In this document: one piece after another, positions 1-32,000 of the stretch
Layout: every line of letters starts with the position of its first letter
How positions within the stretch are numbered: the first letter of the stretch is position 1
DNA from: Candidatus Syntropharchaeum caldarium
Lineage (GTDB): Archaea > Halobacteriota > Syntropharchaeia > Syntropharchaeales > Syntropharchaeaceae
Direction: 5' to 3'
Length of the DNA stretch: 32,000 nucleotides
NCBI GenBank assembly: GCA_001766815.1
Contig: LYOS01000002.1
Location: forward strand, 324,577-356,576
Notes under the pieces: generated by a model
Database searches by the model: none
What the model was told of the DNA's origin: nothing
The model's input: only the letters and a program-made list of their open reading frames with translations
Position numbers and translations under genes: made by a program

Positions 1-491
1 TTTGCACCCCTGACCATTGCAACCTTACCTGTGCGTGCAACCTCTTTTATACCAAAATCAGATAACAATGTGAGCATCGCCTCGATCTTATCTTCATCCC
101 CTGTGACCTCGATGATCATCGACTCCGGGGCGATATCAACGGTCTTTGCCCTGAATATCTCGACGATCTGAAGTATCTCAGCCCGCTTCTTGGGTGCTGC
201 ATCAACTTTGATCAGCACAAGCTCCCGCTCGATCGACTCATACGCCGTGATATCCTTGATCGTTATGACATCAATCAATTTATTGAGCTGTTTTGTTATC
301 TGCTCAAGCTGTCGCTCTCCCCCCTCTCTATCGCTTGTGATAACGATAGTAAGTCGAGAAATATCTGGTTTATCTGTTATCGCCGCATTTATGCTGTCGA
401 TGTTAAATCCACGCCTCGTAAAAAGTCCTGTGACACGCGCTGCAACACCTGGTGTGTTCTCAACGAGGACGGTGAGCGTATGTTTCACCAT
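1..491 (-). CDS. ilvN: Acetolactate synthase small (regulatory) subunit; C-terminal end runs off the window start
   Basis: It is absent from the ORF track because it has no stop codon in the window. My translation of the minus strand from the ATG (complement of 489-491) gives MVKHTLTVLVENTPGVAARVTGLFTRRGFNIDSI..., an ACT-domain N-terminus typical of IlvN/IlvH. The frame stays open to nt 3 (...EVARTGKVAMVRGA). It begins 1 nt after the ilvB stop. Confidence 0.85.
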   Translation of the reverse strand, partial: MVKHTLTVLVENTPGVAARVTGLFTRRGFNIDSINAAITDKPDISRLTIVITSDREGGERQLEQITKQLNKLIDVITIKDITAYESIERELVLIKVDAAPKKRAEILQIVEIFRAKTVDIAPESMIIEVTGDEDKIEAMLTLLSDFGIKEVARTGKVAMVRGA

Positions 492-492
492 C

Positions 493-2283
493 TCACTCAA
501 CCTCCAGTGCCTCTTTTTCACTGGATAAAAGGAGCTTCTCAGAGACTGTTTCAGGCTCGATGATCTCATCGAGTGGTTCACCAGCAGGCACCATTGGAAA
601 GACGTTCTCCTCCCGTGCAATCCTGAAATCGATGACAACCACCTCATCGATCTCAAAGGCTTTCTCAAGTGCTGGAACCACCTCTGCTGGGCTTTTAACC
701 CGCATTCCAACGGCACCAAACGCCTCTGCGAGCTTTACAAAGTCAGTCCTGGATTGAATGTCGGTACAGGAGTAGCGTCTCTCAAAGAAGAGTTCCTGCC
801 ACTGGCGAACCATCCCGAGGTACTGATTGTTCAATATCATAACCTTGATCGGTATGTGATTCTCAACCGCTGTTGCAAGTTCCTGACACTTCATCATGAA
901 ACTTCCATCCCCTGCAATATCGATCACCAGTCGATCTGGCAACCCGGCCTTTGCACCGATTGCAGCAGGCAAACCGTATCCCATCGTCCCAAGCCCGCCT
1001 GACGTGAGGAGGGTTCGGGGTTTGGTATATCTGAAGTACTGTGCTGCCCACATCTGGTTCTGTCCAACCTCTGTGACAATGATGGCATCAGGGGCAAGTT
1101 CATTGATCTTCTCGATGATAAACTGTGGCTTAAGTCCATCATCAGGATTGTACCTGAGCGGATATTTTATCTTCCAACGCTGAACCAGATCTAACCATTC
1201 GCTGGTGTGGGGTTTAACCTTTTTAAGCCGATCGATCAACGCCCGCAGGATATTTTTTGCATCACCCACAATCGGAACGTCTGGTATCACAATCTTTCCG
1301 ATCTCAGCAGGGTCTATATCGATGTGTATGACCTTTGCATTTTTTGCAAACTGTGAAGGATCTGTCGCAACACGATCATCAAACCGCACCCCCACCGCGA
1401 TGATAAGGTCTGCACCACAGATTGCATAGTTTGCATACTTTGTACCGTGCATCCCAACCATCCCAAGCGCAAGGGGATGATCCACCGGAAATGCACCAAT
1501 TCCAAGCAGTGTGGTTGTAACAGGTATCTTCATAAGCTCTGCAAGCTCCACAAGCTCTTCTGAAGCACCTGATGCAATAATTCCGCCTCCAGCATAGAGA
1601 ATTGGTTTCTTTGAATTTGCAATTAGTTCTGCTGCTTTTTTAATCTGGCGTGCATGTCCTTTTATCGTGGGTTTGTATCCTCGAAGTTTCACAGCCCGCG
1701 TGAAGAGTCGCTCGTCGAGTTCAAACTCCTCGACCTGAACATCTTTTGGAAGATCGATCAGCACAGGTCCTTTTCTACCAGTGGATGCGATATAGAATGC
1801 TTCTCTGATCACGCGAGGGATCTCTACCGCGCTTTTAATTAAGTACGAATGCTTTGTGATTGGGAGAGTGATCCCTCTGATATCGATCTCCTGAAATGCG
1901 TCGTTCCCGATTGATGTTGTCAGCACCTGCCCTGTGATAGCAACAACCGGGATTGAATCCATGTATGCGTTTGCGATACCTGTCACAAGGTTCGTGGCTC
2001 CCGGTCCTGATGTTGCGATACAGACACCTACGCGTCCTGTTGCCCTTGCATAACCATCTGCGGCATGGGCCGCTCCCTGTTCATGCCTGACAAGAATGTG
2101 GCGTATATTGGAGTTGTATATCGCATCATAGAGTGGCAGGACTGCTCCTCCAGGGTATCCGAATACAATCTCCACTCCCTCGATCTCAAGACCTTTCAGG
2201 ATTGCTTCAGAACCTGTTATCGTTGAACTCAAACAAACGCCTCCACTCTTTTTATTCATAGCTTCATTAAATATTTTTTGCAA
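493..2283 (-). CDS. ilvB: Acetolactate synthase large (catalytic, ThDP-dependent) subunit
   Basis: 596-aa ORF with typical ThDP-enzyme sequence ([31 protein letters not shown], and [17 protein letters not shown]...GDGSFMM for ThDP/Mg binding). The track start at 2283 is TTG. An in-frame ATG at 2259 (MNKKSGG...) is the more likely start. ilvN follows directly. Confidence 0.95.
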
Positions 2284-2292
2284 TGAAAATAC

Positions 2293-2302
2293 TTTATATT
2301 AT
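2293..2302 (+). promoter_or_regulatory. Archaeal TATA box (ctttatatta) for the RNase P RNA gene
   Basis: A TTTATAT-type element lies about 22-28 nt upstream of the inferred 5' end of the RNase P RNA P1 helix (about 2322). Confidence 0.5.
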
Positions 2303-2321
2303 ATCCCTCTAATATATCTTT

Positions 2322-2625
2322 GAGAGAGGATGAGCGGCTGTCGGTAGGCTCATGTTTTTGAGCTGGCTGAGGAAAGTCCCCCCACCACCTGGATGCACGA
2401 ACACCAGAAGGTGTAGGGCGAGAGTCCTGGCACTGGCACAGAAACGATACGACATCGGGTCAATGCAATGATGCAGAAATGCTGAGGTCGCCCGAATGTT
2501 GATGAAACGGCGAATCCTCGTGGGTGCAAGCCAATCTGGGTAGATGATGAGTCCAGCAGATACCCAAGTAGTGCGCATAGACAGATGCCGCTTAAAACAG
2601 AAGGGGGCTTACTATCCTCACTCAT
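2322..2625 (+). ncRNA. rnpB: RNase P RNA (archaeal type)
   Basis: The universally conserved CR-I sequence GAGGAAAGTCC is at about 2369-2379. The conserved ACAGAA...GGCTTA element is at about 2595-2612. P1 pairing: GAGAGGAT (5') with ATCCTCAC (3', 2614-2621). P2 pairing: AGCGGC with GCCGCT. No credible protein: the overlapping minus-strand ORFs are low-quality. The ends are approximate (+/-10 nt). Confidence 0.85.
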
Positions 2626-2715
2626 ACCAATCAATGAAAGAACCTTTATATACCTCCAGTGCTTATTCAAATCTTGAAGGGTGAGTGATATCGTCAATCT
2701 TAGGAGAGATGTCGT

Positions 2716-3876
2716 GTGAAGATATTTTTAATCGGTTTTGGACAGGGCGGAGGAAAGATCGTTGATCTCTTCCTTGAATATGACAAAAAGTCCCGTCACA
2801 ATTGCATTATTCGTGCAATCGCAATCAATACTGCTAAATCAGACCTTCTCGGATTGAATACTATCCCGATGGAAGATCGGATACTCATTGGCGAATCTGC
2901 TGTCAATGTTAAAGGACATGGTGTTGGAGCAGATAACGAGATGGGTGCAAGGGTCGCGGCAGAGGAGATTTACACAATCCAGAGTGCTATAGATCGAAGG
3001 GGGACACATGAAGTTGATGCATTTCTAATTGTTGCAGGTCTTGGAGGAGGAACAGGGTCTGGAGGGGCACCTGTACTTGCAAGGCGATTGAAGAAACTGT
3101 ACAGCGAGCCTGTATATGGTCTTGGAGTACTTCCTGCCAAGGATGAGGGGGGGCTTTACTCACTGAACGCTGCAAGGAGCCTGATGACCTTTGTAAAGGA
3201 GGTTGACAACCTTTTCATCTTTGATAACGATCCGTGGAAAAAGGAAGGATCAAACCTCGAGGATGCATATGCATTCATGAATGAGGAGATCGTGAGACGG
3301 TTTGGGATACTCTTTGGGGCAGGTGAGTCCGAGGACGTTGGGCAGGTTGTTGTAGATTCCTCAGAGATAATCAATACACTGAGGGGTGGCGGAATATCAA
3401 CGGTCGGTTACGCTGTCGAAGAAGTGGGAAATACTTCCAGTAAAGGTTTGTTTAAACGTTTAAAGAAGGAGAAAAGCTCACTCGATTCGCTTGATACGAC
3501 TACAAAGATTACGTCACTCACAAGAAGAGCTGTTATGGGTAGACTTACACTCCCGTGTGATATCACAAGTGCTGAGCGGGCTTTGCTTGTGATAGCAGGT
3601 CCACACGATGCACTGAACAAAAAAGGCATCGAGAAGTCAAAACTCTGGATCGAAGAGATGATACACGGGACTGAAGTGCGTGGCGGTGACTATCCTGTTC
3701 CCAGGAGTAACTATGTTGCAGCAGTGGCTGTATTCTCGGGCGTTACAGATGTTCCACGAATAAAACAACTTCAGGAGATGGCTACAGAAGCACAGAAGAA
3801 CATCCAGGAGTTTGATGAGACAAAGAACGAGAAGCACAAGTCGCTCTGGCATGATGATTTAAAGCCGTTATTCTGA
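2716..3876 (+). CDS. cetZ: CetZ-family tubulin/FtsZ-superfamily GTPase
   Basis: 386 aa with a GTG start preceded by AGGAG 9 nt upstream. It has the N-terminal IGFGQGGGKIVD motif, the tubulin signature AGLGGGTGSGGAPVLA and VYGLGVLPAKDEGGLYSLNAARS. It is collinear with what I recall of Haloferax CetZ1 along the whole length, including the C-terminal RLTLPCDI...GAERALLV...VRGGDYP. Confidence 0.85.
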   Translation: MKIFLIGFGQGGGKIVDLFLEYDKKSRHNCIIRAIAINTAKSDLLGLNTIPMEDRILIGESAVNVKGHGVGADNEMGARVAAEEIYTIQSAIDRRGTHEVDAFLIVAGLGGGTGSGGAPVLARRLKKLYSEPVYGLGVLPAKDEGGLYSLNAARSLMTFVKEVDNLFIFDNDPWKKEGSNLEDAYAFMNEEIVRRFGILFGAGESEDVGQVVVDSSEIINTLRGGGISTVGYAVEEVGNTSSKGLFKRLKKEKSSLDSLDTTTKITSLTRRAVMGRLTLPCDITSAERALLVIAGPHDALNKKGIEKSKLWIEEMIHGTEVRGGDYPVPRSNYVAAVAVFSGVTDVPRIKQLQEMATEAQKNIQEFDETKNEKHKSLWHDDLKPLF

Positions 3877-3891
3877 TGGAAGGGGATATGG

Positions 3892-4698
3892 ATGAATATA
3901 GATAAGATAAGCAGAGGAGTATTGAGTTTGATCATCGTCTCGGTCATGATTGCACCAGCACTCGCACTCGAAGATCCTTACCCTCAGTCAAGGTTTGTCG
4001 ATGTCTCATACGAGATGAGACCAGAGGGTGTGATCCAGTTCGGGGAGAATGTCTGGGCAACGATCACGCTCACAAACTTCAGCAAGGAGATTAATGAATC
4101 AAAATTCTTCTGCTACTCGGAGCTTGACGCACCACAGTGGAGTGTTACCGTGGATGGGGTGCCTGTTGCGTATAATGAGGGAGAACCACTTTTAATTAAC
4201 CACTCAGCAGAGACTGTGGTGATAGGACTTACAGGAAAAGCACCAAATATCGAGTTTCAAAAAGAGATCCTGATCGCAAGGATAGATGAGAACACAACGA
4301 CAAACGACTATACGGTTCTGGTTGAGAAACGAATAGTCACAAGCAGCGAGATACAAAAGGTTGTAAACGTCATCGATGAGTCGAAAAAAGCGATCGAACG
4401 CGCAAAGCAGGCAATCCAGAACTCAACGATGGATACATCGGATGCAGAGGACGATCTGAAGATGGCAGAACGATACTTAGCCGATGCAAATGATTACTAT
4501 CCAGAAGACCTCAATGCATCGATTGATGCCGCTCATAACGCCACATACTATGCCAACATGGCGTATGAGAAGGTGGAAAAACTTGAATCAGGTGCACGCA
4601 CAAAAAAATACGTGATCTATGGTGTTCTTGCACTGATCATCATCGCGGTTCTCGTGATACTCTACCAGCGGTCAAAATGGGATAAACTCGGGAGATAA
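3892..4698 (+). CDS. Membrane-anchored extracytoplasmic protein of unknown function (signal peptide, beta-rich domain, coiled-coil stalk, C-terminal TM)
   Basis: 268 aa. N-terminal hydrophobic segment LSLIIVSVMIAPALALEDP. Helical region rich in A/E/K/D. C-terminal YVIYGVLALIIIAVLVILY followed by the basic tail QRSKWDKLGR. It starts 15 nt after the cetZ stop on the same strand. Confidence 0.6.
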   Translation: MNIDKISRGVLSLIIVSVMIAPALALEDPYPQSRFVDVSYEMRPEGVIQFGENVWATITLTNFSKEINESKFFCYSELDAPQWSVTVDGVPVAYNEGEPLLINHSAETVVIGLTGKAPNIEFQKEILIARIDENTTTNDYTVLVEKRIVTSSEIQKVVNVIDESKKAIERAKQAIQNSTMDTSDAEDDLKMAERYLADANDYYPEDLNASIDAAHNATYYANMAYEKVEKLESGARTKKYVIYGVLALIIIAVLVILYQRSKWDKLGR

Positions 4699-5912
4699 CG
4701 CCCCGACCCTCCTATCACGGCTCCTGCCTCATACACAACCTCACCCCTCACAAGCGTCATCTGCGGGAATATCCCGATCATACCCTCATACGGTGTCCAT
4801 CTGCATTTACTGTGGAGTTCATCTCCTCGTATAACTTTCTCCTCCTGCATATCAACCACAATCAGGTCTGCATCAGAGCCAACATTTATCCCACACTTTC
4901 CGTACTTACCAAGACCAAAGATCGATGCAGGTCTCTCTGATACAAGCTCAACGAGGCGTTTAAGACTCAAGTTTCCCTCTTTTACCTCACGGAGCATAAG
5001 CGGTACCATCGTCTCAACTCCAGGGACACCCGGTGGAGGGTCATCCCCCAGCTTCTCTCCATGGGTGTGTGGAGCATGATCTGAGGCGATGATATCGATA
5101 CTATCGACTCGCTCCCATAGTCCCTTTCTATCAGCATCCGATCGCAATGGTGGATTCATCCATCCATAACCCCCAAGCCGATCACGATCTTTATCACACA
5201 GAAAGAGATGGTGCGGCGTGACCTCAAGCGTTGCACCGCCTCCTCCTGATTTAATAAGATCAACACCTTGCGGAACGCTTACATGGCAGAAGTGCATCCT
5301 GCCCCATCTGTTTAGAGAAAGCACGTCTTTTATCCCCTCAATCTCACATACTGGAGGGCGAAGCGGATCTTTCTCAACACAACGCTTCTTCTCAGGATGA
5401 ATTGTCGCAATCGCTCCAAGCTCCCAGATCTTATCAAGAATTGCTTTCAGTGAATCAGGCTCAAATCTGTACTGGAAGATCTCACCAAACGCCCTCACAC
5501 CCCCCTCATAAAGCTCTCTGAAATTCTCTAATTTCTCAACACCACCGTTTATCAGAAAATCTACAACAGCCTGCGATGAGGCTTTACTTATCCGTTCATC
5601 GAGCCTTTTTCGTGTTATTATCGGTGGATCGGTATTTGGCTGGTCAACCACCGTCGTAACACCGCCTGCAGCCGCCGATGATGTGCCTGTGAACCAGTCC
5701 TCTTTGTATGCTTCTTTTCCATCTCGCATGTGAACATGGACGTCTATCGCACCTGGTAAAAGGATGAGACCTTTGAGGTCAAGCAGTAAATCATGTTCTC
5801 CGTGTAGATCTTTTTTTATCTCTACAATTTTGCCATCCTCAATCCTTATATCTGTATCAACGAGTCCTCCCTCGATGTACGCCCTCGCATTTTTCAGGAT
5901 AAGATCGCTCAT
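4662..5912 (-). CDS. pyrC: Dihydroorotase (amidohydrolase superfamily)
   Basis: 416 aa. Metal-binding DVHVHMRDG motif, then KEDWFTGTSSAAAGGVTTVVDQPNTDPP, and later ASDHAPH. This is the typical archaeal/type-I PyrC layout. Confidence 0.85.
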   Translation of the reverse strand: MSDLILKNARAYIEGGLVDTDIRIEDGKIVEIKKDLHGEHDLLLDLKGLILLPGAIDVHVHMRDGKEAYKEDWFTGTSSAAAGGVTTVVDQPNTDPPIITRKRLDERISKASSQAVVDFLINGGVEKLENFRELYEGGVRAFGEIFQYRFEPDSLKAILDKIWELGAIATIHPEKKRCVEKDPLRPPVCEIEGIKDVLSLNRWGRMHFCHVSVPQGVDLIKSGGGGATLEVTPHHLFLCDKDRDRLGGYGWMNPPLRSDADRKGLWERVDSIDIIASDHAPHTHGEKLGDDPPPGVPGVETMVPLMLREVKEGNLSLKRLVELVSERPASIFGLGKYGKCGINVGSDADLIVVDMQEEKVIRGDELHSKCRWTPYEGMIGIFPQMTLVRGEVVYEAGAVIGGSGRYLPSLSHFDRW

Positions 5913-5952
5913 TATTTATAGAAGGTCATATGAGATTTTAAAGGTTGGTTCT

Positions 5953-6960
5953 ATGGGATGCACAGTAATCGTTGGCGGATTCTTCGGGGACGAAGGAAAA
6001 GGCAAGATCGTGGCACATGTCGCAGAGAGTGATGATCCATCGATAATCGCAAGGGGTGGGGTTGGCCCAAATGCTGGTCACACCGTGATCTCCGGAAAAG
6101 AGTCTTTTGGTGTACGAATGGTGCCATCTGGTTTCATCTATGAGCCTGCAAGACTCATGATCGGTACAGGGGTGCTTGTAAATCCTGACGTGCTGTTTGA
6201 TGAGATAAACAGGATCGGACACAGGGTACGTGAGCGCTTGAAGGTTGATAAGCGCTGCTCGATCATTGAACAGAAGCATATAGAGATGGATAAAAGCGAT
6301 GCAAGGCTTAAGGATAAAATTGGAACAACAGGGACAGGGTGCGGTCCTGCAAATGTTGAGCGAGTGATGCGATCTGCACTTCAGGCAAAAGATATCGAGG
6401 CTCTCGCCGAGTTTATAACTGATGTCCCGCTTGAGGTGAATGAGGCGATCGATCGTGGAGAGTTTGTGATCCTTGAAGGCTCTCAGGGTTTTGGTATCTC
6501 ACTCTTCTACGGGACATACCCCTTTGTTACAACGAAAGATACCACCGCATCCCAGATCGCAGCAGATGTGGGTGTTGGACCCACGAAGATCGATGAAGTT
6601 ATCGTGGTATTCAAGGCATTCCCGACAAGAGTTGGGGAGGGACCATTTGAGACCGAGATGAGCCTGGAAGAGTCAGAGAAGCTTGGCATCGTTGAGTATG
6701 GGACGGTTACAAAACGAAGGCGGCGTATCGGTTACTGGGACGGTAAGTTTGCACGGTACTCTGCGATGATAAATGGTGCAACGTGTATCGCCATAACAGG
6801 GCTTGATCGACTCGATCCTGCAGTGAGGGGCGTGACCGATTATGATAAGCTCTCTGATAAAGTGAAAGAGTTTGTGAGTATGGCAGAGAAGGATGTTGGT
6901 GTACCGTTCAAGCTTCTATCAACAGGCCCTGGTGATACTGAGATCGTTGATTTGAGATAA
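5953..6960 (+). CDS. purA: Adenylosuccinate synthetase (short archaeal form)
   Basis: The track ORF starts at 5764, but that extension overlaps pyrC on the opposite strand. The conserved N-terminus MGCTVIVGGFFGDEGKGKIV (P-loop GDEGKGK) starts at the ATG at 5953. Also present: GTTGTGCGPA and YGTVTKRRRR motifs. Confidence 0.9.
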   Translation: MGCTVIVGGFFGDEGKGKIVAHVAESDDPSIIARGGVGPNAGHTVISGKESFGVRMVPSGFIYEPARLMIGTGVLVNPDVLFDEINRIGHRVRERLKVDKRCSIIEQKHIEMDKSDARLKDKIGTTGTGCGPANVERVMRSALQAKDIEALAEFITDVPLEVNEAIDRGEFVILEGSQGFGISLFYGTYPFVTTKDTTASQIAADVGVGPTKIDEVIVVFKAFPTRVGEGPFETEMSLEESEKLGIVEYGTVTKRRRRIGYWDGKFARYSAMINGATCIAITGLDRLDPAVRGVTDYDKLSDKVKEFVSMAEKDVGVPFKLLSTGPGDTEIVDLR

Positions 6961-6970
6961 AGCAAATATC

Positions 6971-7042
6971 GCCCCGGTAGGGTAGCGGATATCCTGAGAG
7001 CCTGCGGAGCTTTCGACCCGGGTTCGAGTCCCGGCCGGGGCA
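6971..7042 (+). tRNA. tRNA-Arg, anticodon GCG (no encoded CCA)
   Basis: Hand-folded cloverleaf. Acceptor stem GCCCCGG/CCGGGGC. D stem GGGT/ATCC. Anticodon stem AGAGC/GCTTT with loop CTGCGGA (U33, GCG, purine 37). T arm CCGGG-TTCGAGT-CCCGG. Discriminator A. There is one extra nt at the D/anticodon junction and a 4-nt variable loop, so the fold details need tRNAscan-SE. Confidence 0.8.
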
Positions 7043-7092
7043 TTGTATCGGTTAACTGAAATTGGGTGCAAGGAAAAATATTCTGTAGAAGG

Positions 7093-7118
7093 TTTGTTTT
7101 TGGGTCAGAAGCTTTTTT
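7093..7118 (+). terminator. Oligo-T tracts downstream of the tRNA and purA (candidate archaeal terminator)
   Basis: tttgttttt and tttttt runs lie within 80 nt of the tRNA 3' end. Archaeal RNA polymerase terminates at oligo-T stretches. Confidence 0.35.
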
Positions 7119-7222
7119 ATTGAACGGCATTGCTCGAAAGTTAAGTATATGCGCCAGCACCAGGCCAAAGTGCAACATCCTTTCTAAAGGAAAAGCTGGC
7201 GAGAGTTGTCCTCCACCCCTGT

Positions 7223-7912
7223 TTAAAGCTTTGTTAATAGCTGCGCCAGAACAAAAGCTGAGGTTCTGTTAAGACCATGGCTAATCCAGGCACCAAAGAT
7301 GTTTTCTGATTTATACAAAAGATAGCATAATAATGTACCCTGAACAAATACAGGAATCATTCTGAAGATAGTAAATTCTGGATGCCATGCAAATGCAAGA
7401 ATCATTGAAACGATGTAGGAGAGTATCAAATTTTCAGTGTTTTTTAGTGCAAAAAAGAAAAAGACTCCTCTAAACATGAATTCCTCATTAAAAGCATCGA
7501 AAAATAACGGGATACTCCATAGTAGGAATAGAGGCGAGAAAATGTATCCTTTAAGTGAAAATATTATTGCATTGGTGATCGATGTAATTATCAGAATGCC
7601 AAAACCGAGGAGAATGCTTAATTTCAATCTGTTTATGGTTATACCAAAGTCACTTAATTTATACTTTCTCAATTTTATGATTACAAGTCCAGGTAAGAGA
7701 AATAAAATTGTTTTTGCAAGAAAATAAAAATACCATTGGAAACCTCCTTCTGGCAAGTTGCTCATGATCATTCCATAGAAGAAAGTTGCGGGAAGTATCA
7801 TCAATAACATGTCCAAGTATGGCTGGAATTTCTTTTGCCTGACAAGTCCAAACAATATTAAAATAAAGGCAGGGATTAGCTGGAGGACTATCAAATATGG
7901 CATCACAAACAA
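7223..7912 (-). CDS. CPBP-family intramembrane glutamic metalloprotease (CAAX protease / Abi family)
   Basis: 229-aa polytopic membrane protein with the family motifs EEFMFRG (EExxxR), FAWHPEF (FxxxH) and SHGLNR (HxxxN). The track start is TTG at 7912; an ATG lies at 7903. The gene is visibly much more AT-rich than its neighbours (I did not compute GC). Confidence 0.8.
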   Translation of the reverse strand: MFVMPYLIVLQLIPAFILILFGLVRQKKFQPYLDMLLMILPATFFYGMIMSNLPEGGFQWYFYFLAKTILFLLPGLVIIKLRKYKLSDFGITINRLKLSILLGFGILIITSITNAIIFSLKGYIFSPLFLLWSIPLFFDAFNEEFMFRGVFFFFALKNTENLILSYIVSMILAFAWHPEFTIFRMIPVFVQGTLLCYLLYKSENIFGAWISHGLNRTSAFVLAQLLTKL

Positions 7913-7933
7913 TCATTCTAACTATAATTGTTT

Positions 7934-8177
7934 ATTAAATTTTGGATTTTCTGGGCGGAGTGTGGTATCCCGAAATTAGTTTCACTCTGCTCTCCTCTGC
8001 AACAGACTGCGTTCCATGATCTGTAAGAATTTCATCTGGAAGACTGTACTCAGCAAATTCTCTTTTCAGAGCTTCGAAAGGTACCAGAAGGATAATGTTT
8101 TGTAGAGAGAACGCATGCGACGTGAAGACACTCAGAATTCTGTTATTAGACTCGTTGAAAAATAAAATCCCACCAGA
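7934..8177 (-). pseudogene. Decayed C-terminal remnant of a DDE (rve/integrase-core type) transposase
   Basis: My translation of the minus strand gives ...FEALKREFAEYSLPDEILTDHGTQSVAEESRVKLISGYHTPPRKSKI*. PxEILTDHGTQ resembles the second-Asp motif (xTDNGxEF) of rve transposases. YHTPP..KI resembles a degraded YHPQTNGKIE. There is no start codon or N-terminal half, and the D-to-E spacing is too short. It lies in frame directly after the stop of the upstream giant gene. Confidence 0.4.
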
Positions 8178-11100
8178 TCAGCTGAGTGTGATCTGACCTG
8201 ATGGGAGGATTGTAATGTTTGTTGTTGCATCGTCGTAGTTGTAGTATGTGCTATCGCTTGTTGCATAGAACCATGGTTGTGTTGTTGCTGAGCCAGGTGT
8301 TGCTGCCTTCACTGTCGCGATGCCAACCGTGCTTCCTGCAGTAAAGAGAACCATCGAATCACCTGCACTGTCTGTTGTATCTGTTGAGGAGTTGAAGATT
8401 CCAAATGTCCCCAGTGGCTGGCTGAACGTGATTGTAACACCCTGTATCGCTGAGCCTGTACCATTTGTAAGCGTTGCTGTAAGGTTCGAGCTGCCGCCGT
8501 TTGCATAGATCTCTGTTGGGGATGCTGAGAGTGAGATGCTGCATGAGTTTGTGACTTTAAGCGTCTTTGATTCAGTGTCTGTATGATTGGATATATCCCT
8601 GACTGTGAGGTTGATCGTATAGGTTGCTGTCGTGTTCGTGAAGTTGCTGTAAACGTACGTTCCAGGATAGCCCGATATTACACCGCTTGCGTTGATCACC
8701 ACCCCATCCTCGCTGATCAGCCATGTGTGGTTCACGATTGCAAGATCGTCCCATGAGCTACTACCATCAAATGTTACTGCATCGCCTGGATTTACGATAA
8801 AGTCAGGATCTGCTATGCCACTTTGCCACTTGCTATCTGCTGTAAAGTCTGCCGTCGGTGGGTTATCGATCGGATCTGAGTCTGGTGGATCGGTTGTGTA
8901 TATACTGTAACCTGATCCAATTCCGGGAACGATCAGCTCCCCGATGTTATCGATGCTTCCACCGATGATGACATCTCCTGTTGAGTTCACCCATAGCTGA
9001 TAGCTGATCACGAGAGTATCGTTCACGCCTATCGACTTGTTGACGTTGAACTGAAGCTGCTGATAGTCTGATCCATTGTAGAGCGTTGGGCTGCAGTCGA
9101 GGTTGGTATCATTCAGACATGTGGTGAAGGATTCATTCGTCATCGTGGTCTCGTTATAATCTGTGAAGCTCATCGTTGTACTGCCGTTTATGTACCTGCC
9201 TCTTGTAATCTGGGCTGTTGTATCCTCATATGCGAGATGGACATTGACTGTCATCCCGTTTGCAATCGCCTGTACGTCTGTATATATCTCTTCAAAGATA
9301 GGATCAAGCGCTGATGCATCCTCTGCCTTGTAATACTTACCCCCTGTCTGATCTGCGATATTTCTGAGTTCATCCTCGTTAACATCACCTGTAAGTCCGA
9401 CCGTATAGACCCTTATCCCGTTATCGATCGCTCGCTGGATCTCATCATCTCCATCATAGTCATCACTGTTTGTCTCACCATCTGTTAAGAGGATCTCTAT
9501 CCGCACCGAATCTCGTGGATTGCCAGATGCGCCTGTCTGCCAGTCTCCAATCCTGAAACCATAGTCCGTATCACCAGAGTTATCAGAGACAAGCCGTGTC
9601 AGTATGGTATCTCCTGAAACCCATGGTGTCCAGTATGTCCCGCCATCATGATCATAACTCCATCCATTGACCTCTGGTAGCACCGTGCCGTTCTGATCAT
9701 ACATATAGAAGTAATCACCGTCGTCGAGGTTGTAATCAGACCCATGTGGGTAGCCGTAGGGAGAACCGTTATCGATCATGTCAGTATGGAATCCGTGTGT
9801 GGACTCCACAGGCACACCACTTGTGAGATACTCCACATAATAGCCTTTGTATCCATAGTCTGTCTCTTTTGTGTTATCTCCTGATGTGAACCGAATCTTT
9901 ATTGTATCACCTTCAGCCCATGGGGACGCTAGCATATCTGTGTAGGTGGTGGTGGACTGCCAGTTCCAGTCAATCCATCCAAGTGGATTATCACTTCCAT
10001 CATAGAAGTAGATGCGATCATCTTCGTAGTCGAGGTTCTCTCTGAACTTGATTCGGACGGCAGTTGCACCTGGAATCGTTAAGTTTGTGTAGTAGTCAGC
10101 ATCTCGCATATAACCGTCATAATAACCACTATCTCGATATGGATCTGTCTCACGACCATGGGAGGATTCTATCGGTAAGTTATCTGCAACCTCTGCGTAG
10201 TACGCCTTAAATCCCCAGTCGGTACCGCTACCATCTGTAACAAGCCTTATCCTGATCGTATCGCCCTGAACCCATGCCGACCACTGTGTGTTATTCTCCC
10301 ACCGATAACTGCATCGTCCAAGCGATTCATTATTTGCGTTGTAGAAGTAGAGGTAGTCCCCAGAGTTTAAATTGACCGTGAAGTTTACTCTGATTGCGGT
10401 TGCACCTGGTTCTGGACAGATCGTCCAGGTGTTATCATAGTTATTTGAATACGGGTGTGTCGACTCCACACTGAGTGGATACGCTGCTGTAACGTTAGCT
10501 TCAAGGCTTGTATTGGTTACACCACTCAATAATGAAGTCAGGTTATATTGATTGACGAGTGTACAGGCATACTCATCAGTTGCAACATGCATCCCATCAT
10601 AGATCGCTGTGTTTCCAGAACTATCTATCTCGTCAAGTGATGCATTGACTGAAGCCTTGCCGCTCGCATCTGTGAATACAAGGGTTTGAGTCAGTACTGC
10701 ATCCGCGTCAAAGTCAACAACCCCTGCCTGATCGGTCGCATTCATCTTTCCGACAAAGTTCTTTGCAGCAGCTATTCTAAGGTCGTCTGGATCATTCCAG
10801 TCCATACTTCCCGAGCTATCCATCACAAAGATCACATCGATAGGCTTATTCTCACCAAGCTCACCCTTACCGATGATCGTATGTGTTACATTCAGGATGT
10901 GGGGAAGTTGTGCTTCTGAGAGGGATGGTGGGTCATAGGTCGTTGTCACCTCAAGGAATGGTGCCCCTTTTACGATTATGAGTGCTGACCCATTTACAGT
11001 TGGTTCAAATGTTGAATTAACGGTTGCATTTGCGGTGATCGTGACGTTGGTTGAGGTGGTTAGTGTGCCGTTGAATGAAGTGAAATTCACACTTGCTCTG

Positions 11101-12017
11101 CCATTCGAGTCTGTTGTTGTGGTCAGATGTGTTACATTATCTACCGTTCCATTTCCAAGCGTGCCGTTTGTGGTCGTGATGTTCACGAGTGTATTTGAAA
11201 GTGCATACTTTTCACCATTTACATCCGCATAGCTCAGGCGCAGATGGATCGTTGAGTTCTTTGTAACCGTTATATCTCCGTAGTTCTGGTATGCAACAAC
11301 CGAAGGTTCTGGTGTCACAAGAAGCTGGAGATTTACGGGCTCAAAGGTCACGGTTTTGGTATCTGTTATTGATGTACCGTTGATCGTTGCTGTTATGTTG
11401 TAGGTTGCAACTGCCGCGGTTGCTGATATGTTGAATCGCGCATATCCTGTGGTGTTTGTCTTCTGCTTGTAAATATCAGCAGAGTCGTTGAATGTGAAAT
11501 CAACCCATGTATCGCTCTTTGGATTTCCACAGTAATCGGTTACCCTTGCAAGTACCAGAGGCGTGTGATCATTGTCTGCTCGACAGACTGAAGGTGTTAC
11601 TGTGAGATCGATGTTTCTTGCGGATTCATTGCACTGGAAACAGACATTTGTTGTGTCGTTGATCGAATTGTTTGATGTAACATTTGCTGTAACTGTTATC
11701 ACCGATACCTCTGATGATGTGTTGAGGTGTGCTGTTGCACTGCTACCACTTGTCATGGTTGTATATGTTGAGGAACTATTTTCTGTGAATGCACCAAAGT
11801 CTGTTGTAAACGTCACATTCGTATCGTCTGCCAGGCTTCCATTTGCATCATAGAGGGTCACCGTTATCGTTGATGTATTCCCGAGTATCACATCCTCAGG
11901 ATCTGCTGAGATTGTGATCGATGAGGGAGGTCCTGCTACCGCCGTGGTTGTGCCTGAAAGAATAGTTAAAACCAGGAATACTGATATGTATAACTTATGC
12001 TGTTTTAACTTTTTTAT
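8178..12017 (-). CDS. Giant secreted, sequon-rich surface protein: Ig-like (Big_1-type) repeats, a vWA domain split by three CUB-like modules, a PKD domain and a terminal Ig-like domain
   Basis: The track ORF is 8178..11891 (1237 aa, GTG start). The frame stays open upstream to 12032 and encodes KKLKQHKLYISVFLVLTILSGTTTAVAG, a signal peptide. A strong SD (GGAGGTGA, 12022-12029) lies 4 nt before an ATA codon at 12015-12017. vWA MIDAS motif: DVIFVMDSSGSMD ... GNTAIYDG ... ILLTDGETN. CUB-like repeats begin ESTHPYSNNYDNTWTI. PKD: DFTADS...FDGSSS...YTINLTVRD. NxS/T sequons are very dense. Confidence 0.85.
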   Translation of the reverse strand: MKKLKQHKLYISVFLVLTILSGTTTAVAGPPSSITISADPEDVILGNTSTITVTLYDANGSLADDTNVTFTTDFGAFTENSSSTYTTMTSGSSATAHLNTSSEVSVITVTANVTSNNSINDTTNVCFQCNESARNIDLTVTPSVCRADNDHTPLVLARVTDYCGNPKSDTWVDFTFNDSADIYKQKTNTTGYARFNISATAAVATYNITATINGTSITDTKTVTFEPVNLQLLVTPEPSVVAYQNYGDITVTKNSTIHLRLSYADVNGEKYALSNTLVNITTTNGTLGNGTVDNVTHLTTTTDSNGRASVNFTSFNGTLTTSTNVTITANATVNSTFEPTVNGSALIIVKGAPFLEVTTTYDPPSLSEAQLPHILNVTHTIIGKGELGENKPIDVIFVMDSSGSMDWNDPDDLRIAAAKNFVGKMNATDQAGVVDFDADAVLTQTLVFTDASGKASVNASLDEIDSSGNTAIYDGMHVATDEYACTLVNQYNLTSLLSGVTNTSLEANVTAAYPLSVESTHPYSNNYDNTWTICPEPGATAIRVNFTVNLNSGDYLYFYNANNESLGRCSYRWENNTQWSAWVQGDTIRIRLVTDGSGTDWGFKAYYAEVADNLPIESSHGRETDPYRDSGYYDGYMRDADYYTNLTIPGATAVRIKFRENLDYEDDRIYFYDGSDNPLGWIDWNWQSTTTYTDMLASPWAEGDTIKIRFTSGDNTKETDYGYKGYYVEYLTSGVPVESTHGFHTDMIDNGSPYGYPHGSDYNLDDGDYFYMYDQNGTVLPEVNGWSYDHDGGTYWTPWVSGDTILTRLVSDNSGDTDYGFRIGDWQTGASGNPRDSVRIEILLTDGETNSDDYDGDDEIQRAIDNGIRVYTVGLTGDVNEDELRNIADQTGGKYYKAEDASALDPIFEEIYTDVQAIANGMTVNVHLAYEDTTAQITRGRYINGSTTMSFTDYNETTMTNESFTTCLNDTNLDCSPTLYNGSDYQQLQFNVNKSIGVNDTLVISYQLWVNSTGDVIIGGSIDNIGELIVPGIGSGYSIYTTDPPDSDPIDNPPTADFTADSKWQSGIADPDFIVNPGDAVTFDGSSSWDDLAIVNHTWLISEDGVVINASGVISGYPGTYVYSNFTNTTATYTINLTVRDISNHTDTESKTLKVTNSCSISLSASPTEIYANGGSSNLTATLTNGTGSAIQGVTITFSQPLGTFGIFNSSTDTTDSAGDSMVLFTAGSTVGIATVKAATPGSATTQPWFYATSDSTYYNYDDATTNITILPSGQITLS

Positions 12018-12195
12018 GTTTTCACCTCCTTTTTAAATGATCTACGTTATCGTCTCTGTGATCGATATAAAAACTTTGTTATTCATTCATTTATAAGATT
12101 TAAAAAGATTATAACTCTCTAAAAAGTATTATATAGAATACTAAATTAATTTTTGTAGCGACGATGGGTAAGACATCCAAACCGTATCAATATCT

Positions 12196-12226
12196 GCTTA
12201 TCGACCCAGGTTAATGAAACCTGTGA
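12196..12226 (+). repeat. Degenerate direct copy of the internal/3' part of tRNA-Arg (candidate att remnant)
   Basis: gcttaTCGACCCaGGTT (12196-12212) matches tRNA positions 7009-7024 (gcttTCGACCCgGGTT) with one indel and one mismatch, in the same orientation. It is followed by a weak T-arm-like hairpin (cagg-ttaatgaaa-cctg). Weaker ordered matches to the D arm (gtagcg..gat..atcc) lie at 12157-12180. Confidence 0.4.
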
Positions 12227-12312
12227 AATTCTGGTATGTGTGGTATGTGATTTTTGATTAAAATTTGCTTATGGTTAACTTAATATATAATTGGACTTAA
12301 TACTTTTCGGGG

Positions 12313-15300
12313 ATGGGGTTGTATATAAAAAGTATAGATCTCAAGAACTTCAAGTCGTTCAGGAATGAGACACATATCCCGTTCTTTGATGAGTTCATGG
12401 TGATCTCAGGTCCAAACGGGAGTGGAAAGAGCAACGTACTGGATGCTATCCTCTTCACGCTTGGACTCTCAAACTCGCGAGACATGCGGGCAGAGCGGCT
12501 GACCGATCTCATCTACAGTTCTGGTAATGGAGATGGAATCGATCAGGCAGAGGTGAAGGTGCATTTTGACAACAGTGATCGCGTGATCCCGATCGATAGG
12601 GATGCTGTTACTGTATCAAGGAGAATAAAAAAGACCGATAAAGGATATTACAGTTATTATTACATCAATGGAAGGGCCTGTAACTTTTCAGAGGTACAGG
12701 ATATGCTGTTAAGATCCTCTCTCACTCAAAACTCCTACAACGTGATAATGCAGGGAGATGTTACCCGAATTCTTAATATGAGCGCTTTTGAGCGGCGCAA
12801 GATCATAGATGAGATCTCAGGAGTTGCAGAATTTGATGAAAAAAAGGAGCAGGCACATCAGGAGCTTGATGAGGTCAGGATAAAGATAGAGCGACTTGAT
12901 GTAATCCTTGAAGAGCTCAAAAACCGTCTAAAAATCCTCAAAACAGAGCGAGATCAGGCGATTGAGTATGAGAACCTCCGGAATGAGCAGCAAAGATATG
13001 AAGGAAAGATGCTACTTGCAGATCTCAAACTCAAAGAACAGGAGCTTGATGAGATACAAACCTCGATCACAGAGAGCTGGGAAAAGAAGACGGTCGTCAA
13101 TTCAGCTATATCTAAGAAGACGGCTCAGATAGATGATCTACAGTCAGAACTTGATGATAAGGAGATCAGGCTGGTTAAACAACTCGAAGAGGATGATAAA
13201 ACTCTTAAAAAGGAGATTGAAGAGGTTAATGGATCTATAAACCGTTGTAACGATCGCATAAAGCTGGATGGAGAGCGAATAGAAGATCTGAAAGTTCAGA
13301 TGAACAAGATATTCATTGAAATTGATTCTGCAAAATCTGAGCTTGAAACGATACATAAACGCTTCGATGAGGAGCGGATACGCAAGGGTAGGCTTAAGGA
13401 GGCGCTGGATGAGAAGGTGGAAGACCTTGATCAAATTAAGAAAGAGATTGAAGCTGCTGGATTAAGTGCACAGAACGCAACCGAGAAGTTATATGCACTT
13501 CGCGAGGAGCTTGACCGTGAAAAAAAGCGACAAAACGAGATTCTTGTCGAGCAAAATCGGATACTCGATCGATCCAGGATGCGATCTGGCAGGATTGATG
13601 CGCTAAACAGAAGGATAACTGAACTTGAGGCTGAACTTGATACTAAGCAAAAAGAGCTGGCAATTGAAGAAGAACGGATAGGCGAGGTGACCCGTGATCT
13701 TAAAGAAAATGAAAAAGAGCTTGATATAGAGCGTATTCACCTCAAAAACCTTGAAGATGACCTGAGACATTCAGAACGTAAGATCATGGAGATTGAAGCT
13801 CGGTTAAGGGCTGAAAAGGAGTTTAGGGGTTACAGTGAAGGTGTAAAAGCAGTTATGGAAGCTGCGAGATCACATCAGCTTGAAGGTATTTATGGTACGA
13901 TTGCAGAGCTTGGCAGAGTCGATGACCATTTTGCACCTGCCCTTGAGGCTGCAGCAGGTAACAGAATGCAGTTTATAATTGTGGAGACTGACATGGATGG
14001 GCAGTATGCAATCGAATACCTGAAACAGACGAAGAAAGGACGTGCGACATTTTTACCGCTTAACAGGCTCAAAAAAGGTAAAACCATGCCCAAACCTGAT
14101 GCAGAGGGGGTTGTAGACTTTGCGATAAACTTGATTGAATACGATCCTAAATTTGGACCCGCATTTCACCATGTTTTCCAGGATACAGTGGTTGTTGAAA
14201 CGATTGAGGATGGAAGACGACTTATGGGACGCTTCAGATCGGTCACGCTTGATGGCGACCTCATTGAGCGAAGTGGTGCAATGACAGGGGGCACTCCTGC
14301 AAAATCAAGGTTCAGATTCATCAGTAACAGTGAAAATGAGCTTTTAAGACTCCAGGAAGAACATTCAATCCTTGAAACTCAAAGAAGGGAACAACTTGAG
14401 AAGATAAAGTTGCTCGATGAGCGAAACAAGCTGATTCGAGATGAGATCTTCGGAAGAGGTGAACGCAGGCACAAATTGCAGCTTGAACTGGACGAGATCG
14501 GGCGTATGCTGAATGAAGCACGCAATGAGCTTGACGGTCTTAAAGAAGGTGTTGACCAGGCTCGAATCATCGAGCTTGAGACCGCACTTGCTGAATCCTC
14601 TGAAGTGATAGCCACGCTTGAAGCAGAGATCACTGAGCTTGAGCACAATCTCAAATCATCAAAGATACCTGAGCTTTCAAAGAAAGAAAGGGAGGTTTCT
14701 GAGGAGATAAGAAGAATTGAGGGTAGAATAGCAGATATCGATCTTTCCATCAAATCAATAGTGCTTGAAGAGGAAAATCTTGAGAAGAGGATTAGCGATG
14801 GAAATAATCGATTAAAAGAGCTTGATAATGCAATAACTGCGATTAAAAATGATATTGACCTGAATAAGGCCAGGATAAATGAGCTTGAACAGAAACGTGA
14901 AGCAATGCGTGGACGTGAGAAAGAGCTTGAAGAGGAGCTTTTGAAGTTAAAAACTCTATTCAAAAAGCGATTCGATCAAATTATGGCATTAAAAGAGGAA
15001 ATCGAGGGGTTGAAGCTCAGACGCGAGCGAATTGAGGCAGCGCTCACCGATCTTTCAAGGATAAAAGATGGGCTTGTATCACAGATCAATGCCCTGCAAA
15101 CCAGGATTGAGGCGGCGGGGATGAATCCTGAAGAAGCGATTGTTGAAGATCGTGAAGAGATAGAGCAGCGCATTAACGAGATTGGGCGACGGATGCGATC
15201 GCTTGAGCCTGTCAATATGAAGGCGATAGATGAGTTCAGGGAGGTCGAATCCCGTCTCAATGAGATGCAAAAGCGCAGAAACACACTCATAAATGAGCGT

Positions 15301-15822
15301 GAGGGCATTATTGAGCGGATCGAGGGCTATGCAGTGAAAAAGCGTGAGGTGTTCCTCGCAACATTTGATGCAATCAACGAAAATTTCAAAGAAGTATTCA
15401 GAGAGCTTTCTGATGGTAGTGGTAAGCTTATACTCGAATCAAGAGATGACCCATTTCAAGGAGGTTTGTTGATTGAAGTTCAGCCATCTGGAAAGCCTGT
15501 TCAGCGATTGGATGCCCTGTCTGGTGGTGAAAAGAGCCTCACCGCACTCTCACTATTGTTTGCAATTCAACGCTACAGACCAGCACCATTCTATGCGCTT
15601 GATGAGATAGATATGATGCTCGATGGCGTGAACGTCGAAAAGGTTGCACGATTGATCGAAAAATTATCACACAAGACACAGTTCATCGTTGTATCACTTC
15701 GGGAGCCGATGATCGAGCGTGCATCAAAAACGATCGGTGTTGTGATGCAGGATGGGAATGTATCAACGGTTACCGGAATACAACTCAGGAATCGAGATCT
15801 TCAAGAAGCGACTTCAACCTGA
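12313..15822 (+). CDS. smc: Chromosome segregation/condensation ATPase SMC
   Basis: 1169 aa. Walker A GPNGSGKSN. Long E/K/L-rich coiled coils. Central hinge (GIYGTIAELGRVDDHFAPALEAAAGNRMQFIIVE...ATFLPLN). C-terminal signature LSGGEKSLTALSLLFAIQ and Walker B FYALDEIDMMLD. Confidence 0.95.
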   Translation: MGLYIKSIDLKNFKSFRNETHIPFFDEFMVISGPNGSGKSNVLDAILFTLGLSNSRDMRAERLTDLIYSSGNGDGIDQAEVKVHFDNSDRVIPIDRDAVTVSRRIKKTDKGYYSYYYINGRACNFSEVQDMLLRSSLTQNSYNVIMQGDVTRILNMSAFERRKIIDEISGVAEFDEKKEQAHQELDEVRIKIERLDVILEELKNRLKILKTERDQAIEYENLRNEQQRYEGKMLLADLKLKEQELDEIQTSITESWEKKTVVNSAISKKTAQIDDLQSELDDKEIRLVKQLEEDDKTLKKEIEEVNGSINRCNDRIKLDGERIEDLKVQMNKIFIEIDSAKSELETIHKRFDEERIRKGRLKEALDEKVEDLDQIKKEIEAAGLSAQNATEKLYALREELDREKKRQNEILVEQNRILDRSRMRSGRIDALNRRITELEAELDTKQKELAIEEERIGEVTRDLKENEKELDIERIHLKNLEDDLRHSERKIMEIEARLRAEKEFRGYSEGVKAVMEAARSHQLEGIYGTIAELGRVDDHFAPALEAAAGNRMQFIIVETDMDGQYAIEYLKQTKKGRATFLPLNRLKKGKTMPKPDAEGVVDFAINLIEYDPKFGPAFHHVFQDTVVVETIEDGRRLMGRFRSVTLDGDLIERSGAMTGGTPAKSRFRFISNSENELLRLQEEHSILETQRREQLEKIKLLDERNKLIRDEIFGRGERRHKLQLELDEIGRMLNEARNELDGLKEGVDQARIIELETALAESSEVIATLEAEITELEHNLKSSKIPELSKKEREVSEEIRRIEGRIADIDLSIKSIVLEEENLEKRISDGNNRLKELDNAITAIKNDIDLNKARINELEQKREAMRGREKELEEELLKLKTLFKKRFDQIMALKEEIEGLKLRRERIEAALTDLSRIKDGLVSQINALQTRIEAAGMNPEEAIVEDREEIEQRINEIGRRMRSLEPVNMKAIDEFREVESRLNEMQKRRNTLINEREGIIERIEGYAVKKREVFLATFDAINENFKEVFRELSDGSGKLILESRDDPFQGGLLIEVQPSGKPVQRLDALSGGEKSLTALSLLFAIQRYRPAPFYALDEIDMMLDGVNVEKVARLIEKLSHKTQFIVVSLREPMIERASKTIGVVMQDGNVSTVTGIQLRNRDLQEATST

Positions 15823-16582
15823 TTGCCTTATCTTTCAGCATCTGAACTGCATACTGAATCGTCGCACTCGCACTCATTCCTCCATCTGTCTCAAGTGTGA
15901 AGAGAAAAGCATCTGCATCTTCCTCGATCTCAATTCCATTCCGTTCACATGCCTCAAGGCAGAGTTTGCAGTATGAACAGTCCATGTCATCTCCGATCAT
16001 AACACGATCATTGACCCAGGTGAAGATATTTCTGGGACATACCTCAACACACTTACCACAGTCATCACAGTTTTCATTGATTGCAACGTGCGGAACGTTC
16101 TTATAACCACAGACAACAGCATTCTGCCATTTTGCATGTACCTCGCCTGTCCCAAGTTTGATAACTGCGTTCAGGAGAAGTTTCTGACCCTTCTTGAGAT
16201 CCACAATCGGTATCCTTTCTTCTGCGACAGAAATATTTTCGTCTCCCATGACAAGATCCGACGAATATATCATCCTCGGACCCTCTCCGCTGATACTCGC
16301 TGTTGCCTGGCAGAGAGAACATCCCCCTTCACACTCACACTCATCTTCCATCACATACATCGATGGATCTGCTTTCAGTGGTACGAGACCAAGGCGCAGT
16401 GCAAGCTGTTCATCAAATAAGACCGATGTATTCTCGTAAAAATTGACCTCATCGATCGCCATCCGCGGTATCTCATTGATCATGGTTCGACGCAGTGCAT
16501 TTGCAGATGCGTACGTCAAACCTGAGATTATGAACTTCGCACTCCGCTCGCCAAGATCGATGAGTTTAAACTCGATACTCAC
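15785..16582 (-). CDS. rpoD: DNA-directed RNA polymerase subunit D (Rpo3) with a ferredoxin-like domain carrying two complete 4-Cys motifs
   Basis: 265 aa. N-terminus SAKFIISGLTYASANALRRTMINEIPRMAIDEV. Insert with CDDCGKCVEVCP and CSYCKLCLEACE. It follows rps11 directly in the conserved archaeal S13-S4-S11-RpoD order. Confidence 0.92.
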   Translation of the reverse strand: MSIEFKLIDLGERSAKFIISGLTYASANALRRTMINEIPRMAIDEVNFYENTSVLFDEQLALRLGLVPLKADPSMYVMEDECECEGGCSLCQATASISGEGPRMIYSSDLVMGDENISVAEERIPIVDLKKGQKLLLNAVIKLGTGEVHAKWQNAVVCGYKNVPHVAINENCDDCGKCVEVCPRNIFTWVNDRVMIGDDMDCSYCKLCLEACERNGIEIEEDADAFLFTLETDGGMSASATIQYAVQMLKDKAIRLKSLLEDLDS

Positions 16583-16966
16583 TCAGACCCTCCTGCCGCG
16601 CTTTCCCCCTTTGGGCTTTGTACCATCGTGCGGAATTGGAGTGACATCTTCGATCCTCCCGATCCTTATACCTGCCCTTGCAAAAGCACGGATTGAAGGC
16701 TGTGCACCAGGTCCAGGGCTGTGTTCTCTGTGCCCACCTGGGGCTCTTACCTTTATATGAATCCCAGTGATACCTTTCTCTTTGATCTCTTCTGCAAGCT
16801 CACCTGCCATCTGCATAGCAGTGTAAGATGAACTCTCATCCCTTGCAGCCTTTACAACCATCCCACCAGAAGACTTCGCGATCACCTCTGCCCCTGTCAG
16901 GTCGGTGATCGTTATGATTGTGTTATTGAAGGATGCATAGATATGTGCAACTGCCCATTTACCCAT
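16583..16966 (-). CDS. rps11: 30S ribosomal protein S11
   Basis: 127 aa: [26 protein letters not shown]...[13 protein letters not shown]. Conserved operon position. Confidence 0.95.
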
Positions 16967-17535
16967 TAACTCTCACTTCCTTCTACCGGTACCCCAGTTT
17001 CAACCACCTTTGCAGGTCGAACAGGGTGCATCTCGTCGGTGATTGGTGAACCTGGATAGTAATCCAGATTTGACTCCTCACCACGGTTCACCATGTAACC
17101 TGGGATTGTGATACGCCGATCGTTCAATGCAATATGTCCATGCACAATGAATTGCCTCGCCTGTCGCATCGAACTTGCAAGGTTCTTCTGTACCACAAGT
17201 GTCTGCAATCGTCTGTTGAGAAAATCTTCAACCGTGAGTGCCAGGATGTCATCCAGTTCCCCATCTAACTCAAGGACCCCTCGTCGCTTGAGGCTTTCAA
17301 GCAGATTCTCGATCTCTCGTTTTGTACTATCACTAACCATGCCCGATGCCCGCTTTGCGAGTAAGCGTCTTGCCACACGCCTGTACTTTCTGAGTGTACT
17401 CTCTGCTCTCCATAATTCTCGTTTGTTCCGAAGACCATACCGTTTTATGAGGTTTGCATCTTCTTCGAGTTTCTCTTCCTGCCACGGATAACGAGGAGTT
17501 TCATACTGTTTTTTACACTTACCAGGATATCCCAT
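16966..17535 (-). CDS. rps4: 30S ribosomal protein S4 (archaeal S4P / eukaryotic S9 type)
   Basis: 189 aa: [18 protein letters not shown]...[23 protein letters not shown], with an S4 RNA-binding domain ([21 protein letters not shown]). It overlaps the rps11 start by 1 nt. Confidence 0.95.
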
Positions 17536-17550
17536 CAGTTCACCTCAAGC

Positions 17551-18006
17551 TCACTTCTTCTTTCTGCTGACACCAACAATCGATCCTTTTCTACCCGTGG
17601 ACTTTGTGCGCTGACCTCTAACCCTGTGTCCCCGCTCATGCCTGATACCACGATAACATCTTATCATCTTCATAAAGTTGATATCCGATCGCAGTGTCAT
17701 CAGCGAGTCGCTCGAGATCATGTGCTTATCCTCACCTGTGAACGGATCACGCTGGCGGTTCATCATCCACACCGGAAGCGTATCGTTGATTTTTTCCTCT
17801 ACCTGCACCTTAAGTCGTGAGATTGCATCATCTGGAAGATACCCCATCACCGCACCGGGATCGACCTTTGCCGCTTTTGCCACAACCATTGCGGTGCGCC
17901 TTCCGAGACCTCGAATCCCTGTGAGGGCATATTCTACCTTCTGTGTGCCCTGAAGGTCTGTATTTGCGATTCTTACGATGTGTCGTATCTTATCTTTATC
18001 TTCCAT
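17551..18006 (-). CDS. rps13: 30S ribosomal protein S13
   Basis: 151 aa: IVRIANTDLQGTQKVEYALTGIRGLGRRTAMVVAKAAKVDP...YRGIRHERGHRVRGQRTKSTGRKG. Confidence 0.95.
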   Translation of the reverse strand: MEDKDKIRHIVRIANTDLQGTQKVEYALTGIRGLGRRTAMVVAKAAKVDPGAVMGYLPDDAISRLKVQVEEKINDTLPVWMMNRQRDPFTGEDKHMISSDSLMTLRSDINFMKMIRCYRGIRHERGHRVRGQRTKSTGRKGSIVGVSRKKK

Positions 18007-18073
18007 CTATGACCCCTATTGATACAACGTTTATTAAGTCTTACGCCCGCATACCGATCAGTATAATCGCCTG

Positions 18074-19318
18074 ATGAGTGTGATTAAGTTTAAATACAAA
18101 CTCTGTGAAGTAGTTACAGGTATGACGTGGAGCGTATCAACCGCGGCGGTCATAGCAACCATCACACTAATGCTCTCATCCTCTGGCTGTTTTGAGGTGG
18201 CGCCTGCGGATAGAGTTCCAGACAATCATACCAAATCAGAAGCTGTCGCAGGTGCAATGCACCCACCCCATATCTCATTACCTGATTCTTTCAATCTAAC
18301 AGCCAGTACATCCACCATGCTTGATGCCACATCTTATCTCTCCGATACTGACGAGATCGTTGCTTACAGCTGGAATACTGGTGATGGCAGGGTAATCAAT
18401 GAAAGTGTGATCAAACTTTACTATCCCAATCCTGGTACCTACAACCTCACCCTTACCGTAACTGGTAGAAGTGGATATATACTTACGGCATCATCACTCG
18501 TTGAAGTCCACGCTGCAGATGAAGTGGTGAAGACTCCAAACTCCATTAATCCAGCATCCACTCCGATTATCACCCCGACTCCAGTACCGACTGTTGCAAT
18601 CGATCCTGTGATAACCCATATTGAGTTCGACCCACCAGGGCGTGATGGTGATAAACTGAATGAGGAATGGGTTGAGATATTCAATCGGGGTGAGAGTGTC
18701 ATCGATATGGGTGGATGGAAACTCGCTGATCTGGCGAATCACTCTTATATCTTTCATGAGGGTTTCAAACTTGAAGCAGGTGGTAAAGTCAGGATTCATG
18801 TAGGAGAGGGTACAGATAGTGCAACAGACCTATACATGAACAGTACCCGTCCAATCTGGAACAACGATGGGGATACAGCAACACTTTATGATGACAGCGG
18901 TGTGATCCTCGATCAGTATAGCTACATGGTTGAGATAACCTCAACACCAACAGCCACACCCACTCCAGCACCAACCCAGGCTCATCTCGCGGGAGTTCTG
19001 ATATACGAGATCAACTTCAATCCAGAGGGGGATGATCGTGTAAACCTAACTGGTGAGTGGGTTGAAATATTGAACAATGGTTCAGATCCTGTGAATATGG
19101 AGGGGTGGTTGCTCAAAGATGCAAAGAATCACACATATGTCTTTCCAGATGGATTTACTCTTTTCCAGGGTTCAAAAGTCAGAGTTCATGTAGGAGAAGG
19201 CACAGATAGTGCAACAGACCTATACATGAACAGTACCAGTCCAATCTGGAACAACGATGGGGATACGGCAACACTTTTTGATGAGGTCGGAGAGATTGTG
19301 GATCAATATAGCTATTGA
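18074..19318 (+). CDS. Secreted (possibly lipid-anchored) protein: PKD domain plus two lamin-tail domains (LTD) joined by Thr/Pro linkers
   Basis: 414-aa ORF. The likely true start is the ATG at 18122 (MTWSVSTAAVIATITLMLSSSGC, a signal peptide with a lipobox-like SSGC). The PKD-like segment is YSWNTGDG...YNLTLTVTG. Two LTD copies carry EWVEIFN/EWVEILN ... GGWKL/EGWLL ... NNDGDTATLYD/NNDGDTATLFD. Confidence 0.8.
   Translation: MSVIKFKYKLCEVVTGMTWSVSTAAVIATITLMLSSSGCFEVAPADRVPDNHTKSEAVAGAMHPPHISLPDSFNLTASTSTMLDATSYLSDTDEIVAYSWNTGDGRVINESVIKLYYPNPGTYNLTLTVTGRSGYILTASSLVEVHAADEVVKTPNSINPASTPIITPTPVPTVAIDPVITHIEFDPPGRDGDKLNEEWVEIFNRGESVIDMGGWKLADLANHSYIFHEGFKLEAGGKVRIHVGEGTDSATDLYMNSTRPIWNNDGDTATLYDDSGVILDQYSYMVEITSTPTATPTPAPTQAHLAGVLIYEINFNPEGDDRVNLTGEWVEILNNGSDPVNMEGWLLKDAKNHTYVFPDGFTLFQGSKVRVHVGEGTDSATDLYMNSTSPIWNNDGDTATLFDEVGEIVDQYSY
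18786..18894 (+). repeat. Intragenic repeat copy 1 (3' part of LTD-1), about 94% identical to 19176-19284
   Basis: Hand alignment: 7 mismatches in 109 nt, with identical runs of 36 and 28 nt. The 5' halves of the two LTDs are far more diverged. Confidence 0.85.
19176..19284 (+). repeat. Intragenic repeat copy 2 (3' part of LTD-2)
   Basis: See copy 1. Confidence 0.85.
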
Positions 19319-19908
19319 AGATACTCATGTACATCACAGAAAAAGTCCTGAAAGAAGTTGAGGAGAAGTATGGCAAGCCACGGATCATCGAGCTTGCATT
19401 TGAGATGAAAGAGGATGAGTTCAGGATTATGCGCGAGAGCATGCGAAATAACAGGGCACACGACATTACGTTCATTATCGAAAAAGGCGATTTGATCGCT
19501 GTGATCAGGAAATCTTCACACCCACCGGGTGTTTATCGGATACCAAGTGGAGGTGTTGAACTGGGAGAGGATCTTGAAACAGGGCTACAGAGAGAGGCTT
19601 TTGAGGAGACGGGTTTGAAGATTGAGATCCTAAATTACCTGTTGAGGGTTGAAGCATGCTTCACGTTCAATAACTTACACCAGAAGTGGCGATCACACGT
19701 CTTCAGAACAAAGTGGGTATCTGGCAAACTTGCGCCCCATGATCATGAGGAGATCGAGGAGGCACGATGGGTCACACTCGATGAGTTATGTGGTGAGATT
19801 CGTGAAAAGATGCTTGAGAGCGATTCTGGCGGACTCCATTACAGGGTTGCGCTTACCGACGCTGCTGTTGAGGAGCTTCTGAGATCGAGATCTACAGCAT
19901 TCTCCTGA
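19315..19908 (+). CDS. Nudix-family hydrolase
   Basis: 197 aa with the Nudix box GGVELGEDLETGLQREAFEETGL (GX5EX7REUXEEXGU). The track start is TTG at 19315, overlapping the upstream stop. An ATG at 19327 (MYITEK) is plausible. Confidence 0.8.
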   Translation: MKILMYITEKVLKEVEEKYGKPRIIELAFEMKEDEFRIMRESMRNNRAHDITFIIEKGDLIAVIRKSSHPPGVYRIPSGGVELGEDLETGLQREAFEETGLKIEILNYLLRVEACFTFNNLHQKWRSHVFRTKWVSGKLAPHDHEEIEEARWVTLDELCGEIREKMLESDSGGLHYRVALTDAAVEELLRSRSTAFS

Positions 19909-20581
19909 GTTCAGGGTTCTCTTCAAGGAACTTCAGAACCTCCTCCTCATGGATGGCGTCATCACCATGAACCGCTTTTATATGTGCGATGATCCCGACC
20001 TTCCTGACGCCACAGATCGGGCATTCGTGCACCCGCTTCTTCTTACGCTTCACCTCAACCTCTGCCGGTGTCCTGACACCGAACACATCCTGCCATGAGA
20101 ATGCAAACCATATCAAAAACGGTAACGAAGCCCCGACAATTCCGATCGAATCCACAACAACGGTTGCAGGCTTTGAACTCGCAAGAAAAGCCGGGAAATG
20201 AGCAACAAGATCCACAACATGTGAGATAAAAAGCAATGTGAGTCCGACCATTAGCATCCAGATCTTTCGTTCTTTTGAGACAAAAGATGCAAGAACAAGC
20301 GCGATGAAAGGTATGATATTGAAGTTCGCAAGGTGTGCATCGGCAAGTCCGATGAACTTCCCCCTGCAGAGGATACCCACGCCCATCTCTCCGCCGGTTA
20401 CGACCTCTGTTCCGTATCCCATTATCGCAAGCGGGATGCGCGATACATGTGCAACAAGAAGTATGTAAAACTTCCCGATCCAGATCCAGGGTATGAAGGT
20501 CACGGTTGCGACGATGAAAAACCGACCGACAAAACTCAGAAGTTTATCTCTACTCCACATTTTCCCTCCTTTCCACAACAA
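19892..20581 (-). CDS. Polytopic membrane protein with a cytoplasmic C-terminal CxxC...HxxxxH zinc-finger tail; possible degenerate archaeosortase paralog
   Basis: 229 aa with about 5 hydrophobic helices, then KRKKKRVHECPICGVRKVGIIAHIKAVHGDD. The segment SKERKIWMLMVGLTLLFISHVVDLV aligns by eye with NTRSKIIGVVSGIPVLYGFNILRLV of the upstream gene. It overlaps the upstream gene's 3' end by 32 nt (11 nt if the ATG at 20560 is used). Confidence 0.6.
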   Translation of the reverse strand: MLWKGGKMWSRDKLLSFVGRFFIVATVTFIPWIWIGKFYILLVAHVSRIPLAIMGYGTEVVTGGEMGVGILCRGKFIGLADAHLANFNIIPFIALVLASFVSKERKIWMLMVGLTLLFISHVVDLVAHFPAFLASSKPATVVVDSIGIVGASLPFLIWFAFSWQDVFGVRTPAEVEVKRKKKRVHECPICGVRKVGIIAHIKAVHGDDAIHEEEVLKFLEENPELRRML

Positions 20582-21059
20582 CTTTCAGCCAGAGCAGGAA
20601 CGTGATAAGAACAAAGATGATGAACGTCGTCTGCCAGAGGTAGACGTGGACGAAGTCAAACGCACCAGGAAAGTTGACACCAACCAGTGCCAGCACGACG
20701 AGTCTCAATATATTAAAACCATACAGTACAGGGATGCCTGAAACAACGCCTATTATCTTGCTCCTGGTATTTGCAGGATATGCGATTATAGCCGCGATAT
20801 AGACGATGATCGAGAATACAGCTGTGCACTCATCGATGATCTTCAGGTTGAGATCGCACGTTGTAATGACATCCCCACTGACTGTGGTATCCATCCCGAT
20901 AAGTGTGAGGGTCGATCCAAGCAGTATCGCTGTAACAACCCTCATCACCAGAAACTCATCTCTGAAGGTGTAAAATATCCCATAAAGTACTGTCATCACT
21001 ATGACAAAGCTGATGATGAACTTCCCAGGTTCACTCTTAAGCTGTGCCTTTATATCCAC
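20550..21059 (-). CDS. Short exosortase/archaeosortase-family membrane protein (putative)
   Basis: 169 aa with about 5 TM helices. The ordered candidate catalytic residues match the family pattern: Cys in IIDECTAVFSIIVYIAAI (where the family has xCSGxxS), Arg in GFNILRLVVL (the N..R motif), and His in FDFVHVYLW. The call rests on motif order only, not an HMM hit. Confidence 0.5.
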   Translation of the reverse strand: MDIKAQLKSEPGKFIISFVIVMTVLYGIFYTFRDEFLVMRVVTAILLGSTLTLIGMDTTVSGDVITTCDLNLKIIDECTAVFSIIVYIAAIIAYPANTRSKIIGVVSGIPVLYGFNILRLVVLALVGVNFPGAFDFVHVYLWQTTFIIFVLITFLLWLKVVVERRENVE

Positions 21060-21128
21060 ACCTCTCGTTTGCTGCTCATATTATAAAAGAATAAGTTTTT
21101 ATGCAGGGCAGGGCAAATATGGAGATGG

Positions 21129-21866
21129 ATGGGCGTCAGAAAACAGCAGGTTCAGGAACATAAACGGGAGCTTGATCATGTCGTCACAGAGTGGATGAAG
21201 ACTATAGGTATTCCAGAGCCATATTACATTCATATAAGCGATTTAAAGGATGGAGTTTACATATCAAAGCGCTCTCGATGGTTTTACGATGCCAGAAAAG
21301 GTGAATTTGTTCTTGAGATTACAACAAGCAAACTGTGCGAAGATCTGATCACAAATCACCTCAAAGGATGGTGCTCGCCAGAAAAAAAGCTTAAATTAGA
21401 ATGGGCACACTATAAAACACTTGCAGAAGAGTATATACTAAGTTGCAGGTCATTATACAGGCAGATTGAACAGGAGGTTGAAGAAAGTCTTCTCGTGATC
21501 AGAGATGAGGAAAGTTCACTGTTAATTACGGACAACTTCACCCGATTCATCTACCAGAATGCATTTTATCGTACGATGAAGATCTATGGTTTTGAGGAGA
21601 TGAAATACCAGATCAGAGAAGACGGGGATAACGCCGAGCTATGGCTTGGAAATACAGTACTTGCTTCAGGGACAAGAGACGAGATGGTTGTCCTCAATAA
21701 TATACACCATGCACTGATGGCATCATTTGGGCTGTATGCAGACGATGTCAAACGTATCCTTGAAAAGAAACGGGTACTTGACGATCTAAGGATCAGGCTT
21801 GTCTCGTATATGGATGAGTTTCTAAGGAAGAAACGGCTCAAAGGAAGATGTAATTATATCGGTTAA
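21129..21866 (+). CDS. Hypothetical cytoplasmic protein with no family recognised
   Basis: 245-aa ORF with protein-like composition, no TM segment and no motif I recognise. An internal ATG at 21195 (MKTIGIPEPYY) is an alternative start. It is transcribed divergently from the archaeosortase-like pair. Confidence 0.55.
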   Translation: MGVRKQQVQEHKRELDHVVTEWMKTIGIPEPYYIHISDLKDGVYISKRSRWFYDARKGEFVLEITTSKLCEDLITNHLKGWCSPEKKLKLEWAHYKTLAEEYILSCRSLYRQIEQEVEESLLVIRDEESSLLITDNFTRFIYQNAFYRTMKIYGFEEMKYQIREDGDNAELWLGNTVLASGTRDEMVVLNNIHHALMASFGLYADDVKRILEKKRVLDDLRIRLVSYMDEFLRKKRLKGRCNYIG

Positions 21867-21962
21867 CCATGAAATGGAAAAAAGGAAAAGTTTTTATTAT
21901 CATCCTCCCGTTTTTAAATCTGATAATATTCATCTGTACTTATAGTAAGGGACGGGAATACC

Positions 21963-23027
21963 ATGTTGATAGGTGATTATGGAGAGATTAAAACCTTTGA
22001 AGATTTAAAGACTGAGATCATCGATGTAGATCTCTGCGCAGGGTGTGGAACATGTGCTGCCTTCTGTGAAGCTATCGAGATGGATGGGGATACACCGAAG
22101 ATGGTGGGGGACTGTGTGCTCGTTAGAGGTGCATTGAAGTGTGGAACGTGTTATACCGTCTGTCCAAAGCGCTCAAACGGTGATGCAACGATCATCGAAA
22201 AGTTCCTATCCCGTGAGAAGCGGGATGAACTCTTTGGTAACTATGTTGGGGTGTATGCAGTTAAGGCTACAAACCAGGATATAGTAGCAAAGGCACAGGA
22301 TGGCGGTGCAGTATCTGCGATAATTCACCATCTGCTTTCAACGGGTGCGATTGACTGTGGTGTAATCTCACAACGTGACGAGAAGTGGCGCGCATCCCCG
22401 CTTGTGGTAACAGCGCCCGAGGATGTTACAAAAGGTAGTGGGACACGATATGCAGTCTCGCCCAATGTCGAGATGCTTGGTGAGGTGATAAAGGATGAAA
22501 AACTGCGCGTTGCAATTGTTGGAACGCCCTGCCAGGTCAAAGGCGTTAGAAACCTCCAGTCCAAACTGCTTGAGGTAATCGAAGATATCGAGATCTTGAA
22601 TATCGGGTTGTTTTGCACTGAAAACTTCAGATATGACAGTTTCATCGAGTACATGACCCCCAGGCTTGAAGAAGGGGGACTCAGGATCGAAGACGTGACA
22701 AAGACCGAGATCACAAAGGGCAAGTTCTTCTTCAGAAGTCCGAAGGGTGATGTGAGTCTTAAGATCGCAGAACTTGAACCTATAATTCCGACCAACTGTA
22801 GAAATTGTATCGATTTCTCAGCAGAGCTTGCAGATATTTCTGTTGGGTCGGTAGGTGCACCAAATGGGTGGTCAACTGTTATCACACGCAACAGTAGATC
22901 GGATGAAATCGTCAAGAAGATGATTGAAGAGGGGTTGTTCGAGGTGCAGGATGTGAACATCAAGATCGTACACATGCTCTGTAAAAACAAGCGGAAGCGG
23001 CTTGAGAAGGAGGAGGCGGGTGAATAA
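21963..23027 (+). CDS. FrhB/FdhB-family F420-interacting flavo-iron-sulfur protein with an N-terminal 2x[4Fe-4S] ferredoxin domain
   Basis: 354 aa. CAGCGTCAAFC and CGTCYTVCP motifs. It then shows FrhB-type sequence: GNYVGVYAVKATNQDIVAKAQDGGAVSAII...GSGTRYAVSP...VAIVGTPCQVKGVRNL...IGLFCTENF. Confidence 0.8.
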   Translation: MLIGDYGEIKTFEDLKTEIIDVDLCAGCGTCAAFCEAIEMDGDTPKMVGDCVLVRGALKCGTCYTVCPKRSNGDATIIEKFLSREKRDELFGNYVGVYAVKATNQDIVAKAQDGGAVSAIIHHLLSTGAIDCGVISQRDEKWRASPLVVTAPEDVTKGSGTRYAVSPNVEMLGEVIKDEKLRVAIVGTPCQVKGVRNLQSKLLEVIEDIEILNIGLFCTENFRYDSFIEYMTPRLEEGGLRIEDVTKTEITKGKFFFRSPKGDVSLKIAELEPIIPTNCRNCIDFSAELADISVGSVGAPNGWSTVITRNSRSDEIVKKMIEEGLFEVQDVNIKIVHMLCKNKRKRLEKEEAGE

Positions 23028-24700
23028 TGAACGGTGAGAAAGCAGTTGTGTACAACTGTTACTGTGCACTCTCAGAGGTCGAGTTTGAAGAGATGAGGGA
23101 TGATCTGGAAGCGATAGATGGTGTTGAACTGGTGCTGGATGGTTATGATCTCTGCTCTGAATCAGGGCAGAATGATTTGATAAACGAGATCAGTGCCAGA
23201 AATATAAAAAAACTTCTTTTGATCTGCAGTGCTGCTTCGATGCCTGAGCAGACGTTCAATCGGGTTCAGAACGAGACAGGGGTGCGTCCGATTCCGATAA
23301 TAGCAGATGAGAAGGGAACGCTTATTGAAGAAGTAAAGAACGCAATTCAAAATCCGCCTGAGGCAGCAACTATTGAGGATGTTGTACCTGCGGCACTCGT
23401 GATAGGAGGTGGAATTGCCGGGATTCAGGCAGCCCTTGATATCGCAGATGCAGGCTTTAAGGTTTATCTTGTGGAGCGAGAACCTTCTGTCGGTGGACAC
23501 ATGTCCCAGCTTGATAAAACCTTCCCAACACTGGATTGTTCAGCCTGTATCCTGACACCGAAGATGGTTGATGTGGGGAGACATCCGAATATTGATCTCA
23601 TGACCTATTCCGAGGTTATTAAGACCGAAGGATCTGCAGGCCACTTCAAGGTCAGGGTTCGAAAGAAACCAAGATACGTAGATATTAATAAGTGCACGGG
23701 ATGCGGTCTCTGTGCCGATGCGTGCCGTCTTAAAGGCAAGATACCCAATTCTTTTGATGTTGATATGGGAAAAAGAGGCGCCATTTATGTTCCATTCCCA
23801 CAGGCAGTACCTCTGAAATATACAATTGATGCATCAAGATGTCTTTTCTTATCAAAGGGTAAGTGTGGTAAAGCACCATCCTGTCTGGAAGCCTGCGAGC
23901 GGGATGCAATAGATTTCGAGCAGAAAGAGGAGATTGTTGAACTGGATGTAGGTGCGATCGTGGTTGCAACTGGATATGATCAGTTTGATGCAACGCTCAA
24001 GCCCGAGTATGGTTATGGTGATTACGATAACGTAATATCAGGCCTGGAGTTCGAGCGGCTCTGCTCTGCCTCTGGACCAACAGCAGGCAACGTTGTGATC
24101 AATGGTAAGACACCCACCAGCGTTGTATTCATTCAGTGCGTTGGATCGAGGGATAAAAACCAGAACCCATACTGCTCAAGGGTCTGCTGCATGTACGCTG
24201 CAAAACAGGCGCACCTTGTCCATGAGAAGATCCCTGGCGCATCGATCATGATCTGTTATATGGATGTCAGGGCATTTGGAAAAGGATATGAAGAGTTCTA
24301 CGAGCGTGTTCAGCGAGATAATGTCCTGTATGTGCGAGGAAATCCATCTGAGGTCTACAGGAAAGGAGATATGCTCATAGTGCGTGGAGAGGATACGCTT
24401 ACAGGCGAGGCATACGAGAAAGAAGCAGACCTCGTGGTGCTTGCAACCGGGATCACGCCAAGAGCGGATGCAGATCGTATGGCAGAGATTCTTGGTATAG
24501 AACGCGACAAGGAAGGTTTCTTCTCAGTTGCAGATCCTCAGCACTCGATCGAGTCATTGCGGGAAGGGATCTTTTTAGCGGGTTGCTGCCAGTCACCGAA
24601 GGATATACCTGATACGGTAGCTCATGCCTCAGGTGCTGCTGCAAAGGCCGCGATTTTGCTTTCCAGATCCAGCAAATACAAAGAGGAGGTTGTAGCATGA
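23027..24700 (+). CDS. hdrA: HdrA-like flavoprotein, truncated form (no C-terminal ferredoxin domain, divergent N-terminal domain)
   Basis: 557 aa. FAD-binding VIGGGIAGIQAALDIADAGFKVYLVEREPSVGGHM. TLDCSACILTPKM. Inserted ferredoxin domain (CTGCGLCADAC, CLEACERDAI). IQCVGSRD...YCSRVCCMY and FLAGCCQSPKDI. It ends shortly after the TrxR-like fold. Its start overlaps the frhB-like stop (TAATG). Confidence 0.85.
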   Translation: MNGEKAVVYNCYCALSEVEFEEMRDDLEAIDGVELVLDGYDLCSESGQNDLINEISARNIKKLLLICSAASMPEQTFNRVQNETGVRPIPIIADEKGTLIEEVKNAIQNPPEAATIEDVVPAALVIGGGIAGIQAALDIADAGFKVYLVEREPSVGGHMSQLDKTFPTLDCSACILTPKMVDVGRHPNIDLMTYSEVIKTEGSAGHFKVRVRKKPRYVDINKCTGCGLCADACRLKGKIPNSFDVDMGKRGAIYVPFPQAVPLKYTIDASRCLFLSKGKCGKAPSCLEACERDAIDFEQKEEIVELDVGAIVVATGYDQFDATLKPEYGYGDYDNVISGLEFERLCSASGPTAGNVVINGKTPTSVVFIQCVGSRDKNQNPYCSRVCCMYAAKQAHLVHEKIPGASIMICYMDVRAFGKGYEEFYERVQRDNVLYVRGNPSEVYRKGDMLIVRGEDTLTGEAYEKEADLVVLATGITPRADADRMAEILGIERDKEGFFSVADPQHSIESLREGIFLAGCCQSPKDIPDTVAHASGAAAKAAILLSRSSKYKEEVVA

Positions 24701-26631
24701 TCGGTGTTTACGTCTGTCACTGTGGCATCAATATCGCATCGGTAGTTGATGTTAAGGCAGTTGCCGAGTTTGCGAGGACGCTTCCTGGCGTTACGGTCGC
24801 GAAAGATTACCAGTATATGTGTTCTGATCCAGGACAGGAACTTATCAAGAACGACATCAAAGAACACGGGCTCAAAAGGGTTGTTGTCGCTGCTTGCTCG
24901 CCAAGGATGCATGAGCCAACGTTCAGGGTGGCAATCAGTGACGCCAATCTCAATCCATATCTGCTTGAGGTTGCGAACATCAGAGAACACTGCTCATGGG
25001 TTCACCATGACAGGGAAGCTGCCACAGCAAAGGCAAAGGATCTTGTACAGAGTGCAGTCTCGAAGGCGATGCTCTTAACACCGCTTGAGTCAAGAGAGGT
25101 CGGCGTCACGCCAAGATCACTTGTTATCGGTGGTGGAATTGCGGGACTCGAAGCAGCACTTGATATCGCAGATGCAGGCTTCAAGGTTTATCTTGTGGAG
25201 CGTGAAGCCACGCTTGGTGGACATGCAGCCCAGATTGAACGTCTTTTCCCAGCAATGGAAGATGCATCGTGTCTCGTCCTCCCAAAGATGGCATCTGTGA
25301 TGGAACATCCAAATATCGAGGTGATGACCGATTCCGAGATTTTGGAGGTTGACGGCTATGTCGGTAATTTTGAGGTCACGGTTGTAAAACACCCAAGATA
25401 TGTCGATACCACAAAATGTACCGCCTGCGGCAAGTGTGAAGAGGTGTGTCCCGTAGATGTTGATGATGCGTTCAATCAAAATTTGAAAACTCGTAAGGCG
25501 ATTTACATTCCATTCAAGTCTGCTGTGCCACCTACCTACAGGATCGATCCAGCAAATTGTCTCTATTTCCAGGATGGATCGTGTAAGAAGTGTGTGGATG
25601 TATGTTCGGATGGAGCGATAAACCTTGAAGAAGAGGAAGTAAAGACGAAGCTTGAGGTTGGTACTATTGTAATTGCTACCGGATATGAGCCGTTTGATGC
25701 ACGAAACAAACCTGAGTTTGGATATGGGCAGTATGATAATGTGATAACAGGGCTTGAACTTGAGCGCATGCTTGCAAAGGATGGGCCAACAGGTGGCAAA
25801 GTCTTTGTCAAGGATAAAGAACCAGAAAAGATCGGTTTTATTCAATGTGTTGGTTCAAGGGATAAGCAGGTTGGCAATGAGTACTGTTCAAGGGTCTGCT
25901 GCATGTACACCGCCAAGCAGGCGAGAATGCTCCGTGAGATGTATCCAGATGCACTTGTAAAGGTCTTTTTCATGGACGTCAGGGCGTATGGAAAAGGGTA
26001 TGAGGAGTTCTGGGAGGAAACACAGCGAAGTGGTGTGATCTATGTCAGAAGTAACCCGTCAGAGGTGTATAGAAGGGGAGACAGGGTTGTGCTGCGTGGA
26101 GAGGATACACTCATGGGTGAAGCATTTGAGGAGGAGTTTGACCTTCTTGTACTTGCAACAGGGCTTGTTCCAAGAGCAGATACCCGCGACTTTGGAAACC
26201 TCCTGAAGGTCTCAAGGAGTGGTGATGGTTTCTATCTTGAGGCACATCCGAAGCTAAGACCTGTTGATACAGCATCTGACGGTGTCTATCTTGCAGGGTG
26301 CTGTCAGGGACCAAAAGACATTACAGATACAATCTCACAGGCGAACGGTACCGCTATAAAGGCGTGCATACCATTATTTGTCGGCAAGGTCTCGATCGAG
26401 CCCACGACCTCGATGATCGATAGCCTGATATGTTCGGGATGTCGGGTCTGCGAAGGGATCTGCACATACGGTGCCCTTTCTTTCGATCCTGAGATGGGTG
26501 TCATGACGGTCAACGAGGTGCTCTGCAAGGGATGCGGCTCGTGCGCATCAGCATGTCCGTCCAGCGCAATCTCCATGAAACACTTCCTGGATCAGCAGAT
26601 CTTCGCGCAGATCGAGGCGATAGTGATCTAA
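24697..26631 (+). CDS. hdrA: Heterodisulfide reductase subunit A-type flavoprotein, full-length architecture
   Basis: 644 aa. Canonical N-terminus MIGVYVCHCGINIAS...ACSPRMHEPTF...NIREHCSWVH. FAD domain. Inserted ferredoxin domain (CTACGKCEEVCP). C-terminal 2x[4Fe-4S] (CSGCRVCEGIC, CKGCGSCASACP). ATGA overlap with the upstream hdrA-like gene. Confidence 0.9.
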   Translation: MIGVYVCHCGINIASVVDVKAVAEFARTLPGVTVAKDYQYMCSDPGQELIKNDIKEHGLKRVVVAACSPRMHEPTFRVAISDANLNPYLLEVANIREHCSWVHHDREAATAKAKDLVQSAVSKAMLLTPLESREVGVTPRSLVIGGGIAGLEAALDIADAGFKVYLVEREATLGGHAAQIERLFPAMEDASCLVLPKMASVMEHPNIEVMTDSEILEVDGYVGNFEVTVVKHPRYVDTTKCTACGKCEEVCPVDVDDAFNQNLKTRKAIYIPFKSAVPPTYRIDPANCLYFQDGSCKKCVDVCSDGAINLEEEEVKTKLEVGTIVIATGYEPFDARNKPEFGYGQYDNVITGLELERMLAKDGPTGGKVFVKDKEPEKIGFIQCVGSRDKQVGNEYCSRVCCMYTAKQARMLREMYPDALVKVFFMDVRAYGKGYEEFWEETQRSGVIYVRSNPSEVYRRGDRVVLRGEDTLMGEAFEEEFDLLVLATGLVPRADTRDFGNLLKVSRSGDGFYLEAHPKLRPVDTASDGVYLAGCCQGPKDITDTISQANGTAIKACIPLFVGKVSIEPTTSMIDSLICSGCRVCEGICTYGALSFDPEMGVMTVNEVLCKGCGSCASACPSSAISMKHFLDQQIFAQIEAIVI

Positions 26632-26637
26632 CTCTGG

Positions 26638-27762
26638 GTGATGATCGGTATTGTATTTCACGGTGCAGAAGTGATCGATTCAGGGGAGGCGCAGCAGATA
26701 CTCAAGATGCTTCCTCTGATCACCCATGACTTTAAAGCGTTTCTTGGTGGAATAAGCGGCAAAACTGCGGTAATCGATGCAGGACTCACCGATCTGATTG
26801 ATATAACCAGGCATAAACTCCCAAGTGCGCTTATTACAGAGCTTATCGAGAACGGCTATGATTTTATCCTTCTTTTGAACCATGCAAAGACTGAAAAAAG
26901 CGGGATTTCACTTGGTGGCGAGATTTTCAGGCGCGTGAAGTCACGAATAAGAGCCAGTTTTTCTTTTGTGCAGATCGACTATCATGGCTTTATCGTGCCA
27001 TGGCAGGTTGAAGATGAGAAGCTCTACACTCAGATCCGAGAAAGTCTTGAATTGAGTGAGATCGCACCACCAGAGCCTGAAAACCGCGTGGTACGAGAAG
27101 GGGCGCTTGTTAGAAGAATCGTCGATGGCGTGGAACCTGGTGAGAAAATCCTTGTGGATGGTATTGTGATCGGGATCGCAGAATCTGAGGATCTTACCAT
27201 CATCGAAGATGGAGGGAAGATAATTGGGCTCGAAGGGGGGCGTATCATCGATGAGAATCTTCTGAAGTTTGATCGGGTCAATCTGGCATCCTCGATGGTG
27301 AAGAGTGTCCGGTACTTCAGGGAACATCTGCCAGAAAAGATAGGAACGTTCAAACGAGGACCTGTCGACGGCAAAGTTGCCCTGCTCTTCACGGCTGAAC
27401 GCGTCTTTGAGATCTTTGAGCACGTGAATGGCGTTGTTACGATCGGTGATGATACCACCGCGATTGTAGCCGATATTGCAACAAGATTTGGCGTACCTGT
27501 TCTTGGAATTACAGACGGTGATATTGATGGGCTGATTCCACAGATTGGTGCTGGAGGGAAAGAGGATTTTGAGAAGATTGTACCACCTGGCTCACTTATA
27601 CTTCGTGTCAGGGCTGAATCTGATGACGAGATTGGTTACAGGATACAGGAAGAGATATTTGGAGGAGAGGAGATGATTGAACTTGATTTTAACATGCTGT
27701 GTGATCGGGTGCTTGAGATCGTGAACCACGACCTAGTCTGGATGGTCAGGGGAAGCGTATGA
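26638..27762 (+). CDS. Uncharacterised conserved-looking protein (three-part: alpha/beta N-domain, beta-rich middle, acidic-motif C-domain)
   Basis: 374 aa. The track start is GTG at 26638; an ATG lies at 26641. No family recognised with confidence. The C-terminal region VVTIGDDTTAIVADIATRFGVPVLGITDGDIDG (TDGDIDG at 27511-27531) looks like a metal-binding acidic motif. It begins 6 nt after the hdrA stop, and its own stop overlaps the ruvA start (ATGA). Confidence 0.6.
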   Translation: MMIGIVFHGAEVIDSGEAQQILKMLPLITHDFKAFLGGISGKTAVIDAGLTDLIDITRHKLPSALITELIENGYDFILLLNHAKTEKSGISLGGEIFRRVKSRIRASFSFVQIDYHGFIVPWQVEDEKLYTQIRESLELSEIAPPEPENRVVREGALVRRIVDGVEPGEKILVDGIVIGIAESEDLTIIEDGGKIIGLEGGRIIDENLLKFDRVNLASSMVKSVRYFREHLPEKIGTFKRGPVDGKVALLFTAERVFEIFEHVNGVVTIGDDTTAIVADIATRFGVPVLGITDGDIDGLIPQIGAGGKEDFEKIVPPGSLILRVRAESDDEIGYRIQEEIFGGEEMIELDFNMLCDRVLEIVNHDLVWMVRGSV

Positions 27763-28331
27763 TTGCACACATCAGGGGTGTGGTGGAGGGGATGGAGGAG
27801 GATGCAGTTGTGGTTGATGTGAATGGGATTGGCTACCGCATTTTTGTTCCAGCAGACATCATAGAGTCGTTGGGAGGGTGCGGAGAAGAGATCAAGCTTC
27901 TCACACATCTTCAGATGAAGGATGATGAGATGGTGCTCTATGGATTCCTTGACTCTTATGAACTTGAGATCTTTCAGGCGCTTCTTGGTGTATCAGGGGT
28001 TGGAGCAAAGACCGCACTCACGATCCTCTCATCCCTCAAGCCAGATCTGCTGCAATCAGCTGTTATTAGTGGAGATATTGATAAATTAACTTCGATCAAA
28101 GGGATTGGTAAAAAAACCGCATCCAGAATCGTGCTTGAGCTTGGGGAGAGGCTTGTCGTCCGAAAAACCCTTCCGAAAAAGTTCAATGATGCGATAGAGG
28201 GGCTTGTTACGCTTGGGTATAGTAAAAATGAAGCCGAGAATGTAGTCAAGCAGATTCTCGATGAGAAAGGCGAGGAGATTTCGGTGGAAGATATAATAAA
28301 AGAGGGGTTGAGGAGGTTAACCTCCAATTAA
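27759..28331 (+). CDS. ruvA: Holliday junction DNA-binding protein RuvA (bacterial type; all three domains)
   Basis: 190 aa. Domain I: [31 protein letters not shown]. Domain II helix-hairpin-helix pair: [17 protein letters not shown] ... [19 protein letters not shown]. Domain III: [23 protein letters not shown]. Confidence 0.8.
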
Positions 28332-29152
28332 AGCATCTCGTTTGCTTCTTTCGCACTTTTACCCTCGTGTACAATCAGGCAGATCGCTTTTGTGATGCGT
28401 GCCGGGTCCTCGTGCTGGAAGACATTTCTGCCGATCGCAACGCCCCTGCCCCCAACCGATATCGCACCCTCGATCATCTCAAGTAGGTCAAAGTCGGTCT
28501 CAACCTTTGGCCCTCCTGCGATGATGACAGGTACAGGACAGCCGTTTACAACATCCCTGAAGGAATCGGGATCGCCAGTATAGTTTGTTTTGATAATATC
28601 GGCACCAAGCTCAGCCCCAGCACGCGATGCATGTGCTACAACCGCTGAATCGTGTGGATTCTTAATATCCTTTCCTCTGGGGTACATCATTGCAAGCAAC
28701 GGCATCCCCCAGTAATCACATCGTTCCGCGAGTTCTCCAAGCTGAACAAGCTGATCTGGCTCGGTCTCCGATCCCACATTGACGTGGATGCTCACCGCAT
28801 CAGCTCCAAGCTTTATCGCCTCTTCAACCTTACAGACGGTTACCTTCTCGTTTGGGTCTGGTGCCAAGGATGTGGAAGCACTGACATGAACAATCAGTCC
28901 AATATCTCTGCCATATCCTCTAAATCCATGCTTTACCATTCCTTTGTGCATCAGCACAGCGTTCGCACCGCTATTTGCGACTTTATCGATCGCATCTGCC
29001 ATATTCACGATACCTCTGGCAGGTCCGATCGAGATGCCATGATCCATCGGGATCACAACAAAGTTTCTGCTCTCGCGATCCATTATCCGCTCGATTCGTA
29101 TCATCTTTCCAATCTCCGACATCTCCATCACTTCTGTGTTAGTGTGTGCCAT
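28328..29152 (-). CDS. aroA': DhnA-type class I aldolase; most likely 2-amino-3,7-dideoxy-D-threo-hept-6-ulosonate (ADH) synthase of the archaeal shikimate route
   Basis: 274 aa. It is collinear with what I recall of M. jannaschii MJ0400: [21 protein letters not shown]...[10 protein letters not shown]...[13 protein letters not shown]...[14 protein letters not shown]...[12 protein letters not shown]...AGGPK...[12 protein letters not shown] cannot fully separate it from FBP aldolase class IA by eye. Confidence 0.7.
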
Positions 29153-29294
29153 AGTAGCATGAAGTCTATAGCTGTGGGATAGTTATAAGTCTTATTGTGT
29201 AACCTTCCTTCACGGTGTTGAGAATAGCTTTCGCCTAAAACGAAAAGTATTTACCCCTCACAGGAAGATTACTACTATCTATGGAGGATAATTT

Positions 29295-30620
29295 ATGGAA
29301 GAAGTTGTGATTGTTGAAAGTGTTAGAACAGCAGTAGGGACGTTTGGAGGATCGCTCAAAGATGTTGAGGTTATGGATCTTGGAAAGACCGTGATAAAGG
29401 GCGTCATGGAGCGAGCGGGGCTTAGACCTGTGATCTCAGATGAAGTAAAGTCGTTCAGACCGAGCATCACAAAAGATGTCGAGATGAGTGAGGTTGAGGC
29501 AAAATTCGCCAGCTGGGATGAGAATCTAACGCCGATTATGATCGATGAGGTTATTATGGGTAATGTCCTGCAAGGTGGGCAGGGACAGAACACCACGAGA
29601 CAGGCAGCGATCAGGGCAGGTATACCACAGGAGACGAACGCCGTCACGGTCAACAAGATCTGTGCATCAGGCATGAAGGCGGTTGCACTTGGTGCTCAGG
29701 CGATAAAAGCAGGAGACGCTGATGTAATCATAGCGGGCGGGATGGAGTGTATGAGCCAGGCGCCTTATGCGCTTCCAAGAGCACGCTGGGGATACAGGAT
29801 GGATATATCAGGAAAGGGTGAAGCACTCGATCTGATGGTTTATGATGGCCTTTACGAGATATTCTACGGCTACCACATGGGTGTAACTGCGGAAAATATC
29901 GCGAGGGAGTACAACATCTCAAGACAGGCCCAGGATGAGGTTGGAGCAGAGAGTCACAGAAGGGCGTTGAAGGCGATAAAAGATGGTATTTTTGCAGAAG
30001 AGATTGTGCCTGTATTGATCCCGCAACGAAAGGGCGATCCAAAGGTCTTTGATACGGATGAACGCCCTATGGAAACGAGTGTTGAGAAGATGGCAAAACT
30101 TAAACCTGCTTTCATAAAGGATGGTACTGTTACCGCGGGAAATGCATCTGGTATTAACGATGGGGCTGCCGCACTTCTGCTGACATCGAGAAAGTTTGCA
30201 GAGGAAAATGGCCTGAAGATAAGGGCAACGATAAAAGGGTATGCCGCAGGTGCTGTGGATCCACAGTATATGGGACTTGGTCCAATACCTGCAACAAGAA
30301 AACTCATGAATAAACTTGGGCTTACAGTCGATGATATGGATGTGATTGAGCTGAATGAGGCATTCGCGTCACAGGCTATCGCATGTATCAAAGAGCTTGG
30401 ACTTCCGTTATACGGTGAGAGCGATGAGTATAATGATCCAGGATCTGAGAAAGTCAACCCATATGGATCTGGAATCTCGCTTGGACATCCGATCGGATGT
30501 ACAGGTGCAAGACTTCTTGTAACGATGCTTCATGAGATGGAACGAAAAGATCTAAGGTATGGGCTTGCAACGCTCTGTATCGGTGGAGGACAGGGTATGT
30601 CAATGGTGCTGGAGCGCTAA
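29295..30620 (+). CDS. Acetyl-CoA C-acetyltransferase (thiolase II, bacterial-type) with an N-terminal insertion of about 39 aa
   Basis: 441 aa. Active-site NKICASGMKAV (Cys), NEAFASQ, GHPIGCTGARL and CIGGGQGMSMVLE. There is extra sequence between ERAGL and IDEVIMGNV. Confidence 0.9.
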   Translation: MEEVVIVESVRTAVGTFGGSLKDVEVMDLGKTVIKGVMERAGLRPVISDEVKSFRPSITKDVEMSEVEAKFASWDENLTPIMIDEVIMGNVLQGGQGQNTTRQAAIRAGIPQETNAVTVNKICASGMKAVALGAQAIKAGDADVIIAGGMECMSQAPYALPRARWGYRMDISGKGEALDLMVYDGLYEIFYGYHMGVTAENIAREYNISRQAQDEVGAESHRRALKAIKDGIFAEEIVPVLIPQRKGDPKVFDTDERPMETSVEKMAKLKPAFIKDGTVTAGNASGINDGAAALLLTSRKFAEENGLKIRATIKGYAAGAVDPQYMGLGPIPATRKLMNKLGLTVDDMDVIELNEAFASQAIACIKELGLPLYGESDEYNDPGSEKVNPYGSGISLGHPIGCTGARLLVTMLHEMERKDLRYGLATLCIGGGQGMSMVLER

Positions 30621-30631
30621 TAATAATTTTA

Positions 30632-30670
30632 ATGTTTGCCACACGCGAGGTGGCAAACATCTTTTTTTCT
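30632..30670. terminator. Bidirectional hairpin terminator between the convergent thiolase and cytochrome genes
   Basis: Perfect 11-bp inverted repeat: atgtttgccac (30632-30642) and gtggcaaacat (30650-30660), with a 7-nt loop. It is followed by ctttttttc on the plus strand and preceded by an A/T-rich tract that gives a T-run on the minus strand. Confidence 0.65.
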
Positions 30671-30687
30671 TTGTTCGATAAAAACCG

Positions 30688-30880
30688 TCAGTAACTGTTT
30701 GTCCAGTTGTTCTGGTATGTTGATGCTGTCACATTGCTGCCTGCGGCCGAGAAGTCAGGGATTGACCAGCTTCCAGTCTCGTTCTCTGATGCTGAGAACT
30801 CAAGCACGACGTTCTTTGTCCACGAGATATTGACACCAACCCCTGTATGACATCCAATGCAGGCTTCGTTCGCATCCTCC
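30688..30880 (-). repeat. Paralogous 3'-end block, copy 1 (about 90% nt identity to 31653-31845)
   Basis: Hand alignment: about 19 mismatches in about 195 nt, with identical runs of about 45 and 41 nt. Confidence 0.8.
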
Positions 30881-31533
30881 ATCATGGTAACATTCTCAAT
30901 TGAATCCAGTACGAACTTCTTGTGGGCTGCTAAGCTTCCTGTATCTGATGTGTTGATCGTCAGGTTGAAGCCCCCCGCTGGTGGGATGTAATACACATCT
31001 CCAGTAGCGGCATTTGCATGGCATCGACGGCAATCCTCATTATTTGTATATGCGCCCTCGTGAGCAGGCCTGTTGTTTGGATTCTGATTTGGAGCCTGAT
31101 GGCATGACCAGCAGTTAAAGCTTGCTGCATGTATCGGGGTCACGCCAGATTTATCCCCGCTGTGGCAGTACATGCAGGGAACGGTGGATGCGGCATGAGC
31201 CTCTTTTCCAGGTGTTGAACCCGTACCATCCCCAGATGCATATGTGTAATTTGTAAAGCTCGCATTCTGGCGGTAGATGGGGAACAACCTGTGACAGTAT
31301 CCACACTCCATCCTCCCATATCCGGTCTCACCTGAGTGAGCCGAGACGAGTGAGTTCATCTCATCCGCGATATCCCCATGACACTTCTCACATGGTAGAT
31401 CATTACCGCTCACATTCAGATTATACCATGAATGTTGCCCTGAAAAGAGTGCAACTGTCTGGGGAAGCGCGAATATACCTGTCATGATAACCGCAAGCAT
31501 CAGAAGCAAATGCGTCCTCCTCATTTTTATCAC
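30688..31533 (-). CDS. Membrane-anchored/secreted hexaheme c-type cytochrome
   Basis: 281 aa. N-terminal signal/anchor RRTHLLLMLAVIMTGIFALPQTVA. Six CxxCH motifs: CEKCH, CGYCH, CMYCH, CWSCH, CRRCH, CIGCH. Many NxS/T sequons. SD GAGGTGAT lies 4 nt upstream of the ATG. Confidence 0.9.
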   Translation of the reverse strand: MIKMRRTHLLLMLAVIMTGIFALPQTVALFSGQHSWYNLNVSGNDLPCEKCHGDIADEMNSLVSAHSGETGYGRMECGYCHRLFPIYRQNASFTNYTYASGDGTGSTPGKEAHAASTVPCMYCHSGDKSGVTPIHAASFNCWSCHQAPNQNPNNRPAHEGAYTNNEDCRRCHANAATGDVYYIPPAGGFNLTINTSDTGSLAAHKKFVLDSIENVTMMEDANEACIGCHTGVGVNISWTKNVVLEFSASENETGSWSIPDFSAAGSNVTASTYQNNWTNSY

Positions 31534-31652
31534 CTCTATTGAAACCTATCGAGGGGTTGCATATAAAAAATTTGTGGACATGAACGGTGTAAAATCGAGC
31601 ATCCCTAATGATTATTGGAATAAAAAGAAAAAATTGAGAGATCAGCAGTGAT

Positions 31653-31845
31653 TCAGTAACTGTTCGTCCAGTTGTTCCTGTATGTTGATGCTGTCACATT
31701 GCTGCCTGCGGCCGAGAAGTCAGGAATTGACCAGTTCCCATACTCATTCTCTGATGCTGAGAACTCAAGCACGACGTTCTTTGTCCAGGTGATGTTGACA
31801 CCAACGCGGGTATGGCATCCGATGCAGGCTTCGTTCGCACCTTCC
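31653..31845 (-). repeat. Paralogous 3'-end block, copy 2
   Basis: See copy 1. Confidence 0.8.
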
Positions 31846-32000
31846 ATCAAGGACTCGTTCATCGCATCGAGCACAAACTTGCGGTGGGCTGCTTTCTCGC
31901 CTGTATCTGTGGCGGTGGTGTTATGTCCAGGGTTCGCAGGGTCTTCTATCCCGAAGCCACCGGCTGAGATGAAGTCGGAATATCCTCCACTCCAGTGACA
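31653..32000 (-). CDS. Paralogous multiheme c-type cytochrome; the N-terminal part lies beyond the window end
   Basis: The track ORF (31653..31874) starts at an internal GTG. My translation stays open to the window edge: CHWSGGYSDFISAGGFGIEDPANPGHNTTATDTGEKAAHRKFVLDAMNES.... This aligns with residues of the neighbouring cytochrome (AAHKKFVLDSIENV...EACIGCH). It contains CIGCH plus a partial ..CH at the edge. Confidence 0.85.
   Translation of the reverse strand, partial: CHWSGGYSDFISAGGFGIEDPANPGHNTTATDTGEKAAHRKFVLDAMNESLMEGANEACIGCHTRVGVNITWTKNVVLEFSASENEYGNWSIPDFSAAGSNVTASTYRNNWTNSY

Follow-up and report, generated by a model that had tools for sequence, protein, structure and literature searches.

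Does an archaeal surface protein really carry a VWA domain interrupted by three CUB-like modules and, if so, where do these modules stand with respect to the metal site (MIDAS) of their host? The question is raised by an open reading frame within the window, i.e. the whole stretch of 32,000 nucleotides of Candidatus Syntropharchaeum DNA that was analysed. The frame, located at 8178-11891 on the minus strand, is unbroken and encodes the 1237-aa protein OFV68255.1. Its features are listed in Table 1.

Table 1. Features of the OFV68255.1 gene, from the N- to the C-terminus of the product; positions are those of the window.
Feature	Position	Strand	Evidence or remarks
Probable, unannotated N-terminal extension, with signal peptide IKKLKQHKLYISVFLVLTILSGTTTAVAGPPSS...	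11892..12017	(-)	ATA start 5 nt after GGAGGTGA
N-terminal stalk, Big_1/invasin-type Ig-like domains, aa 1-344	10860..11891	(-)	Pfam Big_1 E=6.6e-19, Invasin_D3 E=9e-15
VWA N-half, aa 345-443, beta1-alpha1-beta2-beta3-alpha2-alpha3, with MIDAS D358, S360, S362, T428	10563..10859	(-)	Pfam VWA_2 profile 1-87
Linker, aa 444-472: the helix that follows the MIDAS Thr runs on, then gives way to a sequon-rich connector to R1	10476..10562	(-)	Model helix; 3 sequons/29 aa
R1, CUB-like module 1, aa 473-566, best-conserved copy	10194..10475	(-)	Pfam CUB 18.1 bits, E=0.003; pLDDT 86-95
R2, CUB-like module 2, aa 567-687	9831..10193	(-)	Closest to R1 and intact R3; no direct Pfam match; pLDDT 65-89 except in the extra loop
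R3, CUB-like module 3, aa 688-785, 19 aa short here	9537..9830	(-)	Intact orthologues; pLDDT <50 around the deletion
Remaining copy of a 12-nt direct repeat (encodes SDYN), flanking the 57-nt R3 deletion	9729..9740	(-)	Stretch aligns twice to L020
VWA C-half, aa 786-880, beta4 (with MIDAS D804)-alpha4-beta5-alpha5-beta6-alpha6	9252..9536	(-)	Pfam VWA profile 94-173
C-terminal region, aa 881-1237: beta-rich domain, PKD, Big_1	8178..9251	(-)	Pfam PKD_4 E=1.4e-4, Big_1 E=1.8e-8 (this fragment)

The gene and its product

Amino acids are numbered from the GTG at position 11891 of the minus strand; on this numbering, the positions and residues given in an earlier note on the same DNA proved correct. 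The real N-terminus is probably located 42 codons upstream of it. These codons are in frame with the ORF and include neither ATG, GTG nor TTG, and the start codon of the gene is likely a non-canonical ATA. Both the ATA and the frame are kept at loci L001 and L020, where the nucleotide changes across the 42 codons are synonymous.

The protein contains 55 N-glycosylation sequons, compared with 22 +/- 4 in shuffled sequences; 26 N-X-S/T sequons are found within the 344 aa of the N-terminal stalk. The earlier note had proposed an archaeal surface glycoprotein, and the product is indeed archaeal, of the secreted type and rich in sequons. The same note referred the organism to the Methanosarcinales; under current classification, Ca. 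Syntropharchaeum belongs to the class Syntropharchaeia. No C-terminal hydrophobic stretch was seen in the translation of OFV68255.1, and neither a membrane anchor nor a sorting signal was found in it. In the public record of the protein only a VWA domain is reported, with no mention of the signal peptide, the CUB array or the likely non-canonical start.

A VWA domain interrupted by three CUB-like modules

The Pfam VWA model is covered in two stretches. Residues 353-439 match positions 1-87 of the VWA_2 profile (PF13519; E=9e-10), and residues 786-867 match positions 94-173 of the VWA profile (PF00092), with a whole-protein E of 1.6e-17 and a score of 64.7 bits where the cutoff is 23.8. The two halves are therefore complementary in profile coordinates. 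Together they hold the complete DxSxS...T...D signature of the MIDAS (D358, S360, S362, T428 and D804): the first four columns are invariant in a VWA-only alignment (A4), and D804 (D465 of the modelled segment) is nearly so. In the same MAFFT alignment the insert extends over about aa 444-788. Within 291 related pairs the gap between the two halves has a median of 1 aa and a 95th percentile of 8 aa, whereas it amounts here to about 345 aa; the nearest VWA relatives, about 50% identical, match both halves with about 17 residues between them (for example, 97-179 and 196-266 in P0001). The whole segment was aligned by A4 and the insert by a triple-CUB alignment (A5); MAFFT alignments mixing VWA and CUB rows (A3), and those of half-domain fragments, misplaced the VWA core onto R1 and were discarded.

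The AlphaFold model shows elements in the order b1 a1 b2 b3 a2 a3, insert, b4 a4 b5 a5 b6 a6, with pLDDT values of 94-98 in the N-half and 91-97 in the C-half, and VWA structures are matched by both Foldseek and PDB profile searches. The discontinuous VWA described in the earlier note is thus borne out by profile and model alike, since both halves match the VWA profile and neither a continuous nor a one-sided match was obtained. The two halves would fold together into one Rossmann-like host domain, with a metal site built from four residues of the first and D804 of the second.

The insert consists, as had been proposed, of three tandem beta-sandwich modules: R1 is similar to R2 with E=5e-15 and to an intact R3 with E=2e-13, R2 and R3 being far more diverged than R1. 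R2 carries an extra loop of about 14 aa following its ESSH motif, and smaller insertions downstream of it. On Pfam CUB (PF00431; Bork and Beckmann 1993) the modules score poorly: R1 reaches 18.1 bits (E=0.003), below the gathering score of 21.4, R2 and R3 give no match, and intact R3 matches only CUB_2 (E=0.02). The profile check suggested in the earlier note therefore returned the split VWA and not the three expected CUB matches. The nearest homologues do pass the CUB threshold, with 41 bits for a module of P0015, which is 50% identical to R1, and 26.8, 28.0 and 25.5 bits for P0118, P0126 and P0033, respectively. A profile was built from 20 modules, R1-R3 included; 18 of these 20 family members match Pfam CUB, and the significant PDB matches of the profile are CUB structures only, namely cubilin (4.4e-20), PCPE-1 (5.9e-8), TSG-6 (2.2e-6), neuropilin and MASP-2. 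The AlphaFold model of R1-R3, confident for R1 (pLDDT 86-95) and moderate for R2 and R3, gives the same answer, as Foldseek matches 1-24 all contain CUB (neuropilin, enteropeptidase, PCPE-1, C1r, MASPs). PPC or P-domain identity, considered as an alternative, gave no profile or fold signal for R1-R3 in Pfam, PDB profile or Foldseek searches, and no non-CUB jelly-roll preceded the CUB matches.

Within the CUB superfamily, R1-R3 fall into a large, cysteine-less branch from prokaryotes. The branch is homologous to the metazoan CUB of cubilin, PCPE-1, C1r/C1s/MASPs, neuropilin and TSG-6, by profile (E to 4e-20) and by fold, and the positions aligned with the Tyr-Glu-Asp-Asp of the metazoan Ca2+ site are present in the prokaryotic consensus. 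It differs in the four conserved disulfide cysteines, which are absent: no Cys is conserved in the prokaryotic module alignment, R1 having two non-conserved Cys and R2 and R3 none. The setting also differs, being archaeal here. Of the Ca2+-site positions, Asp D46 and D87 are invariant (alignment A2), and the Glu position is occupied by N, D and D in R1, R2 and R3. The motifs ESxH, DY.Y.YD, GDTI.IRL and TD.S..(W/Y)GF are retained in all three copies across strains.

In the window, R3 is devoid of 19 aa, SDYNWTLQVPGAEYIRAYI (57 nt, corresponding to about one to two strands), present after aa 717 in three orthologues that are 97-99% identical (P0340, P0344 and P0343). R3 is also intact in L021, whose genomic context is the same as that of the window, and the loss is best read, from these comparisons, as an apparent strain-specific deletion.

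Position of the insert and candidate functions

According to the secondary structure of the model, the insert sits between the helix following the MIDAS Thr and strand beta4. The helix comprises residues 91-116 of the modelled segment, with pLDDT dropping after about residue 105. In the VWA fold, the helix-to-beta4 loop is found on the pole facing away from the MIDAS, close to the N- and C-termini of the domain itself. From this topology we infer that the CUB insert most likely leaves the VWA on the side opposite the metal site, so that the Ig-like stalks and the CUB arm would all exit at the bottom face, leaving the MIDAS face free. The placement of ligand-binding modules directly on the metal site, as conceived in the earlier note, is consequently unsupported, and we regard as very unlikely that three CUB modules stand on the MIDAS face and cooperate with the metal in one composite ligand-binding site. 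Such a site would suit the ligand-binding nature of both VWA and CUB, and the insert does start only about 16 residues past the MIDAS Thr in sequence; the residues from T428 to the insert, however, form the long helix, which in the VWA fold runs from the MIDAS face to the opposite pole, and the chain comes back into the VWA at the bottom of beta4, its N-terminal end, while D804 is at the C-terminal (top) end of this strand.

The reading that we prefer, and hold to be quite probable, is that of a secreted, probably N-glycosylated protein of the adhesin type, in which one host VWA carries three cysteine-less CUB modules in its helix-to-beta4 loop and keeps its MIDAS face free. That two VWA halves and a CUB array were instead joined artefactually, by chimeric assembly or in a pseudogene undergoing decay, is extremely improbable. 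In favour of it, the contig of L001 stops exactly at the R1/R2 boundary, and the R3 indel of the window is flanked by a direct repeat; but the ORF is unbroken over its 1237 aa, the profile coordinates of the VWA halves are exactly complementary, the MIDAS is intact, and the order VWA-N, R1, R2, R3, VWA-C recurs at 97-99% identity in assemblies from other samples (P0340 and P0344 full-length, P0343 partial and ending early in VWA-C). A fourth independent assembly (P0341/L001) also supports the architecture. An array having no binding role of its own, and acting as spacer, glycosylated shield or oligomerisation element in a permissive loop, is unlikely as well, though less so. In P0159, P0136 and P0331 the same VWA loop accommodates some 52 aa of low-complexity sequence, one strain has lost 19 aa of R3, the R2 and R3 copies have diverged much further than R1, and no copy conserves the Glu of the Ca2+ triad; against this stand the retained motifs, the two invariant Ca2+-ligand Asp and the scarcity of substitutions between strains.

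Returning to the adhesin reading, such a role is probable from the domain content, and we infer multivalent adhesion as the function. The MIDAS would bind an acidic residue of a ligand via Mg2+ or Ca2+, and the CUB arm would supply a second binding surface, possibly Ca2+-dependent, or else serve for spacing or oligomerisation. Since Syntropharchaeum is found in obligate consortia, such adhesins are candidates for attachment to the partner or to the matrix.

MIDAS-bearing VWA domains take part in nested adhesin architectures also in integrins (I domains) and in Gram-positive pilus-tip adhesins, such as RrgA and SpaC. In integrins, however, the VWA is the guest, whereas here it is the host; in RrgA and SpaC it hosts short arms near the MIDAS, rather than complete CUB domains at what would be the opposite pole. 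SpaC (6m48) is among the Foldseek matches.

Nested and tandem CUB modules in other proteins

The earlier note regarded CUB as overwhelmingly metazoan and knew of no description of the architecture; the prokaryotic family is in fact large, and nesting of CUB in VWA recurs in two proteins of one other lineage. Family members share the consensus ES.HPY.NNYDNTWTI ... YDY.Y.YD ... GDTIKIRL.TD.SVT.(W/Y)GF. In P0015, P0073 (five tandem copies), P0131 (six tandem copies) and L008, the same cysteine-less module occurs in secreted proteins, often in tandem; there it forms linear strings, without a host domain. In the subtilases P0033 and P0063, and in a caspase-like protein encoded in L069, it lies inside the catalytic alpha/beta domain; these differ from OFV68255.1 in having a peptidase as host and a single copy.

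The closest parallels are two metagenomic transmembrane proteins, P0118 (1544 aa) and P0126 (1457 aa), which show the order VWA-N, CUB, VWA-C, and in which a MIDAS-bearing VWA likewise takes up the module in its helix-to-beta4 loop. On Pfam, their VWA is matched in two stretches and their CUB above threshold. Each has one CUB instead of three, and also differs by a transmembrane segment at the C-terminus and a zinc ribbon on the cytoplasmic side. The relationship of their VWA is distant, with ranks of 133-210 among the matches to the halves studied here, behind over 130 uninterrupted VWAs; the CUB insertion would therefore probably be independent. A VWA with a nested CUB array is thus a rare, not unique, domain-insertion variant.

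Nesting of CUB is recurrent, being found in VWA (two lineages), subtilase and caspase-like hosts. It is tempting, if decidedly doubtful, to see in it a specialised guest module, independently inserted into at least three alpha/beta folds. In VWA, tethered to the helix with the MIDAS Thr, it would work as a lever responding to ligand or force and tune the affinity of the MIDAS; such integrin-like allostery, in an adhesin of an archaeon from a syntrophic consortium, is pure conjecture. OFV68255.1 represents a well-supported case of nesting of whole domains in an archaeal surface protein, with a MIDAS assembled from segments about 345 residues apart, and draws attention to a large prokaryotic CUB family, functionally uncharacterised, that repeatedly serves as inserted domain. 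Its practical value lies mainly in better annotation and in a defined construct for biochemistry; no new mechanism is revealed.

Homologue searches based on word indexing returned no other nested protein, nor the cluster of the query itself; the nested relatives were recovered only by an exhaustive search of representatives. A literature search on CUB nested in VWA, and on Syntrophoarchaeum with VWA, found nothing relevant. Two kinds of candidates were rejected: the VWA of P0026 shows a gap of 125 aa, located however after beta4, i.e. at a different site, and metagenome loci with an apparent CUB and VWA-C (L027, L034 and others) encode PPC-repeat/CUB/caspase-like proteins, the VWA-C match arising because alpha/beta folds resemble each other. 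The neighbours of the P0126 gene include FHA, PP2C and kinase genes.

Domain organisation of the query protein

The query gene encodes a protein of 1,237 aa, counted from GTG, and the residue numbering of the earlier note matches this reading. An identical public protein (OFV68255.1, UniRef100_A0A1F2PB20) is assigned to Candidatus Syntropharchaeum, a genus placed in the class Syntropharchaeia, phylum Halobacteriota, and derives from a 410-kb contig; its description reports von Willebrand factor type A (VWA) content only. The features discussed are listed in the table.

Coordinates of features (window positions, unless marked aa for residues of the query protein or assigned to another locus)
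Feature	Position	Strand	Remarks
Adenylosuccinate synthetase ORF	5764-6960	+	mechanical start; true start probably near 5956
CPBP/Rce1-like intramembrane protease gene	7223-7912	-	directly downstream of the query gene, same strand
Query ORF	8178-11891	-	from annotated GTG
Direct repeat flanking the R3 deletion	9729-9740	-	12 nt
Signal-peptide-like extension	11892-12017	-	42 in-frame codons upstream of GTG
ATA codon	12017-12015	-	only candidate start for the extension
Edges of homology with the L001/L020 lineage	8158 and 12169		97% nucleotide identity
VWA-N	aa 353-439		VWA_2 profile 1-87 (Pfam)
Insert in VWA	about aa 444-788		VWA-only MAFFT alignment
R1	aa 473-566		tandem module in insert
R2	aa 567-687		tandem module in insert
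R3	aa 688-785		tandem module in insert
VWA-C	aa 786-867		VWA profile 94-173 (Pfam)
CUB module within caspase-like (C14/C13) domain	2470-5190 of L069	+	module between N- and C-terminal parts
PPC repeats, CUB and caspase-like domain	58-4053 of L027	+	metagenomic protein

The whole protein scores 64.7 bits with the Pfam VWA model, versus a cutoff of 23.8, and, judged from sequence, VWA-N and VWA-C are complementary pieces of a single VWA model, not two partial domains. The nearest VWA relatives (about 50% identity) align with both pieces, their own intervening sequence being only about 17 residues long. In 291 recovered VWA domains, the two halves are separated by a median of 1 residue (95th percentile, 8); in the query, the insert measures about 345 residues. 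All five positions of the metal-dependent adhesion site (MIDAS) are present (D358, S360, S362, T428, D804), spread over both halves, so that both are needed for the metal site. Residues 340-885 were modelled by AlphaFold2, using a VWA-only alignment as input: pLDDT was 94-98 for the N-terminal half and 91-97 for the C-terminal one, and the elements follow the order b1 a1 b2 b3 a2 a3 [insert] b4 a4 b5 a5 b6 a6. VWA domains were returned by Foldseek and by a PDB profile search. The VWA fold split in two halves that together carry a complete MIDAS, as proposed in the earlier note, is borne out by the complementary Pfam pieces, the alignment and the modelled order of elements.

The inserted modules R1, R2 and R3 have in common the motifs ES(T/S)H, DY.Y.YD, GDTI.IR and TD.S..(W/Y)G(F/Y), and pairwise comparison gave E-values of 5e-15 for R1 with R2 and 2e-13 for R1 with the intact, orthologous form of R3. 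Searched singly against Pfam, R1 reached 18.1 bits with the CUB model, below the threshold of 21.4 (E=0.003), and R2 and R3 gave no match. R1 is 40-50% identical to modules of many bacterial and archaeal proteins exceeding the CUB threshold, such as P0015 (41 bits), P0033, P0020 and P0063. A profile of 20 modules, R1-R3 included, 18 of which match Pfam CUB individually, found significant matches in the PDB to metazoan CUB structures only: cubilin (4.4e-20), PCPE-1 (5.9e-8), TSG-6, neuropilins, MASPs, C1r and Kremen. R1-R3 were also modelled by AlphaFold2 from a triple-CUB alignment: pLDDT was 86-95 in R1 and 60-89 in the R2 and R3 cores, and each of the best 24 Foldseek matches to this model is a structure containing CUB domains. 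Profile and fold matches therefore speak against a non-CUB jelly roll devoid of CUB signal, and the earlier identification of the three tandem repeats as CUB modules holds at the superfamily level. The four disulfide cysteines of canonical metazoan CUB domains are absent from the prokaryotic modules; of the metazoan Glu-Asp-Asp calcium ligands, both Asp are invariant, whereas the Glu position holds N in R1 and D in both R2 and R3. The three modules are filed under a prokaryotic, cysteine-less branch of the superfamily. Prokaryotic CUB domains have received brief literature mentions only, where their role is described as unclear (PMC2605481, PMC7848895).

Position of the insert and likely function

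In the AlphaFold2 model, the insert is placed after the helix starting right behind the MIDAS Thr and before beta4, at whose C-terminal end the MIDAS Asp is located. In VWA and integrin I domains, the parallel strands form the MIDAS with their C-terminal ends, and the helices return to the opposite pole, where both domain termini are also found. By this topology the loop between helix and beta4, and the CUB insert with it, would lie on the side of the domain away from the metal site, which contradicts the suggestion of the earlier note that the modules sit directly on the adhesion site. Since the chain must exit and re-enter at one point, a looped side arm is a likelier form for the CUB array than an extended rod.

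A signal-peptide-like extension directly precedes the annotated GTG, which probably cuts off a typical signal peptide. Its only candidate start is an ATA codon, 5 nt after GGAGGTGA; ATA, frame and peptide are kept in two other assemblies, nucleotide differences within the 42 codons being synonymous, and ATA is probably a non-canonical initiation codon. The protein also contains Ig-like domains of the Big_1/invasin type and PKD, and 55 N-X-S/T sequons, mostly in Ig-like regions, versus 22 +/- 4 in shuffled sequences. Taken with the extension and the intact MIDAS, this domain content makes an extracellular, glycosylated adhesin the best-supported reading. In such an adhesin, the VWA domain would bind a ligand carboxylate via a divalent cation, the CUB arm would supply a second binding or spacing element, and partner cells or matrix are possible targets for an archaeon that forms consortia.

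Independent assemblies and genomic context

Sequences of the same 90% cluster were compared from other assemblies: P0340 and P0344 (full length), P0343 (to the start of VWA-C) and P0341, which stops after R1 and is encoded by L001, a related MAG contig of 97% nucleotide identity labelled Ca. Syntrophoarchaeum. The order VWA-N, R1, R2, R3, VWA-C is the same in P0340, P0344 and P0343, at 97-99% identity, and an assembly chimera is excluded on these grounds. R3 of the window lacks 19 residues (SDYNWTLQVPGAEYIRAYI) that match the module's 'W.I..PGA..IR' strands and are kept in all three orthologues covering R3. The deletion is in-frame, spans 57 nt and is flanked by a direct repeat. In locus L021, encoding P0343, R3 is intact and the SMC-side context is that of the window (98.7% identity). 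Either a strain polymorphism, arisen by slippage, or an assembly collapse would therefore account for the deletion.

Genes near the query ORF are of the housekeeping type (SMC, adenylosuccinate synthetase, tRNA-Arg, CetZ, RNA polymerase subunit D). In the L001/L020 lineage, nucleotide homology takes in no more than the gene itself, about 150 nt on its upstream side and 20 nt on its downstream side, and SRP54 and a radical-SAM gene are found upstream in place of SMC; genomic contexts therefore differ in closely related genomes. In L020, the downstream gene (128 aa, opposite strand) has no recorded Pfam match. The mechanical start of the adenylosuccinate synthetase ORF falls about 64 codons upstream of the family-like region, and the ORF overlaps the end of an amidohydrolase gene on the other strand.

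Nested CUB modules in other proteins

A VWA domain hosting three CUB modules is confirmed as a genuine and rare architecture, assembled from known parts and representing no new kind of system. When 1.84 billion cluster representatives were searched exhaustively with HMMER, 6636 matches were obtained, VWA and CUB counted together. Tandem CUB arrays are frequent among the best 150 of them (41 triple-tandem segments, up to ten modules per protein); in the same 150, CUB is nested in VWA only in P0118 and P0126, and further single-CUB cases may occur beyond them. Each carries one CUB, above the Pfam threshold, in the same VWA loop as the query. The observation of the earlier note and its CUB assignment stand; its claims about geometry and uniqueness are not supported. 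P0118 and P0126 are mutual closest relatives, and their VWA halves rank only 133rd-210th among matches to the query halves, with more than 130 uninterrupted VWAs ahead of them; this argues that one permissive loop received the insertions independently. In three other proteins, the loop holds low-complexity inserts of about 52 aa. A metagenome scan yielded no additional VWA with nested CUB, and no paper on CUB nested in VWA was found in the literature.

The prokaryotic module is also found within a caspase-like domain in metagenomic locus L069, and inside the S8 domain of the subtilases P0033 and P0063; thus, it is found repeatedly as an insertion, in alpha/beta hosts of several kinds. P0033 additionally has a PA-domain insert. 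Another recurrent context is provided by metagenomic proteins of L027 and L034, where about eleven tandem PPC repeats are followed by one CUB module and a caspase-like domain. P0126 (locus L017) is a transmembrane protein with a cytoplasmic zinc ribbon, and its gene neighbours encode FHA, PP2C phosphatase, Ser/Thr kinase and WD40 proteins, which suggests for this lineage a signalling, not purely adhesive, setting.

Follow-up and report, generated by a model that had tools for sequence, protein, structure and literature searches.

A tight operon of Candidatus Syntropharchaeum caldarium, a butane-oxidizing archaeon, encodes an F420-binding module and two unlike HdrA copies which, judged from their sequences, are complementary, each having lost opposite parts. 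The operon probably specifies an HdrA'/HdrA heterodimer with a single electron track and a port for F420, a soluble flavin-based bifurcating module (or a confurcating one, in an alkane oxidizer) that would use a partner supplied in trans, because the losses are complementary, other HdrA pairs share the same rule, and the arrangement fits the 2025–2026 cryo-EM model.

Operon organization

Three ORFs lie on the plus strand of the window (the whole 32,000-nt stretch of DNA analyzed), namely, an frhB-like gene (21963–23027, 354 amino acids), hdrA' (23027–24700, 557 amino acids), and hdrA (24697–26631, 644 amino acids). As read from the sequence, the frhB-like gene and hdrA' overlap by 1 nt (TAATG), and hdrA' and hdrA overlap by 4 nt (ATGA). 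GGAGG ribosome-binding sites were read directly at the coupled genes, and that of hdrA' is strong. The coordinates, overlaps, and ribosome-binding sites agree with the preliminary description, which proposed three translationally coupled genes; its treatment of 21963–26631 as the whole unit did not hold, as a gene for a DUF2117 protein begins 6 nt later and is followed by an overlapping ruvA-like gene. An AT-rich intergenic region of 96 nt upstream of the frhB-like gene (21867–21962, plus strand), containing the TATA-like runs TTTTTATTA and TTTTTAAAT, is the sole sizeable plus-strand gap ahead of the five coupled genes and is presumed to be the promoter. The order and coupling of the frhB-like gene, hdrA', and hdrA were also found in a sister species (G077). 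The dN/dS values against this species were 0.08, 0.12, and 0.06, respectively, indicating that all three redox genes are under purifying selection.

Complementary losses in HdrA' and HdrA

HdrA' (23027–24700) is the "core" copy; its FAD/TrxR fold is canonical, and it has the Cys194/197 pair, the HA4 motif, and the inserted ferredoxin domain. It aligned to residues 6 to 576 of HdrA in 5ODC with a gap at the NIREHCSWVH segment and without a C-terminal ferredoxin domain, which bears out the earlier observation that this segment and the C-terminal 2×[4Fe-4S] domain are missing. The AlphaFold model of HdrA' aligned with solved HdrA over residues 3 to 553 (Z about 42). Every cofactor cysteine of its core is conserved. 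Cys171-x-x-Cys174 (codons at 23537–23548, plus strand) corresponds to Cys194/Cys197 of 5ODC and Cys202/205 of Methanothermobacter marburgensis, a pair whose role in HdrA has been described (PMC13580544). An equivalent of Cys103 is absent and those of Cys194 and Cys197 are both kept, a pattern that is the same in both species. The N-terminal domain (residues 1–110; 23027–23356, plus strand) is a relic with four cysteines (C11, C13, C43, and C67) conserved in both species. It matched the canonical HdrA N-domain (hhalign probability 96.9%, E 1.4e-10) at 22% identity, was a near-orphan among 1.84 billion proteins searched, and gave a pN of 0.275 against a pS of 0.68. The fold and the inserted ferredoxin domain had been assigned correctly, but the four N-terminal cysteines do not all align as proposed, the fourth being offset by one residue. 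This domain was ruled out as an MvhD substitute (hhalign probability to MvhD 0.2%).

HdrA (24697–26631) is the "arm" copy, with canonical N- and C-terminal ferredoxin domains and a diverged core. It aligned with 5ODC end to end (residues 6–648, E 1e-233) and is 83% identical to its ortholog in the sister species. All arm cysteines, including five in the N-terminal domain, are retained in both species. The C-terminal 2×[4Fe-4S] ferredoxin domain (26404–26628, plus strand; Pfam Fer4_7 at residues 579–624) has eight of eight cysteines, is conserved between the two species more strongly than any other domain (91% identity), and is the only such domain of the pair. Cys197, the FAD motif, HA4, and the inserted ferredoxin domain all remain in the core. 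The Cys pair motif is degenerate (Asp189-Ala-Ser-Cys192; 25261–25272, plus strand), with Asp189 at the position of Cys194 (5ODC numbering), and Asp is also found in the sister species; it could still ligate metal. The complete architecture attributed to this protein is therefore present at the level of domains, but with Asp at Cys194 the protein is not fully canonical.

Mean identities to nine canonical HdrAs show the division of parts. HdrA is at the canonical level in the N-domain (0.69) as well as its C-terminal ferredoxin domain (0.58) but reaches only 0.56 in TrxR-a and 0.45 in the inserted ferredoxin domain, compared with 0.76 to 0.78 and 0.61 to 0.71 among canonical proteins; the values for HdrA' are 0.22 (N-domain), 0.77 (TrxR-a), and 0.68 (inserted ferredoxin domain). 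The HA4 motif is strictly conserved in both copies. We tabulated 14 other short/long HdrA pairs (13 plus the G044 pair); they belong to Anaerolineae, ANME-1, Methanosarcinales, and one uncultured bacterium and obey the same complementary rule in a stronger form: the short copies retain the Cys pair, the inserted ferredoxin domain, and HA4, and the long copies retain the arm cysteines, have lost both pair cysteines, and often lack the inserted ferredoxin domain. A 999-aa fused HdrA of the present genome follows this rule too. In a phylogenetic tree, HdrA' falls in the "short" clade with FrhB-linked ANME-1 clusters (G023, L158, and L159), and HdrA sits next to the "long" partners of those clusters. 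From these losses, the sister-species conservation, the purifying selection, and the shared rule, the pair does look obligate and asymmetric, as had been suggested. The asymmetry is nevertheless incomplete, as the N-domain of HdrA' is folded and carries four conserved cysteines, and HdrA has most core motifs; because both are only partly reduced, a second, partly working track or homodimers are possible. The locus is an unusually little-reduced, transitional variant of a design known from methane-oxidizing archaea, and it encodes neither MvhD nor a CCG partner in cis.

The FrhB-like protein

The 354-aa product of the frhB-like gene is an F420-reductase module that matched Pfam FrhB_FdhB_N and FrhB_FdhB_C above the cut-offs, has N-terminal Fer4 motifs (2×[4Fe-4S]), and scored under the NCBIfam cut-offs for FrhB and FpoF. 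The ferredoxin domain is present as the preliminary description had reported but is not an unusual addition, since this is the normal architecture of FpoF and the CODH zeta subunit. The best solved match was 8RIU chain B (residues 11–338, E 1.6e-55) at modest identity; FrhB and the CODH zeta subunit were closer than ElpB and FdhB, which were only distant (E 2e-14 and 2e-11, respectively). Modules of the same build are structurally proven plug-in F420 reductases with the N-terminal ferredoxin domain as an anchor (8RIU/8RJA; PMC11493965), and transfer of F420H2 electrons to HdrA via an FdhB/ElpB-type subunit is proven in Elp-Hdr (PMC12350162). All three species of the genus have orthologs that are 82 to 86% identical, identity elsewhere in the class is at most 42%, and the top match outside the genus was the FrhB of ANME-1 cluster G023. 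The present operon is the sole FrhB-Hdr linkage of the assembly; two other FrhB paralogs adjoin genes of a Nuo/Fqo-type complex, a third adjoins a glutamate synthase-like gene, and a fourth is isolated.

Redox partners in the genome

No hdrBC or mvhD was found in the operon or anywhere in the window, as first noted, nor do these genes lie just outside it in the same operon. The closest mvhD belongs to a separate MetFV-HdrA operon about 21 kb distant. Elsewhere, the genome has two hdrBC pairs (both on another contig, each with its own hdrA), three HdrD-like proteins, and four stand-alone mvhD genes. The 999-aa fused asymmetric HdrA lies among housekeeping genes with no adjacent partner. The earlier observation that no disulfide-reductase partner is encoded nearby stands, but absence in cis argues only weakly that there is no partner, because the fused HdrA also stands without one and hdrBC, HdrD-like, and mvhD genes are available in trans. 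The papers that were searched contained no biochemical, proteomic, or transcript evidence on the module.

Candidate mechanism and alternative explanations

In the solved Mvh-, Fdh-, and Elp-Hdr complexes, the N-terminal and the C-terminal domain of each HdrA protomer form a mobile arm. Electrons collected by this arm from the donor module pass the Cys pair of the opposite protomer on their way to its flavin. From this flavin, one electron reaches the disulfide-reductase partner through the HA4 cluster of the same protomer, and the other travels via the arm's shuttle cluster to the inserted ferredoxin domain of that protomer. The division of parts between HdrA and HdrA' matches this cross-protomer path: HdrA would give one complete arm (the five-cysteine N-terminal domain and the two-cluster C-terminal ferredoxin domain), and HdrA' would give one complete core (FAD, the Cys pair, HA4, and the inserted ferredoxin domain). 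The FrhB-like protein would be the F420/F420H2 port and would most likely dock on the HdrA arm by its own N-terminal two-cluster ferredoxin domain. The third redox partner and an MvhD-type connector would have to come in trans, the hdrBC pairs (heterodisulfide) being the first choice for the former and an Etf-linked HdrD-like protein the second. Against this reading, the solved complexes all need an MvhD-type [2Fe-2S] connector, which the operon does not encode. The gene arrangement in the third species (G078) also counts against it: a thermosome gene and a KaiC-like gene flank the frhB ortholog, which is not 5' of hdrA. The 5' side of hdrA is hidden there by an assembly break.

It is conceivable, but rather unlikely, that the third partner is β-oxidation instead of heterodisulfide, the heterodimer acting with an Etf-linked 382-aa HdrD-like protein, EtfAB, and acyl-CoA dehydrogenase as an F420-dependent counterpart of Bcd-EtfAB that would couple butyryl-CoA/crotonyl-CoA and ferredoxin to F420. 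The gene for this HdrD-like protein (C6:14313–15461) adjoins etfB, etfA, and an acyl-CoA dehydrogenase gene, and a full-length alignment gives 54% identity between the protein and the Anaerolineae CCG protein whose gene separates the short HdrA from the long one, compared with 31 to 33% for the two other HdrD-like proteins of the genome; all Anaerolineae pairs embed this CCG type. A bacterial pair (L154), whose long copy has 644 residues and the inserted ferredoxin domain, directly follows etfB-etfA-acyl-CoA dehydrogenase with no hdrBC or mvhD, and HdrD-like/EtfB/EtfA genes lie beside same-clade HdrA in at least eight bacterial loci and in Ca. Alkanophaga. However, this evidence is gene neighborhood in distant relatives, and the HdrD-like/Etf locus and the present operon are on different contigs. 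By our own estimate, the oxidative direction would be uphill at standard potentials (donors about −10 and −500 mV versus F420 about −340 mV); a published NAD-based scheme has a similar positive standard free energy. In addition, published models give the Etf-linked FeS oxidoreductase a role in quinone reduction.

The remaining alternatives dispense with the heterodimer or with bifurcation. The two proteins might not be partners, HdrA forming a homodimer with an FrhB donor as in Fdh/Elp-Hdr and HdrA' its own homodimer, like the bacterial sHdrA, with another role. HdrA keeps all cofactor motifs but Cys194, a solved HdrA-like protein without arm domains exists (6TJR), and ANME-1 hdrA-frhB-hdrA clusters have two fully canonical HdrAs. 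We nevertheless judge this improbable: the losses are complementary, not random, and are the same in two species and the 14 other pairs tabulated; the rule also holds in fused single-chain versions, whose halves are unable to segregate; and an HdrA homodimer would have no intact Cys pair on either side, while an HdrA' homodimer would have no donor arm. Even less credible is a simple ferredoxin:F420 oxidoreductase that neither bifurcates nor uses a third substrate, in which the pair would be a wire and ferredoxin-docking platform for FrhB. Both the third-substrate module and MvhD are absent in cis, and alkane oxidizers couple ferredoxin-type enzymes straight to F420 via FrhB-like modules (PMC11493965). 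However, two large flavoproteins would be unnecessary for this, because FrhB-type modules have their own ferredoxin domain and attach directly to partners; the high-potential partner of solved complexes is reached through HA4, which is strictly conserved here, and a CCG-type partner and MvhD are normal in homologous pairs. Close to refuted is the idea that HdrA' is a decaying duplicate, turning into a pseudogene, that contributes nothing to a working unit of FrhB and HdrA. Its C-terminus is truncated, its N-domain is strongly diverged with almost no detectable relatives, and its cross-species identity (71%) is the lowest among the three redox genes. By contrast, its frame is intact in two species and a third intact ortholog comes from a metagenome, its dN/dS is low, with pN well under pS even in the N-domain, and the full-length copy has the less canonical core of the two. 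The conserved core and N-domain cysteines, the strong ribosome-binding site, and translational coupling on both sides also speak against decay.

Comparison with known systems

The HdrA-pair design itself is already known: tandem heterodimeric HdrA and FrhB/FdhB-only HdrA clusters were described by Chadwick et al. (2022, PLoS Biol, PMC9012536), so the FrhB-HdrA theme was correctly regarded as familiar from ANME/Methanosarcinales. ANME HdrA5/6, HdrA12/13, the fused HdrA3/4, and HdrL-type fusions likewise have adjacent HdrA genes, short then long, with arm domains lost on one copy and Cys197-region cysteines on the other, and some ANME-1 genomes also have an FrhB/FdhB-family gene in the cluster. 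In the present pair, by contrast, reduction is partial, HdrA' having the folded four-cysteine N-domain and HdrA having Cys197 and the inserted ferredoxin domain, and neither MvhD, whether free or fused, nor an HdrBC/HdrD-like protein is encoded in cis, unlike in G023, L141, L159, and the Anaerolineae clusters.

In Elp-Hdr of M. marburgensis (8RVU/8RVY; Nature 2025, PMC12350162) and Fdh-Hdr-Fmd of Methanospirillum hungatei (7BKB), an FrhB/FdhB-family flavoprotein oxidizes F420H2, and the arm's ferredoxin domain is where electrons enter HdrA; both present HdrAs align to these chains. These complexes, however, are built as symmetric (HdrABC)2 dimers that include ElpA/FdhA, MvhD/ElpC, and HdrBC, and the present operon has genes for none of these subunits. 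The best solved FrhB-like matches, the CODH zeta subunit and the Fwd F420-reductase subunit of the alkane-oxidizing archaeon Ca. Ethanoperedens thermophilum (8RIU and 8RJA; Lemaire et al. 2024, PMC11493965), share the N-terminal 2×[4Fe-4S] anchoring domain and the FAD/[4Fe-4S] F420-reductase domain, but their host enzyme is CODH or formylmethanofuran dehydrogenase, not HdrA.

An "HdrABC-FrhB" confurcating complex has been assumed for Ca. S. butanivorans, of the same genus (Nat Commun 2024, PMC11543930), and for ANME-1/Methanoperedenaceae, with ferredoxin as well as CoM-SH/CoB-SH driving F420 reduction. That model was built on SBU_000300 (clade FrhB4) next to hdrABC, whereas no FrhB lies beside hdrABC in the present genome. 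The S. butanivorans ortholog of the FrhB-like protein is SBU_001501, which appears in the supplement of PMC11543930; the supplement gives an HdrA context for one remaining FrhB homolog, without naming which one and without analysis. HdrA2B2C2 of Methanosarcina acetivorans, for which F420H2-linked Hdr chemistry is reported as cited in PMC9012536, provided the top-scoring NCBIfam model (NF040770; 866 and 592 bits for the two copies), but both scores are below the 1100-bit cut-off, and the match stops at model position 640 of 777, with no MvhD fusion. Moreover, hdrB2C2 is not adjacent here, and there are two unlike copies instead of one.

Downstream genes

The DUF2117 gene (26638–27762, plus strand; Pfam DUF2117, E 5e-99; SBU_001504 in S. 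butanivorans) encodes 374 amino acids from a GTG, and the ATG one codon further is the likely start. It follows hdrA in all three genomes of the genus. Outside the genus, DUF2117 is single-copy: 69 of the class's 79 genomes have it, as do two methanogens, and it sits away from the hdrA clusters that were examined. The translation contains a single cysteine, and the protein is probably a co-transcribed neighbor, not a redox subunit. The ruvA-like gene (27759–28331, plus strand; Pfam RuvA_N/HHH_5/RuvA_C and TIGR00084 above cut-off) falls outside the conserved unit because it is absent 3' of the DUF2117 gene in G077 and G078; in the present genome, it overlaps the DUF2117 gene by 4 nt and closes the co-directional run.

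Organization and conservation of the frhB-hdrA'-hdrA cassette

HdrA carries out flavin-based electron bifurcation, a central process in the energy metabolism of methanogens and of archaea that oxidize methane or alkanes. In the window, an FrhB-like protein (354 aa, 21963-23027) and two HdrA copies, the short HdrA' (557 aa, 23027-24700) and the long HdrA (644 aa, 24697-26631), are encoded on the plus strand by three ORFs located exactly at the position given in the preliminary description. The junctions read from the sequence are TAATG and ATGA, with GGAGG ahead of each, and a 96-nt AT-rich gap lies upstream of the frhB-like gene. The adjacent hdrA' and hdrA genes overlap by 4 nt, and their arrangement is the same in the sister species, G077. 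After hdrA, the coupled run continues with a DUF2117 gene (26638-27762, plus strand) and ends with a ruvA-like gene (27759-28331, plus strand), which is followed by a convergent deoC. A literature search for expression data on the cassette found none.

The orthologs in G077 share 82% (frhB-like), 70% (hdrA', 547 aa), 83% (hdrA, 644 aa), and 62% (DUF2117) identity with those of the window's own genome, G000, and are coupled in the same way; this layout is that of the Syntrophoarchaeum butanivorans locus tags, with SBU_001501 for FrhB and SBU_001504 for DUF2117. The dN/dS values between the two species were 0.08 for frhB, 0.12 for hdrA', 0.06 for hdrA, and 0.12 for DUF2117. Beyond G000 and G077, a search of 79 genomes of the class and of the GTDB species representatives yielded no hdrA' with such an N-terminal extension; one further 547-aa ortholog came from a metagenome. 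In the third species of the genus, G078, a contig ends within the hdrA ortholog and hides its 5' side, including any hdrA'. The frhB ortholog (86% identity) is found on a different contig (locus G078:C55:3979-7654), flanked by genes for a thermosome and a KaiC-like ATPase; after the latter come an ORF of 116 aa and another frhB-like gene (40% identity), which extends past the end of the contig. This arrangement is unlike that in the other two species.

The hdrA-DUF2117 junction is kept in all three species of the genus. That DUF2117 is a new redox subunit or the module for the third substrate is unlikely, since DUF2117 is a single-copy gene in 69 of the 79 genomes of the class, is unlinked to those hdrA clusters outside the genus that were examined, and has a single cysteine in its translation. 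The gene is also present in Methanocaldococcus jannaschii and Methanosarcina acetivorans; nearly all members of the class, and methanogens, have one copy, which is coupled to hdrA in this genus only, and we treated it as a co-transcribed housekeeping neighbor. The GTG start given for it by the ORF finder is probably wrong, and the ATG one codon later corresponds to the start in G077. The ruvA-like gene at 27759-28331, which overlaps the DUF2117 gene by 4 nt at a position not shared with the two sister species, encodes a complete bacterial-type RuvA in an archaeal genome (TIGR00084, 191 bits against a cut-off of 85). A RuvA family is listed among the proteins enriched in the Syntropharchaeia that encode alkyl-CoM reductase (supplement of PMC11543930). 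Directly upstream of the operon, a 245-aa ORF (21129-21866) has no Pfam or NCBIfam match and was not found upstream of the cassette in G077.

Domains and cysteine residues of the two HdrA copies

Both copies contain the FAD/Pyr_redox (Pyr_redox_2) and Fer4 domains by Pfam, including an FAD-binding TrxR-like fold with the GxGxxG motif. The best NCBIfam model for both was HdrA2, with 592 bits for HdrA' and 866 bits for HdrA against a cut-off of 1100; scores were lower for the other two models, and neither copy exceeded a curated cut-off (NF040770, NF041778, and NF041891). The match of HdrA ends at position 640 of the 777 model positions, and therefore HdrA carries no MvhD fusion. Against the solved HdrA structure (PDB code 5ODC, whose cysteine numbering is used here), HdrA aligned to residues 6-648 and HdrA' to residues 6-576; the alignment of HdrA' skips the NIREHCSWVH segment and stops short of the C-terminal ferredoxin domain. 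Because these alignments match it, the preliminary description of the two copies, including both deletions in HdrA', is correct apart from two details. The complete architecture that it gave for the 644-aa copy holds for the domains, but Cys194 is replaced by Asp; among the four N-terminal cysteines that it had aligned in HdrA', three do align and one is shifted by a residue.

All five cysteines of the N-terminal domain are present in HdrA, and HdrA' additionally lacks the equivalent of Cys103 together with its segment. At positions 194 and 197, which correspond to Cys202 and Cys205 in Methanothermobacter marburgensis, HdrA has Asp and Cys, and HdrA' has two cysteines. The four cysteines of the HA4 motif (CX12CX3CC) in the TrxR domain are found in both copies of both species, and all eight cysteines of the inserted 2x[4Fe-4S] ferredoxin domain are aligned in both copies. 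The C-terminal 2x[4Fe-4S] ferredoxin domain, with all eight cysteines, is present in HdrA and absent from HdrA'. These domain and cysteine features are identical in G077. Mean identities to nine canonical full-length HdrAs follow the same division: in the N-terminal domain, HdrA reached 0.69 and HdrA' 0.22 (canonical range, 0.70-0.74), and in the C-terminal ferredoxin domain HdrA reached 0.58 (0.52-0.64). In the TrxR-a region the values were 0.56 for HdrA and 0.77 for HdrA' (0.76-0.78), and in the inserted ferredoxin domain 0.45 and 0.68, respectively (0.61-0.71).

The diverged N-terminal domain of HdrA' could be taken for a built-in substitute for MvhD or for a sign that the gene is decaying. 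The former was rejected by hhalign, which gave a probability of 96.9% (E-value, 1.4e-10) for the canonical HdrA N-terminal domain versus 0.2% for MvhD; it is a true, highly diverged HdrA N-terminal domain. A search with this domain against 1.84 billion representatives returned only its own ortholog and two weak HdrA-like fragments. In an AlphaFold model (mean pLDDT, 72) whose input alignment included canonical HdrAs, the domain adopted a regular beta-alpha fold, and the whole HdrA' model superposed on the solved HdrA over residues ~3-553 with a Z-score of ~42. A pseudogene was rejected by the dN/dS of hdrA' and its conserved cofactor residues; even within the N-terminal domain, pN (0.275) was lower than pS (0.68) between G000 and G077.

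A 121-nt direct repeat with 79% identity links hdrA' (23394-23514) and hdrA (25118-25238) and covers the FAD-binding motif; it includes a 45-nt core differing at one base, and its codon identity is 21/31, compared with 0.51 in the background. This is weak evidence for gene conversion between hdrA' and hdrA, as p was ~0.04 before correction for the choice of window and the repeat lies in a conserved FAD motif.

The FrhB-like protein

The FrhB-like protein matched FrhB_FdhB_N (77.9 bits) and FrhB_FdhB_C (138.3 bits) well above the Pfam cut-offs of 22 and 23.3, respectively, and is predicted from its family membership to bind FAD and turn over F420. It is not an equivalog of the FrhB of Frh hydrogenase (TIGR03289, 222 against a cut-off of 331.5) or of FpoF (NF040616, 173 against 475), and neither frhA nor frhG was found near the cassette. 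A CxxCxxCxxxC motif and a second cysteine motif at residues 19-68 form a two-cluster N-terminal ferredoxin domain like that of FpoF and of the zeta subunit of CODH, and 8RIU_B aligned from residue 8. The same two-part build is known from Ca. Ethanoperedens, where it is shared by the zeta subunit of CODH and the F420-reductase subunit of Fwd, both of which are anchored via the N-terminal ferredoxin domain (PMC11493965).

The 1.67-Mb assembly of G000 (96% complete, 10 contigs), in which the window occupies C2:324577-356576, contains five FrhB paralogs: two by genes of Nuo/Fqo-type complexes, one by a glutamate synthase-like gene, one alone, and the one in the cassette, which is the sole FrhB-Hdr linkage in the assembly. 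The possibility that the FrhB-like protein serves as the FqoF input module of a membrane complex was rejected because the two Nuo/Fqo-type clusters own FrhB-family genes. The best match outside the genus was the FrhB of an ANME-1 cluster with an HdrA pair (G023).

Complementary losses in HdrA pairs

We tabulated 14 pairs of short and long HdrA copies, six from Anaerolineae, five from ANME-1, one from Methanosarcinales, one from an uncultured bacterium, and one from the ANME-1 genome G044. In all 14, the short copy lacks the arm domains (those at the N and C termini) and keeps the Cys194/Cys197 pair, HA4, and the inserted ferredoxin domain. The long copy has a complete set of arm cysteines in all 14 but has lost Cys194 as well as Cys197, and in about half of the pairs it is also without the inserted ferredoxin domain. 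A 999-aa fused HdrA of G000 follows the same rule. In other words, when HdrA is split into two unlike copies, the arm domains go to one copy and the Cys pair, HA4, and the inserted ferredoxin domain to the other. The cassette pair shows an incomplete complementarity in the same direction, with HdrA' keeping a relic N-terminal domain and HdrA keeping Cys197 and losing Cys194 alone. By these features, the Syntrophoarchaeum pair is the least reduced example found, and it is therefore a natural system for asking which losses come first.

Quick IQ-TREE maximum-likelihood searches, in which some branches were long, placed HdrA' inside a short clade (SH-aLRT 95-97), where its companions are a family of ~440 aa and the short copies from three ANME-1 clusters with FrhB (G023, L158, and L159); HdrA branched beside the long copies of the same three clusters. 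Orthology with the ANME-1 hdrA-frhB-hdrA clusters was rejected because both HdrA copies there are fully canonical and belong to other clades. Unlike the cassette, those clusters are followed by mvhD and an NfnB/GltD-like gene.

The general theme of FrhB-HdrA linkage was already known, as the preliminary description had said: Chadwick et al. 2022 (PMC9012536) described both HdrA clusters holding only an FdhB/FrhB homolog and heterodimeric tandem or fused HdrAs with complementary losses. The 2024 paper on butane oxidation (PMC11543930) lists the orthologous FrhB, and its supplement gives an HdrA context for one remaining FrhB homolog, without saying which one. What is new here is a transitional, little-reduced, genus-specific asymmetric pair with a putative F420 port and with neither an MvhD nor a CCG partner in cis.

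Proposed electron path

In the cryo-EM structures of Elp-Hdr (PMC12350162) and Mvh-Hdr-Fmd, electrons from the donor pass through HA1 and HA2 to the [2Fe-2S] cluster of MvhD, and then past the Cys202/Cys205 pair of the partner protomer to the partner's FAD. From there, one electron leaves through the protomer's own HA4 to HdrBC, and the other reaches the partner's inserted ferredoxin domain through HA3, the shuttle cluster of the arm. The legends of these two cryo-EM papers place HA1/2 and HA3 at opposite termini; by cysteine count, the two-cluster arm domain is the C-terminal one. The long copies keep every arm element of this model and the short copies every element of the served protomer, and thus a heterodimer of HdrA' and HdrA would possess a single complete track, leading from the HdrA arm to the HdrA' core.

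From the side of evolution, the short/long rule independently supports both the cross-protomer path and a functional Cys pair, which were proposed from cryo-EM in 2025-2026. In the reading of Chadwick et al. (PMC9012536), Cys197 ligates the N-terminal cluster of the partner, and the 2026 structure (PMC13580544) places the Cys pair between the MvhD cluster and the flavin; the short/long rule fits the latter reading.

The FrhB-like protein is probably the F420 port on the HdrA arm, by analogy, because the CODH zeta and Fwd subunits are anchored by their N-terminal ferredoxin domains and because in Elp-Hdr it is proven that HdrA is supplied from F420H2 through a subunit of the FdhB type (PMC12350162). 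In a butane oxidizer the direction would probably be confurcation toward F420, as in published models (PMC11543930). Metabolic models of butane oxidation assume F420-coupled cofactor recycling (PMC11543930), a step that was not identified there in this species. As the sole FrhB-Hdr linkage in the assembly, the cassette is therefore a prime candidate for it.

Candidates for the third redox partner

Genes for MvhD and for a CCG-type partner normally accompany homologous pairs in cis. The gene order is mvhD, short hdrA, HdrD-like, and long hdrA in Anaerolineae; frhB, Fd-MvhD, HdrD-like, short, long, and mvhD in G023; short, long, hdrC, and hdrB at L141; and cdhA, frhB, short, long fused to MvhD, and cdhB at L159. 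The main distinguishing feature of the cassette is that it has neither MvhD nor a CCG-type partner in cis: no hdrBC accompanies it, and no FlpD domain, as in an MvhD/ElpC connector, occurs in its operon, the nearest being ~21 kb off in another operon. In the genome, CCG domains (HdrB/HdrD) occur at five loci, none of them on the window's part of C2. On C3, two of these loci hold an hdrC-hdrB pair with a separate hdrA alongside; the other three are HdrD-like fusions, found with a NarI-like membrane protein at one locus, with etfB-etfA-acyl-CoA dehydrogenase at another, and solitary at the third. Of the stand-alone mvhD genes, those at C2:372k and C2:375k belong to a separate MetFV-HdrA operon ~21 kb away, and the C3 island has them at two sites.

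The genome search thus agrees with the preliminary description that neither hdrBC nor mvhD lies beside the cassette. That description had named such genes immediately outside the window in the same operon, or a pseudogenized hdrA', as the two findings that would speak against it; neither was found, since the partner genes lie elsewhere and HdrA' is not a pseudogene. Missing partners in cis are, however, weak evidence of missing partners, because the 999-aa fused HdrA (G000:C1:11863-14862, L083:5864-8863) also stands without a redox partner beside it. The N-terminal half of this protein is of the short type, with the Cys pair, inserted ferredoxin domain, and HA4, and the C-terminal half is of the long type, with the N-terminal domain cysteines and C-terminal ferredoxin domain and without the Cys pair and inserted ferredoxin domain; its neighbors are housekeeping genes, encoding aspartate/ornithine carbamoyltransferase, adenosine kinase, and IF-2.

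The third partner may be supplied in trans, and two candidates stand out. The hdrBC pairs on C3 would connect the cassette to the heterodisulfide-linked reaction that the organism needs; no FrhB was found beside hdrABC in G000, unlike in S. butanivorans. The other candidate is the 382-aa HdrD-like protein encoded beside etfB, etfA, and an acyl-CoA dehydrogenase gene (cluster at G000:C6:11354-15461, L080:5355-9462, minus strand). It shares 54% identity with the CCG protein inside the Anaerolineae pairs, compared with 31-33% for the other two HdrD-like proteins, and many bacterial loci, as well as Ca. Alkanophaga (L058), have HdrD-like/EtfBA genes adjacent to HdrA. The bacterial pair at L154 comes directly after etfBA and an acyl-CoA dehydrogenase gene. 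That FrhB-HdrA'-HdrA, the Etf-linked HdrD-like protein, EtfAB, and the acyl-CoA dehydrogenase together form an F420-dependent, ferredoxin-coupled counterpart of Bcd-EtfAB is an improbable reading, which we regard as speculative. If true, it would supply the missing route for the high-potential electrons of acyl-CoA oxidation in alkane-oxidizing archaea, and the Syntrophoarchaeum pair would also be a living intermediate between a symmetric HdrA homodimer and an obligate one-track heterodimer.

Three further loci were noted. In an uncultured bacterium (L154:27-7923, CALIBK010000105.1), a fragment of a molybdopterin oxidoreductase gene, etfB, etfA, and an acyl-CoA dehydrogenase gene precede a short HdrA of 747 aa with an NfnB/GltD-like insertion and a long HdrA of 644 aa, and methylmalonyl-CoA mutase and thiolase genes come next; neither hdrBC nor mvhD was found at this locus. 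In Methanophagales (L159:2528-10858, JAUVZJ010000028.1), the genes for CODH alpha and epsilon are separated by an inserted asymmetric pair (short hdrA, 440 aa; long hdrA-MvhD, 820 aa) together with an F420 module, and the same is found in L158. In G000, a second metF (MTHFR) lies at the start of a contig (G000:C8:1-1057, L168); after it comes a flavoprotein gene with an HdrA-like FAD motif, of which the contig holds just the first 38 codons. The assembly may here have broken another MetF-HdrA cluster.
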